Shown here piece after piece: positions 1-64,000 of a stretch of 64,000 nt of DNA. Under the pieces are notes generated by a model, which ran no database searches, had not been told where the DNA came from, and saw only the letters and a list, made by a program, of their open reading frames with translations. Both the position numbers and the translations under genes were made by a program. This DNA comes from a virus. The stretch is taken from the IMG/VR virus record IMGVR_UViG_3300010430_000020, positions 1 to 64,000 of that record. The stretch is one strand, 5' to 3'. Position 1 is the stretch's first letter. Each line of letters starts with the position of its first letter.

Positions 1-58
1 CGACCTGATCCCGGACCTGAACCCAGACCTGACTCCTGACCTGATTCGCGACTACCAT
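1..58 (-). CDS. RYYxW-array member 8 (truncated at window edge), [19 protein letters not shown]...
   Basis: ATG at 58-56 overlaps the stop of the previous member; QV[R/W]x repeats; runs off the window. Confidence 0.75.
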   Translation of the reverse strand, partial: MVVANQVRSQVWVQVRDQV

Positions 59-234
59 TTGTAATATCTCATACAGGTTAAGTTCAGATTCCGAAAATCA
101 TTTTCTCGTTGCCGCCGCCAAATCACCACTTGAACATTTTGCTCAACAGCGAAATCTGGATTGATCAGGCGGCCCACATCTTTAAGCCAAAGATCGTTTC
201 GAATACTATTAAGTATATGATACAAATTCACCAT
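52..234 (-). CDS. RYYxW-array member 7 (60 aa, ends RYYKW)
   Basis: ORF track; conserved junction at both ends. Confidence 0.8.
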   Translation of the reverse strand: MVNLYHILNSIRNDLWLKDVGRLINPDFAVEQNVQVVIWRRQRENDFRNLNLTCMRYYKW

Positions 235-416
235 TTGTAGTACCTTAACACGGTATCCTGGATTTGATCAATGAATCGATCCCCTAGCAGATCATCGTCA
301 ACTCGATCCCAAGTTTGACCCTTGACTTGAGATCGGACTCGAATACCGACTTGAGATCGGAGTTGAACACCGGCTCGAATACCGACTTGATCAAAGACTT
401 CCCCAAAATTCACCAT
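228..416 (-). CDS. RYYxW-array member 6 (62 aa, MVNFGEVF...RYYKW)
   Basis: Start placed at junction ATG 416 rather than 473; degenerate QV repeats. Confidence 0.8.
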
Positions 417-595
417 TGATAGTACCTGTTCTGACCATTCTCGACCTGATCCCTGATCTGATGCCAGACCCAAACCCCGACTTGACTCCTGACCTGAACC
501 CAGACCTGACTCCTGATCCGAAAACAGACCTGACTCCTGACCTGAACCCAGACCTGACCCCTAACCTGATCCTCGACTTGGTGAAAATCTACCAT
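410..595 (-). CDS. RYYxW-array member 5 (61 aa, QV[R/W]x repeats, ends RYYQW)
   Basis: ORF track; conserved junctions. Confidence 0.8.
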
Positions 596-780
596 TCGTA
601 ATACCTACTCTGAGTATCCGCGACCCGATCCCTGACCTGATCCCTGAATTGATTCCAGACCTGATCCCTGACCTGATCCTTGAACTGAAGCATGTTCCAG
701 ACCTGACTCCTGACCAGATTCCAGACCTGATCCCTGACCTGAATCCTGACCTGATGCTCGACCTGATCCTCGACTTGGCG
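440..780 (-). repeat. Degenerate 12-nt tandem repeat (CAGGTCHGGNNT) encoding Q-V-[R/W]-x
   Basis: Visible as gacctga/cctgac periodicity on the + strand; also at 1-45 and degenerate at 300-395. Confidence 0.9.
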
Positions 781-792
781 AAAATCTACCAT
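589..792 (-). CDS. RYYxW-array member 4 (67 aa, QVRD/QVWN repeats, ends RYYEW)
   Basis: Start placed at junction ATG 792 rather than 861. Confidence 0.8.
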
Positions 793-1007
793 TTGTAGTA
801 CCTCGCCACTGACCTGCAGGTACCGACACAGGCGGTCGCTGAGCGTGCGAGTTTCAGCCAATCGGAACGATCTAAATTATTCACAATCCATTTCTGCATT
901 TTGTTTCGTATTTGTTTGAATAGAAACAGTGCATGGTCCGCCATCCAATACGATCCATAACATAAATACCGCCGAAAAATAGGGGGTTTATATTTTTTCA
1001 TCACCAT
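786..1007 (-). CDS. RYYxW-array member 3 (73 aa, ends RYYKW)
   Basis: ORF track; conserved junctions. Confidence 0.78.
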   Translation of the reverse strand: MVMKKYKPPIFRRYLCYGSYWMADHALFLFKQIRNKMQKWIVNNLDRSDWLKLARSATACVGTCRSVARYYKW

Positions 1008-1165
1008 TTGTAATACCTTAACTCGGTATTCAACTGTCGCGCTTGGAGGACGACACTATTTAATCCTGTCTCAATTTCAAGCTTTACATCTAGAGTTCGT
1101 CCTAATACTTCCTCACTACGTAAAGTATGAGCAAAATGATACATGAGATTACCCAATTTCACCAT
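1001..1165 (-). CDS. RYYxW-array member 2 (54 aa, MVKLGNLMYH...TELRYYKW)
   Basis: Translated by hand (below track cutoff); open from junction ATG 1165 to junction TGA 1001. Confidence 0.78.
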   Translation of the reverse strand: MVKLGNLMYHFAHTLRSEEVLGRTLDVKLEIETGLNSVVLQARQLNTELRYYKW

Positions 1166-1296
1166 TTGTAGTACCTGTTCAAATTATGCCATGTGTAAGT
1201 CTTAGCATCAATGCTCGGAGCTTGATCTGTTATTTGCCAGACGCAACTCACGATTTGACCTATCAAATGAAACCTAATTTTGTACAGATTTATCAT
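1159..1296 (-). CDS. RYYxW-array member 1 (45 aa, MINLYKIRF...NLNRYYKW)
   Basis: Translated by hand; ATG 1 nt after the stop of the sulfotransferase-like gene. Confidence 0.75.
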   Translation of the reverse strand: MINLYKIRFHLIGQIVSCVWQITDQAPSIDAKTYTWHNLNRYYKW

Positions 1297-1297
1297 A

Positions 1298-1855
1298 TCA
1301 AAATTTTACCGTTGAGGGCCTGAACCATTCTTTAGGCAACGGAGCGCCGACGATCTCTTCCAGCGCCTGGATATCGATGGTCTTACCGAATTTCCATACC
1401 GGCCAACCATACAGGATATGCAAATCTCTTATACGCTCCTGTCCCCTCCTGGCAAGCTCGAATGCATCACCACGCCCGAACCTATTAGCTATGGACTTGC
1501 CGTTAGCAACATGGTCTCGGGAGACCAGAAGGGGCTCCACCTCAGCTGTAACTAGCGTCTCGGGCTCCCAGAGCAGGTGCCACGCGATTTTAACAACGCA
1601 GCGGTCATACCCCTTGGCAGATGCTTCTACCCTGTACTCATCGAAATATGAGCGTCTGAGGGCCAATTCATCATCAGTTGGTCGCTCGGTCGGTTCATGC
1701 CAAAGAGACGACTTGTATAAACAAGCCGCCTTCTGATCTTCAAAAAACCTATCGTCGTTTTTTCTATTGTAGAATCCGTTCTTAGTCAGTATACCCGCAG
1801 TAGCAGATGTGCCGCCGCCGGGCATACCTAGAACGAATGTTAGGCGGGCAGTCAT
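1298..1855 (-). CDS. Sulfotransferase-family / P-loop fold protein
   Basis: N-terminal FVLGMPGGGTSATAGIL plus FFED resembles the bacterial sulfotransferase GMHRSGTS...FFED pattern; canonical RS is replaced by GG. Confidence 0.55.
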   Translation of the reverse strand: MTARLTFVLGMPGGGTSATAGILTKNGFYNRKNDDRFFEDQKAACLYKSSLWHEPTERPTDDELALRRSYFDEYRVEASAKGYDRCVVKIAWHLLWEPETLVTAEVEPLLVSRDHVANGKSIANRFGRGDAFELARRGQERIRDLHILYGWPVWKFGKTIDIQALEEIVGAPLPKEWFRPSTVKF

Positions 1856-1856
1856 G

Positions 1857-2264
1857 CTAGTCCAGCATATTCAGCAAACCTAAATCCAGAGCTTCTACTG
1901 GATAGGCATTTATAGTATCTGTCCACTTCTTAAATTCCTCCGGCGATGATACCTTAACAACCTCATAATTAAGATTCTTACAATACGCTATCATCTTAAA
2001 CCCGAGTCGCGTCGTACCGCGAAATGGATCATCCAGTGTATTTAGATAAGCCTTGGCATTCACTGCCAGATAATGGACGATTGTATCGTACCCATCCGGA
2101 ACATCCTCGGACTTGAAATCGGATACATTGATATTTGCTGAAATCCAATCGACCATTTCATTCGTGCGATGGCGCATATCTTCATAGTCTTCGCAACGAA
2201 GAGCATTTATACAATCTTGGATTACATCCGATAAGAAATCCTGCAGTTCAACTCTATTTTCCAT
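1857..2264 (-). CDS. hypothetical protein
   Basis: Start placed at MENRVE (GGAG upstream), because the longer ORF runs through a terminator. Confidence 0.7.
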   Translation of the reverse strand: MENRVELQDFLSDVIQDCINALRCEDYEDMRHRTNEMVDWISANINVSDFKSEDVPDGYDTIVHYLAVNAKAYLNTLDDPFRGTTRLGFKMIAYCKNLNYEVVKVSSPEEFKKWTDTINAYPVEALDLGLLNMLD

Positions 2265-2278
2265 TTCTCGCTCCAAAG

Positions 2279-2308
2279 AAAAAAAGGGGGAGGATTTTAC
2301 CCCTCCCC
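2279..2308 (-). terminator. Intrinsic terminator
   Basis: GGGGAGGGG-TAAAA-TCCTCCCCC followed by T7 on the minus strand. Confidence 0.8.
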
Positions 2309-2360
2309 AGTTTGAGGAGACACAACAGAGGCACTTTATAGTCATACCCAGGACTATCGG

Positions 2361-3293
2361 TTACGCCGCTTCGGCGAATTCCAGGGCCTTTATCAGGGCC
2401 AGTTGTTTACGTTTATCGCCAGCACCGTACCATGCTGCTTCCTGGCGATTTTTATCAGTACTATGAACATGGTCCACGGCATAGGTCACTGCATTAAATG
2501 CCTGCCACCATGTTCCCTCACCAAATTCGGCTCCTGGCTGGTCATGAACGTGTTCCAGTACCTGCTGTGCCGGACGGGAGAGTTTATCCTCCGAAGGCTT
2601 CTGGTCTTCTCTGTGCTGCTTCGGAAACACCTGCTCCACAAAGGTTTTGATCTCCTGCGGACTCGCACGTTTGGTTGCCAAGAACTGCGCACGCTCCTTG
2701 AAGCCCGACAGATGGTCTTTAGCAATCCCGAGAGTTTCAGAGACCAGCTCTGGATCGAATACAGTCTTGTGATCGATCTTTACGAGATTCTGAACTTTCT
2801 CTCCGAGACCATACAGGAAAGTATTAAGGCAGCTCCAGCGCATGGCAGTCACGCGGATATCAGTGGCGCGGCCATACTGGTGGAAATTAGTGAAGAGCAG
2901 ATTGCCCTCAATTGTATCACCATCGAACAATTCGAACCGATCATTAATCGTAGCCATTACCCAGATGATCCGACCATCCTTGAAGTGACCTACCGAGTGC
3001 GGTTTAACATGCGGTTTCCAGGATTCGATAAAATCAAACTGGTCGCTCACTTTGAATGGATTCCAATCACTGCTACCGCGATTCTTCACGATATCTAGGT
3101 CTTCATGATTATCATCACGCTCCACCGAGAAAGCAGGGACTTCAACATATTGATCGCCAATTTTCTTATACAGAGGCTGTTTCTGTACATCCCAGTCGAG
3201 ACCGGCCTTGGTCCGCATTTCAGCGATTGACATTTCTGGTGAAACATCCGTACCCAAACCTTGATAAACAGTCTTACCAAACATTATACACAT
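2361..3293 (-). CDS. DUF932/DUF945 phage/plasmid-like protein
   Basis: AGLDWDV, G(H)FKDGRIIW, R..CLNT and GTWWQAFNAVT..DH motifs. Confidence 0.85.
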   Translation of the reverse strand: MCIMFGKTVYQGLGTDVSPEMSIAEMRTKAGLDWDVQKQPLYKKIGDQYVEVPAFSVERDDNHEDLDIVKNRGSSDWNPFKVSDQFDFIESWKPHVKPHSVGHFKDGRIIWVMATINDRFELFDGDTIEGNLLFTNFHQYGRATDIRVTAMRWSCLNTFLYGLGEKVQNLVKIDHKTVFDPELVSETLGIAKDHLSGFKERAQFLATKRASPQEIKTFVEQVFPKQHREDQKPSEDKLSRPAQQVLEHVHDQPGAEFGEGTWWQAFNAVTYAVDHVHSTDKNRQEAAWYGAGDKRKQLALIKALEFAEAA

Positions 3294-3565
3294 TCCTTCT
3301 GTCTGTGGAGGACCAGGGCGGACTCTTCCGCATATCTCCTGATCGATTCAACTTCCTTAACCTGATCTACCCATAGCTGGCGATCAAGCACAAAATAATT
3401 CTCTGGGGCGGTCTGATAATCACGACCGTGCGGGGATGCCTCATACAATTTGTCGATCAGATTTTTGGCAGCGTGCGCGATAATCAACTGCTGGTGGATC
3501 AAATTATCTGCATCCGACCCATTCAGGTTGATCCGACGCTGGGTGTGCCTGCTATTATAATCCAT
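3284..3565 (-). CDS. hypothetical protein
   Basis: ORF coupled to its neighbours; INLNG and PHGRDY motifs of a kind seen in phage early proteins. Confidence 0.7.
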   Translation of the reverse strand: MDYNSRHTQRRINLNGSDADNLIHQQLIIAHAAKNLIDKLYEASPHGRDYQTAPENYFVLDRQLWVDQVKEVESIRRYAEESALVLHRQKECV

Positions 3566-4317
3566 CAGTGGCCTCCGATCTGCAGCGCATCACCAGAAGT
3601 GACAGGACGCCCTAGATTAACATTATCACCAGCATTCTGACCCGAACGATATGACGAACCGTGAATATTTTTGTTGGTCGTGGGTCGCGATGAAAGTTTC
3701 ATTCCGAGTTCTTTGTATTTCTGTTCGAGTACCGCATTACGTACCACGGTCAGAGCAGTACCGGTCTTGACCAGCGAGACATCATTGACCTGGACATCAC
3801 GAGCCCGCTTCAGCTCACGGAGTCTGGATGATACGCGGTGGGCCATGCCCAACATGAACGATGTTCTCAAAGTCTTACCATGCACGCGATAACCATTATC
3901 GGCGGCTTCTTTCTTGAGCTTGGGCTCTACCGCACGATATTCAGTTTCCATCGCATTGCGGATCATTTCGGTCAGGTACCATGCAAATTCCGTGTTCTGA
4001 TCCGTACCGAAGTAGACCAAATCAAAACCTGAGTACCATGCCTTGGAATCGCAAAATGCGGCGATGCTCTGGATGCAATTTTCTGATGGGTGATATGCCC
4101 GACGCTTATAAGAGCCACCTGCGAAGCGCTTGCCGCGCTTGCCATAATTCTCTTCGGGGTCTTTGAGGTCGATGCTGGAAAGATCGTACTCTAGCATCAA
4201 TGCATCGGCTTTTTCTGCAGCGAACAAAGCTTCATGCTCAGTAGCACCATTGTCGATGGTGACGTTAAGCAGGGCACGAATCTTCGTCGCGATTTTTTCG
4301 CGTTCTGGATTAGTCAT
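3565..4317 (-). CDS. DUF2786-domain protein
   Basis: KIRALL...ATEHEA..AAEKA..LMLEY N-terminus; SF..G...RV..RL. Confidence 0.8.
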   Translation of the reverse strand: MTNPEREKIATKIRALLNVTIDNGATEHEALFAAEKADALMLEYDLSSIDLKDPEENYGKRGKRFAGGSYKRRAYHPSENCIQSIAAFCDSKAWYSGFDLVYFGTDQNTEFAWYLTEMIRNAMETEYRAVEPKLKKEAADNGYRVHGKTLRTSFMLGMAHRVSSRLRELKRARDVQVNDVSLVKTGTALTVVRNAVLEQKYKELGMKLSSRPTTNKNIHGSSYRSGQNAGDNVNLGRPVTSGDALQIGGH

Positions 4318-4400
4318 TGGGTCTCACTCCTCGTCTCAGTTGATGGTCTCTTATACCATCATTCGTTCGTTTCCGTCAACAAGTTTCTTCACGCGACCTG
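4318..4400 (-). promoter_or_regulatory. Early promoter/leader cassette copy 1
   Basis: GTCGCGTGAAGAAACTT-G-TTGACG-N18-TATAAG ... CGAGGAGTGAGACCCAATG. Confidence 0.85.
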
Positions 4401-4405
4401 GAGGA

Positions 4406-4645
4406 TTATGCATACTCACCATTGTATCCCCAGCGCTCACGCGCTTCATCCAACCAGGATGATGTTTCTTCAATCTCGATCCAGCGCAGCTCTTCGCGGC
4501 GCGACAATTCTTTGGTGGCTGCCTCACGGCGGGAGCGGGCAATACCACGGAGGTTTGCGTTACAGACCGGCCTTTCGATGATTTCATCGCTCTGGCGGAT
4601 GATGCTGTGCAGCTCATCGTTTGTTTTGTTGGTAAGGTCGGTCAT
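4406..4645 (-). CDS. hypothetical early protein
   Basis: GAGGAG SD before MTDLTN; own TTGACT-N16-TATGAT promoter at about 4674-4701. Confidence 0.7.
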   Translation of the reverse strand: MTDLTNKTNDELHSIIRQSDEIIERPVCNANLRGIARSRREAATKELSRREELRWIEIEETSSWLDEARERWGYNGEYA

Positions 4646-4712
4646 TTTTTCACTCCTCTTGTTTGATGAGCTAATCATAGCAGATCATGCGATCAAGTCA
4701 AGAAATTTCTTC

Positions 4713-5174
4713 TTAGACTTTAGTCTCAATCAAGATTGTGCGGTCAGGTGAAGCTTTCAGCATACCCTCCACACCCTCAAAATACTGTTGAGTGGTCTCG
4801 GCAACGCACTTTATACATTCTGAGGTACCTGCATGTGTCATGGGATAGATGATAGCCGGTAGGCCAATATGCTCCAGGGCCGATTTGGCTTCAGCGTAGC
4901 TGGTACAAATTCGTGATTCTTTCTTACGTGGTGTCTCGGTCGCCTTGCGAGAGGACCGCTCCTGATCGGCATGTGCCTCTGCCAACCTCAGTTCCTGCAT
5001 AGCAATATCCAGGTGCCGCCATGCATTGACAAAATGGTGCTTGGCAAACGTCGTATCATCAAAGTCCAGGTAATCTTTATCTGGGAAGACAAGACCTGCG
5101 ATAATATCATCGATCAGCAGACAGGCTTGCCCGATGCTCACGATCTCCTCAATCTTGTAAATTGGTTCGCTCAT
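4713..5174 (-). CDS. hypothetical protein
   Basis: ORF track; ATGA overlap with the upstream gene. Confidence 0.65.
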   Translation of the reverse strand: MSEPIYKIEEIVSIGQACLLIDDIIAGLVFPDKDYLDFDDTTFAKHHFVNAWRHLDIAMQELRLAEAHADQERSSRKATETPRKKESRICTSYAEAKSALEHIGLPAIIYPMTHAGTSECIKCVAETTQQYFEGVEGMLKASPDRTILIETKV

Positions 5175-5413
5175 ACCTTACCCCAAAAATCTTTACCCTG
5201 ATCAACCTTCTTGCTTAATGCCTCACACAGAAGCAATGCCTCACACAGCTCACCCTCATACAAAAACGCACACACATCATCCAGGTTTTCCTCATAATGA
5301 GTATATTCCTTCCCGGACTTCGGTAATTGTGATCGCAGTTCCTCCGCCAACCGAATCAGTTGGCGGTGATGATGTTCTATGCTCGATACAAAACTATCTA
5401 ATGATGTGATCAT
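5171..5413 (-). CDS. hypothetical protein
   Basis: ORF track; SD AAGGA. Confidence 0.65.
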   Translation of the reverse strand: MITSLDSFVSSIEHHHRQLIRLAEELRSQLPKSGKEYTHYEENLDDVCAFLYEGELCEALLLCEALSKKVDQGKDFWGKV

Positions 5414-5422
5414 ATTTTATCC

Positions 5423-6190
5423 TTACACAACATTAATGCGGTTAACGATGGTCTCTTTGGTACCTTCCCAGTCGCCCAGCTTTTTGATGGTCATTTTGAC
5501 CTTGGCGGTCTCACCCTGCTTTACCGGGCACTTACCAAAAGTTTTTACAACATGGCCATCAGCGGTGCGCAGGATCGAGATCAGTCCGAACCCAAATGCA
5601 GACTCGAATTCAAACTGACGCAACTTAGTCACTTCAGCGATAACGCGATCACCAGGGCTACCCAGCCACTCATTGACTAGTGGTGCGCTGGCCTCACGGA
5701 TGATGCCACGTACCAGATTAATCTGGCGGGGGCTAATCTTACCGAAGAACAGTGCGTTCTTGATAATGTCGCGAACGATCTTGTGGATGTGACGGTGCGG
5801 GATTGCTTCTGTGATCAGAGCCAGACCCTCATCACCAAAGTTCTCGCGGCGCTCCGCACGGACGCGCTGACGCCATTCGCGGCGGCCAGCTTCCATTGCT
5901 GCCTTACGCTTGGCATTCTCTTCACGGCGCTTTACAGCTGCCTTAGCGCGGCGCTGCTCGGCCTGACGATCCTTGACGATCTTGGTAACATCGCTGATCA
6001 GCTCGGTATCACCAGTTTTGTTGACGCAATCAGAGCCGACTATGAAACGTGTACCGAATGTATCTTCGATAACGAAGTTCCAGCGGATGCCGGTGCCGCA
6101 GTGGTGGCAGGCAGAACCACGGCGATCAAAACAATCAACCACGCGGAAGGGAGCCTTGCCTAGATTTGTTTCTTCGAAAGGATGTGCCAT
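5423..6190 (-). CDS. hypothetical protein with N-terminal CxxC...VGSDC Zn-binding motif and possible C-terminal OB-like domain
   Basis: CHHCGTGIRW...VGSDCV; first gene after promoter cassette 2. Confidence 0.75.
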   Translation of the reverse strand: MAHPFEETNLGKAPFRVVDCFDRRGSACHHCGTGIRWNFVIEDTFGTRFIVGSDCVNKTGDTELISDVTKIVKDRQAEQRRAKAAVKRREENAKRKAAMEAGRREWRQRVRAERRENFGDEGLALITEAIPHRHIHKIVRDIIKNALFFGKISPRQINLVRGIIREASAPLVNEWLGSPGDRVIAEVTKLRQFEFESAFGFGLISILRTADGHVVKTFGKCPVKQGETAKVKMTIKKLGDWEGTKETIVNRINVV

Positions 6191-6268
6191 TGTGTTCTCA
6201 CCTCGCTGTTTCTGTATTTTGTTATATCACAAGACTTTTAAACTCACAACAAGTTTCTTCACGCGACC
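6191..6268 (-). promoter_or_regulatory. Early promoter/leader cassette copy 2
   Basis: GTCGCGTGAAGAAACTT-G-TTGTGA-N17-TATAAC ... CAGCGAGGTGAGAACACAATG. Confidence 0.8.
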
Positions 6269-6272
6269 AGCT

Positions 6273-6297
6273 AATAAGGAGGGGGCCGAAGCCCCCC
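6273..6297 (-). terminator. UUCG-tetraloop terminator hairpin
   Basis: GGGGGGC-TTCG-GCCCCCT right after the stop at 6303; same core as 44151-44168. Confidence 0.8.
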
Positions 6298-6302
6298 GGT
6301 TG

Positions 6303-6779
6303 TTAGGCTGCTTGTGGTTTCCAGTTGGCTAGGCGCTCTTCGAGGTACTTCTTGAACTCTTCCTCACGAGCAATGAGGCCATTGAACTTGCTGATCTCGC
6401 CCTTCAGGTGCACTTCGTAGTCGTCGCCCATCTCATGTGTTACGATCTTGTTTTCCTCTGTGCGTTCGACCCTGATCGAGATATACGTGGTCTGGTAAAC
6501 GTCAACCATTTCGCGCCCCGTATAGTCGTATCGCGTCGGGCGTTCAATGGCGGGCCGGGCTTCGAGAGCGTCCCGACCGCTACGCAGGTGCTCGATCTGA
6601 GCCGCAACGCGTGGGATCATGATCTCGATGGCGTCGCTGCCTTGCTCGTATGGAACGTGTCTAGCGCCGAAGCACGAGCCCGTTTGCCAGCCATCTCCTG
6701 GCCTCCGATAACCGTGGTGAGCAATAACGCCCTTCTTGGCTTTGATGTCGCGTCCGCAGATTTGGCAAGTTGTTGTCAT
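6303..6779 (-). CDS. hypothetical Zn-finger protein
   Basis: CQICGR...HHGY...GSCFG; first gene after cassette 3. Confidence 0.75.
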   Translation of the reverse strand: MTTTCQICGRDIKAKKGVIAHHGYRRPGDGWQTGSCFGARHVPYEQGSDAIEIMIPRVAAQIEHLRSGRDALEARPAIERPTRYDYTGREMVDVYQTTYISIRVERTEENKIVTHEMGDDYEVHLKGEISKFNGLIAREEEFKKYLEERLANWKPQAA

Positions 6780-6858
6780 TGGGGTCTCACTCCTCGCTGC
6801 TGTTGGTCCTCATTATAAGAGGAGCAGCGAAAAATGCAACAAGTTTCTTCACGCGACT
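6780..6858 (-). promoter_or_regulatory. Early promoter/leader cassette copy 3
   Basis: GTCGCGTGAAGAAACTT-G-TTGCAT-N16-TATAAT ... CAACAGCAGCGAGGAGTGAGACCCCAATG. Confidence 0.85.
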
Positions 6859-6966
6859 AGGGAAAAGGTATGTTGAGGGTCGCTACCAGCATCATTGCCA
6901 CGAAAAGAGTCTGAAAGTATCGCTTCCAAAAATTATCGACCATGATCTATTTCCTTATACATCTAT

Positions 6967-7254
6967 TTATTCAAAATTTTTCAAATGTTTCAGCATGTCT
7001 TTGCTGAGATATGGTATGACCTTGAAGGAGCATTCCATCGACTTCACAGTATAATCTGAGAAGACTTCGTTCATATCCTTCTCGACGAACACCTTGGAAT
7101 CGGCACACCATTTTTCGTTTAGATTTGTATCCTCTGAGTAAAACGGTTCTTGTTGGACAAAAGTACTATGATACTCCATACATTTCTCAGTATCTGTTAC
7201 GCCATAACATAGCGTTGTTACGATTACCAACCCGTAATACAGTGTATCTGTCAT
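6967..7254 (-). CDS. small Cys-containing exported/membrane protein
   Basis: Hydrophobic N-terminus, 4 Cys; coupled to the lysin-like gene. Confidence 0.65.
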   Translation of the reverse strand: MTDTLYYGLVIVTTLCYGVTDTEKCMEYHSTFVQQEPFYSEDTNLNEKWCADSKVFVEKDMNEVFSDYTVKSMECSFKVIPYLSKDMLKHLKNFE

Positions 7255-8984
7255 GTCCGTACACCTTCTACTGTTGTAGCCGACATCAATTCATCAATCT
7301 GTTCTACAACTAATGTCCCTTTGGGATTAAAAGGATCGGCATGTAAAATCCGGTTAAGCTCTGCTTCTGTCAGCTCACCATCCTGGAAAATATTCCTGAA
7401 GACATTATTCTTGCCAGGGTGCGACTGCCAGTGGTGGCCCTCATGGGCACCATAGATTTCCCGGCCCCAATAAAGACCTTCAGCTTTCCCGAATTTCGAG
7501 AAGATGAACATTTCTACACTGTCGTTGGCATGAGACAATCCCTTGCCGAATGTGATGTCAATGGCCAGTCCTGCAGAGTGTTGGGATTTGGTTTTGTCAG
7601 TATACCCACCGGGCATATTATGAAGGTGACCGAATCTCGCCGCCGAAATCAGACTAGCCTTTGCCATACCGTTTTGCTTGGCATACGCATTATATGCTTT
7701 CAGTGCCTTGGCTGCCCGGATCGCTGTTGGGCCGTTCATGTGCTTAATGGAATCGAACCCATTTTCGCGCATGATTTTACCAGAACCTTCCACACCGGCT
7801 GCACCACCAACAGAAATGGTTCGCAAATAACTCTTTGCGTTTTCCACAGCCTTAAAATAGCGCTGCTTAATATTCTGCACCGGCTTAGATTTCTGATTTG
7901 GTGTCTGTGCCAATTCACGGTATTTCTGCAGCTGTGCTGCCGTGCGACGTACCCACTTCTGAGTATTCATTATGGTGAGATACCCATGTTTCTTCACGTA
8001 TTTTCCCACGTCCTTACGTGAAATAGTCTCGCCGGTTGTCGTTTCAGCCGTGATGGTCTGTGTTTTGCGTGCGGATCGAGCCACACCGGCAGATGCGTTC
8101 TGCGTACCAAAATTAGAGTAATTGGACCCATTCAGGACAGCCTGATGAGACTCATCCAATTTGGCATACAGTAGCGGACTAGCCTGCAAACGCCGCTTAT
8201 ACATCAGATAATTTTTGTACCCACGGGTCGTAAAACGTCGGGTACGTTTTACTTTTTTGGTACGGCGCTTCTTGCCCTTACCAACCTTAATTTTCACTGT
8301 GTACTTCTTATACGCATATTTGCGTAGAGGCTGATAATAAGCCCGCGTGAGGTTCTGATTGATATCACTATCGCCCTCGGTTATCCCGCGATTGTATGCT
8401 GTTTCCATCAGCATAGAATAATCCTGCATGGTTCCGGTTGGACCAAGCTCGGCCAGTGCTAGTGCATAGAAATGCACCTTCTGAGATCGGCTGAGGCTAT
8501 GTCCTTTCAGATACTGGCGCTGGCGCGCCAGGGGATTCTTTGTGGAATCTGCCACACTGAAAAAATTGGCCATGAAGGAGTTGGAAATTGTCTGCTCTAC
8601 ATCAGGCAAAGAGACTAACTTGATGTTCGAGAGGGGTGTACTATGTGAGGCAACTGTACATAGTTGTTTACCAGTAAAAACTGATGCAAGACGATCAACA
8701 GGCTCGCCCTCTATAGAGGACAAACTCACACCAAAAATTGTCACTATATAAGCCAGACTCGCCCCGCCAGCGGTCTTTATATAAATTCCACCAGCCTCTT
8801 GAATCCAGGGTGTCATAGGTGTCATAATGTAAAACCTCGCTGTATTTGAGGCTTCGAAGCATATATTAACCGTGACACCTGTCAATAAAAAATCGTTGGG
8901 CTTGGTTACTTTTTTTTGTTCTCCAGATGTTCCATATAGCGGTTGAAGAGGCCGATGCTCCGCCCATAGGCTTCGATCTCCCAC
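7251..8984 (-). CDS. Multidomain peptidoglycan hydrolase with C-terminal peptidase M15-like domain (start uncertain)
   Basis: R...SQHSAGLAIDI...WG...EGHHWQ (SxHxxGxAxD and ExxH zinc motifs). Confidence 0.65.
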   Translation of the reverse strand: MGDRSLWAEHRPLQPLYGTSGEQKKVTKPNDFLLTGVTVNICFEASNTARFYIMTPMTPWIQEAGGIYIKTAGGASLAYIVTIFGVSLSSIEGEPVDRLASVFTGKQLCTVASHSTPLSNIKLVSLPDVEQTISNSFMANFFSVADSTKNPLARQRQYLKGHSLSRSQKVHFYALALAELGPTGTMQDYSMLMETAYNRGITEGDSDINQNLTRAYYQPLRKYAYKKYTVKIKVGKGKKRRTKKVKRTRRFTTRGYKNYLMYKRRLQASPLLYAKLDESHQAVLNGSNYSNFGTQNASAGVARSARKTQTITAETTTGETISRKDVGKYVKKHGYLTIMNTQKWVRRTAAQLQKYRELAQTPNQKSKPVQNIKQRYFKAVENAKSYLRTISVGGAAGVEGSGKIMRENGFDSIKHMNGPTAIRAAKALKAYNAYAKQNGMAKASLISAARFGHLHNMPGGYTDKTKSQHSAGLAIDITFGKGLSHANDSVEMFIFSKFGKAEGLYWGREIYGAHEGHHWQSHPGKNNVFRNIFQDGELTEAELNRILHADPFNPKGTLVVEQIDELMSATTVEGVRT

Positions 8985-9358
8985 GGATAATCATAGTAAT
9001 GAAGATCGGTGGTATGCACCACCTTACCGCAATATTTGGGCTTGTTGCGGGTATCAAAGTCGCGCAGTTCACCCCTGGCGAATTGTTTTACATGCACCAT
9101 TTCATGCGCCACGGTCTCCAGGATCGAGGTTTTGTTCATGCCCCGGCGCAAGAACAGATCGAACTCGCGAGGGCGGTATTCATCATCATCTGCGGGGGAG
9201 GATAGTCCGTATTCTGCTATATCTGAAAATTGTATCATGATGTAGAGGTTCCTGGTCAGGCGCGGCCCCATCAACATTTCACCATACCATTTGCAGGCAT
9301 GGTGCAGCTCCTTTCGTCTAATGTCTTCCTCTTTGATTTTTCTGACAGTAAACTTCAT
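8906..9358 (-). CDS. HExxH zincin-like metallopeptidase
   Basis: ETVAHEMVHVKQ...PWEIEA. Confidence 0.8.
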   Translation of the reverse strand: MKFTVRKIKEEDIRRKELHHACKWYGEMLMGPRLTRNLYIMIQFSDIAEYGLSSPADDDEYRPREFDLFLRRGMNKTSILETVAHEMVHVKQFARGELRDFDTRNKPKYCGKVVHTTDLHYYDYPWEIEAYGRSIGLFNRYMEHLENKKK

Positions 9359-9981
9359 TGCCGGTCCAATACAAACTTCTTATACATCTCTTCGTAATAT
9401 TTATCATACGGCTCCGCAAAAATTTGAGCGCAGGGGTGGTTATCTGGGGTTACCAGAACAACCAGCTGGCTAATCACATTGGCACAATCAGAGCAATGTT
9501 CATTCCACATAAATGCATAGGCAGCGGCCTGGATAAAATAGCTCTTGATGCCTGTTAGTTTCTTGGGGTTGGTTGCTGTCTTCCAATCGACAATCGACTT
9601 CCGACCATCCCAGACCCCGATACAATCCACTCGACCAGCGGAGAGTAATTTATTCGAATAGAGCGATCCCTCGATCAGATTGACTTCTGTGAGGTACTTG
9701 TCTATCTCAACCTGTAGCTTATTGAATGAGTCTCTGGTGAAATGATCGATACCCGAGACCTTACCCTCGATCAGGTACTGTTCACAGACCTCATGGACCC
9801 GTGTACCGCGATCTCGCGCCAACTTCATGACAGGGGTGTCAGGAAAATTCACTCCTTTGTAGATCACTGATGTCACACTCGGGACCGCCACACCTGATTG
9901 AGGAATGATATAATAGCGATCCCCATTACGATTAAAGCTTTCTAGCTCCAAAACATTCTCATTCTCTAATTTCAAAAGCAT
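9355..9981 (-). CDS. PD-(D/E)XK (Cas4-like) exonuclease
   Basis: PSVTSV, RGTRVH, AGRVDC, IVDWKT, Q..AYA. Confidence 0.85.
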   Translation of the reverse strand: MLLKLENENVLELESFNRNGDRYYIIPQSGVAVPSVTSVIYKGVNFPDTPVMKLARDRGTRVHEVCEQYLIEGKVSGIDHFTRDSFNKLQVEIDKYLTEVNLIEGSLYSNKLLSAGRVDCIGVWDGRKSIVDWKTATNPKKLTGIKSYFIQAAAYAFMWNEHCSDCANVISQLVVLVTPDNHPCAQIFAEPYDKYYEEMYKKFVLDRQ

Positions 9982-10721
9982 TATGAGCCGTATCCCAACC
10001 TCTCAGAATGTATAAGGAACTCGCGAACGAGTCCACTCCTTATGATGTCGTCAATTTCCATTTGGATCAAATCAAAGGATGGCATAGATTGACAAATTTG
10101 AATCATTCTATGAATATCCATTCGTTCAAATGGTCTCTCCAAGTCTGATTGTGTACTATCACCACTGAACAAATACTTGCTGTTTTGTCCACATCGTGTA
10201 ATCAAGCTGGAGAATTCGTGCCAGTTGAGATTCTGACATTCATCCACCAGGATGATACTGTTATTGTACGTCGCGCCGCGCAGATAACTCGTTGGGTGAA
10301 ATTCTACAATTTCCCATGAGTGTTTGAGTATTGCATAGGCATCATCGCGTCCAAGCAGTTCGCCCATTATATCGATATAGGGGAGTTCGAAAGACTCCAT
10401 TTTCGCGCCAACATTACCGGGTAGATAACCAATCTTTCGTGTCGTCACAGCAGACCTGAATATTTTCACTCGCTCATATGGTGTATTAGGATTCAGTACT
10501 GCTTTCAGTGCTAGATACAATAAGACAAATGTTTTACCGGTGCCTGCATATCCATGTACGAACAGGTGATTCTGATGAAACTTTTCAAATATCAGATTTT
10601 GATTTTCTGTTCTCGGGGCTACAGGTTTTAAAGAAACTCCACTGTGTGTGGGTGGTTGCTTTAGGTCAATTCCATCATTACGAAGCTTGCGTCTTTGTCT
10701 TTTTGAAAGTCTTGTTGACAT
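9981..10721 (-). CDS. phoH: PhoH-like ATPase
   Basis: GYAGTGKT, GYLPG, YLRGAT, VDECQN, GDSTQSD. Confidence 0.93.
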   Translation of the reverse strand: MSTRLSKRQRRKLRNDGIDLKQPPTHSGVSLKPVAPRTENQNLIFEKFHQNHLFVHGYAGTGKTFVLLYLALKAVLNPNTPYERVKIFRSAVTTRKIGYLPGNVGAKMESFELPYIDIMGELLGRDDAYAILKHSWEIVEFHPTSYLRGATYNNSIILVDECQNLNWHEFSSLITRCGQNSKYLFSGDSTQSDLERPFERMDIHRMIQICQSMPSFDLIQMEIDDIIRSGLVREFLIHSERLGYGS

Positions 10722-10742
10722 TATGTGCCTCGTTAGTTGTTG

Positions 10743-10988
10743 TTAGCGAAAATCGTTAATCTTTCCTCCTCGATTGTTGTGTTTCTTCTTCATCTCTCCT
10801 AGCAAATCTTTAAAACCTTCATCGGGTTTGTTTCTTCCTAACCCGCCATCACTAGTCATTGCAGGGAAATTTTTAGTAATATCGACTTCCCAATCGGATT
10901 CGGATATGAGTTTTTCCATCTCGGCTATTTTCATAGCCTGAGTGTACTCCTCTCCAGTTTTCCGATTGATAAAATTATACGTTGGCAT
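10743..10988 (-). CDS. FmdB-like small protein
   Basis: MPTYNF...TGE; usual position between phoH and rnh in T4-like phages. Confidence 0.65.
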   Translation of the reverse strand: MPTYNFINRKTGEEYTQAMKIAEMEKLISESDWEVDITKNFPAMTSDGGLGRNKPDEGFKDLLGEMKKKHNNRGGKINDFR

Positions 10989-10995
10989 ATATACC

Positions 10996-11166
10996 TCAAT
11001 AGTAGTAATCGTCGTCTTCTACCTCAGTAAGTTGATCGATGTTGAGACTGCGTAGCGCATTCTTCAGCTTCTTTTTTTTCCTGCGATCCGTAAATTTTTT
11101 GCGTGTCCTCTTATCTGTGACTACCTCTGCATCGTAGTCATCTATCCATTTTTGACTTTTCTTCAT
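10996..11166 (-). CDS. small basic/acidic hypothetical protein (56 aa)
   Basis: Translated by hand, MKKSQKWIDD...EDDDYYY; ATGA overlap; fills the gap. Confidence 0.65.
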   Translation of the reverse strand: MKKSQKWIDDYDAEVVTDKRTRKKFTDRRKKKKLKNALRSLNIDQLTEVEDDDYYY

Positions 11167-11576
11167 GGTAGCAATTCTGGGTAAGCCTCCTTAACTAGTT
11201 TGTAGGTAATGTAAGGATAAGGTAATTTCTTATCCTTGGCCGCCAACAACAGCTCTGCATCTGCCGGGTCCAATGTCTCCAGCAGTTCAACAAATAGCTG
11301 TTCTCGACGAAGTGGCTGAAGGTTGGGGTTACCACCTTCGATAAAGAGATACAGCCTGCGCGCTTCATGGAACAGGATGTGCTCTTGATCTGTTAGATCA
11401 TTTTTTCTGTAGGGGGGTACGCCCTCGGGCAACTGCCATTTGATGTTTGGATCGAGGGCATATTGTAGGACCACCTTGAGCGGGTATGATGCATTCTGTC
11501 TCAACATCTGTACGCGCACATTCTTACTTTTTTCCTTCGAGATTTTCTTTAGAATCTCGGCAACACCTAGCTTCAT
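11163..11576 (-). CDS. conserved T4-like hypothetical protein (DUF6433-like)
   Basis: LPEGVPPY, RRE.LF.ELLE.L...DAELL. Confidence 0.75.
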   Translation of the reverse strand: MKLGVAEILKKISKEKSKNVRVQMLRQNASYPLKVVLQYALDPNIKWQLPEGVPPYRKNDLTDQEHILFHEARRLYLFIEGGNPNLQPLRREQLFVELLETLDPADAELLLAAKDKKLPYPYITYKLVKEAYPELLP

Positions 11577-12407
11577 TTAAAACTCCGAAATATTTTCCAT
11601 TAGGTTTTTGAGGTCATGATCGATAAAATAGCGATATAGCTTGCTCCGGTCGCCTTCAGGATTCTTATGGTATGCCTCCACGATCTCCTGGCGGATATTG
11701 TCTGGCATCTGTGAGAGGTCGATTAGCATCTTATTGCGTTGGAAATTGCGCTGTAACTCGCGGGGTATGCCGCCAGCAAGCCATGCATTTAGCATCTTGG
11801 CAGAGATTGTCTTCTGGCGCTCACCTGAGACCAGAGAACTATCGGGTGTTCTGATATTGGGGATACCATCTCCACGGTCACCACGAATGATGTGCTCTTG
11901 TAGATAATGGCTAGGATTGGGATGGGTAATCCACCTTTTGCGCGCAGGATCATACTGCTCTACAAAGGGCTTCAGGGAATGCAGTTGGATAAAATCTTTA
12001 TCGCCAGATATGATTAGGGCCTTCTCGTTAAAATCCATGTCATCGATAATGACAGAGATGATATCATCTGCCTCCGCACCATATACATCAACAAACTTAT
12101 ACGGAAAGGTCTCTCGCAATTCCTTCTTGATCATATTCATGCAGTCGAATATAACCGGCCAATTTAGGATCGATGCCTCTCGATCTTTTTTGCGGTTGGC
12201 CTTATAATAAGGAAACACGTTCTTCCGCCAATAATGCTTGGAGTCAGATGCAATCACCATCTCCCCGTATTTATCGAAGAAGTGATTTCTAATGAGGCGC
12301 AGAGAATTGAGGGTGACGTGCCGGATCAAATTTTCATCGAGTTCTTCTTTACTCGAATGTATGGTGAGGTAGGTGTATACGATCTGGTTAAGATCAATAA
12401 TAATCAT
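11577..12407 (-). CDS. rnh: T4 RNase H (5'-3' exonuclease)
   Basis: IIDLNQ, YWRK..FPYYKANRK, EADD, SGDKDF, GDRGDGIPN. Confidence 0.93.
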   Translation of the reverse strand: MIIIDLNQIVYTYLTIHSSKEELDENLIRHVTLNSLRLIRNHFFDKYGEMVIASDSKHYWRKNVFPYYKANRKKDREASILNWPVIFDCMNMIKKELRETFPYKFVDVYGAEADDIISVIIDDMDFNEKALIISGDKDFIQLHSLKPFVEQYDPARKRWITHPNPSHYLQEHIIRGDRGDGIPNIRTPDSSLVSGERQKTISAKMLNAWLAGGIPRELQRNFQRNKMLIDLSQMPDNIRQEIVEAYHKNPEGDRSKLYRYFIDHDLKNLMENISEF

Positions 12408-13417
12408 GATGCATATAAAATCAGTTTGTGCTCATTCATTCGGCCATTGGCCTCGGTTGACTTCGTTCTCAGTTCATCAAATGCACGCCGTTTAGCTAAT
12501 TTCCCTCCACCCATAAACTTAGCTAAAAACTCTTGCGGCTTGCGCAAAATCTTAGTCTCGGACTTCACGACATCAATACTGAGGATTGTGGTCCCCCTAA
12601 CGGTAAAGGAGGTGTTATTCTCGGCAATGAGTCTGGTCAGCTTCTTGTATTTAGTATCGTAGATGTACAGCAGTTCTGAGGCGACGATGTTCTCAGGAGC
12701 TATCGAGGAAACCCTCAGATCGTTGTCCATCAGCTTAAACTTGAGTTTGGCTACTAACTGTGAGGCAGACCTAACTTTCTTCCTACGGGGCTTCCTGGGC
12801 TTCCTCTGGGTGGATGAATAGGTCTCGGCATCATCAACTATCTTTTGCAGGAATTTCCTGTAGGCACCAAGCTTGCGCTTCCCAAGGTATTCATACCCAG
12901 TCATATCCAGATCGAGCAAGAGGGATCGGTAGTAGTCCGCAACGGTCTTACCATTGATGGGCCGGGCCTTCTTATCGACCAGCATCTGGTACGTACCTGG
13001 ATCAAAATACTTGTACTCCCCCCGGTAGAAATTATCCAGGACTTCTTCAAAGTCATCGAGTGGGAAAATTGGAGGACGCACTATTGAAACCGGAGCTTCT
13101 TTCTTGGCGCAATCTATTCGCTTATCATTAATTTTGTCATGGAGATAAATGATGTGCTCTTGCTCAACATCCAAACCACGATTGAGCATCCTGGCAATAG
13201 AACACATTGTCATATTGATTTCATTTGTATTCGTGAGTGACAGATCATTCCTATGACAATACTCTGTCAACCATTTCTTGGCCCGTGGAACTTCATAGAA
13301 ATGGTTGTACCAGTTAAGCGCCTGCAGATAATCAATCGGGGACTCGACCACTGTTGGCTCCGGCCCGAGATATTGCATGTCTGCATTTTTTATTCGTTTT
13401 TGTTGTGTCTTGCCCAT
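12404..13417 (-). CDS. conserved T4-like hypothetical protein
   Basis: ALNWYN, GTTI, KILRKP, NGRMNE motifs of the gene typically upstream of rnh. Confidence 0.75.
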   Translation of the reverse strand: MGKTQQKRIKNADMQYLGPEPTVVESPIDYLQALNWYNHFYEVPRAKKWLTEYCHRNDLSLTNTNEINMTMCSIARMLNRGLDVEQEHIIYLHDKINDKRIDCAKKEAPVSIVRPPIFPLDDFEEVLDNFYRGEYKYFDPGTYQMLVDKKARPINGKTVADYYRSLLLDLDMTGYEYLGKRKLGAYRKFLQKIVDDAETYSSTQRKPRKPRRKKVRSASQLVAKLKFKLMDNDLRVSSIAPENIVASELLYIYDTKYKKLTRLIAENNTSFTVRGTTILSIDVVKSETKILRKPQEFLAKFMGGGKLAKRRAFDELRTKSTEANGRMNEHKLILYAS

Positions 13418-13423
13418 AACCGT

Positions 13424-13546
13424 TCAGTTTATGAAGTGGCGGAGATATATGGCATAAAGTCCCAGAGAACCCAACGTCAGGGCCATCACCCCCAGAAATT
13501 TACACAGAACATCTAAATATTGGTCGTATTTACCTTTTTCTCTCAT
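13424..13546 (-). CDS. small membrane protein (40 aa)
   Basis: Translated by hand, MREKGKYDQYLDVLCKFLGVMALTLGSLGLYAIYLRHFIN. Confidence 0.5.
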   Translation of the reverse strand: MREKGKYDQYLDVLCKFLGVMALTLGSLGLYAIYLRHFIN

Positions 13547-13918
13547 TTAGCTTGTTCCTGGCAAATAAACACAACGAATACGAGTAACTAGCCTTCCAGA
13601 ATCGATCCATTCAGTAGCACAAATATGATACTTTGAATCTTGAGAAGCTCTTACTGAGAAGAAGTCACCATTGAACTCTTTGTTCCCAATTCTGATAGGA
13701 TCGAATAGCTTGGTGTACCACATCTGATATCCAGGGAAATGCTCTATATTGATAACTGGGGTGCAATCCCTCTCATCACAGCAATCGGGATCATACCATG
13801 AGTGCGCCCCGGCAGTTGTTGTCAGCAGTACTATTAGTAATATGATAGAGAAGATCATCCCCAGCCATATATGCCAATCACGATATTTCATTAGCTTGTT
13901 CCTGGGATATAGAGACAC
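13547..13918 (-). CDS. exported Cys-rich protein (AHSWYDxxCC family), paralogue B
   Basis: Signal/TM, AHSWYDPDCCDERDC, SQDSKYHIC, RCVYLPGTS. Confidence 0.8.
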   Translation of the reverse strand: MSLYPRNKLMKYRDWHIWLGMIFSIILLIVLLTTTAGAHSWYDPDCCDERDCTPVINIEHFPGYQMWYTKLFDPIRIGNKEFNGDFFSVRASQDSKYHICATEWIDSGRLVTRIRCVYLPGTS

Positions 13919-14289
13919 CGTAGATTCATTTTAGCCGCTGGGGTGTGCTGCCGTTTACCATCTTCATCCAAAAATATATTGTACTTATATGCACAGATAT
14001 GCATATTAGAATCCTTGGACTGCTTGATTTTGAAGGGGCGGCCATCCTTCTCGCGTATTTTCATTTCTTCATGAGTGATCTTCACGCCACCGAACATTTT
14101 GGAATGGTAGATGTTGTACCCATCCCCGTGGTCGACATGATCGACCACATTACAATCCTCGCCGGAACAACACTCCCAGTCATACCAGGAGTGCGCATGA
14201 GCAGTTGTTAAATGAACCAACCAAAACACGATGATAACGACCAGGATTGCAAAGAAACCTTTCGCAAATACTTCCCACATATTCATCAC
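13891..14289 (-). CDS. exported Cys-rich protein (AHSWYDxxCC family), paralogue A
   Basis: AHSWYDWECCSGEDC, SKDSNMHIC, RCLYIPGTS. Confidence 0.8.
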   Translation of the reverse strand: MMNMWEVFAKGFFAILVVIIVFWLVHLTTAHAHSWYDWECCSGEDCNVVDHVDHGDGYNIYHSKMFGGVKITHEEMKIREKDGRPFKIKQSKDSNMHICAYKYNIFLDEDGKRQHTPAAKMNLRCLYIPGTS

Positions 14290-14744
14290 ATCCTATTAGT
14301 GCCCAATTGCCAAACACCGGTATAGGTTTTATCGCCCTCTTTAACCGATACTGCTATGCCGATGATAGTAACCATGCCATGCGGCCCCTTTTGGGTCATG
14401 GTCATAACTTTTGTATCCATCATGGCATGTTTAAAGCGCTCTTCAAGAAATGCTTTGATGTCATCAACAAACTTTTTCACCTTCATTGTTTCCAGGTCAA
14501 CCGTCTTGGTATATCCCAGAATCATATCTCCTATCAAATTTCGTGTCTCGACAGGAAACCCCTCGGTGGTGGTCGCATCAGTCGGGACCAGAAAATACCG
14601 CTTGTCGGCTTTCTCCTTAATGACTCTGGAATTTTCTTCAATAACCCTGGACTGTGGCATTTCCTGAGCATTGGCGACAGCCACAAACCACAGAACTGCT
14701 ATAGTCAACGCAATTGCTATACCTACTATCATATTCATATTCAT
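14286..14744 (-). CDS. exported hypothetical protein
   Basis: Signal peptide ending ANA. Confidence 0.7.
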   Translation of the reverse strand: MNMNMIVGIAIALTIAVLWFVAVANAQEMPQSRVIEENSRVIKEKADKRYFLVPTDATTTEGFPVETRNLIGDMILGYTKTVDLETMKVKKFVDDIKAFLEERFKHAMMDTKVMTMTQKGPHGMVTIIGIAVSVKEGDKTYTGVWQLGTNRM

Positions 14745-15247
14745 TACAGCATTCCTTCATACTTTTGTTTATCAGTGACCCACGTCATCATCACGAAGAA
14801 TTCTTTCTGCCGTATTGGGAACGTGGGGTCTATTGCAACATATGATACTTTAACATCTACAAACTTGTATTTGGTCCCATTTGAATCATCCCAGTCTCGG
14901 GTACGAGATTGAACATGATATTTCATCACGGCCAGTACCTTAACATGGTCCTCCATAAAAACCTTGAGGGACTTCTCAGCTTCATTCACTGATTGCCGCC
15001 GTATATCTACATAGTCTTCGGCAGCCTCAAATAGAGCTTTGATTTGGTCGGTTGTTTCTCCTGGTGAATTCTTACTCCATGACATTCTGAGTTTTTTTAG
15101 ATATCGATCTTTGATCTTGATTACTAAGTCAGATATTTCTATTTTCGGTACTACTGTTTTCGATTTAGTTCCGGTGACGCCGAGTAGTGTAAGAAATAAT
15201 GCAACAAATATTGTTAGTATTGTTATTGTTAGTTGCTTTAGTGACAT
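14744..15247 (-). CDS. membrane-anchored hypothetical protein
   Basis: N-terminal TM segment. Confidence 0.7.
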   Translation of the reverse strand: MSLKQLTITILTIFVALFLTLLGVTGTKSKTVVPKIEISDLVIKIKDRYLKKLRMSWSKNSPGETTDQIKALFEAAEDYVDIRRQSVNEAEKSLKVFMEDHVKVLAVMKYHVQSRTRDWDDSNGTKYKFVDVKVSYVAIDPTFPIRQKEFFVMMTWVTDKQKYEGML

Positions 15248-16305
15248 TAGGGAATGAGTCCAATCTTAATTTTTTTTGTTTGATCTATATTAGAGTGTAT
15301 CTCATTGAATGCATCAGTTAACGTGTATTTCTTATCTATATGAAACGGCTCTTTACCAATATTCTCCCGGATAATATTGACCTCTGGTAGAGTCAGCTGC
15401 CGGAAATTCAGAACGCCATAGCAGCGACCGGGGCGGATCAGAGCAGGATCGATACGATCTACATTACTTAGGTTGGTGGTAAAGATCATCTTCTTGCCCT
15501 GGTGGGAGATCAGGCCATCGCTGATGTTCAGGAACTTGGCCATTTGCCTGTTATTATCCTCAGAACGCGAGGAGATCAGGACATCGGCATCTTCCATAAC
15601 CAATAGGTCAGCGGATTTGTCCGTCATGAACTTGACAAAGAAATCATCCAGCTGAATGACTGCCTCATCAAATGTCATAAAAGTTTTGAGCTTATTGCGG
15701 AAGGCAAAGTCACGGACCAGGGAGGTCTTGCCGGTGCCGGGTGTTCCAATCATGACCAGGATAGAAGCATCAGATTTGAGAAAACCCTTCATGTATTTGG
15801 TGACGCCACCATTCACGAATGGGTAATAGATATCCTTCACCCGGTTTGGATTCTTATCGAACCTGATTGTCTTGGCAGATAGCCCGCCACTGCCATCACG
15901 GAAGAACCAATCAATGGTGCTCTCACGCTTTTTGAATTTCCATTCTTTGTGCTTCAGGAAATCGAATATCTCCTGAAAGCGAGCTTTGTCTCCGGTGATC
16001 TCGACCTGATAGACGCTGGTGTTCTCCTCATCCCCATAGCCGCAATTGAAAAAGATGTCCTCACTGACACCAAATACTGTGCGGGAGAATGCAAAGAACT
16101 TAATCTGTTTCTCTTCACAGTATTGTTTAATCAGGGCGGTAATAGACTGTACCGTAGAATTATCCTTCTGGAAATTCATATAGGCAAAGTCGGCATTACG
16201 TCCGGTCTTGTAATAGTTTTGGAGAAATTCGTAGAAGGCGACATACTTGATACCAGATGGCCCATCAGTTACATCAAAAACAGCGGGCGTCTCAAGCTTA
16301 AACAT
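15247..16305 (-). CDS. AAA+ ATPase
   Basis: GTPGTGKT, LLVMEDAD, FTTN, DPALIRPGRC. Confidence 0.9.
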   Translation of the reverse strand: MFKLETPAVFDVTDGPSGIKYVAFYEFLQNYYKTGRNADFAYMNFQKDNSTVQSITALIKQYCEEKQIKFFAFSRTVFGVSEDIFFNCGYGDEENTSVYQVEITGDKARFQEIFDFLKHKEWKFKKRESTIDWFFRDGSGGLSAKTIRFDKNPNRVKDIYYPFVNGGVTKYMKGFLKSDASILVMIGTPGTGKTSLVRDFAFRNKLKTFMTFDEAVIQLDDFFVKFMTDKSADLLVMEDADVLISSRSEDNNRQMAKFLNISDGLISHQGKKMIFTTNLSNVDRIDPALIRPGRCYGVLNFRQLTLPEVNIIRENIGKEPFHIDKKYTLTDAFNEIHSNIDQTKKIKIGLIP

Positions 16306-16528
16306 TTTGTAAAGTTTCCCTTGCTAATTTTCTGAGACGCTTTGCCCTGCGCCCATGAAGTTTTCTTGTGTGAATGCACGGATAATTACGCTCATCAGCT
16401 TCCATTATAGAACGTGAATAGCCGGGCCACATCATTGCATACTGAAGATCGATATTTGACCAATGGTGATACCTCAGATTCTTTAATCTGTAAAAATGCT
16501 CATCTCTGTAAGTGATACTGAGATCAAA
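16298..16528 (-). CDS. hypothetical protein
   Basis: Fills the gap between the glycosyltransferase and the AAA gene; start at MFDLS. Confidence 0.5.
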   Translation of the reverse strand, partial: FDLSITYRDEHFYRLKNLRYHHWSNIDLQYAMMWPGYSRSIMEADERNYPCIHTRKLHGRRAKRLRKLARETLQNV

Positions 16529-17525
16529 CATTATAGACAAATTCACCAACCTCGAATTCTTCAGTTTCTATGATGGGACGGACATCCAGGCTCTTCAGGG
16601 ATTCGAGCACCTGTGCCCAGTGGACCTTGCGCAGCTCCCAGTTATAGAATAGGTCAGCATAGCTCTTCTGGGACAGCAGGCGGCTCTCAATAGACTGTGA
16701 GCCCTTTGTCAACTCAACTATACCCTGGTGCAAACATGATGCAAACACCTCCACATGAGCGCGCTTATCCTCATTGAAAGGATACATATAGGTCCAATTT
16801 GCAGAGGTCTCAGGCAGCGCAGCCAAATCGCTATGGACACACAGGCATTTACCCGACATGGCCTCCATGAGGCTTATACAGGACGTTTCAGGCCATGTAG
16901 AAGGGTAGGCAAAGATATGGGCCTGTTCGACCGCCTTACGCACATCCTTGTTACTAACCGTACCGTGATAATTCATATTCGGATGATCAGCAATCGCCTT
17001 GTACAGATCGGAAAACTCGTTGTCTCTCTGATCCCACCCATAAATCTTAAAGGATGAGTACACATTAAACTCGATGTCGGGGTGATCTTTGGTGAGGCGG
17101 TCGATGGCATAGTAGGCTACATCCAGACCCCGGTGGGGTGTGGTGTGATAAATCAGTCGTATCTTCTGAAAGTTTTTTTCGATCTTGTCTGGGAGAGGAT
17201 CGATTGCATTCTGCAGGACCATGCATTTTTCATAGGGTATATTGTAGGCAGTTATGTACTGATCTTTCTGCCAGTGAGACACAAAGATGATCTTCTCGAA
17301 GCGGCTCCAACCATTGTTTTCAAATGCGGTCTTGGATTCTGGGTCTTGGGGAAGGTCATGGCACCAGAATATTCTGTGTCGATCTGGGTCTAACTCGCGA
17401 GGGCGCGAGGGAATAATCTGTACGTGCTCTAATTCCTCGGTGGTAAACTCTTTATCCAGGCGGCGGGCCATGTTCTCAGTACCGCCATTGGCATTTTCAT
17501 TCACTTCATTCCATGAGATAGGCAT
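16524..17525 (-). CDS. GT4 (GT-B) glycosyltransferase
   Basis: GGTE, FVSHWQ, TPHRGL, YPSTWPETSCISLMEAM. Confidence 0.9.
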   Translation of the reverse strand: MPISWNEVNENANGGTENMARRLDKEFTTEELEHVQIIPSRPRELDPDRHRIFWCHDLPQDPESKTAFENNGWSRFEKIIFVSHWQKDQYITAYNIPYEKCMVLQNAIDPLPDKIEKNFQKIRLIYHTTPHRGLDVAYYAIDRLTKDHPDIEFNVYSSFKIYGWDQRDNEFSDLYKAIADHPNMNYHGTVSNKDVRKAVEQAHIFAYPSTWPETSCISLMEAMSGKCLCVHSDLAALPETSANWTYMYPFNEDKRAHVEVFASCLHQGIVELTKGSQSIESRLLSQKSYADLFYNWELRKVHWAQVLESLKSLDVRPIIETEEFEVGEFVYNV

Positions 17526-17543
17526 AGTGTATCATCCTCTACT

Positions 17544-18047
17544 TTATTCTCCAGTAACAGTAATGGATTTAATGGATGTCACACTAAACCCCCGCCACGA
17601 ATCTGTATCCAAATTATAGACTGTGAAAAACGATGTATTAGTGAAGGAGGTGCCTTCACCATACTCCTCTGGTAACCTATCTTCTCTTAAAGTGCAACGC
17701 CTTAGCTGAACAGTCTCCCCATTGAGCCGCTGGAAGACGACACTGCAAACATTGTTTTTGAGGAGAGAAAATATTTGATCGGGGTTCCAGGAATCAGAGA
17801 CCAGTGCTTGATGGTCTCTAATCAAATTCTCATGGTCTCCCAAGTACTCACGATCCTTGAATACTATGGGCAACCTTACTTTTCCGTCGCGAATTTCTTC
17901 GGGAAGAAAACTCTTTAGGTGGGTAATATCTTCAGCCGTGTGGAGTACTACTTCTTTATATTCCACACTATGTTCTTTCATATACCGCTTGGCGGTTGTG
18001 CAGAAGGGGCAATTGTTGTTGCGCGTATAGATCGTATAGGTCATCAT
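17544..18047 (-). CDS. Glutaredoxin fused to a WYL_2/Sm-like domain
   Basis: CPFC..AK...LPIVF...GD; C-terminal V.F.RLNGE...CTL...VY.LD...WRGF. Confidence 0.75.
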   Translation of the reverse strand: MMTYTIYTRNNNCPFCTTAKRYMKEHSVEYKEVVLHTAEDITHLKSFLPEEIRDGKVRLPIVFKDREYLGDHENLIRDHQALVSDSWNPDQIFSLLKNNVCSVVFQRLNGETVQLRRCTLREDRLPEEYGEGTSFTNTSFFTVYNLDTDSWRGFSVTSIKSITVTGE

Positions 18048-18205
18048 AGGTACTTCCTCAAGAAATATGGTAAGTCCTTGCGCAGTTCCCTTCGGTTGAC
18101 TGTGTATTCATATAGATTGTAGAGAATTAAGACAGCGATTCCTAACCACACAATGCTGCTTATAAACATTATGATGGTCCACATAAATGTGAGATAGACC
18201 ATAGA

Positions 18206-18400
18206 TCATCCTAATAGGAGATTTCTCTTAGATTCAATCTCTTCCTTGATATACAGGTCAACTAGCCGGTTTGTGCGTGTTTCATCCAAATTAGGGAATC
18301 GCTTCTGCAATTCCTCATGGCAATTAGAGGGGTAGGCAATGCCTGCTCGCTCCAATTCTTTGATGTACATAAAATAATCAGCTTTAGTTTCTATTTCCAT
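18206..18400 (-). CDS. hypothetical protein
   Basis: ORF track; start placed at MEIET. Confidence 0.55.
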   Translation of the reverse strand: MEIETKADYFMYIKELERAGIAYPSNCHEELQKRFPNLDETRTNRLVDLYIKEEIESKRNLLLG

Positions 18401-18428
18401 TATAGCACCCCGCAAAGTGATCCTAGTT

Positions 18429-18465
18429 AAAAAGAGAAGCGCGACTGGTGCCGTGCTCCTCTTAC
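18429..18465 (-). terminator. Intrinsic terminator
   Basis: AGAGGAGCACGGC-ACCA-GTCGCGCTTCTCT followed by a T-run. Confidence 0.6.
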
Positions 18466-18480
18466 TTATTGTACTCTATT

Positions 18481-18702
18481 TTAGACCTTTGGTTTGGAAC
18501 CAGTGTCCTTCCAGCTCTCAAACTCTTCATCATCATGTGTCTCTTCATATTTCGATAGTTTCACCCGTGAGTCGAATCCGTTTGCGTGCAGTACATCAAG
18601 GATAAAATTCTTCAAAACGGCGTGCTGATTAGCATAGTCTAGTGTTTGGAAGAATTCATCTTCATTCTCGACGACTTCTAAATGTAGTAGCCATTTTTTC
18701 AT
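18481..18702 (-). CDS. hypothetical protein
   Basis: ORF with AGGAG SD. Confidence 0.65.
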   Translation of the reverse strand: MKKWLLHLEVVENEDEFFQTLDYANQHAVLKNFILDVLHANGFDSRVKLSKYEETHDDEEFESWKDTGSKPKV

Positions 18703-18725
18703 CTCTGAAGCTCCTGTTTAATATC

Positions 18726-19208
18726 TTACCACCACAGCGATCTGTAGTAACGTGCAAATAGTTTTAGTCCCTCATCAATTTTTTCATAGTAATCATTCAA
18801 CCCATTATTATCAATATCATACCGACTTTCCAAATCCATCACATCAGCATCAGTATCTTTGATCTTGAAGAAAGATTCCTCGCCAGCATAATCACCTTTG
18901 ACCTCGCCAAAGGACCAAATCATTTGATCTATGATTCCTTCCCATTTCAGGAGGGCTTCATTGTACATTTTCTCGTGTAGTGCCTGTGCCTCTTCTTCTG
19001 TCATAGCCGATACATCCACAGGATCAAGAAAATCAGAAGGCACTGCTCCCTTCTCTTTTACGTCTTCTTTAAATGCTACCAACACTGGATGAATAACCAG
19101 AGCTAGCGTATTATCGGCACTGTATGTATCCCAAGGATGCACAGCAACCTTTTCTATCCTGGGCTTCTTGGCCCGCTCTGATTTATAATTTCCGATGCGT
19201 ACTTTCAT
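18726..19208 (-). CDS. conserved T4-like hypothetical protein
   Basis: WDTYSAD.TLA..I.P.L...W..I.D.MIWSF...G..LF..YY..LW. Confidence 0.8.
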   Translation of the reverse strand: MKVRIGNYKSERAKKPRIEKVAVHPWDTYSADNTLALVIHPVLVAFKEDVKEKGAVPSDFLDPVDVSAMTEEEAQALHEKMYNEALLKWEGIIDQMIWSFGEVKGDYAGEESFFKIKDTDADVMDLESRYDIDNNGLNDYYEKIDEGLKLFARYYRSLWW

Positions 19209-19220
19209 TCGGTTTTCTCC

Positions 19221-19484
19221 TTAGTCGCCGCTGCGTTTGAAAAGATCGTCTGCCCAGTTGCTATAGATCATCGTTTTACCTTCTTTGGTACGACAAGCCC
19301 AGCGCCCATCATGGGTCTTATAAACACGCATGGCACCTTTGGCAGTGCATCCATAATAAAAGTTCCAGGGAGGCGTATCGCCATTTCCGACAATGTAGGG
19401 ATAATCAGGTTTGAAGAATGCGGCCAGGAAAAATAGAAAGGCCGCAATTCCAAATCCCCATAAGAATATCTTTTTGTTAGTCAT
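19221..19484 (-). CDS. membrane protein, paralogue of 19477-19728
   Basis: TM plus PW...C...R.Y..H..RWAC; start at MTNKK. Confidence 0.7.
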   Translation of the reverse strand: MTNKKIFLWGFGIAAFLFFLAAFFKPDYPYIVGNGDTPPWNFYYGCTAKGAMRVYKTHDGRWACRTKEGKTMIYSNWADDLFKRSGD

Positions 19485-19728
19485 CTTGTGTCCAGACTCT
19501 GCCATCTTCGAGCTTGCAGGCCCAGCGCCGATTGTGGTCGCGATAGATGCGGAATGCCTTGGCTAGCTCGCATTTTTCTTTGAAGTATTTGGTAGGGTAT
19601 TCGCTGCGTTGTTCCCAAGGCATTCTCCAGTCACGCTGCTCATTATCAAAACTTCTGAATGCCATTAACAACAAGAACAAACCAACAATCCCAACCAAGC
19701 CGTAGGTTAGTAATTTTTTATAGTCCAT
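19477..19728 (-). CDS. membrane protein
   Basis: TM plus PW...C...RIY..H..RWAC. Confidence 0.7.
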   Translation of the reverse strand: MDYKKLLTYGLVGIVGLFLLLMAFRSFDNEQRDWRMPWEQRSEYPTKYFKEKCELAKAFRIYRDHNRRWACKLEDGRVWTQDD

Positions 19729-19939
19729 CGGTATTGCTGCTTTCTGTGTTCGACTTAATCACTATGGTTGTGCCATCATCTGTTGTTCTGCGAAGTTCTC
19801 GGCGCTCATCGGTGGTCATACCAATGCCAGTCTTCTCAGCCAGCCAGTCATTGATCCATCGCAGGTTCTTGAACGCCCAGACACTTCCGAAAAAGAAAAC
19901 GGCCAGAGTAGATACGATTTTGAAAAAATCTGCTTCCAT
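19718..19939 (-). CDS. small membrane protein
   Basis: AGGAGG SD; TM segment. Confidence 0.65.
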   Translation of the reverse strand: MEADFFKIVSTLAVFFFGSVWAFKNLRWINDWLAEKTGIGMTTDERRELRRTTDDGTTIVIKSNTESSNTDGL

Positions 19940-20130
19940 GGGTCCCTCCTATAGGCCGATAAATTTGTCTAGGAGCACATCAGAATACTTCCACCAAACG
20001 GCGGCGAGTCCCAAACCAATACCGATTGCAGCCGCCAAGCGCATTGTAAGGCGCACGGGCTTAGGTTTTCTGGTAGATTCGGTCATGCTATTCTCCTCGA
20101 TAAAATATGGTTCACACCTATTTATGGAAA

Positions 20131-20346
20131 TCAGTGCTTTGTGAACTCATTATCGGGGATTACATAGTGTACACTATAGACGTATTTTCTATTATAGTCT
20201 GTTATTCGCCCTTTGAGTTCTTCCAGCCGATCATAAACATCATCATCGACCCCCGAACCCATCTCATATAACTCATTGACCTCATCTCTTAGGTCTAGGT
20301 ACTCCTCCAACAAGGCTTGGTATTCCAGAGCTTTTTGATTGCTCAT
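20131..20346 (-). CDS. hypothetical protein
   Basis: ORF with SD. Confidence 0.6.
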   Translation of the reverse strand: MSNQKALEYQALLEEYLDLRDEVNELYEMGSGVDDDVYDRLEELKGRITDYNRKYVYSVHYVIPDNEFTKH

Positions 20347-20643
20347 TTCTTATTTCTTTTTCTCCTCCATCGTGCCAACCGCTTTTTGCTTCCAACTTTC
20401 CTGCGCCCGGATCGGGGTCTATTTTTATGGGGGTGTGGCGATGTACTATCCTCCAATTACAAAGCTGCCATGCAACTTTTTTGCTTCACTCAAATATGCA
20501 GGGGCATTATTCAACATCACTCCCTTGCTCTAGATATACTTTATCCATTTTTTTCTCCAGGTCTTCGATGCGGTTCTCAAGCACGAAACCCAATACAAAT
20601 ATTACCAACAGCGTTCCGAAAAACGCTGCCCAACCTGTTCTAG

Positions 20644-21054
20644 TCATAGCATTTCATACCCTTCATTATCTAGCGTGTAGAACACATTCTCGATTCCGAA
20701 TGTGCAAATGGCCCGCTGACACCCCTCACAGGGCCGGGCTAGTCCTGATATCTTCCTGGCTCGTCCTCCATCCTCCCACTTCATCCTGGCGACATACAGC
20801 TCTGCCTTGCGCAGTAAAACTATGTCTGTGTATTTAAGGGCGTTTTTAATGGCATCGATCTCAGCATGAAGGTATATACAGTCTCTGTGTTTGCCGAATC
20901 GTGCCTGGAATGGGTGGGTTTTATAGCTATTGTGCCCGAGAGCTATCAGACTGTGACGTAGATATATCGCCGCCGCAATTTGCGTTCTGTATACCGGCGG
21001 TGAGTGACTTGCTACGTCACATAGGTCTGACAATCTCTGGTCTATCAAGTCCAT
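20644..21054 (-). CDS. Cytidine/deoxycytidylate deaminase-family protein
   Basis: LHAEIDAI and RPCEGC zinc motifs. Confidence 0.85.
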   Translation of the reverse strand: MDLIDQRLSDLCDVASHSPPVYRTQIAAAIYLRHSLIALGHNSYKTHPFQARFGKHRDCIYLHAEIDAIKNALKYTDIVLLRKAELYVARMKWEDGGRARKISGLARPCEGCQRAICTFGIENVFYTLDNEGYEML

Positions 21055-21159
21055 GAACTTTGTTTTTTGCCTCTGTGGCCCGCTCGATAATTGATGCCAT
21101 TAGCACCGCATATGCAAACAGACCAAAAACTAAGCCGATCATGAATATAGCTTCTTTCA

Positions 21160-21360
21160 TCACAAGGAAATCCCAAAATGCAGCATGGCTGCTAGCAGTC
21201 CACCTATAGCCAACAAGATAAAAGTGAGCGTTATCGTAACCCCGATATCTTCCTTATCTCGTATGTATCTATTATATTTCTTATAGGCTTCAAACTCCTT
21301 GTGGAGTTTTGATACTTGCTGTTCTAGCTCATGTTCCCGTTGTGTCTTCTTTGTGTCCAT
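21160..21360 (-). CDS. small membrane protein
   Basis: Coiled coil plus C-terminal TM. Confidence 0.6.
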   Translation of the reverse strand: MDTKKTQREHELEQQVSKLHKEFEAYKKYNRYIRDKEDIGVTITLTFILLAIGGLLAAMLHFGISL

Positions 21361-21748
21361 TTTTAAATAACTCCCCTAAATCTGGGGGCCGGTAATTGGC
21401 CGACTTTTGGACTTTACCATAACTATTGTAGATGGGTTTACCATCATCATCAAGTTTGCTCATATTACTCTCATGAATTAATTCAAATGCGCGATCTAAA
21501 TCGACGCCCATAGTAACCCCAGTGCCGTACACAACATACAGCAGATCAGTTAATTCTTTCGCGATCTGATCAGGATCGCCGCGTTCCATAGCTTCCATAA
21601 CTTCGTGATACTCTTCATGAATAAGCCGCAGACGAAGAGGAAAATCACCGCTATAAGGATTACTAGCATCAAAACTATCTCGATGGCTAAGTCCAAAAGC
21701 TTCATGAAACTCCCGTACCTTCTCGTAGTTACTTTTTCTTTTTTCCAT
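21329..21748 (-). CDS. MazG-like NTP pyrophosphohydrolase (PRA-PH family)
   Basis: VREFHEAF, LIHEEY.E, KELTDLLYVVYG, HESNMSK, GKVQK. Confidence 0.88.
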   Translation of the reverse strand: MEKRKSNYEKVREFHEAFGLSHRDSFDASNPYSGDFPLRLRLIHEEYHEVMEAMERGDPDQIAKELTDLLYVVYGTGVTMGVDLDRAFELIHESNMSKLDDDGKPIYNSYGKVQKSANYRPPDLGELFKNGHKEDTTGT

Positions 21749-21959
21749 TCTGTCGCGCTTCCCAATGTTCGCATCTGAAGAACTCATTTACTACTTTTGG
21801 ATACCAATGTCCCTTGACCTGTTCTTGATTATGGCACAGGCCAGTTTCTTGTAGTTCTGAGAAGAATGAGTATTTGCAATTTAAGCAATACTCTTCATCT
21901 TTTGCATCTGTTTTGGATGTCTCAATAAGATCATCCACAATGTCTTTTGTTGCCATCAA
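21729..21959 (-). CDS. small Cys-rich hypothetical protein
   Basis: CLNCKY...C...C..W. Confidence 0.6.
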   Translation of the reverse strand: MMATKDIVDDLIETSKTDAKDEEYCLNCKYSFFSELQETGLCHNQEQVKGHWYPKVVNEFFRCEHWEARQNGKKKK

Positions 21960-22389
21960 ACCTGATGTGTTACTTCGTGTCCATTATTTAGACACCGAAC
22001 GCTCTGAGTAACAGAAACAGGATTATCAAGCACACAAAAAGCAATACATGATTGTGGAAGTCTCGCGGGCCTTCTGGGCGTTTGAACTGATCCCAGAAGT
22101 TTTTCTGATTACGTAACATTCTTTACCCTCTTATATCAGGCGGGCCGCATATATACACATACCCCAGAATATCACTGCAAAGTACAATACCACCAGGGTT
22201 ATGCCTATTTTAGTCAGTAGCCATAGCAAATTGCCTAATTTTTGCCAGCCGGTCCAATCACTCGCCATCTCACTCCTCCATAATATACGGACCCATTTGT
22301 CTACCCTAAAATTTTGGCCTTGTCAATACCACTCACCGGCCTCCTAACACTAAATATAGTATATATTTCATATAGTTAGGAGAGAATTC

Positions 22390-23067
22390 ATGAAAAAACT
22401 TCTACTAGTTCTAGCTGCCACCGCTACACTAGTGGGTTGTAGTGATTGGACCGAACGCGGCTACTGGGACTGGAATCGAGAACGCGACAAAACACGCTGG
22501 GAACTCGAAAAAGATTCGTACCTACGCAACAAATCCGACAAACCCACTGTTGCGCTGCGGGATATTGCCAGTGTTTACGAGGACTTCAATCTCGTCATGC
22601 CAAATGGTAACCGTATTCGGGTGTGTTCTGCCTATGGGTGTACACACAAACAGGTATACAGAATATCCGCTGATACGCTCAGGAAGGCCAAAAGCTACTT
22701 CTCCGGTAGTTGGACAGCCAGCGGCGAGAGAAGCGGCCTGGAGAAGGCTCTACAGCACATTGAGACGGTCATGGGACCAGCTACTAACACTGCCGAAGAC
22801 GCTCAGGGCGGTCCTCTCTTTGGTAATGGGAATTCTGGTCAGATGAATCATAGAGATGAGGCACTGAACACCACATCCATCCTGATGGTTATGTTCCGGT
22901 ACGGACTAATCCGTTACCACGACCTCGAAGCTCCAATGTGGGTTGGCGGGACATTCTATCCGATCCTGCGTGATCGTAGCAATGGTAAGAGATATGGAAT
23001 TGATACTGGCTATCGCTCCAGCGGTGGCGAGGTCAAGATTTTTGCCGTGGAAGATGGCGCGCCGTAA
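22390..23067 (+). CDS. Lipoprotein, opposite orientation to its neighbours
   Basis: MKK-hydrophobic-LVGC lipobox; AGGAG SD; upstream CTAAATA late-type element. Confidence 0.85.
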   Translation: MKKLLLVLAATATLVGCSDWTERGYWDWNRERDKTRWELEKDSYLRNKSDKPTVALRDIASVYEDFNLVMPNGNRIRVCSAYGCTHKQVYRISADTLRKAKSYFSGSWTASGERSGLEKALQHIETVMGPATNTAEDAQGGPLFGNGNSGQMNHRDEALNTTSILMVMFRYGLIRYHDLEAPMWVGGTFYPILRDRSNGKRYGIDTGYRSSGGEVKIFAVEDGAP

Positions 23068-23446
23068 CTTTCACAGCAATCCAGGAATTATACCACTCTT
23101 CACTTAACAACACATCGTTTTCAAATTGGAACTTCGCCTCATAATAAGATGCCTCCCCAAGGGTCTTACAGAGGCGGAGTATTTCCCGTTTGAAATTACC
23201 TGCGCCTTGGCGCTCCACATCTTCACAAAGGAGGTTGTTTGAACCATAATAGGTTTCCCAGTCCGATGGACTTTGGACTTTTCTTTTTCGGGATTTACCT
23301 TTTAATGGTGGCTTGGTTCTTAATTTTGTAAAGCGTTTTTTACCAATATATTTGCGTCCATCATCTAGATTCGTGATCAGGTACACAAATGCCTTGTGGT
23401 CACCGATGTCGCTCGCCTGAAATTCCTTGCCTTGATATAGCCACAT
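23033..23446 (-). CDS. GIY-YIG endonuclease (endonuclease II/Seg-like)
   Basis: FVYLITN...KYIGKK, YYGS, F.REIL, E...QF, YN. Confidence 0.85.
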   Translation of the reverse strand: MWLYQGKEFQASDIGDHKAFVYLITNLDDGRKYIGKKRFTKLRTKPPLKGKSRKRKVQSPSDWETYYGSNNLLCEDVERQGAGNFKREILRLCKTLGEASYYEAKFQFENDVLLSEEWYNSWIAVKVTARHLPRQKS

Positions 23447-23478
23447 AGTAAAATACCCCTAGAATGAACGCCTAGAGG

Positions 23479-23486
23479 TATTTATA
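23479..23486 (-). promoter_or_regulatory. T4 late promoter TATAAATA
   Basis: Exact consensus 33 nt upstream of the GIY-YIG start; gp55 is encoded in the window. Confidence 0.75.
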
Positions 23487-24050
23487 CGTATTACTACTAT
23501 TTTGCTGACTTGGTTAAAAATAGTAGTAACGCGATTGGAGCGGGGTTTACTGTCAACAGGCTATCTCCATAGTTGTATGAACCATATTCACCGGATCATC
23601 CATCGGAAAATGGATATTGTGGGTCTCCTTATCCGTCCTGATATAAATCCTCACCATCCTATTCGTCATATCATAGTAGTGCAAGGTCTTGATCACCTCT
23701 GCATCATTATTACTCAGGTTCTTCAGATATCTCATTATGAAGGTTTCGAAGCGGCGGGCATCAAATCCACCATCAAGCTGCTTCTCGAAATCCTTCTTGA
23801 TCTTCTGGATATTCATTTTGGTGTGTCTCCATATATTCAAGTAGTTGTTTGCTAAACATCCAGTTTACGGTAATACCTAATGGCCACCCATAGGCCGCAA
23901 ACAATAGTAACATATATGCCAGCAGACGTGATGACATACTAAAGCTCATTAGGATGCGCAAAGTTTTGTTCTGTAGATGTTCAAATATATTGAGCAGTCT
24001 AATGAATATAACTGTAGAAACTATGATGTAAAGCGTCACTAAAACTGAGA

Positions 24051-24305
24051 TCATTCTTCCCCGAAATCTTCATCCTCAACAATGTCATCATAGAGTTCGT
24101 CGCTGTAGTAGCGCTTGTCTATGATGTTATCAAGCGCTTCGGATTCGCCATAGCAGTCATCAACATAGATATCGATATCGTAGTCCTCAAAGACATTCAG
24201 TAGATCATCATATAATAATTCTCGATTTTCAGCGGGCACATTCTTTTCCACGGCTTGAATAATTTCGTGGAATATGCCGCTCTCTCCAGTAGGTTCTTTC
24301 TCCAT
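24051..24305 (-). CDS. acidic hypothetical protein
   Basis: ORF with GGAG SD after nrdJ. Confidence 0.7.
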   Translation of the reverse strand: MEKEPTGESGIFHEIIQAVEKNVPAENRELLYDDLLNVFEDYDIDIYVDDCYGESEALDNIIDKRYYSDELYDDIVEDEDFGEE

Positions 24306-24315
24306 TGGTTACTCC

Positions 24316-26208
24316 TTATGCTTCGCATCCCGTTGCAGCTGTACATGCCAAAGTTTGAGCGCCCTCCACATTATCTTCGTTCTCGATCAGTGCTCCCCAA
24401 TCGACATCACTGGGCATATCTTTCATCATTGCATCATACTCTTTCTTATCAATCTCCTCGTATGGTGCCTGCCTATATGTCCCGCCATCATAGGGAAGGA
24501 ATGCGACACCAGATAGCTCATCAAAATGTTTCCAGACCCAGGCCCCAACCATTGGCCATTCGTGCTCATGTACGGAAACCGTAACACTTGGTTTGTGTTC
24601 ACACCAATTTCTTTGATATACAAGCCACAAATTCAGGTGATCGATAGCATCGATCTGTTTCCTGGTAGTTGCAACCTCCGGTGCCTTCTGAGGGAATGAA
24701 AAAACAACATTCTGTGGGTTCATCACATCAGGTTCAAATGGTACACCGGCATCAATCATGTGCTGTGTCAGCGGGTCTTTAATGTCATTGCGAACTCTAC
24801 GTATATAGTATTTGGCGTATCGTGGGTGGATGCCCGATGCAGCATTAACTAGCTGTGATACGGTCCCGGATGGCTTCACACAGGTAATTGCCGCCGATGC
24901 AGGAATATCTAATTCATCTGCCCATTTGATATTGGTCTTGATCGCAAAGTCGCGTAGATTACTAAGGTTCTCTGGTAGTTCTTTACTTCTGTGATTGTTC
25001 AGTTGTTTGTTGTCATAGATACCCGTCAGGGACACACCCAGCAGGCGTTCTTCCTCGGTGTTACGCTTCCAGATTTTCCGAAGATATGGGAAATTGGTTA
25101 ATGTGCTCTGGAATGTTCCAAGGATAGTTGCCAATTCGACCTTCTCCATCAGGTCTTTCCAGTCATCTTCGGCACGCACCACAACTTCCGTCAAATTACA
25201 GAATTGTTGTGGACGGAGTATTATTTCAGAGCATGGGTTGGTTCCGAATTCGTGGTTGGGATCGCGGCGGCCCAGCTTCTCGCAAATATTGATAGATGCT
25301 TCTCGATTGAATAGCCCGCGCTCGCCGCTCTTAGAATTATAGAGGGCTAGCCACTCCTCCATAAAAATACCAACATCAGGCTTTTCTGTATAACAGGCGC
25401 TGTTGTTGGATAGTGATCGCTGTGGATTTTGTTCCCACCATGCCCCGCTCTTGGCGTGCCTCATACGATCATCAGACAGATTGCTGAGGCTGATCATGGC
25501 CGATCTACGCACTCCCCCCACCACAATGGTCTCGCCCACCTTACACATCAAATCATGAGCTTCCAGAGAGGTTAGCTTACGCCCGGCGGCTTCTTTGAAG
25601 ATATGTACCGTGAACTTGAATAACTCATCCAGAGGACCAGGACCGGATGATCTACCACCAAATGTTTTGAGTCTGGCACCAGCAGGGCGCAACCGGCTCA
25701 AGTCCCACTGAGGTATCTCACCCGAGTAAAGGAGCGCAATTAACATCCGCAAAGATTTTGACCAACCTTCTTTCGAGTCCTTGACAACAATGGTTGTCTC
25801 GCACGGGAATAGCTGATCAGGAACTTCTGGCAATTTGTTGACATACGGACGCTCAACGGAAAAGCCGACACCGGAGCCATTCATCAGGATGTGCATGGCC
25901 TCATCAAAAGCCTTGACATCATCAACCGGAAGGTAAGAACAATTATAACCAGCTGTGTTATCGCGCGCCAGGGCCTTACCAGCAGTCATTAGAGACCGCA
26001 TCGAGGGCATCACATCAAAATTAGTAATGGCAGCATGGAGTTTGGTATAGAGATTATCGGGGAGTTTGTAGCCAAAATTCGCTTCGAGGTGCAACCGCAT
26101 AAACTGCATGTATCGCTCGGTAGTTTCATTCCAGTGTTCTCGTCGTTTCTCTTCATCCACAAATCGCGCATACCGAGATTTATGAATAAATTGGCTATAC
26201 AAATCCAT
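24316..26208 (-). CDS. nrdJ: Class II (adenosylcobalamin-dependent) ribonucleotide reductase
   Basis: MPSMR, YNCS, GGVRRSA, GTNPCSEI, TCVKPSGT, C-terminal C...C; no nrdB nearby. Confidence 0.92.
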   Translation of the reverse strand: MDLYSQFIHKSRYARFVDEEKRREHWNETTERYMQFMRLHLEANFGYKLPDNLYTKLHAAITNFDVMPSMRSLMTAGKALARDNTAGYNCSYLPVDDVKAFDEAMHILMNGSGVGFSVERPYVNKLPEVPDQLFPCETTIVVKDSKEGWSKSLRMLIALLYSGEIPQWDLSRLRPAGARLKTFGGRSSGPGPLDELFKFTVHIFKEAAGRKLTSLEAHDLMCKVGETIVVGGVRRSAMISLSNLSDDRMRHAKSGAWWEQNPQRSLSNNSACYTEKPDVGIFMEEWLALYNSKSGERGLFNREASINICEKLGRRDPNHEFGTNPCSEIILRPQQFCNLTEVVVRAEDDWKDLMEKVELATILGTFQSTLTNFPYLRKIWKRNTEEERLLGVSLTGIYDNKQLNNHRSKELPENLSNLRDFAIKTNIKWADELDIPASAAITCVKPSGTVSQLVNAASGIHPRYAKYYIRRVRNDIKDPLTQHMIDAGVPFEPDVMNPQNVVFSFPQKAPEVATTRKQIDAIDHLNLWLVYQRNWCEHKPSVTVSVHEHEWPMVGAWVWKHFDELSGVAFLPYDGGTYRQAPYEEIDKKEYDAMMKDMPSDVDWGALIENEDNVEGAQTLACTAATGCEA

Positions 26209-26219
26209 TGAGCTACCTC

Positions 26220-26552
26220 TTATTTTTCGAAATTGTTTTCTTTGAGTATCTTACTCAGGTGCCTGTTACCATCCAACCAAACATCTGCCAGATATCTCCC
26301 GTATTTTCCTTTTTTGTCCTTCTGTGTTCTGAGCACAACTTCGGTACCTTCGGGCAGCAATTCTTGTACAAATGCCTTTGCCTCCTGTGCTCTCTTTCGT
26401 TCGTTTAAATCTTTGGAACGCAACTCTGGGGTATCAATATCCAGTAGGCGCACTTTTTCCTTATGAAGAACCGTGCTGAACCCCATATCAATATCAACTT
26501 CCAGAGTATCACCATCGATAACCCTGCGCACGACCGCTCGGTACTCATACAT
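26220..26552 (-). CDS. Thermonuclease (SNase) family protein
   Basis: VIDGDT, VRLLDIDTPE, GKYGRYLA. Confidence 0.9.
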   Translation of the reverse strand: MYEYRAVVRRVIDGDTLEVDIDMGFSTVLHKEKVRLLDIDTPELRSKDLNERKRAQEAKAFVQELLPEGTEVVLRTQKDKKGKYGRYLADVWLDGNRHLSKILKENNFEK

Positions 26553-27123
26553 CTGATCGATAATCCTCAGAGATGTTTGTTATTTCTTGAATGATTTCAG
26601 TAGTGGTACCATTACAAATGTAATGGTTTGGATCATATACTAGCAGGAGGTCCAGTATGGCCTTGTCTATTTCTTGTGATTCCTCAAGGGTATGAACTCT
26701 GCCGTTTGATGTGTGGTATTTATTGTTGCGCTGGATGTAATAGTTGATATTGTTGAATTGTGCGAAGGTTTCTAGGAAAAACTGTTCCTGCAAATAGATA
26801 TAATCCTCATCGAAAAACTTTTTTTCTGTGCGTTTGAGGAAAAATTTTAGGTATACTGCATTGAGCAACAGCGGGCTATCGCAGATAACAAAATCTACCT
26901 TGTCCAATAATCTGTAGATGCGCCGATACTGCTCGGCAAACAATTTGATCTGGTTGTGCAGTAGGGAGACATTGCCTTCCCAGGTCACATCCTTGGCATA
27001 CTCTGATGCCAACTCACAATTAATACCATCCTGCTTCATCAATGAATAGATGCCGGTTGCAATCGTGGATTTGCCGGTTCCTGGGCCTCCTATGATGTTG
27101 ATGACTTGAGTCTTAGTGTCCAT
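26545..27123 (-). CDS. P-loop kinase/ATPase (AAA_28, NadR-like)
   Basis: GGPGTGKST, EYAKD, ICDSPL, GR.H...ES..ID. Confidence 0.85.
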   Translation of the reverse strand: MDTKTQVINIIGGPGTGKSTIATGIYSLMKQDGINCELASEYAKDVTWEGNVSLLHNQIKLFAEQYRRIYRLLDKVDFVICDSPLLLNAVYLKFFLKRTEKKFFDEDYIYLQEQFFLETFAQFNNINYYIQRNNKYHTSNGRVHTLEESQEIDKAILDLLLVYDPNHYICNGTTTEIIQEITNISEDYRSDV

Positions 27124-27301
27124 TGTAATAACCCTTCATATGTCTTGTAGTTTGGTCTACCATCTGCCGTTGGGCCGTAATCCCAATCGGTTCAAATACT
27201 TGCTTCCAAATATCAAAAGTGACCTTACCCTCGACATCGTAGTTTATTTTCGTTGCGATGCTATTCCATACATCTAGTTTAAATTTATGTGGATTATTCA
27301 T
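27113..27301 (-). CDS. hypothetical protein (62 aa)
   Basis: Start placed at MNNPHK (AAGGA upstream). Confidence 0.55.
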   Translation of the reverse strand: MNNPHKFKLDVWNSIATKINYDVEGKVTFDIWKQVFEPIGITAQRQMVDQTTRHMKGYYNGH

Positions 27302-27491
27302 TCCGTTTCCTTGCGGTCTTACACACCACTTCTCCTTCATGGATAGAATAATCCACCATACCGTCTTCGCCCATACAGACCGAGATAATATAGGTATCAT
27401 CACCCAAAGATGATGATCCTTTTATGCAGCCGATCATAGGCATTCTTTCCCCGTTAATGAACAAAACTTCATCGTTACTTTTATATTTCAT
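27294..27491 (-). CDS. hypothetical protein
   Basis: Start placed at MKYKS, overlapping the primase end. Confidence 0.55.
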   Translation of the reverse strand: MKYKSNDEVLFINGERMPMIGCIKGSSSLGDDTYIISVCMGEDGMVDYSIHEGEVVCKTARKRNE

Positions 27492-28473
27492 GTACCTTTC
27501 TCCACTCATTCAGTTTTACCTTGGCTGATAATCCTCGATACAAGTTCTCCCATATGATCTCTTCTGGATTCAGTCCGACCAACACCATATCATTGATGTC
27601 CTTCTGTTCGATATAATCCGGCCAGATACAGACTCGATAGTACTCATCGATCTTCTTTTCATACTTCTTGATAATCTCTACATTTCTGGGCTCATTATCA
27701 TACACAATGATCGCATTATCAGCATCCATCGAATGGAAATCCGCGCCTGCCATCGCGCAGGCATTCGACAAGAACATTGCATCGAATGGCCCCTCGGTGA
27801 TGAAATACGGTTTGTTGAAGTCGCACTTATCCCAATTCCAAAGCTTGGGTTGATCCTCATCGAGCATGATCGTGATGTAACGCAGCTCTGTAGTATATAG
27901 AGCGCGGCCCTGGAAGCCGAATAGAGTCCCCCCAGGCTTGAAGAATGGGATCACAACCCGCGCATCTGACTTGCCAACGTACTCAAACTTTCCTGGGAAA
28001 ACTGAATTAGTGAAGCCCCGGAAGTTGTCTGTGTATCTCAGATCGTTATACCACTTCGATGGTATCTTGCGCCGGTCTAGCCACTGGCGGGCATGGTGGT
28101 GCTGATCCAGGGAATTGATGGTAGGGAGGGTATCCAGAGCATTCAGATTGGTATGTACCGGCTCCGGCTCAAGAATATCTGCAGTAATCTTGATGTTATC
28201 ATGATCAACCAGAGACTCTTTTACATACTCCTGGTACATGCCATAGTCGAGGTCTTTCAGGAAATACTTGAGAGTCGTGGATTTGCCACAGTTGTGGCAG
28301 TAGTAGAAGAACTTGCCCTTGTTCTCAATCAGGTAGCCGCGCGCCTTGCGCGTATTCGTTTCCGAATCGCCACAGTACCAGCACGAGAAGTTGAAGAGTC
28401 TGGCAGATTTTTTCTTGAAATTGCGGAGATATGTACGGGTAAGTTCAGCGTACTTAGAGTCTATATATGACAT
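27481..28473 (-). CDS. 61: DNA primase (T4 gp61)
   Basis: C..CGDS...KARG, CHNC, FQGR, TEGPFDA, YDNEPRN, KDIND. Confidence 0.95.
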   Translation of the reverse strand: MSYIDSKYAELTRTYLRNFKKKSARLFNFSCWYCGDSETNTRKARGYLIENKGKFFYYCHNCGKSTTLKYFLKDLDYGMYQEYVKESLVDHDNIKITADILEPEPVHTNLNALDTLPTINSLDQHHHARQWLDRRKIPSKWYNDLRYTDNFRGFTNSVFPGKFEYVGKSDARVVIPFFKPGGTLFGFQGRALYTTELRYITIMLDEDQPKLWNWDKCDFNKPYFITEGPFDAMFLSNACAMAGADFHSMDADNAIIVYDNEPRNVEIIKKYEKKIDEYYRVCIWPDYIEQKDINDMVLVGLNPEEIIWENLYRGLSAKVKLNEWRKVHEI

Positions 28474-28497
28474 AACAAACTGGGTAGCACTAAAGCA

Positions 28498-28845
28498 TTA
28501 TGGAGTCAACTGGCTCTTCAATTTCTTGTTCTTATCTAGCTGTGACATCAAGCGCTTCAGTGTACGTGTCTTTTTTTCCTTCTTGTCCTTCAACCCGAGT
28601 AGGGGAGGAGCATAATCAACCTCACCACCGCCGCCATTACCATCCGTTCCAGAAGACCCCATTTGGTTAGCCGGGCCAGTGCCTTCATCTTCCCTGACGT
28701 ACTGTTCCCTCAATTTCTTGTTCTTTTCCTTCCAGGCGGCGGCATATAGCACCTTCTCCCAGCGATCACCATACTGCTCTTTAAAGCCCGACTTGCGGTC
28801 TCTGATCCAATCTTCCATTCCTGGCGGGGCGGTCTCTTTGATCAT
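28498..28845 (-). CDS. hypothetical, probable late/head-associated protein
   Basis: APPG...FK..YG...YA.AWK motif; lies in the late block. Confidence 0.65.
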   Translation of the reverse strand: MIKETAPPGMEDWIRDRKSGFKEQYGDRWEKVLYAAAWKEKNKKLREQYVREDEGTGPANQMGSSGTDGNGGGGEVDYAPPLLGLKDKKEKKTRTLKRLMSQLDKNKKLKSQLTP

Positions 28846-29234
28846 ATCTGTCGAAGCCTCTGTGCTATAGTATTATCGATAGGCCATTCATCTGTGTAAA
28901 TAATCTCCTCCTCATCAACATTGTACAGCATATCTGGCATGGAATTCAACAAGATCAAGAATGGAGTGATGTATTTAATTTGAGGACGCATCTTCAGGTA
29001 TAGTATTCGTGGTAGGTGGCGGGGACCGAATACATTGTATAACGTCATGACATGGTTAAGGATCAACTGTTCTCGTAACTCACCTCTTTGTTCATAACGA
29101 GTAATCAATTTTTTAATATACTTAATTCTGTTCAAGTCTTCCCTGAACTCCTCAATATCAATACATTGTGGATTGTCATAGTGTTTAGCGCAGTACAGGA
29201 AGTAGTTCTTGTGAGTAAGAGGTTCCAGTATCAT
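28842..29234 (-). CDS. conserved T4-like hypothetical protein
   Basis: HYDNPQC...EF.EDL.RIKYIK.L...LILNH...YNVFG. Confidence 0.8.
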   Translation of the reverse strand: MILEPLTHKNYFLYCAKHYDNPQCIDIEEFREDLNRIKYIKKLITRYEQRGELREQLILNHVMTLYNVFGPRHLPRILYLKMRPQIKYITPFLILLNSMPDMLYNVDEEEIIYTDEWPIDNTIAQRLRQI

Positions 29235-29237
29235 CCA

Positions 29238-29543
29238 TTAAAAGGTTTCTAAAGTAATCCGTCTAATAGTATCATCTGCAATTGCAATATAGAGATAGTT
29301 ACCATCATACCAGATACGTCCTTTCGGCACAGTATCAGTAGATGTAGATGGTGTATTACTATTAACAGCAAATATCTGATTAGCACGAGCAACATTAACA
29401 GTTACGTTAGCAGCCGAGTTGTTAAAGAAATTTTGAATTGTACACTTTTCAGTATTCGACCCTGAGTTGGCCACGAGTACCACGAAATCGTTTGATGAAG
29501 GTGCAGTACACGCAACCAGCTCAGATATTTTTCTACTAGCCAT
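29238..29543 (-). CDS. probable virion/fibre-associated protein
   Basis: KISEL N-terminus; G.IWYD.NYLYIA C-terminus typical of fibre modules. Confidence 0.6.
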   Translation of the reverse strand: MASRKISELVACTAPSSNDFVVLVANSGSNTEKCTIQNFFNNSAANVTVNVARANQIFAVNSNTPSTSTDTVPKGRIWYDGNYLYIAIADDTIRRITLETF

Positions 29544-29553
29544 TAGTTACCTA

Positions 29554-30393
29554 TTATGTATTAGGGAATGCTACGTCTTCATCATCACCACTGATTCCAC
29601 AAGCCACCAGAACCTCTGCCTGAACGCGACCTGCGCGACCACCAGTGCCTTTAGTGACGAGTACATGGCCGCTGTGAGCAACAGACTGGGCATCATTGAA
29701 TTTAGATGTAGTGATATTCACCAGAACATTAGCGCCCGTCTGATCACCCTCTGGGGTCAGCAAGAAGTTGCTGCTGCCTGGGCTTGCGGTATAACTTCCT
29801 TCGGTAGCCACCGAAAGTACTTGCGCACCCAACTCAACATTCAGAACCAAACTGGTACCAGTGCCCGTGACATTAGTTGTTGCTGGGTTAGCACTCGGCA
29901 CATCAGCAGAGTTAGCATATGAGCCCGGTTTGATGAGGACAATAGATTCAACATTGCCGGTAGCGTTTGCAGTCACCTGGAATGTTGCAGCGATACCTTC
30001 GCCTTCATCTAATGCAACAATATCACCGGTCGTATAATCCTGACCAGCGGCTGTGTTGACAGCATAGGTTGAGACTTGAACCGTTTCGACATTGATTACT
30101 GCATTGGTAGATGATGCGAGATTTGCCGTAAACTGGGTAGTTCCGTTTGATGTAATCAAAACACCAATACCCGCATTAGCGCCTGGAACAGCGCCAATAA
30201 TTTTGTATAGGTCGTATGTTGTTTCGTTATCGGCTACACCATAGGTACCAACTGTTGCACCAGTAACGAATGCGTCACCAGTATTGTTACCAAATAGCGC
30301 ATCACGGTTAGCACTATTGGCAGGCAGTTTTACACTAGTCGGTCCCCACAATACACTATTAGCAGCCGAGTCGTCGTTTTGCCATTGTGCCAT
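29554..30393 (-). CDS. probable virion structural (decoration) protein
   Basis: A/T/N/G-rich; C-terminal HSG...GGRAGRVQAEVLVA motif of T4-like virion proteins. Confidence 0.7.
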   Translation of the reverse strand: MAQWQNDDSAANSVLWGPTSVKLPANSANRDALFGNNTGDAFVTGATVGTYGVADNETTYDLYKIIGAVPGANAGIGVLITSNGTTQFTANLASSTNAVINVETVQVSTYAVNTAAGQDYTTGDIVALDEGEGIAATFQVTANATGNVESIVLIKPGSYANSADVPSANPATTNVTGTGTSLVLNVELGAQVLSVATEGSYTASPGSSNFLLTPEGDQTGANVLVNITTSKFNDAQSVAHSGHVLVTKGTGGRAGRVQAEVLVACGISGDDEDVAFPNT

Positions 30394-30395
30394 TT

Positions 30396-30977
30396 TTATT
30401 TTTCCTTGTCTTCTGTATCTTTAAGCAACATATCTAACATGTATTTAGATGTTTCGGAAAGTTCTTTCTTCTCTCCATCAATGGTTACTTCTAGACCTTT
30501 CCTACGTTCAACACGGCGATCTCTCGCAGTTCGTTTTACTCGTTTTGGTGCCATTGAAATTCTAGACCCCACAGTAATTCCGTCGATATGATCAATCGAC
30601 GTGAGTTGTCTCTGTTTTGCCAGACGCTCTTCTTTGCGCTGGCGCTTGCGATCTTCATGTTCCTGTTTGCTAACCCGCTCGTGGTGTTTAGGACGAAGAG
30701 GTGCATCCTTTTTAACATCCAGATCAGGTTTCTTGAACAGTACTCTCTCATCCTTCTTTTTTGGCGTCTCTTTCAGGACCGGCTCCTCAATTTTGGGGGC
30801 GGCCTTGCGAGGCTTAGGAGAAGGAACATTCACTGTTTCATCTGTTGCAACAGGATCAGGCTCGATCACAGGTAGATCGCCAACCACTGCTTCTGCTGTC
30901 GTATTGATAGCCTGAAGTTCATCCGGGGTTGGTATCTTGAACAGAACCTTCTTACTTGTCGTGTTCGACTCGCTCAT
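30396..30977 (-). CDS. hypothetical late protein
   Basis: Charged low-complexity ORF. Confidence 0.65.
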   Translation of the reverse strand: MSESNTTSKKVLFKIPTPDELQAINTTAEAVVGDLPVIEPDPVATDETVNVPSPKPRKAAPKIEEPVLKETPKKKDERVLFKKPDLDVKKDAPLRPKHHERVSKQEHEDRKRQRKEERLAKQRQLTSIDHIDGITVGSRISMAPKRVKRTARDRRVERRKGLEVTIDGEKKELSETSKYMLDMLLKDTEDKEK

Positions 30978-31401
30978 CAGCTACTTCCTCTTCTGCTTCT
31001 GCTTCTTCTTCGGCCAGCATTTCCAAAATCAAATGCTCAACTTCATCCTCAGAAAAACCTTCACTCAGAAGATGCTCGATGTGCGGAGACAGCTCTTCTT
31101 CGAGGGCAGAAATAATTTCTTCCTCAGTAAGTTCAACTTCTGTCTCTTCAACTTCTTCACTCTCACCAGTCAGCTTCTTCTTGTACTTGTCCACAGTGGA
31201 CTTAGGAGCTGACTTTGTTCCATCCTTGCTGTAAACCATCTTATCTCCATCCTTGTTAGGATCAATGGCATTTGGCTTCCCATCAGCCATTTCTTGAACT
31301 TCCTCTTCCTTTTCAGGGATCAAAACTTTAGCAAGAGCTGCTTTGAAAGAAGGAGTCACAAATTTCTTATCGTAATGCATCTTAGTCCTCTTATGTTTCA
31401 A
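30952..31401 (-). CDS. highly acidic late protein (scaffold/core-like)
   Basis: Glu-rich C-terminus. Confidence 0.65.
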   Translation of the reverse strand: MKHKRTKMHYDKKFVTPSFKAALAKVLIPEKEEEVQEMADGKPNAIDPNKDGDKMVYSKDGTKSAPKSTVDKYKKKLTGESEEVEETEVELTEEEIISALEEELSPHIEHLLSEGFSEDEVEHLILEMLAEEEAEAEEEVADERVEHDK

Positions 31402-31720
31402 TGATTTTTCTAAATCGTTGGTTTGTTCTATTTCTTTTAAGATGTCTGAGAGTTTCTATGTTCTTATTTATAGTATTGCGAAGGCTATCGATGGGGTTAC
31501 CAACGACCTGATCAGCCCCCTTCTTAACAAGCTCATGCGCCCTAGCAACATCAGGGTTGGGAGATGTTCCCTTATTACGAATATTGCGAAGAACGGCCAC
31601 CATCATTTCTCTGGGCGTTGCTTTGTGACCCAACATGATTGGGTCGCGCGGCACCATTGTATTATCTCGCATTCTTGAATAAGGTTTAGATTTCATGTTC
31701 TTGTTTTTCTTTTGGTACAC
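31391..31720 (-). CDS. hypothetical basic protein
   Basis: ORF track. Confidence 0.6.
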   Translation of the reverse strand: MYQKKNKNMKSKPYSRMRDNTMVPRDPIMLGHKATPREMMVAVLRNIRNKGTSPNPDVARAHELVKKGADQVVGNPIDSLRNTINKNIETLRHLKRNRTNQRFRKIIET

Positions 31721-31904
31721 ACTTGAATCGTGCTATTTTATATCTTGGGTGTGTTGATTTCCATTTTGCTAATTCTACAGCACCGTAATGCTGACATTGC
31801 CAGGGAGTTACCCATTTTTTATTCTCTAAAAAAGTTACAGTATAGTCGTTACAAATTTGTGGGTTGGTCCCTATAACGCAAGCTGTAAAGGCAAGAATGA
31901 TCAT
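31686..31904 (-). CDS. small exported 4-Cys protein
   Basis: MIILAFTAC...C...C...LA.W...HP.Y...F.C. Confidence 0.65.
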   Translation of the reverse strand: MIILAFTACVIGTNPQICNDYTVTFLENKKWVTPWQCQHYGAVELAKWKSTHPRYKIARFKCVPKEKQEHEI

Positions 31905-32131
31905 GTATCATTTCCTTTTGTAGTTTCTTTCCATTTGGTGGTAGCAGACATTGTGCGTTTTTGTTGTTTTGCACGATTGCGTCTGGCTTCCTCCTCACGT
32001 TTCCTCTTTTCCATATCTGTAGTGGTGCGCTGCTGTTCACCCGAACGGGCAGCATTTCTCTGGCGGCGAGCGCCTCCGGGTCCAAGTCTATTCATAATCA
32101 TTTCGTGGAGTTTCTCTACAATATTAGCCAC
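31901..32131 (-). CDS. basic hypothetical protein
   Basis: ORF track; coupled to neighbours. Confidence 0.6.
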   Translation of the reverse strand: MANIVEKLHEMIMNRLGPGGARRQRNAARSGEQQRTTTDMEKRKREEEARRNRAKQQKRTMSATTKWKETTKGNDT

Positions 32132-32813
32132 GGCCTAGTTTCCCCATCATGCGCTGTAATAGCGATTTCTTGGCTGCGGGCGGCTCTTCTGTCTTGGACA
32201 CTGATGATCTAGGAGCAGAACGCGGTTCCATACCACGCGGCCTCTTGAATGCTCTGTCATTAACCCTCTTGGCTTCCTGTGGGGAGACCTCTAGGTTACG
32301 TTTAAAGTTGTCACTAGCCTCTTTTTTCCACTTATTTTTGATGCGGCCCATTGCAGCCGTGGCCACAACCTTTTCCTGTGGAGACTTGGCATTATCACGC
32401 ATTTTCTTGATGTGATGATGCCCATCATCGGCTTCGTGTTTTTTTATGCTGTCCCGAAACTCGGGGCGAACATTCTCATCCAAGTTTTCTTTCAGTGCTT
32501 TTCTTTTCATCGATCTGTATGTCCCGTATCTACGCAGCACATGCTGTCTAACTTTTTCGTAAATGGCATCATTGGTCAGTACTGTATCTACAATCTTTTC
32601 TAGGACACCAAAAATTCTTTCTCTATAATCCTGAAACCGTGCATTCCTATTTACATCCTGGAAAGCAATCAGGGTTCGCTGAAGTCGTTCTCGTTTCTCC
32701 AACCCAATTCTTAGCAGGTGGATAAATCGTGATCTGGCCCTTCTATTTGTGGTAATGACTGATTTACTAAGATCAGCCCCCAGGCGCTTACCTGGGACAT
32801 CCCTATCACTCAT
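32124..32813 (-). CDS. basic hypothetical late protein
   Basis: ORF track; coupled to neighbours. Confidence 0.7.
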   Translation of the reverse strand: MSDRDVPGKRLGADLSKSVITTNRRARSRFIHLLRIGLEKRERLQRTLIAFQDVNRNARFQDYRERIFGVLEKIVDTVLTNDAIYEKVRQHVLRRYGTYRSMKRKALKENLDENVRPEFRDSIKKHEADDGHHHIKKMRDNAKSPQEKVVATAAMGRIKNKWKKEASDNFKRNLEVSPQEAKRVNDRAFKRPRGMEPRSAPRSSVSKTEEPPAAKKSLLQRMMGKLGRG

Positions 32814-33322
32814 CGTTGTTTACGACCATGTAATTTCTTCTTGTGACGTGGATCATTCTTACCATCCTTGACACCAACCAGCTCTCCACGCAGACGATCA
32901 GCTTCAGCCCGCTTCACAGCAGGTCTCAGAATTCTTGTGAGTTTCTTGGTGATTGCTTTACCAGCGCCCTTCTCGATCATCTTATCGATGGCGACCTTAT
33001 CAGCCATCCCCAGCTTTCTATATTGCTGGCCCCGCTTACCGGCAGAGCGTTTACGCATGATCGATCTGGCAAGTCGTTGAGCGCGAATCTTCAGGTTCTT
33101 ATCGGGAGCAAACTTAACGCGAGCTTTCTTGCGAGCAACAGCCAGCTTACGTGCTGTCCGTATCATACGCTGTGCAAGCTTCCTACGATTGGCGACAGAT
33201 AGTGCCTCCATCATAGACTGTGTTTTTTTATTGGTTATCTCAGGCCGAAAGTCCAGAAAAGGATTAAAGTTCCGCTTCTTCTGTTCTTTTTCTTCTTCTT
33301 TTTTATCGGTTTTTTTAGCCAT
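32810..33322 (-). CDS. very basic probable internal head protein
   Basis: MMEALSVANRRKLAQRM pattern; upstream CTAAATA late-type element. Confidence 0.7.
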   Translation of the reverse strand: MAKKTDKKEEEKEQKKRNFNPFLDFRPEITNKKTQSMMEALSVANRRKLAQRMIRTARKLAVARKKARVKFAPDKNLKIRAQRLARSIMRKRSAGKRGQQYRKLGMADKVAIDKMIEKGAGKAITKKLTRILRPAVKRAEADRLRGELVGVKDGKNDPRHKKKLHGRKQR

Positions 33323-33370
33323 AATGTGCCCATTTATTATTTTTCTTGTTTATTTAGGCAATTTCTGAGC

Positions 33371-34015
33371 TTAATTGGGGAGCCAGATATAGTCGGACAT
33401 TGAGGCATGTTTCATCTTATACCCCAGGCTTTGCATTAGCTGGCCCAATTCCTTATTCTTATTCTCGACAATAACAACTGGTTTGAACTTCTTGATTGTC
33501 TCGATGCCACCCCTGATGGCTTCTAGTTCATAACCTTCAATATCCAGTTGAATCATATCACACTTACGAACGCACAATGAATCGATTGTAAACATCGGCA
33601 CGCGCCCGGCCACTTCATTGTATACGGTAGTGAAAACACCTCGATTGGTCTTGACATGCTGATCATTGACAACACAGGTACCAACCTTTGGTCCGAGTGC
33701 TGCATGAAAATGATAGACATGTTTGCAGGGGGTGTTATAGGACATGCAATAGAAGTTTAACCAGTCAGGCTCAAATGCATATACATTCTTGAAGCGTTTG
33801 GCATATGCCCTGACATATACACCCATATTGGCACCGGCAGTGATGATAAGATCACTACCCTTCAGGTCTTCGAAATATTTGTGTCTGTGTGAATTCTTCC
33901 AGTCCGAGAACGGGCCTTTCCAGGCTCCTTGTTCGCCATGCGGCCACATCCATTGATCACCAAGTCCAGGCTCTAATTCTTGTTCGCGCATCTCGACCAG
34001 ACTAGCTACATTCAT
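33371..34015 (-). CDS. FkbM-family SAM methyltransferase
   Basis: AGANMG, VYAFEP, TIDSL, IQLDIEGYE, KPVVIVE. Confidence 0.85.
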   Translation of the reverse strand: MNVASLVEMREQELEPGLGDQWMWPHGEQGAWKGPFSDWKNSHRHKYFEDLKGSDLIITAGANMGVYVRAYAKRFKNVYAFEPDWLNFYCMSYNTPCKHVYHFHAALGPKVGTCVVNDQHVKTNRGVFTTVYNEVAGRVPMFTIDSLCVRKCDMIQLDIEGYELEAIRGGIETIKKFKPVVIVENKNKELGQLMQSLGYKMKHASMSDYIWLPN

Positions 34016-34019
34016 CGTG

Positions 34020-34370
34020 TTAGCTATTCTTGGCACGGATAGCTTCTTTGAGGACTTCTTTATTTTTCTCGACCACCGATTCTTTCCGCGACCTGATACG
34101 ACTCGCAGTGGTCTGGACACCCCAGTTTTCTTCGGCTTTTGCGTTAAATTCACCGGGCTTGTAAACCTTGTTTCCATCCGCAGATTTTACTTTCCCTGTG
34201 CCCTGCTCATAGTTACGAATGCCGTGTTGTCTGGCCAGCTCGCGGGATTGATATTCACCATAGTGCCTAGTGCCACTACCCTCTGGCTTCAGTTGTACCT
34301 CATGATAGGTTACGCGCTTTGGCTTTCCCATAATGCCGCGATGTACTACTTTGTAGATATGCTTTTCCAT
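34020..34370 (-). CDS. hypothetical protein
   Basis: AAGGAG SD; upstream CATAAATA. Confidence 0.65.
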   Translation of the reverse strand: MEKHIYKVVHRGIMGKPKRVTYHEVQLKPEGSGTRHYGEYQSRELARQHGIRNYEQGTGKVKSADGNKVYKPGEFNAKAEENWGVQTTASRIRSRKESVVEKNKEVLKEAIRAKNS

Positions 34371-34566
34371 ATGAACGCTCCTTTTTGCTAATATTTATGC
34401 GTTGAATGGATTTGTCAAGAAAAAACCACGGGGTAAACCCATTGAATGCGCCACCTGCATTGAGCCAATTGATCATGCTAACTGAGGATTTCTTGTTGGA
34501 TTGAGCAATCACATGACCTGTGTGTTCCTCGATTATTTTACCTCTATTGAACTTATATTTTCCCAT
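34300..34566 (-). CDS. hypothetical protein
   Basis: LNAGGAFNGFTPWFF motif seen after gp41 in T4-like phages. Confidence 0.6.
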   Translation of the reverse strand: MGKYKFNRGKIIEEHTGHVIAQSNKKSSVSMINWLNAGGAFNGFTPWFFLDKSIQRINISKKERSYGKAYLQSSTSRHYGKAKARNLS

Positions 34567-34775
34567 TGTTGATTAGCAGCCTCCTCTTTCTACCAAATTC
34601 TGCTGTATAAACTCTATCCTTATAGCCAATAGCAGAATGTGTACAGAACTGTACTTCTTTAAACATATCCGGGTAACCCTCCAAATAACTCATTGTGTAC
34701 TTTGGGTCTTTTATTCCTGGCGCATGATGTTTGGTTCGATGTTTGTCGCAATTCATGGTTTTCTGATAGTGCTGA

Positions 34776-36161
34776 CTAGAAAAAGCCATTGAACTTTGCT
34801 CTATCAATTTCGGACCTTCCCCCCATAGGTGTCTGGTCTGCAACTGGGCCATCGAGCACATCTTCCTGAGCTTCTTGGTCAACATCATAATACCTCATCT
34901 TAGGTTTATCTATTCCAATCACAAACCGGGTGTCGTGCGTCGGATCGCCCAGGCGATTCTTCAGTTGCTTGACCATTTGCTGATCCAGTTCATTCAGCTC
35001 ATCTGTTGAGATAAGGGCAAACATTAGGTCCGTCGTGGCAGGCAGTCCGAACGACTCCGCTGTGTCTTCTAAACCGGGGTCTGAGGAGGAAAATCCTGCT
35101 CTATTTGTTTGGGTAGCAGTGATTATAGGTATTGAGCACTCAACTGCGAGGCCCCTTAATTCCTCGGCAATTGCTTTGATGTACTCATATGATGACGACA
35201 TGCCACGACGAAGCCTAGATGAAGCACAGATATTGATGTAGTCTACATACATCACATCCGGCTTGAAATGTTTCTTGAGTTTCAGTTCATTTAGTAGGTG
35301 TTTGAAATTCAGTGAGGAGGCACTGGTTGTTGGATATTCCTTGATGATCAGCTTGCCTATTGTCTTGACCAGATTGATCCGGCGTTGATACTCATCCTTC
35401 TCAATCCTGGCTAGCTCGGCTATGGGTGTATCCAGGATATTTGCATCGATGCGCTCGGCAATACGCCAGTCCGCCATCTCTAGCGTGATATACAGCACAT
35501 TCCTGCCGCTCTGAAGGTCATGGGCGGCCTCTGAGCACATCCAGCGGGACTTACCCACCCCGGTACCTGCCAGGGCCACAGTGAGCGTCTTATCAGGTAA
35601 TCCGCCTCCTGATATTTTATTGAACATCTGTAGGGAGAATGGTTTGCGTACCTCAACACTGGTATAGTGGTGCCAGCGAGCCTCCCAGTCTTCCAGGAGG
35701 TTGTGTCCGATATTCGTATCGAATGAGACCGAAAGTGCCTTGGTCAGTATCTCGGGTATACTGCCTTTGGTGTCTGGTTTGTTTTCGGCAATATCAATCG
35801 ATGACAGCAGGGCAATATGAATCGCCCGCTCCTGACAGAAATGCTCAGTCTTGTCGATGATCCAGTCGAGATCGAAACTCTTCTCGGATCGGAGACCATC
35901 TATTGTGCTTTTTGTACTCTGAAATAGTTCTTGACTGAGATTGTCGGTATTTGACAGCTCTATCTGTAGGGCTTCTTTACTCGGGAGGGTATTGTATTTG
36001 GCGAGGTATTTGCCGATCAGTTTAAATAGAAGCTTCTCGGCCTTACCGTGGAAGTATTCCTCTCGAAGATAGGGCAGACACTTACGAACATAATCATCAT
36101 TCTCAATCAAATTCAGAAGGACGACTGTTTCTAATTTCAACGCTGATCCTTCTTGAGCCAC
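34776..36161 (-). CDS. 41: Replicative DNA helicase (T4 gp41)
   Basis: LAGTGVGKS, ITLEM, KEYPT, VDYINIC, ATQTNR, ESFGLPAT, KQLKNR. Confidence 0.96.
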   Translation of the reverse strand: MAQEGSALKLETVVLLNLIENDDYVRKCLPYLREEYFHGKAEKLLFKLIGKYLAKYNTLPSKEALQIELSNTDNLSQELFQSTKSTIDGLRSEKSFDLDWIIDKTEHFCQERAIHIALLSSIDIAENKPDTKGSIPEILTKALSVSFDTNIGHNLLEDWEARWHHYTSVEVRKPFSLQMFNKISGGGLPDKTLTVALAGTGVGKSRWMCSEAAHDLQSGRNVLYITLEMADWRIAERIDANILDTPIAELARIEKDEYQRRINLVKTIGKLIIKEYPTTSASSLNFKHLLNELKLKKHFKPDVMYVDYINICASSRLRRGMSSSYEYIKAIAEELRGLAVECSIPIITATQTNRAGFSSSDPGLEDTAESFGLPATTDLMFALISTDELNELDQQMVKQLKNRLGDPTHDTRFVIGIDKPKMRYYDVDQEAQEDVLDGPVADQTPMGGRSEIDRAKFNGFF

Positions 36162-36422
36162 CGTTCAATTCTGGCATCATTTTTCATTGCATCGCGCATC
36201 ATATCCAGCACCACATGTATGGCGACCTCTTCCGCCACGCGCGCAGTGATTCGCTCAACATCAATACCATCATATATGCTATGCACTGTGTTGACAATAA
36301 CCACTTGATTATTCAGGTTGAATACGACCTTGACATGATAATCCTTGAGGTCTTGCTCAATGATCATGGAGCCCTTGAAGAAGTTACCCCCCAGGTTGAG
36401 TTTGGTAATAACCACCCCCTGA

Positions 36423-36659
36423 TCACGTCTTTCCTTCTTTCTCAGAAACTCCTCGGTCGCCACTACATTGTTTGCCACGTTCTTTAAGCACCTTTTTCGC
36501 CATCTTCTTGAAGCTTTTGCTGAGTACCTTATTGCAGGTATCAGGATTATTCTTGATCCAGCCAATGATCATCTTATAGGTATTTACCTTTTGCTCCAGG
36601 CGACGAATGCGTTGCTCTTGATGATCCAATACTTCTCTGTAGAAACTATCTTCCATCAC
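36423..36659 (-). CDS. hypothetical coiled-coil protein
   Basis: ORF track. Confidence 0.55.
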   Translation of the reverse strand: MMEDSFYREVLDHQEQRIRRLEQKVNTYKMIIGWIKNNPDTCNKVLSKSFKKMAKKVLKERGKQCSGDRGVSEKEGKT

Positions 36660-36757
36660 ATTCCCCTAGTGATAGGCTAGCTGCATGTATATTATAACAA
36701 TAATGAAAAGCCAAACCGGAATTAATTGGACAATGACTCGGTGCCAGTCATCACTAT

Positions 36758-36997
36758 TCATAGATTACTCTTTAATACTGCTTGCTCTGCAATATCCTTG
36801 ATATCAATAACAGCATCTATACTTTTCAGCGCGAGTCTATTTGCGGGTTTGTCATCCAGGCGATCCAAAATATCAAGCACCGCATTTCTAAACAGGTCGC
36901 GCTCGTGCTCCACCTCTGAGATTTTTATATCCAGGCGGGCAATGTAGTCATCATAGAATTTTTGATCGCGTTCTTTCATACTTTCCTCATCCATCAC
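36758..36997 (-). CDS. hypothetical protein
   Basis: Coupled to uvsX. Confidence 0.6.
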   Translation of the reverse strand: MMDEESMKERDQKFYDDYIARLDIKISEVEHERDLFRNAVLDILDRLDDKPANRLALKSIDAVIDIKDIAEQAVLKSNL

Positions 36998-38019
36998 TGT
37001 CCGTATAGATATTCTTTCTGCGCGGCCTCTTCTAACTGTTCCATGACTTCTTCGGTATAAACTTCTTCTGGGTGCTCATTTATGTATTTGCCGTAGACTT
37101 TTCGACCATCTGACAATTGATATTGGGTTGAGACTTTTTTGATGATGCCGTACTTTTCTCCGAGAGATAGCAAACCAAAATACTTGTCCAGGCCGTGTTC
37201 ATACGTGAGGAGAAGCTGCGTTTCCGCATTCTCTCTTGATATCCGTGACTTTTGGGTCTTAACCGCGATAATATTACCAAGTATCTCATTCGTATCTTTC
37301 GTGCGCGTGACCGCCTTGTCTTGCTTCTTTGTCAGGAACAGAATAGTGGACGCCGCATATTTCAGACCTGCGCCGCCACCCATCTCTTTGGTCGGAACAT
37401 ATGCCCCCACCACATCATAAATATGATTGGTAAGTATCAGAGGTACTTGTACCTTAGCCAGATGTAATGTCAACACCCTGAATGTGGCTCGCACCAACTG
37501 CGCACGGGTCATGTCGCGGGTGTCCTTACCAGCCTCGCTATCTTCCATTTCCTTACTGGTTGACAACATCCCAAGACTATCCAGCACAATGAGCATCTGT
37601 GGCCGATCTTCTTTGGCCTCATATGCTCTGAGTATCTTGATCACATGTGTTCTGAATTGCTGCAGGGTAGCCACCTCACAGATAATTACCCGGTTAGCAT
37701 CGATACCCCTGGCATCCATCATGCTCCGGGTCACAGCAGCCTCGGTGTCGTAAAACACCACCAAATTTTCGGGGTTGGTATCCAGAAAGTTCTTGATCAC
37801 CGACAGCGCAAAGAATGTCTTACCAGTTGCAGATGCACCTGCCAACGCAACAATCTTATTGTTGGGGACGCCGCCATACAGGCTACCAGATAGAATTGCA
37901 TTGAGCATATAGCAGCCAGTATCAATAAATCCCGAGAACTCGGCAGAACCCTTTTCATCGGCTGCTATTGTAGTGAAATCATCCTTCATTTCCTCAACGA
38001 GGTCTTTCACAAAGTTCAT
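36994..38019 (-). CDS. uvsX: RecA-like recombinase UvsX
   Basis: GASATGKT, YDTE, LDSLG, DMTRA, TNHIY, MGGG.G..YAAS. Confidence 0.95.
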   Translation of the reverse strand: MNFVKDLVEEMKDDFTTIAADEKGSAEFSGFIDTGCYMLNAILSGSLYGGVPNNKIVALAGASATGKTFFALSVIKNFLDTNPENLVVFYDTEAAVTRSMMDARGIDANRVIICEVATLQQFRTHVIKILRAYEAKEDRPQMLIVLDSLGMLSTSKEMEDSEAGKDTRDMTRAQLVRATFRVLTLHLAKVQVPLILTNHIYDVVGAYVPTKEMGGGAGLKYAASTILFLTKKQDKAVTRTKDTNEILGNIIAVKTQKSRISRENAETQLLLTYEHGLDKYFGLLSLGEKYGIIKKVSTQYQLSDGRKVYGKYINEHPEEVYTEEVMEQLEEAAQKEYLYGQ

Positions 38020-38444
38020 TGTCTTCCTGATTCCTCTAATATTTTCCTATTGGACTCTTCGATAATTTCATCGATGTTAGGACATCTCCAGCCACGATTC
38101 AATCGCTGTGCCTTCCTACAGAAACCGATCATATCTCGGGAGCGCCAGCGGTGGTAGATGCTCCTCTTTTTGGCCAAGATTTCCTCGACCACATCCAATT
38201 CCTTATCGAGCTTTTCAACCTCTTTCGTTGTCTCGATCACATCTTCTTTGATAATTTCTCTCGTTTCCTGAAGGTTTTTATTAGACAATTTCAAGATGCT
38301 GAGTTCTTCTAAAACATCAATCTTTAGCTGGTCTCTTGCTATCTCTTCATAAACCCAGTGGCCTGCCGCCAGGAAAAGACCGCTCCAAACCACAAGAACC
38401 AGAATAAGAAAGGCCAAGTTATTACTGAACAGCTTCTCTACCAT
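38016..38444 (-). CDS. TM plus coiled-coil protein, paralogue of 38446-38784
   Basis: MVEKLFSN.LAF...W.G; C......N.GW.CP.I. Confidence 0.7.
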   Translation of the reverse strand: MVEKLFSNNLAFLILVLVVWSGLFLAAGHWVYEEIARDQLKIDVLEELSILKLSNKNLQETREIIKEDVIETTKEVEKLDKELDVVEEILAKKRSIYHRWRSRDMIGFCRKAQRLNRGWRCPNIDEIIEESNRKILEESGRQ

Positions 38445-38445
38445 C

Positions 38446-38784
38446 CTATTTCCCATTATATACAGGGTCCTGACCGTGTGTTTTGATATCATTAATTTTC
38501 GGGCATTTCCAGCCAGGATTCACTTTCTCCATATCCTTACAAACCCGCTTAACATCCTCCATTGTGATATGAAGATGATCATTCTTATCAATGGTTTGCA
38601 AAAACTGCTGTTGATTCACAACAGCAGAGTCCAGGTTTTCCAGATTCTGTAATACATTCTGTTTTAGTTGTTGTTGTTCTCGCTCTATATTCAGCCACTG
38701 ATTTAGTACTACGAGCATTCCAGTCCATATCATAAACACCAAAATATAAAAGGCTATTTTATTTGAGAATATCTTTTCTATCAT
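38446..38784 (-). CDS. TM plus coiled-coil protein
   Basis: MIEKIFSNKIAF...WTG; C......NPGWKCPKI. Confidence 0.7.
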   Translation of the reverse strand: MIEKIFSNKIAFYILVFMIWTGMLVVLNQWLNIEREQQQLKQNVLQNLENLDSAVVNQQQFLQTIDKNDHLHITMEDVKRVCKDMEKVNPGWKCPKINDIKTHGQDPVYNGK

Positions 38785-39625
38785 TCTTGGGTATTGATCT
38801 CTTTATTGTTGTTACCGGTTTCGTTACAGCGACCGGCTTTCTTTGAATTGGATTATCTATATAGCGCAGTATATATCCAGTACCAATTAGTAGAGCAATT
38901 GCCAGCGGGTCAAACACAGCAACCAGGATAATGATCAATCCTCGTACTGCGGTGTTCAATTCTTCTGGATTTGCATCGCCATAAATGAGATTTACAACAT
39001 ATTTGAGAGGGCCAACTTTTGACTCAGAATATCTTTTCTTGGTCTCCAGGAGAATCTTCTCCTCTTGCAAGTCCAAGATTTCACGACGGATTTCCCCCTT
39101 CTGATCAATCAGTTCGCGCTTGTCCTTCGTGTACTTTCTATTTAGTTGTAAGCTTTTGGTGACATACCCCTTGCGGGCTGCCTCTGCTATGACGTTATCG
39201 ATCACATTGATCTGGTTGTCAATAGTCTCAATCTGTTGATTCTTCGAATCAATTTGCACATCATAGGATTTCAGCTTGCCATCATACGTAGTCGAAATTT
39301 CTGTCTTCTGAACAATGTGCGCCTTGGCCAGGAAACCGTAGATGCCCAGAGAGGTAATGCCCATCAGCACGAGCACCGCACAGACCAGATAGGATTTGAC
39401 ACTGATTGGCAGTAAGCGCCAGTTGAGGTGTGCCCAGTAGGCTGTAGAAACTTTGGCGGACTCCAGTACAATGGCCATAACCATGATCGCCTGGGGGCTG
39501 GCTGAGAATATTTCCATGAGCCCCAGAACCGAAAAGAAGGCCGCCACCATAGACAAACAAATAGCGATACCCAGGGTAATATACGTCGTAATCCTAATCA
39601 TTGATTTCCATTCCTGCGACCTCAA
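38759..39625 (-). CDS. conserved T4-like multi-pass membrane protein with coiled coil
   Basis: SV.GL..IF, LE..K, ITSLGIYGFL, VGPLKY, VFDPLAI. Confidence 0.8.
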   Translation of the reverse strand: MRSQEWKSMIRITTYITLGIAICLSMVAAFFSVLGLMEIFSASPQAIMVMAIVLESAKVSTAYWAHLNWRLLPISVKSYLVCAVLVLMGITSLGIYGFLAKAHIVQKTEISTTYDGKLKSYDVQIDSKNQQIETIDNQINVIDNVIAEAARKGYVTKSLQLNRKYTKDKRELIDQKGEIRREILDLQEEKILLETKKRYSESKVGPLKYVVNLIYGDANPEELNTAVRGLIIILVAVFDPLAIALLIGTGYILRYIDNPIQRKPVAVTKPVTTIKRSIPKNDRKDILK

Positions 39626-39842
39626 GAAGTGCCAGCTTGAAGGCCGTTACTTTTTCTACCCGATTGGGCCAGTAAATAGTTGGCTTCTCAGGTGATTTCA
39701 TCAAATTATTGAGTAGCGGGAGCACCATATTGACCACCTCTTCAAGCTTCTTCTGATCGGCCTCGATCTTTTCTGCTTTAGCTGGCGGAACAAAATCCTC
39801 ATCTTCCAGAGAAAAACCAAAATCCCATACACGTTCACTCAT
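39594..39842 (-). CDS. conserved T4-like hypothetical protein
   Basis: DFGFS...PLLNNL...PEK..IYWPNR. Confidence 0.75.
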   Translation of the reverse strand: MSERVWDFGFSLEDEDFVPPAKAEKIEADQKKLEEVVNMVLPLLNNLMKSPEKPTIYWPNRVEKVTAFKLALLEVAGMEIND

Positions 39843-39935
39843 CTAATAGCTCCTTGACATCATCAATAGCCTCTTTACTTACCGGAAAATATGATAATGA
39901 ACATACTGATCAAGATGGTAGCCACTTCTATACTA

Positions 39936-40277
39936 TCAAACATCAGCCTTGCCTTGCGTCGCCAGTGATTCTTCTTCCATCCAACGATCTCGATATCGCT
40001 CGGATAGTCTATTCATTTCACTAAGACGTTCAGCAGCCAAATGTTCTGCATCGATTACCTTCTGTTCCAGCTCCTCGATGCGCCTGTTCGCGAACCTAAG
40101 TTCAGTCTTCATTTTGGAGTTGAGCTTTTCGTGGCGTTCAATAATGGCATTACGAACAACCGGGCGGTTTTCAATGACACGGTTCCGCTCCTCAAGCTCC
40201 TCGATGCGCTTCTCTGCAATCACACGCTTACCAGCTTCAATTTTGTACAGGTCTTCGAAGTCTTGATAATCACTCAT
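39936..40277 (-). CDS. coiled-coil hypothetical protein
   Basis: Internal duplication of A..RIEELE. Confidence 0.65.
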   Translation of the reverse strand: MSDYQDFEDLYKIEAGKRVIAEKRIEELEERNRVIENRPVVRNAIIERHEKLNSKMKTELRFANRRIEELEQKVIDAEHLAAERLSEMNRLSERYRDRWMEEESLATQGKADV

Positions 40278-40486
40278 TGCTTCACTCCAAAATAACGGGT
40301 AAGTTCCCGAAAAGCGGCACGAGTCTTCTTCGCATCCTCCAGATCAATTCGTTGACAATTTTTTCCTCCGGCTTTATATCGACGCTTACATGTCTTATAC
40401 TCAATTTCGATATCTTCCAAATAATCAGCCAAGAGTTGTTTCATCAATGCTTCTTTTGAGTCCCATGATAGTTTCATTGTCATCAT
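40274..40486 (-). CDS. hypothetical protein
   Basis: Coupled to the gp43 stop. Confidence 0.6.
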   Translation of the reverse strand: MMTMKLSWDSKEALMKQLLADYLEDIEIEYKTCKRRYKAGGKNCQRIDLEDAKKTRAAFRELTRYFGVKQ

Positions 40487-42969
40487 CCAAAAAAATCCTC
40501 AATGGTGTACATCTCTTCAGTCTTCCAACCAATAACATCCGTAATCGAGCGCAGTGGCTGCAGGTATGCCTTTTCAAACTGCATATTGCGGTCGATATAC
40601 TCATACGCACCGAATTCCTTGGGCAGGTACCCAGGGGATGCAATAACGGTCTGATGGAGGGGATTTGGGACTTTGAGGTAAGCGAATTTGATCTTGTCCC
40701 CATCATATATCGGTGTCATATTCAATTTGTGCTTCTTTAGCAGATTGTTATATATCAGACTCCCTTTGGTGTGGATGGGTGTCCCTTTGGCATAGATTGT
40801 CTGGTGGTCTGTGTATTTAGTAAGCCCGTTAACCCCGCGCGGAAAGGCAATATCAGAGAAGGGCATCTCATCGAACCTCTTGCGAAAGTCCTCGACATAT
40901 TTGATGAGGGTTTCGTTGTCTTCTGTCAGGATAATTTTCAGGGATTCTTTCAGAGCGCGGCGGCAACACTCAGGTACTGAAGATCGAATGGCTTCGATCC
41001 CCATCATTTTTAATTCTGGCTCCTTATAACGTATGCCCTCTGAATCGAGAACATACAACACATACATTTTTTTGGCTTTCCAAATACCCTTAGATGCGAT
41101 GACTTCTCTTTTCATCACCATCGCATTCTTTTTGGCATTCATAATTTCGGCGAGTTGTCGGTATGCTCTGTCAATTTCTGGTTGGATAACCTTCTCGGAA
41201 AAAGAAGACAGTGTATCAACTGTATCAATACAATCATCCCCACTATGAAGATAGCGATGTACAATAGGAGCGAGATTGAGATAGATAGAGTCTGTGTCCA
41301 TAGCGACCACAAAGTCTTCATTCTCTGTTCCCAGCTTGTTGTTGATAAAACTATTTATGTGTTTCTCAACCCAACGGATGGAAAGCTGGCCAGACAATGT
41401 AATGGCCTCGGCATTGTCGGAATCATAGAACATGAACCACTGATTTCCAACAGCGCCGTAGGCCGAATTTAGGAAGATTTTCATCGCCATCTGAGCAGTC
41501 TGAAATTGATCGATCTTGTCGCCGACCTCTTCACCTGCTGCTTTGCGCTTCTCCCAGGCTACTTTTTGCAGACGATACTCGGTTCGCTTGCTAAAATATT
41601 TTTGCATAAGGGCTGGTAGAAAACCGATACGTACACGATCATAAAGACAGCCATTAGCAGCCATAGAATATTCGCTATCATTCGTAATCTTTCCTCCAAG
41701 GAGTTTCTCGACCGAAACATTTTCATTCCTCCCACGAAATGTTTCTGGACTGATATTATATTGTATTATAAGGTGTGGATACAACGACGTAAGGTCAAAT
41801 GACACCACCCATTCGTGCAATCCAGAAATAGGCTCCTTTACATATGCTCCTTCATATGCCACTGTTTTGTGATGCTTCTCCTTTAGTGGCACCACGGTCT
41901 TGAAAGACATCAAATAGTTGTGAATCACGATCTCCCAGGGTAGAACAGACCCCAGACTATCATTGAAATTCACCTTGTTATCGTATGCCATCACGAAAAT
42001 CAGATCAAGTAGCTTCTTCTTCTCGTTTAGGCGGTGTACCAAGTTCACATCTTTGATGTTGTATTCCAGGTACTTACGATAATCATTCTCATACAGATCA
42101 TCAAGATTTTCATATTCAGAAAAATCTATCTTTTTCTCACCCAGCTCCACATAAGCGATGTGATTTAGTGCATAACTCTCCTGCTGAGTGTATGTGAATT
42201 TCTTGTAGAGCTGCATACAGTCCAGGATACTTATGCCGAGAGGGACATATGTCTGCTGTTCCCGACCCATAACAAAGAGAGTCTTCTCGAATAGCTGCTC
42301 CCAGGGGCTAAGTTTGCGGGCCTGATGCTGCCCCAGAACCTTGGTGATCCTGTTGACGAGATATGGAATATCGAAGAACTCCACGTTCCATCCAGTCACC
42401 ACATCAGGTTGCCACCCATCGCTGTTCCAGGCTTGTATGAACCGCGCTAGCAGATCATGCTCATCCTTACAGAACACATAATGGACATTCTTGTCTGTGG
42501 GTTTGTATGGCTCCTTATAACCGAACACCAGGATACGGTCTCCCCGGCGCATGGTGAGCGCAGTAACAGGCTCCTTGGCATCCTCGATAAAGCGATCAAA
42601 GCCCGACTTGGGCAACTTGACCTCGATGTCAATCGTTACCACACTGATCTGTTCTACATCATATGGGACTTCGGCGGGGAACAGATCGTTGAGGAACAAG
42701 TACTTCCAATTGGTCAGTCCATAGATTTTGAAGCCGGTGACATCCTCATACCGCGCCAGGAATTCCTTGGCTTCCTTGATGGTATTAAAGGGCATCCTAT
42801 CGACTGGCTGATCATCCAGAGTACGATATTCGGCATCTGCCTGCCTCGATGGGACAAACAGGTATGGATGATATGGGATTTTGGTCTGTATACGCTTGCC
42901 GTTATTATACCCCCTAAACAATATGTTATTGCCATATTGGGCGACATGAGTATAGAATTTGCTCATCAT
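40483..42969 (-). CDS. 43: Family B DNA polymerase (T4 gp43)
   Basis: DIE exonuclease, GWN..FFD, SFDLTSLYP, K...NSAYG, DTDS, KKMY. Confidence 0.97.
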   Translation of the reverse strand: MMSKFYTHVAQYGNNILFRGYNNGKRIQTKIPYHPYLFVPSRQADAEYRTLDDQPVDRMPFNTIKEAKEFLARYEDVTGFKIYGLTNWKYLFLNDLFPAEVPYDVEQISVVTIDIEVKLPKSGFDRFIEDAKEPVTALTMRRGDRILVFGYKEPYKPTDKNVHYVFCKDEHDLLARFIQAWNSDGWQPDVVTGWNVEFFDIPYLVNRITKVLGQHQARKLSPWEQLFEKTLFVMGREQQTYVPLGISILDCMQLYKKFTYTQQESYALNHIAYVELGEKKIDFSEYENLDDLYENDYRKYLEYNIKDVNLVHRLNEKKKLLDLIFVMAYDNKVNFNDSLGSVLPWEIVIHNYLMSFKTVVPLKEKHHKTVAYEGAYVKEPISGLHEWVVSFDLTSLYPHLIIQYNISPETFRGRNENVSVEKLLGGKITNDSEYSMAANGCLYDRVRIGFLPALMQKYFSKRTEYRLQKVAWEKRKAAGEEVGDKIDQFQTAQMAMKIFLNSAYGAVGNQWFMFYDSDNAEAITLSGQLSIRWVEKHINSFINNKLGTENEDFVVAMDTDSIYLNLAPIVHRYLHSGDDCIDTVDTLSSFSEKVIQPEIDRAYRQLAEIMNAKKNAMVMKREVIASKGIWKAKKMYVLYVLDSEGIRYKEPELKMMGIEAIRSSVPECCRRALKESLKIILTEDNETLIKYVEDFRKRFDEMPFSDIAFPRGVNGLTKYTDHQTIYAKGTPIHTKGSLIYNNLLKKHKLNMTPIYDGDKIKFAYLKVPNPLHQTVIASPGYLPKEFGAYEYIDRNMQFEKAYLQPLRSITDVIGWKTEEMYTIEDFFG

Positions 42970-43025
42970 ACCTCCAAACGACTGTTGGTAGCATACTTAG
43001 GTCACTGTGTCAAAATAAAAAAGTG

Positions 43026-43106
43026 CAGGTCGCGTGAAGAAACTTATTGACTACCACAGCCAGTATAGTAGGATGCAAATCAACAGCAACGAGGAGTGAG
43101 ACCCCA
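43026..43106 (+). promoter_or_regulatory. Early promoter/leader cassette copy 4 (inverted)
   Basis: CAGGTCGCGTGAAGAAACTT-A-TTGACT-N16-TAGGAT ... CAACAGCAACGAGGAGTGAGACCCCAATG. Confidence 0.85.
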
Positions 43107-43319
43107 ATGACCAAGATCAAATATCTTAGCATGTTGCAGCAGATTTACTACACCGCCAACATGTCTGATAGCGATAATCCAGATAAGGCCGATTGGTTGG
43201 ATGCAGATGCCTGTGCTCACCAGTGCCGCTCCATCGATCAGATGCTTTTGAATCTCGTTGATGGCGGCAGCATCACAGCAGAAGAATTCCAGACCTTTTA
43301 TGACACATTGGGAGAGTGA
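43107..43319 (+). CDS. hypothetical early protein
   Basis: ATG directly after the cassette leader (MTKIKY). Confidence 0.75.
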   Translation: MTKIKYLSMLQQIYYTANMSDSDNPDKADWLDADACAHQCRSIDQMLLNLVDGGSITAEEFQTFYDTLGE

Positions 43320-43320
43320 A

Positions 43321-43521
43321 ATGAATGACTTTAAAATCACACTAGAAGAAGCACTATCACACTGGGCAAAAACTGCAACAGATGATGAACTCTACAGTAT
43401 GTTCAATTCAATAGGCGATCAGTTAGCTGATGGTCCTAATCTCAAGGAACTCCAGACGATACTGGAAATTCGTTCCGCCATCAGACCCGAAATTGAAAAA
43501 CGTATGGGGAGGAAAGTATGA
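43321..43521 (+). CDS. hypothetical early protein
   Basis: Start at MNDFK, right after the previous stop. Confidence 0.7.
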   Translation: MNDFKITLEEALSHWAKTATDDELYSMFNSIGDQLADGPNLKELQTILEIRSAIRPEIEKRMGRKV

Positions 43522-43730
43522 AGTTTGTACAGAAGCGTTTATCTATTGACGATCTGAAAAAAATGGTCAAGGATATGGACTTCATGCTAGAACGCTCAGA
43601 ACTTCATGCTGAATTGTCCGACAGAGCACGATATAATAGTTGCATAAGGACAGTTAGACACATGGCCATGCGCATGAACAGAGGCTATGATTGGGAGGAT
43701 TCTGAAAGCTGTGGCCAAAAAGAGAAATAG
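43518..43730 (+). CDS. hypothetical early protein
   Basis: ATGA overlap; GGAGG SD. Confidence 0.7.
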   Translation: MKFVQKRLSIDDLKKMVKDMDFMLERSELHAELSDRARYNSCIRTVRHMAMRMNRGYDWEDSESCGQKEK

Positions 43731-43953
43731 TTCAGTTCACGGGTATCGTATCAGAACATCTCCAAATGATGTTGGCTCGCGTACATGCTTAACCTGCTCT
43801 TCAACATTTAATAGTTGGGGAGCGGGTAACAGAATTTGTCCCCGGTGTAAAAATAGTGATGCATACAAAGTAGCTCGGGAGGATGATGGAGTTTTGGGAG
43901 TTGCAGGATTTGCATTATACGAAATAGAGAAAGATAAGATGCCAGATGAGTGA
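43687..43953 (+). CDS. Zn-ribbon protein
   Basis: CLTC..F.S.G.GNRICPRC. Confidence 0.7.
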   Translation: MIGRILKAVAKKRNSSVHGYRIRTSPNDVGSRTCLTCSSTFNSWGAGNRICPRCKNSDAYKVAREDDGVLGVAGFALYEIEKDKMPDE

Positions 43954-44146
43954 TAGTTGTAATCTAATACAAAATTGTATATTCAACCCATACGATGGAG
44001 AAGGATTAGAACTTGTGTGTAAGACACATGGTCACAAATTCAAAATTATGGGGGAGTCAGGAAGTTTTGCGATAGAAATTCCTAAGAAATGTCCGGTGGC
44101 CGATCAGGTCAATGTTGTTCCGTTTCCTTGGAGAAAGGTTTCGTAA
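43946..44146 (+). CDS. small Cys-containing protein
   Basis: ORF track; ends at the terminator. Confidence 0.6.
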   Translation: MSDSCNLIQNCIFNPYDGEGLELVCKTHGHKFKIMGESGSFAIEIPKKCPVADQVNVVPFPWRKVS

Positions 44147-44170
44147 AAAAGGGGGGCCGAAGCCCCCCTT
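44145..44170 (-). terminator. UUCG-tetraloop intrinsic terminator between convergent units
   Basis: AAGGGGGGC-TTCG-GCCCCCCTTTTTT. Confidence 0.9.
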
Positions 44171-44185
44171 ATGCCTTGTTAATAA

Positions 44186-47100
44186 CTAGGCTCCAGGTTT
44201 TTTGACCACTACGATAGGCTTGTCACCAACAGGCTCTGGTTCTGGCAAATCAGCCTCGACCACAGTCTCTACAGTTGGTTTTACCTTATCGATGGCTTTC
44301 TCGACAAGCTTGACTGGATCGAGACCCTTGGCCTTCACAGCTTCCACCACATCGGCTTCTACTGCCATAACGATATCGGCCTCGCCTGCTGGTGTCTCAA
44401 CCACTTCCAGCTTGGCCTCGGGAAGAATGTCTTCACTGGTATCCGTTAGGACCAGCTTATCACCTTCTTTCTCTAGCTCGACCAGCTGCGGTAAGACTTC
44501 CGGCATTTCTACCGTAACATCATCAACCACAACCTTTTCGAGAGGTGCTGTTACCGTTGCTTCCGGTAGCACTGGAACCGAGTCATTCGTCTCTAGGGCG
44601 GCCTTGACGACCTCCTCCAGGACAACACCCTTATCTTCCAATTCTGCCTTCACAGCAGGCTCTACAGCCAGCACAACGTCACTCATACCCTCATCCGTCT
44701 TGACCGGAATCAGCTCGACCTCATCGGCCTTCACTTCAACCGTGGCGTCTTCCAGGATAATGGCAGGGGCATCAGATGATGGCTTCTCATCTAGCTTAAC
44801 TTCTAGAAGCTGAGGAGCTTCCTCCGCCGCCAGGGTCACTTCGACCGTTGGTTTATCAGATGTCTCATCGATCAATAGAGTAGCTGGCTCCTTAGCGATT
44901 TCGTCTAGCTTTTCTACGACCTCCTCGACCTCCATAGCTTCAGCCATGTCTTCATCCTTGACTGTGGTGCTATCTGTTGGGACAACTTCCACATCAGCGA
45001 TGTTAACCGCCTTTTCTAAGACTTCGACTACATCTTCAACCGCAGCTTCTACTTCCTTATCAACCGCCACAATCAAGTCTGGCTGGCCTTCAGGAGTAAC
45101 AACTGCCACCAGCTCGGCATCCTCTGGAATGTCTTCTTTGACATCCACAAGATCGACACTGACGATTTCATTATTTGCAGGATCAGGATCGAGGACCGCT
45201 TCCACCACTTGAGGTAGGACTTCAGGAGTCGTGACCTCAACAGTATCCTTGGTCTCATCCATCTTATCAACCATTACCGTTACCGGCTCAACCTCTTCCT
45301 CTACTGCAGGAACTTCAGGGAGGGCATCATTGGTTTCGAGAGCGTCTTTTACAACTTCCTCGATGACCACACCTTCCGTCTCAAGCGCCTCTTTCTCAAT
45401 TGGGTCAATTGCGATAACAACGTCTGCCTTATCCTCATCGGTTTTGATGACCAGCAATTCCTTATTGTCTCCCACCTCAATTGTGGCATCCTCTACGACA
45501 ATAGATGGAATTTCCTTATTTGCCGGATTATCATCTAGCTTAACCGCTACCACCTGTGGGGACTCTTCTGCCGCCAGGGTCACTTCGACCGTTGGCTTAT
45601 CTGAATCCTTGTCCACAACAATAGTTGCAGGCTCCTTGGCGATTTCGTCTAGCTTTTCTACGACTGCCTCGACCTTAGAAGCTTCTTCAACCTTGGCTTC
45701 ATCGAGTACAGGGGCATCTACCAGGACATCTGCCTGATTGATTGCCTTCTCAACGACTTCGGCCAAATCTTTGACACCATCCTTTTTAAGCTCCTCGACA
45801 ACCTCTGGTTTGGCCACGACAACCATGTCTGGCTGGCCATCAGGGGTTACCACAGGCATCAACGCGCCATCAGCGGGGATATCCTCTGCAACAGGCTTTA
45901 ACTCCACTGCAGGCTCTTCCACGACGATTTCAGGGGCATCCTTTAGAACGACTTCCATAATAGGCTCAACGACATCTGGTAGAGTCATCTCAACCGTTGG
46001 TTTTTCGTCATCCGTTTTATCCACCAGGACTGTTACATCCTCGGGATGGATTTCGATTTCTTCCTTGGTCTCTTCATCGATAACAACCTTGGGCTCATCA
46101 ACCAGCTCAGGGGCATCAACGATTTCCTTGGCAACCTCTAGAAGATCAGTCTTGGCCTTTTCCAGGACTTCAACGACTTCTGGTGCTGCTGCGACCACAA
46201 CGTCTGATTTGCCTTCTTCAGTTTTGACCACCACCAGCTCGGCATCGTCTGACACCTCTACCATAGCATCCTCAACCTTTAGAGGAGGCATATCAGTTAC
46301 GGCATCTTTGTTCTCTTCATCAATCTTCAATTCGACAACAGGAACATCCTCTACGAGGTCTTTCTTGACTTCGAGAGTTTCTTTCTTGTCATCTTCTTTA
46401 TTAACGAGAACAATATCAGCCTTTTTCTCTTCGACTTCAGCAACTACTTCGGCCTTATCGGCTTCTTCTAGTTTGACTTCATCGACTGGCTCGGATGTTT
46501 TGACTTCTTCAACCACCTCTGCGGCGGCACTCTCTACAACACCCTTGACATCAATATCTTTGGCTTCAAGTTCGTCCTTCAGGACAGGATCAACAGCCAC
46601 GACCACATCTGGCTTGCCTTCCGGCATGACCACTGGTAGCAGTACTGCATCTTCCTTGATATCCTCAACCGTATCTTCAAGCTTTACTGCAGGAATATCA
46701 GCCTTTGTGGGCTTGTCATCCTTTTTCAATTCAACAACAGAAGGAATTTCCTTTGGTAGAGTCACCTCTACTGTGGGCTTATCGGCTTTTTCCTTATCAA
46801 CCAAGACAGTTTTCTTTTCTTCAGCCTTCTCGGTCTTTTCAGGGAGTTTGGGTGCGGCATCCAGAGCGTCAACGACTTCTTTAACTGTGTCAACAATATC
46901 TACTTTTGCCTCATCCAGGAGCTTCTTATCATCTTCCTTCAGCGCAACGACCACATCTGCTTTCCCAGCTTCCGTTTTCACGGGCAGGAGAACCACATCA
47001 TCTGAAACCTCGATGGTGGCATCTTTCAGCTCAACATCGATCTTGGAGTCGCCTTTTTTATCGACCTTGGCTTCAATGATCTGAGGCTTATTGTCGGGAG

Positions 47101-47983
47101 CGCTTACTTCAACAGTGACTTCTTTCTTGTCAGCCTTTTTCTCGGCTTTCTTTTCAGCAATCTCTGCTTTCTTCTCTTCTTTCTTTTCGGCTTTCTCTTC
47201 TTTCTCTAGAAGTTTCTCTTCGATCTTCTTGGACTTTTCCGCGATCTTTTCTTCGACCTTGGCCAGTTTATCCTCAATCTTGAGATCGGCTTCTTTGAGT
47301 TTTTTGACGTGCTCCTTGGCCGCTTCTTTTTTGTGGCCTAGAGTTTTCATCAGAGCTTCTGTTTCTGCCTCATCGATCTTTTCTGGATCATCGAGGTCCA
47401 TAACACCAACTGGCTTGCCAGCTGAGTTATACATATAGCGACGGAAGCCCATACGCTGCTTACGCAACTTGGCGCGGCCACCACTATCAAACTTGACCTT
47501 ACCAGAATCCGGCAGAACCTTAAACAGCTCATCTTCTTTGACTGTCAGTGCATCCTTGACTTCAACAACGCCACTTTCCAGCATTGGTTCGCCAGCTTTG
47601 CGAAGCTTGTAGGTTACATACAACACGCCACCATCAAAAACAGAACCCTCTAATCTCAATGTAGATGAGATTGGGAACTTAACATAGACGTTGCCATCGG
47701 CGATTCCCTTATGGAAATACACATCATCTGCTTCTGCTGGCTCTTTTGTTTCGGTAGCTTTAATTACTAGCAGGCCGCCTTCATGAGAGGCACCTACATC
47801 GGTCACATTGTATCCGACCATTGATACCTGAACAACAAATGTTTCGGCGTCGGTTTGTACAATATTGTAAGGGGGATAGTCTTCTGAAAAGTATTCTGAA
47901 CCTAGTCCGTCCACCACTTTGAATAGGTGATCGAATCCTACGCCCAGTTTCTTTAGAAACTCGTAGCGATTGTCTACAGACAT
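44186..47983 (-). CDS. Giant Hsp20/alpha-crystallin-domain protein with 8 acidic repeats (~1265 aa)
   Basis: N-terminal GVGFD.LF...YPPYNI...YFHKGIA...F...DGGVL; AAGGAG SD before ATG 47983. Confidence 0.85.
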   Translation of the reverse strand: MSVDNRYEFLKKLGVGFDHLFKVVDGLGSEYFSEDYPPYNIVQTDAETFVVQVSMVGYNVTDVGASHEGGLLVIKATETKEPAEADDVYFHKGIADGNVYVKFPISSTLRLEGSVFDGGVLYVTYKLRKAGEPMLESGVVEVKDALTVKEDELFKVLPDSGKVKFDSGGRAKLRKQRMGFRRYMYNSAGKPVGVMDLDDPEKIDEAETEALMKTLGHKKEAAKEHVKKLKEADLKIEDKLAKVEEKIAEKSKKIEEKLLEKEEKAEKKEEKKAEIAEKKAEKKADKKEVTVEVSAPDNKPQIIEAKVDKKGDSKIDVELKDATIEVSDDVVLLPVKTEAGKADVVVALKEDDKKLLDEAKVDIVDTVKEVVDALDAAPKLPEKTEKAEEKKTVLVDKEKADKPTVEVTLPKEIPSVVELKKDDKPTKADIPAVKLEDTVEDIKEDAVLLPVVMPEGKPDVVVAVDPVLKDELEAKDIDVKGVVESAAAEVVEEVKTSEPVDEVKLEEADKAEVVAEVEEKKADIVLVNKEDDKKETLEVKKDLVEDVPVVELKIDEENKDAVTDMPPLKVEDAMVEVSDDAELVVVKTEEGKSDVVVAAAPEVVEVLEKAKTDLLEVAKEIVDAPELVDEPKVVIDEETKEEIEIHPEDVTVLVDKTDDEKPTVEMTLPDVVEPIMEVVLKDAPEIVVEEPAVELKPVAEDIPADGALMPVVTPDGQPDMVVVAKPEVVEELKKDGVKDLAEVVEKAINQADVLVDAPVLDEAKVEEASKVEAVVEKLDEIAKEPATIVVDKDSDKPTVEVTLAAEESPQVVAVKLDDNPANKEIPSIVVEDATIEVGDNKELLVIKTDEDKADVVIAIDPIEKEALETEGVVIEEVVKDALETNDALPEVPAVEEEVEPVTVMVDKMDETKDTVEVTTPEVLPQVVEAVLDPDPANNEIVSVDLVDVKEDIPEDAELVAVVTPEGQPDLIVAVDKEVEAAVEDVVEVLEKAVNIADVEVVPTDSTTVKDEDMAEAMEVEEVVEKLDEIAKEPATLLIDETSDKPTVEVTLAAEEAPQLLEVKLDEKPSSDAPAIILEDATVEVKADEVELIPVKTDEGMSDVVLAVEPAVKAELEDKGVVLEEVVKAALETNDSVPVLPEATVTAPLEKVVVDDVTVEMPEVLPQLVELEKEGDKLVLTDTSEDILPEAKLEVVETPAGEADIVMAVEADVVEAVKAKGLDPVKLVEKAIDKVKPTVETVVEADLPEPEPVGDKPIVVVKKPGA

Positions 47984-48020
47984 ATGAGGTCTCCTTTTTA
48001 CGCGCGTAAACGAGATGTGA
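47984..48020 (-). promoter_or_regulatory. ROSE-like SD-sequestering hairpin (giant sHSP leader)
   Basis: UCUC(G)UUU can pair with AAGGAGA, leaving a bulged G. Confidence 0.5.
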
Positions 48021-48047
48021 TGGTGTAAATTTACCATATATTTAGTA

Positions 48048-48069
48048 GGGGGTGGATTTCTCCACCCCC
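48048..48069 (-). terminator. GC-rich hairpin after hsp20, followed by a CTAAATA late-type element
   Basis: GGGGGTGGA-GAAA-TCCACCCCC; no long U-tract. Confidence 0.55.
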
Positions 48070-48078
48070 GGTCATGCG

Positions 48079-48534
48079 TCACCGCTCCTCTTGCAGGAGT
48101 AATTTTTCATCATTGACATCGGTATCTGCCTCAAGATGTTTACCTATTGGTATCTGTCTTGGTTTTTTATGCTCGGGTATCTCTCTATCGAGCAAAATTT
48201 TCAATATTCCATCCTCTAAAGATACACCTATTATCTTCACATCCGGCGACAGGACAAATTGTCTCCTAAAAGAGCGCATTCCTATGCCTTTGTGCATATA
48301 TTGCTCGTTGTTCTCTGGATTATCCTTTTTACCGGATATCTTGAGTACATCCTCAGCAAATTCAACTGATAGATCAGACTCCTTGAAACCGGCGACCGCC
48401 AGCTCTAGTAATGTCTGATGTCCATCAAGTTTTAATATGTTGTATGGTGGGTAATTGGACTGGTTCGTGATGTTCTCGCGGTTCATTTCCGCAAATAGGC
48501 GATCTAATCCAACACTGTATGGTGTGTGCATCAT
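48079..48534 (-). CDS. hsp20: Small heat shock protein (IbpA-like Hsp20)
   Basis: VGLDRLF, NYPPYNI, ELAVAGF, YMHKGIG.RSF.RQF, L.DGIL, KPRQIPI; AGGAGG SD. Confidence 0.93.
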   Translation of the reverse strand: MMHTPYSVGLDRLFAEMNRENITNQSNYPPYNILKLDGHQTLLELAVAGFKESDLSVEFAEDVLKISGKKDNPENNEQYMHKGIGMRSFRRQFVLSPDVKIIGVSLEDGILKILLDREIPEHKKPRQIPIGKHLEADTDVNDEKLLLQEER

Positions 48535-48604
48535 TTCTTCCTCCTTCCAAAGCAAGGTTACATTATTGTTGCAGCCGCTATTGCGCACTGCACTCTTATT
48601 TATA
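48535..48604 (-). promoter_or_regulatory. Late promoter TATAAATA plus ROSE-like RNA thermometer leader
   Basis: TATAAATA at 48604-48597; CCUU(G)CUU pairs with AAGGAGG. Confidence 0.7.
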
Positions 48605-48611
48605 TGCTTTG

Positions 48612-48884
48612 TCATTTTCTCAGGAAGGTAAAGTTCAGCACCGCCATTATCACCGCCGTGACAATGGTTGATACAGCCAAATACATGCCTCGTTGAACAG
48701 GTACAAATGTGTCACGGTTTATATAGTACTCCCTCAGTTTCTTTTCTAGTTGGAAGTTATCATCATTGATTTCGGATTTGAGAGCTATCAAATCACGCTC
48801 TAGATGTAGTATCTGTTTCTCGATATTTTTTGTTCGTTCGTCAATACGGGCCAATAGTACAGAGTTATCGTTAGGTTCTGCCAT
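48612..48884 (-). CDS. coiled coil plus C-terminal TM protein (holin-like candidate)
   Basis: LLARIDERTKNI, single C-terminal TM; upstream CTAAATA. Confidence 0.6.
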   Translation of the reverse strand: MAEPNDNSVLLARIDERTKNIEKQILHLERDLIALKSEINDDNFQLEKKLREYYINRDTFVPVQRGMYLAVSTIVTAVIMAVLNFTFLRK

Positions 48885-48921
48885 AGGCTCTTTCTTTGGA
48901 ATGAGTGGTCATCTCCAATAT

Positions 48922-49164
48922 TTAGGATAGAAGCTCGTTAATCTTTTCCCAATCATCATAAGAAAGAATTATGTCAAATTCCAACGGGTCTAATAGACAT
49001 CCATATGATGCCGTTAGAACAGTCATGATCTCATTCACTCGGTTCATGGCAATCTGTTTTTCTCTCGTTACCTTGCTGTCTCGACAGGCCATTCTGAAAT
49101 TTTCATCACACTGCCGAAGAACCGTCTTCAGAGAAGAATGACTCTTTGGTTTGAGTAACATCAT
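48922..49164 (-). CDS. hypothetical protein
   Basis: ORF track; coupled. Confidence 0.6.
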   Translation of the reverse strand: MMLLKPKSHSSLKTVLRQCDENFRMACRDSKVTREKQIAMNRVNEIMTVLTASYGCLLDPLEFDIILSYDDWEKINELLS

Positions 49165-49394
49165 CTGTGGCCTTTCTTTTTCTTCTTATCAAATAAGAAA
49201 TCGACCCTTTCTTCTGGAGTTGTGCCGCTCAAGAGAAATTCCCTATCATCTGCTGATAGATCATGAAAAACCTCCTGTATGGGCTTCCCTGGCTTTCCTT
49301 TGGGCCTCCATTCATCCAGGCGCTCCTGTGTCACCGCAGGCATATCCCTGATATGAATTTCTTTGGTAAGGATCGAGCGTCTAGTAATTTTCAT
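49161..49394 (-). CDS. conserved phage hypothetical protein
   Basis: IQEVF..LSADDREFL.SG.TPEE; start at MKITR. Confidence 0.65.
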   Translation of the reverse strand: MKITRRSILTKEIHIRDMPAVTQERLDEWRPKGKPGKPIQEVFHDLSADDREFLLSGTTPEERVDFLFDKKKKKGHR

Positions 49395-50121
49395 AATCAA
49401 ACAACTCTTTCTGTGCTGGCATAAATGTATCGATGGATTTGGGGATATAATCTTCATGGAGATCAACAATGATCTCTGGCCGCATCGCGACTACCAGAAC
49501 TGGACATCTACCCGCTGCATTCGCATCCAAATGTTTAAGCAATTTGCTAACAATTGTCACACTCTTATTGTTTGGTTTTCTGGTTTGTTCAGGTAGGTTA
49601 TAGACCGCATCGAAAAATTCATCGCTTCGAGTTATTATGATCCCAACACTACACTGACTTAACTCCCGGTGATCCGCAAAACATTTCAGGTCTCTCTGGT
49701 ATGAGGTATCATTGGTGCTATATTCCAATTCGCAGTATATTCTGTATTTCATATAATCGACATGATGAGATTTCTTGACTATTTCTTTTTTGTCGGCATT
49801 CAACTTTGCTATTATCTCAGGATCAACATCATTGGTGCGAAAATCCATACCGGGTATGTAAGTCATTTTAGGTCTGCCCTCAAACCACCCATATAGTTTC
49901 ATCAGCTCATCCAGTTGCTTTGCAGCTGGCGATTTTCCTTTTGCGGGGCGCACGACATCATACCGGGTCAGATTGAATTTACCCAGAACTGTCATGAGTT
50001 CATTATGGTCTTTAGAAAAGTCGTTTGCTAGGATACAGCTTGCATGATCAAAACTGTACATATCATATTTTCGGAATAACTCATGGGGTATCCATTTTTT
50101 AAAGTTCTCGGAGTCTTTCAT
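49381..50121 (-). CDS. BglII/BstYI-family restriction endonuclease-like protein
   Basis: SHHVDYMK.RI..ELEY..ND....RDL...VGIIITR...G.CPVLV. Confidence 0.7.
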   Translation of the reverse strand: MKDSENFKKWIPHELFRKYDMYSFDHASCILANDFSKDHNELMTVLGKFNLTRYDVVRPAKGKSPAAKQLDELMKLYGWFEGRPKMTYIPGMDFRTNDVDPEIIAKLNADKKEIVKKSHHVDYMKYRIYCELEYSTNDTSYQRDLKCFADHRELSQCSVGIIITRSDEFFDAVYNLPEQTRKPNNKSVTIVSKLLKHLDANAAGRCPVLVVAMRPEIIVDLHEDYIPKSIDTFMPAQKELFDYENY

Positions 50122-50128
50122 GTTGTAC

Positions 50129-50536
50129 TCACTGTGTGTGTTTTCTTTTACTTCCTATGCTGTATTTTTGTTCCAGGGTCCATTCGGACTTCTCTTTGTA
50201 AGGGATGACCTTAATCTGGTTCATCGGCGTGCGGGGGGATTCGATCTTCTCCTTATCAACAATATCAAGGAGGTTCCATTCCTCTAGGAGTGATGTGATC
50301 GTATTCCGCCGCCCCTTATCTTCCTCGGAGAAATCAGTGCTTTTACCATCCAGAGCGAATAACTCCTTGAAGTGAACAATGTAATACTTGCCCTTCTTGT
50401 GTAGGATATGACAGGATTGAAAAAGCTTTTTGTCTTTGCGGGAAATGACGCCAATACGAGTGAGGGTTTCTTTGATCTTCAAAAAATCATTATCGTCTTT
50501 GAGCTTAATCTCCACTAGTGTCTCTACCAAATTCAT
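50129..50536 (-). CDS. regA: Translational repressor RegA
   Basis: DFLKIKETLTRIG, QSCHILHK.G.YYIVHFKELF. Confidence 0.97.
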   Translation of the reverse strand: MNLVETLVEIKLKDDNDFLKIKETLTRIGVISRKDKKLFQSCHILHKKGKYYIVHFKELFALDGKSTDFSEEDKGRRNTITSLLEEWNLLDIVDKEKIESPRTPMNQIKVIPYKEKSEWTLEQKYSIGSKRKHTQ

Positions 50537-50907
50537 TTTGTGCCACCTTGTTCAAATTTTTTTCTTATCGTTGCAAGTTGTTCTTTTGTTAGTATCGCTA
50601 GCGCCTCTCGGGCCTTGTGGAGATTGCACTTATAGTAATCACGAAGCATCATCAAATCTGAATCATCAAACTTCTTAATCCATTTAGCGCCCCGACTCTT
50701 CGGTAGCAGATGGAAATAATAGTCATACTGTAGTTTATGATCTAAGTTACTCATCAAGTTCATCTCATTGGCGTGCATGAGGGTATTAATACTCAGCGAT
50801 AATGATCTATTTATCAAATGAGGAACGTAAGCTTTTTCTGTAACCTGATCAATTATGAGATATTCTTTCGTTTTGATGAGAGATTTCACATAATCGAAGG
50901 GGCTCAT
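50533..50907 (-). CDS. 62: Clamp loader small subunit (gp62)
   Basis: INRSLS...ANEMN...LQYDY; synteny with gp44 and regA. Confidence 0.9.
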   Translation of the reverse strand: MSPFDYVKSLIKTKEYLIIDQVTEKAYVPHLINRSLSLSINTLMHANEMNLMSNLDHKLQYDYYFHLLPKSRGAKWIKKFDDSDLMMLRDYYKCNLHKAREALAILTKEQLATIRKKFEQGGTK

Positions 50908-51098
50908 TCTTCTATACCCCGCGCGGCATTAACATGCATCCCGACAGCACTCAGAAGCAGGCCCAGAATCAGTAGAACTACAGCAGTGAAGAAATTATTG
51001 GATACGGCAGGGACCAATTCGGCAGAGACTAACAACTCATACGTTGCTATTGCCATCAGACACGTCCCTATTTTGTACAGGAAGCTTATCTTTTTCAT
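50904..51098 (-). CDS. small two-TM membrane protein
   Basis: Hydrophobic ORF between gp44 and gp62. Confidence 0.55.
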   Translation of the reverse strand: MKKISFLYKIGTCLMAIATYELLVSAELVPAVSNNFFTAVVLLILGLLLSAVGMHVNAARGIEE

Positions 51099-51285
51099 CG
51101 TTAACCCTATCCTCTAACATCTGCGACAAGGCATCAGCATAACTCTCGCACACTTTTTCACAATGCTTACATATGGGGGCGTTCTTTTTGCCCTCCTTGC
51201 AATACATTTGGATATCGGCATACGACTTCCACGGCCAATGAATCAGGAGAGCGCGGCAGAATAAACATCTAGAATACAGCTTCAT
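51037..51285 (-). CDS. small CxxC protein
   Basis: Coupled to the gp44 stop. Confidence 0.55.
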   Translation of the reverse strand: MKLYSRCLFCRALLIHWPWKSYADIQMYCKEGKKNAPICKHCEKVCESYADALSQMLEDRVNDEKDKLPVQNRDVSDGNSNV

Positions 51286-52220
51286 TTGAACTCACAATTG
51301 GCCATTACTTCGGTCAGGAATGCAGCAAGATTGATCTCTTTGTCTGCGGCGAGAACATCTTGATACGAGTACTTAGCAATAAGTACCACAAGATAGGGCA
51401 GATCATTTGGTTTAATATACTCATTCATATGATCATAGAACTTGCGGTAGAACTGTCCTGTATCCATCTGAGAATTGTCGGCGACCCACTGCCTGACTGA
51501 GGTAAAATTCTTGCTTTTCATATACCCCATGAGCTTATTCAGCGATACATCACGGAAAACATTCAGGATACCATTGTCGATGTGCCCCCGCGCAGAATAG
51601 TACTGGAGTTCATTCAACACTCGCCGGAAGTCTGGATAGTGCTTTTTAATCACCGCTGCCAGCACATCAGCGACGAAGGGTATTCCCTCTTCCCTGAGTA
51701 TATGAATGCAATTTTGCATGAAGTGTTTGCATAACGTAACGGCCTCATCATGAGAGATTTTGAAATCCACTGATGAACACCGGGACTGAATAGCTGGAAT
51801 GATCCGATTGCGGTAATTGGCTGTCAGTATAAACCCACAGTTACTACTGAATTCCTCCATGAAATTGCGAAGCGCTGGCTGCATATGCGGGGTCAGATAA
51901 TCCGCCTCATCCAGAATGACGTATTTACGCCCGCCCATCAGAGATGTTGATGTGGCGAATTGTTGGATATGCGTGCGGAGGGTTTCAATCCCTCCTTCCA
52001 GAGACCCATTAATAACGATATAATCTGCGCCCAACTCTTCGAGTATAGCCTTGGCGGCAGTGGTCTTACCAACACCAGACGGACCCACGAGAAGTAGGTT
52101 GGGCACATTTTTGTCATCAACGAATTTCTGTAAGGTGTCTTGGATATCCCTCGGTAGGATGATATCACCCACTTTGCGTGGACGATATTTCTCAACCCAC
52201 AAAAATTCTTCTTTCATCAT
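51282..52220 (-). CDS. 44: Clamp loader large subunit (gp44)
   Basis: LWVEKYRP, GPSGVGKTT, LDEAD, SRC, PDFRR. Confidence 0.96.
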   Translation of the reverse strand: MMKEEFLWVEKYRPRKVGDIILPRDIQDTLQKFVDDKNVPNLLLVGPSGVGKTTAAKAILEELGADYIVINGSLEGGIETLRTHIQQFATSTSLMGGRKYVILDEADYLTPHMQPALRNFMEEFSSNCGFILTANYRNRIIPAIQSRCSSVDFKISHDEAVTLCKHFMQNCIHILREEGIPFVADVLAAVIKKHYPDFRRVLNELQYYSARGHIDNGILNVFRDVSLNKLMGYMKSKNFTSVRQWVADNSQMDTGQFYRKFYDHMNEYIKPNDLPYLVVLIAKYSYQDVLAADKEINLAAFLTEVMANCEFK

Positions 52221-52225
52221 ATATC

Positions 52226-52882
52226 CTAAAATTCAGAGTGTTTAGAGTTGAGTGTAATCCAGTACTCTATACTATCTCCTTTCCAATGTGTAACGCCTCT
52301 CCGATCAATCTCAACGTCATAAGCCTGTTGGATCAGGTTAAGATTTTCTGACTGGATCACAGCTCTAAACTTGCGGTCGCTGGTACCCAATTCGATGGCA
52401 AACTCATCACGGGTCACGCCAGAGGCATCCAGGGCCTTGATCCAGAGCTTTTCTCCATCACCCTCTATAGATACCTGTTCGAGGTTCAACGTCCTCCTGG
52501 CCTTGTCTACGGCCCGTATAACATCAGATGAGATGTGGACCGTATCAAACGGCTCGATCTCAACCTCATTATCGGATGCGATATGCAACACATCTGGGTT
52601 GGCATAGACATAACGCATCGTGGATGGCCCGGATCGGATTGTCAGATAGGTATCTGTGAAATAGATATCCGGGTCTGAGAATAGGCCGATGGCATTGAGT
52701 AGTTTTTTTAGTTCATAGATTCCGACATCAACAGGAAACTCATCATCGATATTGGCCTGTCCCAGCACAGTTTTGTTCTGGGATACAGTACGGATGCGGT
52801 GCCCCTTACGAATCAGAATGTTATTGTTGATGTCGGAGAAGTTTTTCAAAACAGATAACGTGTTATCTGACAATTTCATCAT
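52226..52882 (-). CDS. 45: Sliding clamp (gp45)
   Basis: MKLS..TL.VLKNFS.IN..I; GIYEL; synteny. Confidence 0.93.
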   Translation of the reverse strand: MMKLSDNTLSVLKNFSDINNNILIRKGHRIRTVSQNKTVLGQANIDDEFPVDVGIYELKKLLNAIGLFSDPDIYFTDTYLTIRSGPSTMRYVYANPDVLHIASDNEVEIEPFDTVHISSDVIRAVDKARRTLNLEQVSIEGDGEKLWIKALDASGVTRDEFAIELGTSDRKFRAVIQSENLNLIQQAYDVEIDRRGVTHWKGDSIEYWITLNSKHSEF

Positions 52883-52896
52883 TTCAGCTCCAATTT

Positions 52897-53118
52897 CTAT
52901 GAATTGAATGGTTGTATGATTCTCAAAATTCTATCATATTCTGCATCACGAACCTTCACGTTATCAAATGACCATGCATAGCGGGCATCTCGTGCGGTCG
53001 AAAATTCGATCAGGTACAAATTAGGCATATCCTGCTTTGGTTTGTGGAAATACAAAATATGGTCTAGATTGAGTGGAACATTCCCAAGTTCCAGGTCTTC
53101 CGGGAAAAGCCATTTCAT
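52897..53118 (-). CDS. hypothetical protein
   Basis: ORF with SD. Confidence 0.6.
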   Translation of the reverse strand: MKWLFPEDLELGNVPLNLDHILYFHKPKQDMPNLYLIEFSTARDARYAWSFDNVKVRDAEYDRILRIIQPFNS

Positions 53119-53121
53119 AAT

Positions 53122-54159
53122 TTATCCTTTCTTCGCCGGGGCCTTTTTTGGAGTCTTCACGGGGATCGGGCGCGGCTTTGGTTTCTTACTCTCTTCTGGC
53201 TTCTTCAGCTGGCGCACATCGGCTGTGGCAGCGGCTCCAATCGAGGCAATATCTGCCAGAGAACCTCCGAACACGTATGATCCGACGTGGGACAGTTTCA
53301 TCCAGGGACAGAACCAGACCTTGCCACCTGCCCGTCGTATTAGATAGCAGAAGTTATAATCCTCTGACAAGTACCTCCTACTAGCATGGGCCTCATTGCT
53401 AAGGTAATGATCTGCCATCTTTTTTATTTCTTCGATTGTATCAGCATCCTTGCTGTCAGCATCAATCAGACGAGACATCAATTTATGTGCATCGGTAAAT
53501 GTATAGCCCCTGTCAATGATGCAATCAAAGTAGGCCATAATCGACCGCGTGCCATCGAAATGCTCAGTACGAACATGGTCTGGGCGATAGCTCTGTTGGG
53601 GATAGTGACCATCAAAAAGCTCGAAAGTATTGCGCCTGATCAACATGAACCCAGTGCCCGCTTCTGACACCTCAACTGGCTGATTGATCGGGATTTCCTG
53701 CTGCCCGCTCACCGGATTGAAAACATAGTCTCCAACAAACTTATCCAGGTTGTTGGGATTCTCATCGGCTGCGCCCTTATCAACGGCTTGTTTGATCTTC
53801 TCCCAGGATATACATTTCTTGGGGTAGGGACCGGCAATCACATCATATTCGGTGTCATCATTTGACAGTGCGAGCAGAGCAATGACATCATTAGGATCGA
53901 ACCCAATATCAGAGTCGATAAACATCAGGTGGGTAGAACCCGACCGCATGAATTCATCACAGCAGTAATTGCGCGCCCGAGTAATCAGACTTTCATTGAA
54001 GAGGTAATAGATTTTCAGTTCGATTCCATAACGCAGGCATAAGCCAGCTAGGTCTGACATGCTCTTACAGAACATCCCAGAACATTGACCCCCATACATC
54101 GGCGTCGCAAGAAATAGCTTCTTCTTAGCCAATTCCTCTTTTGAGCATTTGATTTGCAT
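53122..54159 (-). CDS. GT-A-fold glycosyltransferase-like protein
   Basis: ATPMYGG, ESLITRARN, FIDSDI (DxD), GTGFMLI, LSEDY.FC, HVG. Confidence 0.8.
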   Translation of the reverse strand: MQIKCSKEELAKKKLFLATPMYGGQCSGMFCKSMSDLAGLCLRYGIELKIYYLFNESLITRARNYCCDEFMRSGSTHLMFIDSDIGFDPNDVIALLALSNDDTEYDVIAGPYPKKCISWEKIKQAVDKGAADENPNNLDKFVGDYVFNPVSGQQEIPINQPVEVSEAGTGFMLIRRNTFELFDGHYPQQSYRPDHVRTEHFDGTRSIMAYFDCIIDRGYTFTDAHKLMSRLIDADSKDADTIEEIKKMADHYLSNEAHASRRYLSEDYNFCYLIRRAGGKVWFCPWMKLSHVGSYVFGGSLADIASIGAAATADVRQLKKPEESKKPKPRPIPVKTPKKAPAKKG

Positions 54160-54454
54160 CCGTGTGTTCCTTTTTATGTACGTATAATTGTATCAATGCA
54201 TAATGTAAAATTTTCATTAGATCGGCCTCATTATATCCGTCTTTTTTACCATATCGCTTGGCGTACTTGATGACATTCCCGATACAGAAACCTGTACCGT
54301 GACCAGCATCAATAATCAGGTCAGTCGCTTGATAGCGCTCACCGGAATAGTGGGAGTTGTAAGTTGCTGCTACATAGTCGAGCAGACGTTCCAGATTTGT
54401 GTCTTCATCGAATTTGAAGTCAGGTAGGTTGCTTGTTTGCTTGCTCAATTTCAT
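54125..54454 (-). CDS. DUF3310-like protein
   Basis: HY...GFCIGNVIKYA.RYGKK.G...DL.K..HY. Confidence 0.75.
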   Translation of the reverse strand: MKLSKQTSNLPDFKFDEDTNLERLLDYVAATYNSHYSGERYQATDLIIDAGHGTGFCIGNVIKYAKRYGKKDGYNEADLMKILHYALIQLYVHKKEHTDANQMLKRGIG

Positions 54455-54995
54455 TCTTTACTGCATCCCAATCTATTTCACTCGGTTTATATTCCATCAC
54501 GTATTTCTGCGACTTCTTCAGAGCCATATCCAGCTTGAGCTTACTTATGCGATCAATGAACAACACACCCTCTATATGGTCATATTCATGCTGTACCACG
54601 CGCGCAGTCATACCAGTGTAAGTTCGTGTCACGATCTCACTGTTGGGGAGCTGATAGCGGATTTTAATGGATCGGGGGCGGCGGACCTTGAAGCATAGAT
54701 TTGGGAATGTCAGGCACCCCTCATCCATCTCAATTTGATCATTCTCTGATGCATCCACCATGACAGGATTGTAGCAGACGAGTACTGGGTCCGACCGGAT
54801 AGCAAATACTCTGTAAGGTTTGCCCAACTGTGGTGCTGCCAGTCCAATCCCGCCATAGTGAAGCATGTGCTCGGTCAAATCGCGAGCAAACTGTACCGGG
54901 TCTTCCGGGGGCTCCATGAAGCTGAATATTTCTGTTTCTTCTCTGAGAATCGGGTCGCTGGAATCTACCAGCGGATACTTAGGCGTGAATTCCAT
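54420..54995 (-). CDS. def: Peptide deformylase
   Basis: GIGLAAPQ, EGCLT, QHEYDH. Confidence 0.95.
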   Translation of the reverse strand: MEFTPKYPLVDSSDPILREETEIFSFMEPPEDPVQFARDLTEHMLHYGGIGLAAPQLGKPYRVFAIRSDPVLVCYNPVMVDASENDQIEMDEGCLTFPNLCFKVRRPRSIKIRYQLPNSEIVTRTYTGMTARVVQHEYDHIEGVLFIDRISKLKLDMALKKSQKYVMEYKPSEIDWDAVKNEIEQANKQPT

Positions 54996-55188
54996 TTTCT
55001 GCTTCTAACAACTCATCCTCTGTACGATATGTCCTCTCAAGGGCGTTCTGTATGGTATACAGGGTCTGACTTGAGAACCCATCGCTGGTTTTCAATTTTT
55101 CAACTCGAATACCGGTAATTACTGTGCGTCTCTTCAGTAACAAATCCCAGACTCGATCTCCTATGCTGTACTTAGTCTCGATAATCAT
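54979..55188 (-). CDS. hypothetical protein
   Basis: IETKYSIGDRVW. Confidence 0.6.
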   Translation of the reverse strand: MIIETKYSIGDRVWDLLLKRRTVITGIRVEKLKTSDGFSSQTLYTIQNALERTYRTEDELLEAENGIHA

Positions 55189-55370
55189 GTCGCCTTACGC
55201 TTTACATTTATTGTTTGGTGTACTGAAATGGTTTGCGGTGGGATTTCATCCTCAATGACTTTATTCGGAGTGGTCATTGCAAACTCTTTGTTCTCACCCA
55301 TGTATCCATAGAAATAGGCATTGTATTCATCACCCTTTCTGGTTACCTTGACTTTATCTCCGCGCTTCAT
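55185..55370 (-). CDS. hypothetical protein
   Basis: GDKVKV; coupled. Confidence 0.55.
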   Translation of the reverse strand: MKRGDKVKVTRKGDEYNAYFYGYMGENKEFAMTTPNKVIEDEIPPQTISVHQTINVKRKAT

Positions 55371-55371
55371 T

Positions 55372-55602
55372 TCAAACTCCGTTGTAATCCATCAAGTTAG
55401 AATTGTAGTCAATCTCCGCCAACTTCAATTCCTTCCAACACTTCTGTCCGCCCGTGGTATTTATACTCACACAATGATACCAATTCTCGCCACCATTCCC
55501 AAATTTCCCATGTTTATATTGCACGCCTATGACCTGTATGGTCTCATGGGTCACTAAATCTTCAACATAATCACCTACGCTAAAGGGAATGGATACCTGC
55601 AT
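55372..55602 (-). CDS. hypothetical protein
   Basis: FSVGDYV; GGAGG SD. Confidence 0.6.
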   Translation of the reverse strand: MQVSIPFSVGDYVEDLVTHETIQVIGVQYKHGKFGNGGENWYHCVSINTTGGQKCWKELKLAEIDYNSNLMDYNGV

Positions 55603-57334
55603 CTACGCCTCCCGTAACCTCGGTAAAGTTAGTAATCTTGTTAAACTTGATAACTCTTTCAAATCTATCAGACATTACCTGATGGCTATGGCTGATCATG
55701 AACACATTGGTGTCCTCACTCAGTGCATAAATGATCTTCAAAAACTCCTCGGTGCCAGCGGCATCCAGAGAACCATCAAAAACTTCATCCAGGATCAAGA
55801 GGTTACAGTGTGCTCGGTTGCGCAACTTGGCGATAGCGCGCCATGTAAACAGCAAGGCAATATCAATACGGAACTTTTCGCCCTCAGAGAAACTTTCATA
55901 TGAGAACTCATCGCGGTGACGTGAGAGTATCTTCTCAATGAAATTTTCATCCAACTCGAACTGGACAAAAAAGTCCATCGCTGCCAAATATTTACTGATC
56001 AATTTATTCATCACCGGCACATACTGCTTGATGATCTTGGTTTTAATTCCTCCGTCTTTCAGGAGCGTGGCGGCTGTTGTCAGTAGCTCCTTATCATCCA
56101 TTAATTCCTGACGGACCAGTTCTAGGGACTCCTTCTCCCCAAGATACTCTTGTTCATCCGTTGCATCTGATTCCCTCTGTATCGTTTTAGCCCGTATATT
56201 TTCAATCTCATCTTCGATAGTTTGGCTACGCTCATCGCATTGTCTGATACATACGCCCATTTCATCGATTTTATCTTGGGACGTGCGAATGGCTTCTTGA
56301 ATTCGCTCAACCTTTTGGATGTAACCACCGATCTTGTCATACGTCGCATTTAATTTCTCTAACTGTTCTTGACACCTATCGCGGTGCTTTTGTTTTTTCT
56401 GAATAGCCTCGCGCGCGAAGGTCTCGTCAATAGATTGTTTACATTGGGGGCACCTATTATGTTCAGCGAAGAATCCCAGCTGAAGCTCCAGGTGTTTGAT
56501 TTCATCGACCAATCTGATTCTTGTGTCGTGTAACTGAGCGGATTTATCGTATAGTTTAGATCGCTGTAGTTCAGGTAAGAGGTTTCCGAGAAATTTGTCT
56601 CGGCGCACATTCTCACCATCGATCCGTCCCTGTATATCTTGTTTTGTTCTGGATAGGGTATCTTTCTGTTGCAGTTTTTCTTTAATGAAAACATTGTTGT
56701 TGTCCTTGATTGCCTCAATATGCTTGCGAACCATCTCAAGCTTGGAATCGACAATCGTTGTGTTCATACTATTTGTAGCCAGATCATCCTTGTTTTTCTG
56801 AACACGTTCTTTAAGTAAGGTATTCATAACACTAAAGATTTGGATGTCAAGTAGGTCTTCTACGACTTCTCTACGGCCCTGTGCTGGCAGCTGCATGAAT
56901 GGGATATGATTAGCGCTTCCTAGCACCACGATCTGGGTAAACGATCTGTACCCGATCTTCAGGATGTTCTGCTCGAAATTCTCTTGGTAATCTTTGGAGG
57001 AGGAGTCTTGATCTAGGAGGGCTTCATCGAGGTATATCTCGAAGATATTGGGCTTGATGCCCCGGCGCACCCTATACTCCCTGGGGCCGATCTGAAACTC
57101 GACCTCGACCATCAGGTTCTTGTTGTTTATGGAGTTGACCAACTGGGGTTTGTTGATCTTGCGGTAGGCTTTACCATATAGAGCAAACACCAGGGCATCG
57201 ATGAATGAGGATTTACCCGAACCGTTCGCACCTACCACAAGATTTGTTTTGTGGGTAGTAAAGTCGAATTCCAGAAATTCGTTTCCTACTGAGAGGAAAT
57301 TCTTGTATCTGAGTTTCTTGAAGTATAAGCTCAA
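55580..57334 (-). CDS. 46: Recombination endonuclease ATPase subunit (gp46, Rad50-like)
   Basis: KNFLSVGN, GANGSGKS, CPQC hook, FSEGEK, LDEVFDGSLD, ISH. Confidence 0.96.
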   Translation of the reverse strand: MSLYFKKLRYKNFLSVGNEFLEFDFTTHKTNLVVGANGSGKSSFIDALVFALYGKAYRKINKPQLVNSINNKNLMVEVEFQIGPREYRVRRGIKPNIFEIYLDEALLDQDSSSKDYQENFEQNILKIGYRSFTQIVVLGSANHIPFMQLPAQGRREVVEDLLDIQIFSVMNTLLKERVQKNKDDLATNSMNTTIVDSKLEMVRKHIEAIKDNNNVFIKEKLQQKDTLSRTKQDIQGRIDGENVRRDKFLGNLLPELQRSKLYDKSAQLHDTRIRLVDEIKHLELQLGFFAEHNRCPQCKQSIDETFAREAIQKKQKHRDRCQEQLEKLNATYDKIGGYIQKVERIQEAIRTSQDKIDEMGVCIRQCDERSQTIEDEIENIRAKTIQRESDATDEQEYLGEKESLELVRQELMDDKELLTTAATLLKDGGIKTKIIKQYVPVMNKLISKYLAAMDFFVQFELDENFIEKILSRHRDEFSYESFSEGEKFRIDIALLFTWRAIAKLRNRAHCNLLILDEVFDGSLDAAGTEEFLKIIYALSEDTNVFMISHSHQVMSDRFERVIKFNKITNFTEVTGGVDAGIHSL

Positions 57335-57430
57335 TTAGCTAGTCCACATCGTTCGATTGGGTTAGCGCTGCAATAACAAATATAGCAGCAATCAATGCCG
57401 CATAATATATGATTAACGCTGTTTCCATCG

Positions 57431-57748
57431 TCATTCTACAGCCTTATTCATTTTGTCTACGATCTGGTTGGCCCTGGCCACCCTCCTCAAGTGTGCTAGT
57501 TCTTCTCGCATAAAACCAATACAATCATGGGCGGCGATATTATACTCCTTTTTGTAGACCAAAAACGTCTTGTCCGCCAGTACCATAGCCCCCTTCAACT
57601 CATTATAGATAGCCACTTTTTCTGCGTATCCATCTGCATGACAGAATGGATTCCAGAACCTATTATTGATGCTTTCTGTGAATACCTCTATCACATCAGC
57701 ATCAACACCCATGATACGCCACCACAGTCTTTTAAAGAAACGAGTCAT
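57431..57748 (-). CDS. hypothetical protein
   Basis: ORF with GGAG SD between gp47 and gp46. Confidence 0.6.
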   Translation of the reverse strand: MTRFFKRLWWRIMGVDADVIEVFTESINNRFWNPFCHADGYAEKVAIYNELKGAMVLADKTFLVYKKEYNIAAHDCIGFMREELAHLRRVARANQIVDKMNKAVE

Positions 57749-57838
57749 ATAATTTCTCCACCACTAGTGCTATCACCACGATCACATAATAAACTGCCAG
57801 AAACACCATCAGACCGCCAATTATGATTTCAACACCTA

Positions 57839-58903
57839 TCATACTCTCAATACCTCGGCCTCATCATAGAGGCTTTTCAGTAGATACTCCAACTTCGCCA
57901 CCTCAACATGACATTCCATGCCCTCGATGTAATTGTTCAGGATCGTGAGGGTATCCTCAGCCTGCTCAACAATCGTATCATCCGAGAGCAAATCAATATT
58001 GCGGTGGTCCTCAACAATCTGTAGGTCCGCCACACCTACACTGTTAATCCGATCAATGAACGAATCGAAAGCAAACTCATTGGTTTTATGTCGAACTATA
58101 ACCTTAACAAATGTGTCACTGATCTGCAACTTCTCCTCGATTTCCTCCAGTAGCTGGGTGACATTGCGCTCGGTGTCATCATAGATGAACTTATGGAACA
58201 GCGCATACGGATTTTCTATGTACTCTAGTTCTCCCGTATCTATATCAAATATGTGAAAACCCTTGGCATCCTTGTAGTCGGTCCAGGTCATCTGATAGGG
58301 CGCACCCATGAAGTGGATGTTGTTGTAACTCGACTTGTGGTGAAAATGGCCCGACAGAACGGCGTCAAAGCCTCTGTAGTCCTCTTTGTCATCTCCGGTG
58401 TGGGAGAACCTACCCCGATCCATTTCCCAGTCACGCAGCTCCAGGTGGCCCAGACAGAACCGTGTGCTGGCCCCAGAGATTAGCTGGCGGGCTTTCTTTT
58501 CAGTCTCTTCGCATATCCAGGGAATGACTGTGATACCATCCACGATGGATGGCTCTGTATGGACTGAGAACGGATAGCCACTCAGCAGCTCATCCAGGGC
58601 ATTGGGGCCAACCCTGTTCTTGTAATACATGTCATGATTGCCCAGGATAAAGCTTGTATGATATACATCCGCATCCAGTGCCAGTGGGTCCAAGAACACA
58701 CGCTTCATGGTCGCCAGGGTGTGAAAGGATATCCCCTTGCGTTTATCGACTAAATCTCCCAGATGCCACACTTCCGCTACATTTTTCTCCTTTAGCGTGG
58801 GGAAGAAGACCTGATCATAAAATACTTCCATATGATCCAGAAGCGCCTGCTTATCGCCCCTGGCTCCAAAATGTGTATCGGCAATGATGGCAATCTTAGT
58901 CAT
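57839..58903 (-). CDS. 47: Recombination endonuclease subunit (gp47, Mre11-like)
   Basis: DTHFG, LGDLVD, GNHD, GHLE, SGHFH. Confidence 0.96.
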   Translation of the reverse strand: MTKIAIIADTHFGARGDKQALLDHMEVFYDQVFFPTLKEKNVAEVWHLGDLVDKRKGISFHTLATMKRVFLDPLALDADVYHTSFILGNHDMYYKNRVGPNALDELLSGYPFSVHTEPSIVDGITVIPWICEETEKKARQLISGASTRFCLGHLELRDWEMDRGRFSHTGDDKEDYRGFDAVLSGHFHHKSSYNNIHFMGAPYQMTWTDYKDAKGFHIFDIDTGELEYIENPYALFHKFIYDDTERNVTQLLEEIEEKLQISDTFVKVIVRHKTNEFAFDSFIDRINSVGVADLQIVEDHRNIDLLSDDTIVEQAEDTLTILNNYIEGMECHVEVAKLEYLLKSLYDEAEVLRV

Positions 58904-59067
58904 TTACTAGCTCTATATTGATCCAGGGCCTTGCCGATCATTCGGTGGCAGTACTCCAGCATCATATACCTATTTTGTCGCGTATTCTTGTTCTGCTTGG
59001 TATCGAGCATATCCTCCATCCAACTACGAACCATAGCTGGCAGAACAGGATTCTTAACTTCGTTCAT
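58900..59067 (-). CDS. hypothetical protein (55 aa)
   Basis: Translated by hand, MNEVKNPVLP...QYRASK; ATGA overlaps at both ends. Confidence 0.65.
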   Translation of the reverse strand: MNEVKNPVLPAMVRSWMEDMLDTKQNKNTRQNRYMMLEYCHRMIGKALDQYRASK

Positions 59068-59591
59068 GTCTTCCCCTTAATGAATTTGTCTATACCCTGA
59101 CGCTCTTTCTCGCGCTTGGATTCCTTTTTCTTCCGTATAGACTCTTCATAACTTCTTATGACTTCATCCATCACATCATCCGTGGGAGAACCTGGGTAGT
59201 AATTAATGTTTTTGCTCATATTGAGCAGTTCTTCCTCAGCCATGTGCTTGCGATAGTTCTTATACTTCAGATAATTTTGTCTCTTCTCCCGGTCTATCCT
59301 TCTGATGAATGCATACCATGCAATGCGACTGAAATACCCAAAGGGGTTGTTGAATTTTGATGGGTCGTAATTGTCTACAGCGGCCAGACAGTTTTCTATC
59401 CCATCACTGACCATCTCGTCCTTATAGCTGTAGTTGTTGAAATTCCCTCGTGATGCAAGCTTTTGTGTTATCAGGAGAATACACTCTCCTATGTACTCCG
59501 GTACGCGAAGATCGTCAACTTGCTGCTTGGCTTTCTTATACTCTACAAGGGCCTCGTAGAGTTGCTTGTTGTTGACGTAATGTTGGGTCAT
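59064..59591 (-). CDS. 55: Late transcription sigma factor (gp55)
   Basis: HYVNNK, YIGEC, NF.NYSYKDEM.SDGIENC, NPF.YF..I...AF.RRI..EK. Confidence 0.96.
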   Translation of the reverse strand: MTQHYVNNKQLYEALVEYKKAKQQVDDLRVPEYIGECILLITQKLASRGNFNNYSYKDEMVSDGIENCLAAVDNYDPSKFNNPFGYFSRIAWYAFIRRIDREKRQNYLKYKNYRKHMAEEELLNMSKNINYYPGSPTDDVMDEVIRSYEESIRKKKESKREKERQGIDKFIKGKT

Positions 59592-59633
59592 GTCTCATTT
59601 CTCACTCCGTTGGTTTTGTTACTATTCTGTAAC

Positions 59634-59661
59634 TTGACAGGCTGAAATTCATCTGTATAAT
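59634..59661 (+). promoter_or_regulatory. Consensus sigma70-type promoter, antisense to surrounding genes
   Basis: TTGACA-N16-TATAAT in the intergenic gap upstream of gp55. Confidence 0.7.
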
Positions 59662-59817
59662 CGGAATGTCCGATAAATGATGTATATAGATACTTAATTA
59701 GTTATAGATACATTATATAGTATCTTTAATGGATAGTTGCGTCTGTAGTGTAAAGAATTGGATATACAGTGAGGTATCGAAGATACCGAACTTATCCCGA
59801 AGGGATACCAGATACTG

Positions 59818-60291
59818 CTAGTGGATAGTTGTGTTTGCTGATGTAATTGATTCATAGGTCTCTTCATCCAAATCCTCTTCTGAGACTTCATCAAACAGAT
59901 CGCTAAACGGATCATCAGAAGAATCTATCTTACCTTCTATCTGTTGTTTAATATACAGTTTAAGATATTCAGTTGCTGCCTTGACCTTATCATCTGTATC
60001 CTGGATACCGAACAATACAGAATACTCCAGAGAAGCTTTGTAGTAGTTAACCATCTCACCCTCCACGCGAGAGATAGCTATCACCTGATTCTTAGACAGT
60101 TCGATTGTAGTTTTATTGGATGCGAATGGAGCATAGGAATGTAGAACGCAGCTCGTTTTTCCGCTTGTCGGGTCTACCACATTATTCATCTCAAGTGGAT
60201 TTAACAGGAAATATTTTTCTGGGTCGGTGGCGGCCTGCGTTTGGGAGATAATCTCATCTCCATTGACTAGTTTGATGTGGTATAGGTTCAT
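59818..60291 (-). CDS. conserved T4-like protein between uvsW and gp55 (Sm-like N-terminus)
   Basis: IKLVNGDEII; acidic tail; synteny. Confidence 0.75.
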   Translation of the reverse strand: MNLYHIKLVNGDEIISQTQAATDPEKYFLLNPLEMNNVVDPTSGKTSCVLHSYAPFASNKTTIELSKNQVIAISRVEGEMVNYYKASLEYSVLFGIQDTDDKVKAATEYLKLYIKQQIEGKIDSSDDPFSDLFDEVSEEDLDEETYESITSANTTIH

Positions 60292-61748
60292 AGCTTTACC
60301 TTATACAACTTGTAGTTAAACTTTTGTTGGCTATAAATCTCCACTCGTTTCATAAAATGTTTCATGGTGTGATTGACCTTGGACTTCCACTGTAGGTTGT
60401 CCGAGACATCGAAGAAGTTACAGACCTCTTTTCTATCTGTTTTCCTTAGACCCCGCCCGATGGACTGCAAGAGGAGTATCTGAGATTTCGTCGGCGCGGC
60501 GGTGATGATGTTATCAATGTTGGGAATATTGGTTCCAGTAGAGAATACCCCTGTGGAAGCCACTATTATCGAATTCTCATGATCATTCGCCAACTTCCTG
60601 ATATATTCCCTCTCCGAACCTTTGATCTTACCCGATACATAGTAGACTGGTACTGAAGCCTTTGATTTAATTGTATTATACAGGATATCCCCATGAGTTT
60701 CAATACGTCTAAAAAGTAATAAGGTGTTGCCTTCAAGAGACATGGCGAGCTTACACAAGAAATTGTTGCGTCTTTTATTTGCAAATAGGAACTCTAGCTC
60801 GTCATTATATCTGGCTTTACAGTATTCCTTCTTCTCCTCCTTGGTGTAATCTAGTGTAATGCATTTTATATTTAGCTGCGCCAGGGTTCCTTGCTCCTGC
60901 AGCTGTTTGGTGGTAACAATCTGCCGGTAGGGGCCGAAAAGGCCCTGCAGGACTAGCTTGTTAGTATGTGTACCATCCAAACTACCAGTAAAACCAAACC
61001 GTAGCTGACAATCAGTAAGACTCTCCATGATTTTAGCCAGCTCTTTCGCCTTGAACTTATGAGCTTCATCGCCGATCACCAGTTGGAATTGTTCGAACCA
61101 TTTTTTGTCTTGACGCGCAGCGGACTGCCATGTACAGACCGAGATGGGCTTGTCAGTCCACTTATCCTTACCAGCAGAAATGGTGTGTACATGACTATCG
61201 GAATCGAATCCATAATCGGCAAAGTCCGAGAACATCTGCAAAAGAAGATTGAGAGAATCAACGATTATGAGAGTCTTACAGCTGTAGTATCTCAACAGCA
61301 TGTAGATCATCAAAGACTTGCCGCTGCCTGTAGGCGAAACGAACAAGGCGCGCCTGTTCCGAACACAGTGCGCGAACGACTCTATCTGGAAATCACGCTC
61401 TTCAAATTGCTCTGGAAGATTTAGAGAATCGTAAAACTCGCGGGCTTCTTGTAGGGAGAATGGCTCAGATTTACCAAGGTCGCCTTCATATGTGACCTGA
61501 TATCCCCGGTCGATGGCGAACTTCTCTATTTCCTTGGTCAAGCCTTTGTAGATCGTGCTGTTCCTGGAGTTGAACAGTCGAATTTTGCCATCCCACATCT
61601 TGTTCTTGTAAGATGGTATGTACTGATACCCAGGTACGAGAAAAGTAAAGTGCTCGCGCAGCTCCTGGCGAATATGCTCTGGACAATCAATGCGGATATA
61701 GACCTCATTGACTGCCCGGAGACTTACAATATCACTCGTTTGCTCCAA
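60288..61748 (-). CDS. uvsW: UvsW RNA-DNA/DNA helicase (start uncertain)
   Basis: WDGKIRLF, SPTGSGKS, GDEAH, GFTGS, FSTG.NI, LQSIGRGLR. Confidence 0.95.
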   Translation of the reverse strand: MEQTSDIVSLRAVNEVYIRIDCPEHIRQELREHFTFLVPGYQYIPSYKNKMWDGKIRLFNSRNSTIYKGLTKEIEKFAIDRGYQVTYEGDLGKSEPFSLQEAREFYDSLNLPEQFEERDFQIESFAHCVRNRRALFVSPTGSGKSLMIYMLLRYYSCKTLIIVDSLNLLLQMFSDFADYGFDSDSHVHTISAGKDKWTDKPISVCTWQSAARQDKKWFEQFQLVIGDEAHKFKAKELAKIMESLTDCQLRFGFTGSLDGTHTNKLVLQGLFGPYRQIVTTKQLQEQGTLAQLNIKCITLDYTKEEKKEYCKARYNDELEFLFANKRRNNFLCKLAMSLEGNTLLLFRRIETHGDILYNTIKSKASVPVYYVSGKIKGSEREYIRKLANDHENSIIVASTGVFSTGTNIPNIDNIITAAPTKSQILLLQSIGRGLRKTDRKEVCNFFDVSDNLQWKSKVNHTMKHFMKRVEIYSQQKFNYKLYKVKL

Positions 61749-62520
61749 GATTTCCCCATTGGAATGTCTTAGCCTGCCGCCGATCAGGGTTTTTTTCACA
61801 GATGAAATAGAGCTTGCGGTCTTCTAGGATCACCATATCCTTCAGCTGGCGCTCCCACTCGGTATCATCCAGTTCATCTAACCATGCCGCTTCGGTATAC
61901 TCCCTGAACCTCGGGTTTAACCAATTATCGGCAATCTCAGATTCAGAATGATCATGCTTATCCCATATTGGACTGGGATTTTTGATGAAATACTTTCTGA
62001 CATCATAAACATCCATACCATTTTCTAGGAAGAACTTGTTTAGCTCGCGCTGCCCGCGCCTGCCATCACCATCAAAGTAAACCATACCCTTGAAGATACC
62101 GGCCACTTTTGTCATGTCCCAGATTTTATTGAGGACAGTCGGGACATCTTCGCAGTGATGAACAACACCTGTTGCAACCACTAGATCAAAGAAGTCCTTG
62201 TAATCCAAATCCTCGATGGACGTTAGCTCATAGGTCACATTCTGGACAGAATATTGATCGATCAGAGATTTGGTATAGGCCATACTGGACTCTGATACAT
62301 CACACAGTACGAAACGGTTCTGGGGGTTGTGATAGGCCGCCAGGAAGCCCTGGATGGTCCCGCACCCGGCAATCAGAATATCCATATCACTGAAGCTTGG
62401 ATCGGGTGGAACCATCTTATCAAACTTGTTGACAATATCAGGCCCTTGTGCATTCCATCGGGTTACATCTGGGTAGGGATAGCGGTCATAGTGTTTGGCA
62501 ATAGGATCAGATTTGTTCAT
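61732..62520 (-). CDS. Class I SAM-dependent methyltransferase
   Basis: Y..YPYP, ILIAGCGT, FDLV..TGV.HH. Confidence 0.85.
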   Translation of the reverse strand: MNKSDPIAKHYDRYPYPDVTRWNAQGPDIVNKFDKMVPPDPSFSDMDILIAGCGTIQGFLAAYHNPQNRFVLCDVSESSMAYTKSLIDQYSVQNVTYELTSIEDLDYKDFFDLVVATGVVHHCEDVPTVLNKIWDMTKVAGIFKGMVYFDGDGRRGQRELNKFFLENGMDVYDVRKYFIKNPSPIWDKHDHSESEIADNWLNPRFREYTEAAWLDELDDTEWERQLKDMVILEDRKLYFICEKNPDRRQAKTFQWGNLGANE

Positions 62521-62572
62521 GGTGAGAAATCTCCAAAATATTTTAACTCAGCTCTCAATTTAGATTGTGTAA

Positions 62573-63004
62573 TCATATTTCACCATTAGTCCAACGAAGG
62601 AAATCGATTGCATTCTTAATCTGAAACCCTCTGTTGTTCAGGTTTCGTATGATATTCTCTAGCGCCGAGATGCGCTCTTCTAGGTATCCGACCTGCAGGT
62701 TCATATCGATAATGTCTGTATCGGCATCCATATACAACCCAATATCACTCTTGAGAATTTTACCCTTGGGGTAACGCCAGCCTTTGGCGCGGGTCTCTTC
62801 ACTTGGTCCTTGTATGTAGAATTCATACTTGGCGAGTTTTAGCTTCGATAGATCGGCGCGCAGAATCTTGAGTTTGTTGCGCTCGGAATGATACATCCGC
62901 ATATATTTAGCGTGTATCCTGGGGGTTGCCAGCGATTCTACATCAAGTTGAGTCCGATCTATTCTGCAGTCCTTCTCCCATTCATCAAAGATGTCATCAT
63001 TCAT
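62573..63004 (-). CDS. uvsY: Recombination mediator UvsY
   Basis: W.KD..ID...L..ES...P.IHAKY...R.FQIKNAID. Confidence 0.92.
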   Translation of the reverse strand: MNDDIFDEWEKDCRIDRTQLDVESLATPRIHAKYMRMYHSERNKLKILRADLSKLKLAKYEFYIQGPSEETRAKGWRYPKGKILKSDIGLYMDADTDIIDMNLQVGYLEERISALENIIRNLNNRGFQIKNAIDFLRWTNGEI

Positions 63005-63530
63005 TTAATACCTCTACATCAAAATATCCGTATCTGAAACTTACTTCAGCTGTGGCATACATAACATCTTCTATAGTATTTGTCATCTCCCAGCCGGATA
63101 TTGATGTGGGCCATGCATCTCTGAAATTAAACTGAATGTTGGGGTTTTTCAAGGAGGTAAGTAGTGTCAGACTCATATCAGAGAATACGCCCTCGCGCCG
63201 GTAGACATCTCTGTCAGCATCCGTCAATTCCTTATACTGAGAGAAGTCCTTGGGAAAGGCCAGTCCTGTGAGCCAATTGTGTAACTCCTGGTATCCATTC
63301 AGGTTTTCATCCATAATGATCGTCATATCCAGGGACGCATAGGTCATGTGATCGCCCGCGAATGGTAGTGTCACAAACTGGTTCCCGACATCAACCGCTG
63401 GCAGATCGAGACCGGGGATATTGGCTTCCTGGATGAACCACTCAACATTGGGTGCCCGATGTAGGATCAGGTGGAAGCCAATGACCGAGAGATAATTGAG
63501 GTTCTGTGGATTTCTATCTAATGCTACCAT
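62997..63530 (-). CDS. 3: Tail completion / tube terminator protein (T4 gp3)
   Basis: NYLS..GF...P.V.WF.Q.ANIPG, GD...Y..L, DE.L..Y.E..NW; synteny with uvsY. Confidence 0.85.
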   Translation of the reverse strand: MVALDRNPQNLNYLSVIGFHLILHRAPNVEWFIQEANIPGLDLPAVDVGNQFVTLPFAGDHMTYASLDMTIIMDENLNGYQELHNWLTGLAFPKDFSQYKELTDADRDVYRREGVFSDMSLTLLTSLKNPNIQFNFRDAWPTSISGWEMTNTIEDVMYATAEVSFRYGYFDVEVLNE

Positions 63531-63999
63531 TAGTGCCGTGCCTGTTTGTTATTAGGTAATGAGAATCATACTGAAACTCTTTGGGCTCTCTGACCTTACT
63601 ATCGAAAATTCTGTACTTGTGATATTTGAATAACTGGAATAATCGGGGGTAGTTAACCTGTTTGTGTACTTCCAGAACAATATCTAACTGGAAGTTATTC
63701 AGTGTATTAACTGCTCCTTTCCAGGCAAAGTCTTCTGCTCCCTCAATATCCATCTTAATAAATCGCAACTTCTTGATCTTCTTTTCCTTGATGAAGGAAT
63801 CCAGGGTAAGACCATGTACGCCCACGAAATTATCGATGTCATGTCCCCACTGTTTGGTCCTGGCAACATGGAATGCCAGTGTGTTGCCTCCTGCACATGC
63901 CCCGTCCTTACCCACGGTATAGAGCTTTACATCCTGATCTACATCGCAAATTGCGCAGTTCACCACCTCCACATTCTTGATATCCGCGCCCTTGATATT
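63514..63999 (-). CDS. FkbM-family methyltransferase (5' end truncated by the window)
   Basis: TLDSF, FIKMDIEGAE, LEVH; frame open to the window edge. Confidence 0.85.
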   Translation of the reverse strand, partial: NIKGADIKNVEVVNCAICDVDQDVKLYTVGKDGACAGGNTLAFHVARTKQWGHDIDNFVGVHGLTLDSFIKEKKIKKLRFIKMDIEGAEDFAWKGAVNTLNNFQLDIVLEVHKQVNYPRLFQLFKYHKYRIFDSKVREPKEFQYDSHYLITNRHGTNGSIR

Positions 64000-64000
64000 T

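What the first reader, a model, noticed from the sequence alone, without database searches (positions are those of the whole stretch)
1..1296. Array of at least 8 translationally coupled mini-ORFs; all 7 complete members end in RYY[K/Q/E]W-stop
Seen: seven complete ORFs of 45-73 aa plus one truncated member are chained head to tail. Each junction is one 18-nt element that encodes R-Y-Y-x-W-stop of the upstream ORF, places an AGGT SD-like element (6 of 7 copies) and encodes M-V of the next ORF through a 7-nt overlap. The copies are AGA TAT TAC AAA TGG TAG, AGG TAC TAC AAA TGG TGA (twice), AGG TAC TAT CAA TGG TGA, AGG TAT TAC GAA TGG TAG, AGG TAC TAC AAA TGG TAG and AGG TAT TAC AAA TGG TGA. Apart from the x position, differences are synonymous (AGA/AGG, TAT/TAC, TAG/TGA, the last keeping Val in the other frame), while ORF bodies are nearly unalignable. 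This points to selection on the C-terminal peptide. Inference: a diversified peptide library with a shared C-terminal tag (docking, sorting or modification), for example anti-defence or host-takeover effectors, with junctions also serving as recombination points for cassette gain and loss. Two members are missed by the 60-aa ORF cutoff. I do not recognise this architecture as a described system.
Basis: partly seen in the sequence, partly recalled or inferred. Interest (0 to 1): 0.88.

Follow-up and report, generated by a model that had tools for sequence, protein, structure and literature searches.

The report
Capped repeat mini-gene array in phage
A marine-sediment T4-like phage carries at least 13 tiny back-to-back genes that are free-standing, fast-changing copies of a four-residue repeat normally built into an unstudied phage protein (DUF6745); all end in Arg-Tyr-Tyr-x-Trp and sit just behind a tyrosine-sulfotransferase-like gene, but their function is unknown.

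Summary
Seven complete mini-ORFs and one cut one lie on the minus strand of 1-1296. The 18-nt junction occurs 7 times here and nowhere else in the 79-kb record. A second contig (L116) overlaps window 1-127 exactly and adds six members, giving 13 ending RYY[K/Q/E]W.

The bodies are not unalignable. They are paralogs built from a [DNS]QV[WRG] tetrapeptide repeat. An exhaustive profile search shows this repeat is the internal tract of hundreds of DUF6745 proteins, which sit in prophage early regions in the three genomes checked.

I found five other viral contigs with similar capped, coupled mini-gene arrays, each beside a repeat-less DUF6745 gene. The scan has also reported this class on other DNA. 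No paper in the searched library describes it.

Special here: the Tyr-Tyr-x-Trp cap varies only synonymously (P about 4e-4). No DUF6745 gene is visible in 72 kb. The gene directly upstream folds like tyrosylprotein sulfotransferases (Z 11.9).

The Arg codon and the Trp-stop are largely explained by the SD and the start/stop overlap. The Tyr-Tyr conservation is not.

Function is unknown. Counter-defence is suggested only by analogy with Tweety gp54, and tyrosine sulfation is an untested lead.

The parts
1159..1296 (-). Mini-gene 1 (45 aa, starts MINLY, ends RYYKW). Its ATG lies 1 nt after the stop of the upstream enzyme gene.
1001..1165 (-). Mini-gene 2 (54 aa, diverged non-repeat member, ends RYYKW)
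786..1007 (-). Mini-gene 3 (73 aa, diverged non-repeat basic member, ends RYYKW)
589..792 (-). Mini-gene 4 (67 aa, QV-tetrapeptide repeat member, ends RYYEW)
410..595 (-). Mini-gene 5 (61 aa, QV-tetrapeptide repeat member, ends RYYQW). Strain variant P0079 has a different repeat number and ends RYYKW.
228..416 (-). Mini-gene 6 (62 aa, partly repeat, ends RYYKW)
52..234 (-). Mini-gene 7 (60 aa, non-repeat, ends RYYKW). Strain variant P0002 differs at 5 residues and keeps the same tail.
1..58 (-). Start of mini-gene 8 (57 aa in full). It is completed on L116 8659->8486. Five more members follow on the L116 minus strand, down to 7549.
1159..1176 (-). Junction module: last five codons plus stop of one gene, the SD (AGGT), and ATG-GTR of the next. 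Identical modules lie at 1001-1018, 786-803, 589-606, 410-427, 228-245 and 52-69.
443..769 (.). 12-nt tandem repeat tracts (443-569 and 622-769, also 2-45 and 324-372). Unit GACCTGATCCCT on the + strand, which reads [DS]QV[RWK] on the minus strand.
1298..1855 (-). 185-aa gene with a sulfotransferase fold closest to tyrosylprotein sulfotransferases. P-loop GMPGGGTS, invariant K89, and R113-x7-S121.
1857..2264 (-). 135-aa gene of unknown function and first gene of the unit. Its stop lies 1 nt before the enzyme's ATG. The pairing is conserved in relative L256.
2287..2308 (-). Terminator-like hairpin plus T-run that closes the upstream DUF932 gene and precedes the unit.

Best explanation
This is a tandem array of at least 13 translationally coupled mini-genes; 7 complete and 1 cut lie in the window. 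They are free-standing, capped copies, or diverged derivatives, of the [DNS]QV[WRG] tetrapeptide tract that phage and prophage DUF6745 early proteins carry internally.

Each junction is an 18-nt dual-coded module. The last five codons of one gene (Arg-Tyr-Tyr-x-Trp) contain the Shine-Dalgarno (AGG-T) and the spacer of the next gene. That gene's ATG-GTR overlaps TGG-stop, so a terminating ribosome re-starts in place.

Shown or supported here: the one member modelled, a repeat-type member, is predicted with modest confidence to be a single long helix. Strain variants differ in their repeat tracts but keep both termini, and environmental contigs break synteny at a junction. I read this, by inference, as change by repeat-unit slippage and by cassette exchange at the junctions. 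Arg, Trp-stop and Met-Val are largely forced by the RBS and the overlap. The Tyr-Tyr and the polar x are additionally held by selection on the peptide.

Inferred only: the cap is a common handle for one shared partner. The array is a diversified library used in phage-host conflict, by analogy with the repeat-tunable counter-defence protein Tweety gp54 and with arrays in other phages that sit beside a repeat-less DUF6745 scaffold.
For: Coding and coupling: 7 motif copies against 0.22 expected; spacing 2 mod 3 at all 12 junction intervals; each body open in 1-9% of shuffles; AGGT is 2.3-fold enriched before this phage's gene starts, and no other gene pair of at least 100 aa has a 7-nt overlap.

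Paralogy.

Link to the DUF6745 tract: 404 hits at E<=1e-3 and 83 at E<=1e-10. The ten long hits put through Pfam are 310-567 aa, and nine carry PF20530. The M. abscessus prophage gp38 also carries it. Context is a prophage early region in Paraburkholderia and Ruegeria as well.

Same architecture elsewhere: L316, L338, L309, L310 and L321 hold capped QV mini-genes. In L316 and L338, whose junctions I read, the SD lies inside the cap codons and the stop overlaps ATGA. Each of the five sits beside a DUF6745 gene with zero repeat tetrads.

Peptide-level constraint on the cap: conservation begins exactly at the Arg codon; all 4 synonymous change types are seen against 2 of 29 non-synonymous (P=3.7e-4); one environmental member uses CGG for Arg.

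Plasticity: strain variants P0004 and P0079 keep both termini but change the repeat tract. X3 contig record 10 matches 88-244 with 2 mismatches and then diverges at the junction, while the window arrangement coexists in the same run. Four new C-termini end [R/K]YYKW.

Helix model: (pLDDT 69).

Tweety gp54 function: PMC9262239 and PMC2884959.
Against: There is no expression or protein evidence. No DUF6745 N- or C-domain gene is visible in the 64-kb window, in the 79-kb record or on L116, unlike the five other arrays. The record is only about 44% complete, so this does not show absence. Caps of other arrays differ and vary non-synonymously, so a cap function is not general. Tweety gp54 is not a DUF6745 protein, so the functional analogy is loose. 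Similarity of low-complexity repeats can inflate E-values. The join to L116 rests on a 127-nt identical overlap plus one environmental contig.
Confidence: 0.6

Rival explanations
1. Sulfated-peptide (RiPP-like) unit. The TPST-like enzyme encoded directly upstream O-sulfates a tyrosine of the RYYxW cap on all array products. The cap would be the enzyme's recognition and modification site, and the variable helices would be the cargo.
For: The enzyme's stop lies 1 nt before the first array ATG, with no terminator between them. A confident model (pLDDT 86) has its three best matches in an exhaustive fold search to tyrosylprotein sulfotransferases: Z 11.8-11.9, 171-173 of 185 residues aligned, best kinase 10.3. 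The Atlas gives TM 0.80 to Sulfotransfer_3 clusters. The family has an invariant R-x7-S 3'-PB-type motif, an invariant K89, and E39 conserved in at least 90% of members. Both the Tyr-Tyr cap and this enzyme neighbour are found only in this array among those examined.
Against: The P-loop GMP[GS]GGTS has no basic residue, and PMC6637879 lists such a residue as essential in sulfotransferases. Pfam and the PDB sequence profiles give no match. TPSTs tie with a non-protein sulfotransferase at Z 11.2. Homologs at 36-38% identity are not followed by arrays. From general knowledge, known Tyr-sulfation sites are acidic, whereas this cap is basic. No leader or export genes were seen, and none were looked for.
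Confidence: 0.18
2. The junction is a pure nucleic-acid module, serving as RBS, re-initiation signal and recombination site. The RYYxW peptide would be an incidental translation of it, kept uniform by gene conversion.
For: AGG is the SD, and TGG-TRR is forced by ATG-G plus the overlapping stop. Other arrays place an AGG/AAG codon at the same position but have unrelated caps. Synteny breaks fall at the junction.
Against: Spacer bases A5, T7, A8 and A11 are invariant in 13 copies, and positions 6 and 9 vary only C/T. Every variable site upstream of the x codon is synonymous, including AGG->CGG, which weakens the SD but keeps Arg. No conserved RNA structure is present.
Confidence: 0.15
3. The array is the decayed remnant of one long DUF6745-type repeat gene, broken by frameshifts.
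For: The tetrapeptide is the same as in the long proteins.
Against: Every break is the same 18-nt module with an SD and an ATG. Every interval shifts the frame by the same amount. Non-repeat members carry the caps too. No DUF6745 N- or C-domain flanks the array.
Confidence: 0.03
4. The region is a non-coding repeat region (iterons or an origin), or is coded on the plus strand as PDL[ITN] repeats.
For: Both strands are open in the 12-nt repeat tracts, and plus-strand ORFs also end in the junction.
Against: No plus-strand ORF of 25 aa or more lies between about 830 and 1185, where the minus-strand chain continues. The QV reading frame is the one used by hundreds of long proteins. All neighbouring genes are on the minus strand.
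Confidence: 0.02

Closest known systems
DUF6745 (Pfam PF20530) phage and prophage proteins with an internal x-Q-V/L-x tetrapeptide tract, e.g. Mycobacterium phage prophiGD102-1 gp38
   Same: The [DNS]Q[VL][WRG] tetrapeptide is the same, with W/R/G alternation. The proteins are phage-borne and lie in early or accessory regions.
   Different: Those are single proteins of 350-590 aa with an N-domain and a C-terminal DUF6745 domain. Here there are 45-73-aa stand-alone proteins with their own caps and no such domains. No paper in the searched library mentions DUF6745.
Arrays of detached tetrapeptide-repeat mini-genes beside a repeat-less DUF6745 gene. No paper found; seen here in L316, L338, L309, L310 and L321, and reported by earlier agents of this scan on other DNA.
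   Same: Tandem coupled mini-genes with array-specific fixed N- and C-caps. In L316 and L338 an Arg/Lys codon five residues before the stop acts as the SD and the stop overlaps the next ATG.
   Different: The overlap is 7 nt rather than 4. Several members have lost the repeat. No DUF6745 scaffold is visible within 72 kb. A TPST-like gene heads the unit.
Mycobacteriophage Tweety gp54 (with Che8 gp57 and PMC gp51)
   Same: A phage early protein with a tetrapeptide repeat (W/G alternation) whose repeat number varies between strains. Changes in repeat number tune escape from the Phrann gp29/gp30 defence (PMC9262239, PMC2884959).
   Different: It has AA[GWQ][SY] repeats inside one 374-aa protein with unique terminal domains, and gives no DUF6745 match. 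It is an analogue, not a relative.
PeSL cassette boundaries of T4-like hyperplastic regions (Comeau et al. 2014, PMC4122927)
   Same: Short repeated boundary elements between small accessory genes of T4-type phages. They end in an SD plus a start codon and are associated with cassette gain, loss and replacement.
   Different: PeSLs are intergenic and consist of a stem-loop plus a sigma-70-like promoter. This junction is 18 nt, lies inside coding sequence, and has neither.
RaxST/RaxX tyrosine-sulfated peptide of Xanthomonas, and animal TPSTs
   Same: A TPST-fold enzyme gene lies next to short peptide genes that carry a conserved tyrosine.
   Different: No leader, protease or transporter genes were seen (none searched for). 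There are 13 or more substrates rather than one. The sequence context of the Tyr is basic. The P-loop lacks the essential basic residue. No biochemical evidence exists.

Membership tests
PeSL (promoter-early stem-loop) cassette boundary | Intergenic element between small ORFs | tested here: not met
   The junction lies wholly inside overlapping coding sequence.
PeSL (promoter-early stem-loop) cassette boundary | Sigma-70-like -35/-10 promoter preceded by a stem-loop | tested here: not met
   No promoter-like or terminator-like site lies at any junction. The RNA folds are inconsistent, with z from -2.5 to +0.5.
PeSL (promoter-early stem-loop) cassette boundary | SD and start codon of the downstream gene at the 3' end; association with indels or replacements | tested here: met
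   AGGT-N7-ATG is present. A synteny break falls at the junction in run X3.
DUF6745 (PF20530) tetrapeptide-tract proteins | C-terminal DUF6745 domain | tested here: not met
   No Pfam hit. A custom domain HMM finds nothing in the window or L116 but scores E 1e-62 to 1e-70 in the five control loci.
DUF6745 (PF20530) tetrapeptide-tract proteins | Conserved N-terminal domain of about 90 aa | tested here: not met
   The N-domain HMM gives no hit in the window or L116, and hits in the five control loci.
DUF6745 (PF20530) tetrapeptide-tract proteins | Internal x-x-Q-V tetrapeptide tract | tested here: met
   The family profile matches the tracts of long proteins down to E 1e-28.
Detached tetrapeptide mini-gene arrays (split DUF6745 systems; no paper found) | Tandem coupled mini-genes with fixed caps; SD inside the cap codons; stop overlapping the next ATG | tested here: met
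   for this array; for L316 and L338.
Detached tetrapeptide mini-gene arrays (split DUF6745 systems; no paper found) | Adjacent repeat-less DUF6745 scaffold gene | tested here: inconclusive
   None is found in the 79-kb record or on L116, but the record is about 44% complete.
Tweety gp54-type repeat-tunable counter-defence protein | Unique N- and C-terminal domains flanking the repeat within one protein | tested here: not met
   The mini-proteins have only 4-6-residue caps.
Tweety gp54-type repeat-tunable counter-defence protein | Repeat number or content varies between strains | tested here: met
   P0004 and P0079 compared with their window and L116 counterparts.
Tweety gp54-type repeat-tunable counter-defence protein | Inactivates a host or prophage defence | not testable with these tools
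   Needs infection assays, and the host is unknown.
PAPS-dependent sulfotransferase (the 185-aa upstream gene) | Sulfotransferase fold | tested here: met
   Z 11.8-11.9 to TPST1, TPST2 and tick TPST, and 11.2 to the OLS sulfotransferase domain; kinases score 10.3 or less. Atlas TM 0.80.
PAPS-dependent sulfotransferase (the 185-aa upstream gene) | Basic residue in the 5'-PSB loop (PMC6637879) | tested here: not met
   The loop is G-M-P-[GS]-G-G-T-S in 22 sequences, with no K or R.
PAPS-dependent sulfotransferase (the 185-aa upstream gene) | Invariant Ser of the 3'-PB motif (R-x7-S) | tested here: met
   R113 and S121 are invariant in 22 sequences.
PAPS-dependent sulfotransferase (the 185-aa upstream gene) | His or Glu catalytic base between the two motifs | tested here: inconclusive
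   E39 is at least 90% conserved, but no residue-level structural alignment could be made.
RaxX/RaxST-type sulfated RiPP | Leader peptide with a double-glycine site, and a peptidase-transporter | not tested
   No shared leader is evident in alignment A1. Transporter genes were not searched for.

The most novel reading that the evidence does not exclude
A phage-encoded, TPST-like sulfotransferase modifies the Tyr-Tyr cap of a library of 13 or more hypervariable helical mini-proteins. This would be the first viral tyrosine-sulfated peptide system. It would also be a variant of the detached DUF6745-repeat arrays in which an enzyme, rather than or in addition to a scaffold, reads the common cap.
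Probability: 0.18. Interest if true: 0.9.

Novelty: new variant of a known kind. Interest (0 to 1): 0.7.

Why it matters
Tetrapeptide-repeat phage proteins have one studied example, Tweety gp54, in which repeat number tunes escape from a bacterial defence. DUF6745 proteins with QV tracts matched my profile in hundreds (404 at E<=1e-3), yet no paper in the searched library mentions them.

Arrays in which the repeat is split off as many separately translated, rapidly shuffling mini-genes suggest a way for a phage to present many alternative helices from one locus. This array adds two testable handles. One is a cap under demonstrable peptide-level selection. The other is an adjacent enzyme whose nearest solved folds sulfate tyrosines.

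The array is also a clean natural example of a dual-coded junction, in which protein tail, RBS and start/stop overlap share 18 nt and appear to serve as a cassette boundary.

Tried and rejected
- Pfam and PHROGs on all seven mini-ORFs gave nothing.
- The exact junction pattern in IMG/VR gave 115 loci, but only L116 is an array.
- A looser two-junction pattern was too noisy.
- A strict two-junction pattern in the metagenome contigs gave 0 matches.
- The word-indexed protein search with the family profile found only four strain variants.
- Enzyme relatives: none close in IMG/VR. Homologs at 36-38% identity have no array downstream. The 74% relative L256 ends inside the enzyme gene.
- The 17 loci with DUF932 relatives hold no array.
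- Complex prediction on the enzyme plus the 45-aa member gave no verdict, so it counts neither way.
- No RNA holder was listed among the sequencing runs.
- PDB sequence-profile searches with A3 and A5 gave nothing.
- Foldseek alone could not separate kinase from sulfotransferase.
- The Atlas search on the 135-aa gene gave no usable hit. Pfam on the L116 flanking genes gave nothing.

Ideas rejected:
- Programmed frameshifting into one polyprotein: there is no slippery heptamer, and each unit has its own SD and ATG.
- An OMP beta-signal or DegS-type Y-x-F tail: I saw no signal peptide on reading the sequences.
- The cap as a vestige of the GW[LI]SFY.[FY]F motif that opens the DUF6745 domain: the pattern is similar, but the caps of other arrays do not fit.
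- The X3 loose end at place 585, which I first read as a cassette in a new position: it lies on a contig with 14 mismatches in 92 nt, so it is probably the L116 paralog mapped onto the window. The short-sided joints 803->1154/1155 are likewise ambiguous.
Full report
**Observation.** The minus strand of window 1-1296 holds a head-to-tail chain of ORFs: 1296->1159 (45 aa), 1165->1001 (54), 1007->786 (73), 792->589 (67), 595->410 (61), 416->228 (62), 234->52 (60), and a cut eighth member at 58->1. Every complete member ends R-Y-Y-[K/Q/E]-W-stop. The pattern AGRTAYTAYNAATGGTRR matches seven times, all here, against 0.22 expected by chance, and no shuffle reaches 7. It is absent from the rest of the 79,148-bp virus record of which the window is bases 1-64000. 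All junction spacings are 2 mod 3, and each ORF body stays open in only 1-9% of shuffles. No plus-strand ORF of 25 aa or more lies between about 830 and 1185.

**Extension.** The array sits at the contig end. One IMG/VR contig, L116 (8,728 bp), matches window 1-127 at 100% over its last 127 bases. It continues the chain with six more members ending RYY[K/Q/E]W. After them comes an 82-aa ORF that starts at the last junction but lacks the cap. An environmental contig (X4) also links a junction to window 1-43 through a shorter repeat tract, which supports the join. The array therefore has at least 13 capped members. Contigs from other sediment metagenomes add four further distinct C-termini, ending KKYYKW, TRYYKW (with CGG for Arg), IRYYKW and DRYYKW.

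**What the members are.** The bodies are not unalignable. All start M-V/I-[DNK]-[FL] and have a hydrophobic residue every fourth position. About half consist of 12-nt tandem repeats that encode [DS]QV[RWK]. The word-indexed search found only strain variants. The exhaustive profile search found 404 proteins at E<=1e-3 and 83 at E<=1e-10. Nearly all of those listed are long proteins of 350-590 aa that match the repeat body, not the tail, several times each. Their architecture is an N-domain, a long [DNS]QV[WRG] tract and a C-terminal DUF6745 (PF20530) domain. None of the listed long hits ends YYxW. Such genes lie in prophage early regions. In M. abscessus prophiGD102-1 the gene (a QL version) lies in the early region with the ERF and RepA-like genes. 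In Paraburkholderia it lies among RecT, exonuclease, HNH and integrase genes, and in Ruegeria next to DNA methyltransferases. No paper in the searched library mentions DUF6745.

**A recurrent class.** After I had found the DUF6745 link, the scan's notes showed that earlier agents had reported detached tetrapeptide mini-gene arrays on other DNA. I tested this on loci that I fetched myself. Of 80 viral loci with DUF6745 relatives, five carry QV mini-genes with array-specific N-caps (MKLKSV, MKSLR and others) and C-caps (RTIHR/KTLHQ, RNALI/RDILK and others). These are L316, L338, L309, L310 and L321, and the first two hold long arrays. In L316 and L338 the junctions use the same logic as here: an AGG/AAG codon five residues before the stop serves as the SD, and the stop overlaps ATGA. 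Each of the five sits directly beside a DUF6745 gene that has both domains but no repeat tetrads. In about 2 Mb of other phage loci, my cap detector found nothing comparable.

**What is special here.**
- *The cap.* Conservation begins abruptly at the first base of the Arg codon. In the 11 nt before the ATG, the six change types seen include all four possible synonymous types and only two of 29 non-synonymous types, both in the x codon (P=3.7e-4). AGG->CGG keeps Arg while weakening the SD. AGG-T as the SD, the ATG, and the overlapping stop explain Arg, Trp-stop and Met-Val, but they do not explain the invariant A5, T7, A8 and A11. No RNA structure is shared between junctions, and there are no promoter or terminator signals at them. 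The Tyr-Tyr and the polar x are thus held at the peptide level in this lineage, whereas the caps of other arrays vary non-synonymously.
- *No visible scaffold.* No DUF6745 N- or C-domain gene is visible in the record or on L116. The record is only about 44% complete.
- *The upstream gene.* The gene whose stop lies 1 nt before the first array ATG belongs to a family without Pfam coverage. Its confident model (pLDDT 86) has its three best matches, in a search of 48,161 chains, to tyrosylprotein sulfotransferases. These score Z 11.8-11.9 with 171-173 of 185 residues aligned; the OLS sulfotransferase domain scores 11.2 and kinases 10.3 or less. The Atlas comparison agrees. The family keeps an R-x7-S motif, an invariant K89 and a conserved E39, but its P-loop GMP[GS]GGTS lacks the basic residue that PMC6637879 lists as essential. 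Homologs at 36-38% identity have no array downstream. The 74% relative L256 keeps the same gene order but ends inside the enzyme gene. No such enzyme lies near the other arrays.

**Plasticity.** Strain variants keep both termini while the repeat tract changes in content or length (P0004, P0079). In run X3 one contig matches 88-244 with two mismatches and then continues with unrelated sequence exactly beyond the junction, while another contig in the same run shows the window arrangement. Other loose ends probably include paralogs mapped at 85% likeness, so I count them only as additional family members.

**Mechanism.** Shown or supported: coding, the coupling geometry, paralogy, the origin of the repeat, peptide-level constraint on the cap, and a synteny break at a junction. 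Predicted: a single long helix for the one member modelled (pLDDT 69). Inferred: the cap is a common handle for a shared partner, either an unseen DUF6745 scaffold or the adjacent enzyme. Also inferred is that the array is a diversified library used in phage-host conflict. The only experimental anchor for that is Tweety gp54, whose repeat number tunes counter-defence (PMC9262239, PMC2884959). Tweety gp54 is an analogue, not a relative.

**The phage.** This is a distant T4-superfamily member. Its gp43 is 46% identical to those of cyanomyoviruses, and the window carries its replication module. Parts of the stretch are held by sediment and reef metagenomes; marine sediment runs from three studies (X1, X3, X4) were confirmed by laying contigs.

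**Verdict.** The finding is real and statistically solid. It is a distinctive member of a class for which I found no published description.

Noticed in passing
window 1298-1855 (-); alignment A5: The 185-aa gene belongs to a family of proteins of about 185-220 aa found only in metagenomes and viral contigs so far (more than 20 members in the search). It has no Pfam model but a TPST-like fold and the motifs GMP[GS]GGTS, K89 and RDPxxxxxS. It looks like an unannotated sulfotransferase-like family that lacks the usual P-loop basic residue.
   Followed up: partly
L256 2143-2625 and protein P0006: Two independent contigs of a relative about 75% identical both end inside the enzyme gene, at residues 159-162 and about 70 nt before the place where the array starts here. 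Assemblies seem to break just ahead of this locus.
   Followed up: no
L116 7307-7555 (-) and 7030-7395 (-): The ORF that starts at the last junction (82 aa, MVKPK...) lacks the RYYxW cap and overlaps the next 121-aa ORF by 89 nt. The true end of the array and its gene calls are unclear.
   Followed up: no
L316 8910-12268 and 16419-18334; L338 12839-14129: These are large arrays of QV mini-genes with two alternating cap types (RTIHR and KTLHQ in L316). They flank a repeat-less DUF6745 gene (L316 9674-10606).
   Followed up: partly
window 416-601 (+), 649-798 (+): The complement of the repeat tracts is also open and reads PDL[ITN] repeats that end in the junction. This is a mirror effect of the 12-nt repeat and could mislead gene callers. 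Public gene calls such as P0035 and P0001 also start members too early, at upstream codons.
   Followed up: yes
window 1857-2264 (-): The 135-aa first gene of the unit has no detectable family or fold, but it is conserved next to the enzyme in relative L256 (149 aa).
   Followed up: partly

Follow-up and report, generated by a model that had tools for sequence, protein, structure and literature searches.

A T4-like phage of marine sediment carries, directly downstream of a normal hsp20 gene, a gene for a 1265-residue paralogue in which an sHSP (small heat shock protein) core is followed by eight acidic repeats. We propose, with a probability of roughly 0.4, that this giant protein belongs to a late two-subunit phage sHSP system, to which it would contribute a charged, non-sticky shell. 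The gene was found in a 64,000-nucleotide stretch of an IMG/VR virus record (IMGVR_UViG_3300010430_000020, positions 1 to 64,000), hereafter the window, where it is located in the replication module, with clamp-loader genes on one side and a DNA polymerase gene on the other. Near-identical pieces of the window are contained in marine sediment metagenomes. The features of the locus are as follows, from the partner gene to the terminator:

48079-48534 (-): partner hsp20, with a probable start at ATG 48534 and a longer ORF reaching 48615; matched by PF00011 and phrog_432
48037-48069 (-): intergenic hairpin (48048-48069), then CTAAATATA (48037-48045), a late-promoter-like motif as judged from sequence
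47990-47996 (-): Shine-Dalgarno sequence AAGGAGA of the giant gene, 6 nt ahead of its ATG
44186-47983 (-): giant sHSP gene, 1265 aa, 137.6 kDa, pI 4.27, net charge -174
47876-47983 (-): N-terminal arm (residues 1-36) with many Phe and Tyr residues, as in the arm of the neighbouring Hsp20
47597-47875 (-): alpha-crystallin domain (ACD), residues 37-129, assigned from AF2, Foldseek, phrog_432 and NCBIfam IbpA
47564-47572 (-): V-E-V, residues 138-140, candidate IxI/V-type anchoring motif right after the ACD
47402-47431 (-): conserved motif [YF]-[ND]-S-x-G-x-P-[VI]-x-[VI], residues 185-194, pLDDT about 87
47135-47329 (-): long K/E-rich helix, residues 219-283, predicted by AF2; spacer or coiled coil
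46421-47137 (-): AB pair 1 (A1 46814-47137, B1 46421-46813), from repeat alignment and profile matches
45632-46420 (-): AB pair 2 (A2 46037-46420, B2 45632-46036), from repeat alignment and profile matches
44888-45631 (-): AB pair 3 (A3 45287-45631, B3 44888-45286), the pair modelled with AF2
44189-44887 (-): AB pair 4 (A4 44549-44887, B4 44189-44548), from repeat alignment and profile matches
44152-44168 (-): intrinsic-terminator-like hairpin and T run, 18 nt past the stop codon of the giant gene

The giant ORF is a real gene, which is constrained and has its own Shine-Dalgarno site and terminator. Translation from the ATG at 47983 yields the 1265-residue frame, and an alternative GTG frame, which extends to 48082 and overlaps the hsp20 stop, has no ribosome site. 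Comparison with an 81%-identical orthologue on contig L090 gave a dN/dS of 0.07 (ACD 0.044, linker 0.098, repeats 0.071), indicating that the gene is under strong purifying selection and that the repeats are constrained as strongly as the ACD. An assembly artefact was rejected because the repeats are merely 60-75% identical in DNA and because L090, an independent contig, has the same eight-repeat gene.

The pairing of the giant with a normal hsp20, pointed out in the initial annotation, proved to be a conserved arrangement: hsp20 lies immediately upstream of the giant gene in the window and in three related loci (L090, L091 and L093), and the repeats across these four loci are 38-82% identical. 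The partner, a 17-kDa Hsp20 with a C-terminal I-P-I motif, was recognized by PF00011 (E 1.9e-16) and phrog_432 (E 5.8e-39) from the ORF at 48079-48615, and the N-terminus of the giant shares 27% identity with it (BLASTP, E 4e-13). In a quick tree the ACDs of the giants mostly clustered together, apart from the adjacent hsp20 (SH-aLRT 78, weak support), as expected of an old duplication. A complex prediction for Hsp20 with giant residues 1-200 scored 0.23 against a mark of 0.32, which speaks neither for nor against a mixed complex.

Putative control signals are conserved along with the gene order. L090 has the same intergenic hairpin with compensatory stem changes and the same late-promoter-like motif, L091 has a hairpin and GATAAATA ahead of the giant gene, and the motif of the window is also present at this position in L093. 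A (C/G)(T/A)TAAATA motif and a conserved hairpin lie 5' of the giant gene in four lineages, and the motif may act as a late promoter. A further element, TATAAATA, is found at 48597-48604, ahead of the probable hsp20 ATG and within the longer ORF. It occurs four times in the window, with 2.66 occurrences expected by chance, and is hence not enriched; the late-promoter assignment is one made on motif alone.

The first ~125 residues of the giant had been described as a divergent IbpA-type domain, and both profiles and structure prediction bear this out. Residues 9-124 match the Hsp20 family phrog_432 with an E-value of 9e-18, and the N-terminus is recognized by the NCBIfam models of IbpA (E 2.6e-10) and IbpB (E 9.9e-10). 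Its PF00011 score of 15.1 bits is under the gathering threshold of 20.8, which the homologues P0013, P0017 and P0024 exceed. The AF2 model, which covers residues 1-300, shows an alpha-crystallin fold over residues 1-130, with strands between residues 39 and 127 and a pLDDT of 84-93 except in one low-confidence loop (residues 85-93), which sits where bacterial sHSPs have their swapped beta-6 loop. The best 50 Foldseek matches of this model in the PDB were all sHSPs, led by 4zja, 7ck4 and 4zj9 (TM by target 0.68-0.83, with 0.83 and an rmsd of 2.5 for 4zj9); AgsA and the sHSP of cyanophage S-ShM2 (7ck4) were the best structural matches. The sHSP hallmark positions P37, P38, N40, G93, F103 and G119 are kept, and G16 and D18 of the N-terminal arm are nearly invariant in the alignment with Hsp20s. 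As sHSP monomers range from ~12 to 43 kDa (PMC3827213), the giant falls outside the size range of the family, and it is better described as an ACD protein and sHSP paralogue than as a canonical small HSP.

Beyond the ACD, the V-E-V triplet is predicted as a strand, and homologues have V-E-I, V-Q-I, I-A-I or V-P-V at this position, so it could serve as the anchoring motif; P-V-G-V at residues 191-194 is a second IxI/V candidate. Within the conserved motif at residues 185-194, S187 and G189 are nearly invariant among the homologues of the giant. A looser form, relaxed at the [ND] and Pro positions, matches 24 of the 39 ACD-bearing members examined and is also present at the N-terminus of three ACD-less proteins (P0059, P0062 and P0063), and this docking-type motif recurs ahead of pairs in P0024. 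The K/E-rich segment noticed earlier downstream of the ACD is predicted as a single long helix, with a pLDDT of 82-94 across residues 211-270 that falls to 68 and then 45 near the helix end. It is confined to the subclade of the window; distant homologues, P0013 and P0017 among them, do not have it.

The eight repeats, 108-135 residues long, begin at about residues 283, 391, 522, 650, 785, 900, 1033 and 1146, and their alignment recovered the alternating A and B signatures, and hence the four AB pairs, read from the sequence at first sight. The DNA carries direct repeats with periods of ~744-780 nt and ~375-405 nt. An exact duplication had also been reported, and it corresponds to a 25-nt string at 44827-44851 and 45571-45595, for which the chance expectation is none; its spacing of 744 nt equals one AB pair, and it forms part of the pair 3/4 junction, which shares 72% DNA identity with the pair 2/3 junction. 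Residues 301-1265 are devoid of Phe, Tyr, Trp and Cys, in line with the initial annotation, and, as we add here, of Arg. Together the four AB modules amount to about 106 kDa with a net charge of -168. The earlier picture of a polyanionic repeat arm accordingly stands as far as the acidity is concerned, but the arm is predicted to consist of four compact two-domain modules instead of a loose tail. Pair 3 was modelled as a compact unit (pLDDT 90.5, pTM 0.84) with about six strands and two helices per repeat, and the polar motifs DATxEVSD and KTxEGxxD are conserved in the repeats. An intrinsically disordered, low-complexity region was rejected on account of this high model confidence and the dN/dS of the repeats. 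The suggestion that the repeats form condensates appears disfavoured, as Arg and aromatics, the usual sticky residues, are lacking.

A search among 1.84 billion representative proteins revealed relatives in 53 clusters, most of which combine an ACD with 2, 4, 6 or 8 repeats, while some have one AB pair with other N-terminal pieces and no ACD; full-length metagenomic homologues of the giant numbered 22. The repeat regions of the ACD-fused members obey a composition rule, which holds even between relatives at about 30% sequence identity: the net charge per 100 residues lies between -11 and -23 in all but P0060, with Lys contents between 0.9 and 13%, Arg makes up 0-0.8%, Cys is absent, and aromatics are below 1% save in P0043 and P0058 (2.3-2.6%). 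The repeats matched no Pfam, PHROG, NCBIfam or PDB sequence profile, and none were found in the cultured phages of the phage collection or, as relatives, in species-representative prokaryote genomes. Queries of IMG/VR with an alignment of the family, with the repeat region, with two patterns made by hand and with the alignment of AB pairs returned only ordinary Hsp20 genes or nothing, and one candidate locus (L081) was discarded because its match was to an unrelated large protein and arose by chance. For the AB pair, Foldseek gave nothing at an E-value of 0.001 or better in PDB and BFVD, and the ESM Atlas search gave no usable match. The window itself had no megablast match among cultured phages. 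Contigs of four metagenome runs that match it are short and of low depth, with gaps over 45510-46153; neither joints nor variants in repeat number showed in them, a coverage too thin to bear on structure or absence. Among the public runs listed as containing it there was no RNA data set, which does not bear on expression. We found no description in the literature of an ACD fused to such repeats, in keeping with the initial view that no equivalent had been described.

In the reading that we favour, two phage genes would specify an sHSP system acting late in infection, with the giant as its large subunit. Its residues 1 to ~145 may constitute a complete sHSP core, with aromatic arm, ACD and IxI/V-like strand, and through this core the giant would dimerise and oligomerise, probably together with the adjacent Hsp20. 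The docking-type motif and the rigid K/E helix would hold the four AB modules out from the core, where they could provide a highly charged, non-sticky shell that keeps sHSP-client assemblies soluble and limited in size. The likeliest clients of such a holdase would be phage structural proteins produced in bulk late in infection, and phage sHSPs have been suggested to aid capsid maturation (PMC3827213). The shell might then be regarded as an extreme, folded counterpart of the solubilising acidic C-terminal extension of a cyanobacterial sHSP. An inert charged shell, however, has no obvious need for folded domains, conserved polar motifs or a low dN/dS, and repeats with these properties are no less compatible with binding a specific partner. 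Moreover, AB pairs occur without any ACD, which implies a separate role for the AB module.

These points lend some weight to a second, more tentative explanation, in which the AB modules specifically bind a protein of phage morphogenesis or a factor of the host and the core is mainly an oligomerising anchor, so that the giant would be a multivalent assembly scaffold rather than a general chaperone. The compact, conserved pairs with their invariant polar positions and dN/dS of 0.07 would suit such a hub, as would the stand-alone single pairs joined to other N-terminal pieces and the docking-type motif, which precedes pairs in P0024 and is N-terminal in ACD-less members. Repeat numbers that change in one-pair steps are also expected if valency is what varies. 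On the other hand, surfaces free of Arg or aromatics are unusual for protein-binding hot spots, and a composition rule kept at about 30% identity points to a bulk physical property.

A bolder and unlikely extension would take the AB pair as a new fold and domain family and the sHSP oligomer as a modular platform, to which modules are either fused (one to four pairs) or docked in trans by the docking peptide [YF]-[ND]-S-x-G-x-P-[VI]-x-[VI], plugged into the Hsp20 groove. Such an oligomer would then act as a tunable, giant, charge-coated chaperone particle in virion assembly of T4-like sediment phages.

We consider it more doubtful still that the giant is a protein of the virion surface or head, with the ACD anchoring the four acidic modules on capsid or prohead as decoration, spacer or scaffold, thus forming a polyanionic coat. 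The late-promoter-like signals would agree with this, the tandem folded modules are reminiscent of T4 Hoc, a head decoration protein with such modules, and a charged coat could matter in the marine sediments from which near-identical pieces come. Nevertheless, the giant is encoded within the replication module, away from structural genes, the giant has no structural-protein PHROG matches, there was no Ig-like match to the AB modules among the PDB and BFVD matches listed, and we know of no capsid-binding role for an ACD. The poorest candidate is a DNA mimic or polyanion decoy that titrates host DNA-binding, restriction or defence proteins, or cations: the conserved negative charge regardless of Lys content, the complete avoidance of Arg and the tandem array of rigid folded modules recall ArdA and Ocr, acidic DNA mimics that are likewise strongly acidic, rigid and encoded by mobile elements, but the signals are late-type rather than early, a gene of 3.8 kb would make counter-defence slow and costly, known mimics were not found, by homology or by fold, among the PDB and BFVD matches listed, and a mimic gives no rationale for the fusion to an sHSP core.

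What defines sHSPs is that they are small and have short, flexible tails. This rule is broken by a conserved family of 138-kDa proteins with an apparently complete core and up to four predicted folded acidic modules, and we know of no described sHSP with this architecture. With this family, nature supplies a means to examine how the C-terminal extension governs how soluble and how large sHSP-client complexes are. It introduces an uncharacterised domain family of 53 clusters, predicted with high confidence and lacking a structural relative in the PDB and BFVD searches. The family also suggests a device of uncultured T4-like phages dedicated to proteostasis or assembly, and its composition rule (no Arg, aromatics or Cys, and a fixed net charge) may serve designers of soluble, non-sticky protein shells.

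Among known systems, the A-type iron-sulfur carriers IscA, SufA and HesB (2d2a, 1r94, 1x0g and 1nwb) resemble a single repeat weakly, with scores under those that chance arrangements attain. They share no sequence similarity with the repeats of the giant, which lack the three cluster-binding Cys, and no Cys is found in the repeat region of any ACD-fused member. The closest relatives are the sHSPs of T4-like phages, whose N-terminal arm and ACD are homologous to those of the giant and gave the top structural and sequence matches. However, these proteins have a mass of ~18 kDa and a short extension at the C-terminus, whereas the giant has ~1120 extra residues, comprising the helix and eight folded repeats, and is encoded alongside a normal hsp20. 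Tandem paralogous sHSP genes are also known from Escherichia coli, where IbpA and IbpB form a two-sHSP system of paralogues that work together (PMC6834283, PMC10708888); by analogy, a similar division of labour between two subunits may apply to the giant and its Hsp20, although IbpA and IbpB are both ~16 kDa and the phage counterpart of the second subunit adds a new domain array. The acidic extension that follows the IXI/V motif in NKBG-sHsp of Picosynechococcus has been shown by experiment to favour client complexes that stay soluble and to suppress co-aggregation (PMC12925178). In both NKBG-sHsp and the giant, acidic sequence follows an anchoring motif, which in the giant is a candidate one; the cyanobacterial extension is short and not described as folded, whereas that of the giant is predicted to form four compact two-domain modules.

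[quoted passage not shown] Its gene and surroundings include the following features:

44186-47983, minus strand: giant ORF (1265 aa, 137.6 kDa, pI 4.27, net charge -174)
6 nt 5' of the giant ATG, minus strand: the sequence AAGGAGA
after the giant stop codon, minus strand: GC-rich hairpin and T run
spacer between the hsp20 stop and the giant ATG, minus strand: 9-bp hairpin (48048-48069) and the motif CTAAATATA
40483-42969, minus strand: gp43 DNA polymerase
near the giant, minus strand: replication genes for gp47/gp46-like nuclease subunits, clamp loader, UvsX, gp41-type helicase, primase and ribonucleotide reductase

When 5.8 billion protein clusters were searched, 22 proteins came up, comprising the window's own and 21 homologues of 905-1386 aa with 33-62% identity. 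The orthologue on the metagenome contig L090 shares 80.6% protein identity with the giant, with synonymous sites near saturation and a dN/dS of 0.072 overall (ACD, 0.044; linker, 0.098; repeats, 0.071). The orthologous spacer of L090 contains both this motif, CTAAATATA, and this hairpin (L090:3216-3239), whose stem differs by compensatory changes; the motif is found again in the contig L093, and the contig L091 has a hairpin and GATAAATA. The conserved hairpin might terminate transcription in part, mark a processing site or affect stability. Between the window and L090, its stem has been kept via compensatory base changes despite saturated synonymous sites in the flanking genes.

The giant sits among genes of a T4-type replication module, every one of them encoded on the minus strand, within a parent IMG/VR virus record of 79 kb (CheckV completeness estimate, 44%). 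By polymerase, the nearest cultured relatives are cyanomyoviruses, at only 46% identity, and near-identical pieces of the window are contained in marine sediment metagenome runs (X3 and X4). The interval from the polymerase gene to the giant holds a series of small ORFs on the plus strand (43047-44146; 66-90 aa each) that converge on the giant's terminator, and a sigma-70-like promoter match is located at 43047-43074. An ordinary hsp20 lies directly upstream in all ACD-bearing relatives with a readable neighbourhood, the order being clamp loader, small genes, hsp20 and giant in L090; hsp20, a 931-aa six-repeat form, a Dda-like helicase and, further on, DNA polymerase in L091; and hsp20 then giant in L093. 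A quick ACD tree separated 29 of 31 giant-type ACDs from the ordinary phage Hsp20s with a weak SH-aLRT of 78, a split that is compatible with, but no proof of, a single old duplication and fusion.

The proposal that the N-terminus is an IbpA-type alpha-crystallin domain was borne out by profile and structural comparisons. Residues 9-124 match phrog_432 Hsp20 (E 9e-18), the IbpA and IbpB models and the neighbouring Hsp20; for Pfam HSP20, the window's own copy falls under threshold and three homologues exceed it. In an AF2 model of residues 1-300 (48-sequence alignment; mean pLDDT 76.5), a beta-sandwich was predicted at residues 39-127 with pLDDT 84-93, and confidence was low at residues 85-93, the position of the loop swapped between dimer partners in bacterial sHSPs. 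The top Foldseek matches of this module in the PDB were exclusively sHSPs, with AgsA and that of cyanophage S-ShM2 among them. Downstream of this domain, three elements were located:

giant residues 138-140: V-E-V strand
giant residues 185-194 (window 47402-47431, minus strand): motif [YF]-[ND]-S-x-G-x-P-[VI]-x-[VI]
giant residues 219-283: K/E helix

The Ser and Gly of the motif are almost invariant across the family, and a looser version is present in 24 of 39 ACD-bearing members; the K/E helix is restricted to the window's subclade.

The eight repeats align well and alternate between types A and B exactly as the initial annotation had claimed, and the exact 25-nt DNA duplicate within them is real. 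The period of the DNA repeats equals one AB pair, and the array therefore expanded through AB-pair duplication. A profile of the eight repeats recovered just 53 matches from 1.84 billion representative proteins. With 53 clusters, this is a rare family, and no cultured representative of it was found. When ACD and repeat profiles were mapped on these matches, most ACD-bearing members had 2, 4, 6 or 8 repeats, and the odd counts (1, 3, 5 and 9) were due to a truncated protein (P0049), gaps from missed repeats or overlapping profile hits, which supports the pair as the unit of the array. In ACD-fused members, the repeats contain 0-0.8% Arg, no Cys and, except in two members, <1% aromatics, and, one member aside, they have a net charge between -11 and -23 per 100 aa; Lys ranges from 0.9 to 13% despite this conserved composition rule.

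For AB pair 3 (residues 785-1032; 53-row alignment), AF2 gave a mean pLDDT of 90.5 and a pTM of 0.84, with about six strands and two helices per repeat followed by a low-confidence linker helix. The high pTM across two repeats means that the placement of A relative to B is fixed in the model. With this model as query, the best Foldseek E values were 0.28 against the PDB and 0.37 against BFVD. The IscA/SufA/HesB fold, aligned to a single repeat, repeatedly topped these weak match lists, but because its scores are below a meaningful level and the giant's repeats lack cysteines, the predicted resemblance is treated as a lead only.

About twenty shorter relatives carry one AB pair and no ACD, and a Pfam scan of ten of them found no Pfam domain. 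One metagenomic subgroup (P0044, P0045, P0047, P0048, P0050, P0051, P0052, P0054 and P0056) has a conserved N-terminal module of ~40 aa, YDHKFVFAWKxGxLDF...NKHFDF, and most of its members end in a basic Trp/Arg tail, e.g., RRWWRRF. The module is similar to the last strands of the alpha-crystallin domain. A second subgroup (P0059, P0062 and P0063) starts with Y-D-S-x-G-R-P-[IV]-Y, the short post-ACD motif of the giant's linker, and the homologue P0024 has three copies of it, two located between repeats; this motif may be a docking peptide. On the contig L092 (L092:304-2350), the ACD-less P0042 and the product of the next gene, which by eye resembles an FkbM-type methyltransferase, have in common a basic leader at the N-terminus, W-[RK]-x-[RK]-x-N-P-[RH]-R-x-R-P-x-L-P.

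Four exact TATAAATA boxes occur in the window, a number not above chance, all on the coding strand:

23479-23486, minus strand: TATAAATA
31465-31472, minus strand: TATAAATA
48597-48604, minus strand: TATAAATA, perfect T4-type late box of hsp20
55458-55465, minus strand: TATAAATA

They lie 31-63 nt 5' of the next listed minus-strand ORF start or, in the case of hsp20, 11 nt inside the longest frame, which starts at 48615; therefore, hsp20 translation probably begins at the ATG at 48534, preceded by GGAGGAG, with a product of ~151 aa. Solely from such motifs, hsp20 and the giant are both read as late genes.

We tentatively propose, with a probability of about 0.4, that hsp20 and the giant constitute a two-subunit, late phage sHSP system. 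The sHSP core of the giant would provide dimer or oligomer contacts and client binding, and the AB modules would form a folded, strongly charged shell, free of Arg and aromatic residues, that would maintain the solubility of complexes with late phage proteins. The main weakness of this proposal is that the conserved polar motifs, the low dN/dS and the occurrence of AB proteins on their own are explained at least as well if the AB modules bind specifically; such a role, the foremost rival, is considered somewhat unlikely. Decoration of the virion by the giant is improbable, and its action as a DNA mimic more so. The initial annotation was confirmed in its observations and supported in part in its interpretation; the condensate-forming role that it had raised seems unlikely, as the residues that usually drive condensates are missing from the repeats.

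The finding merits experimental follow-up, and the proposed two-subunit system has precedents. In a cyanobacterial sHSP, an acidic extension past the IXI/V motif favours client complexes that are soluble (PMC12925178), an experimental precedent for the putative acidic shell of the giant. Similarly, the IbpA/IbpB pair (PMC6834283, PMC10708888) is a genetic precedent for the pairing of hsp20 with the giant.
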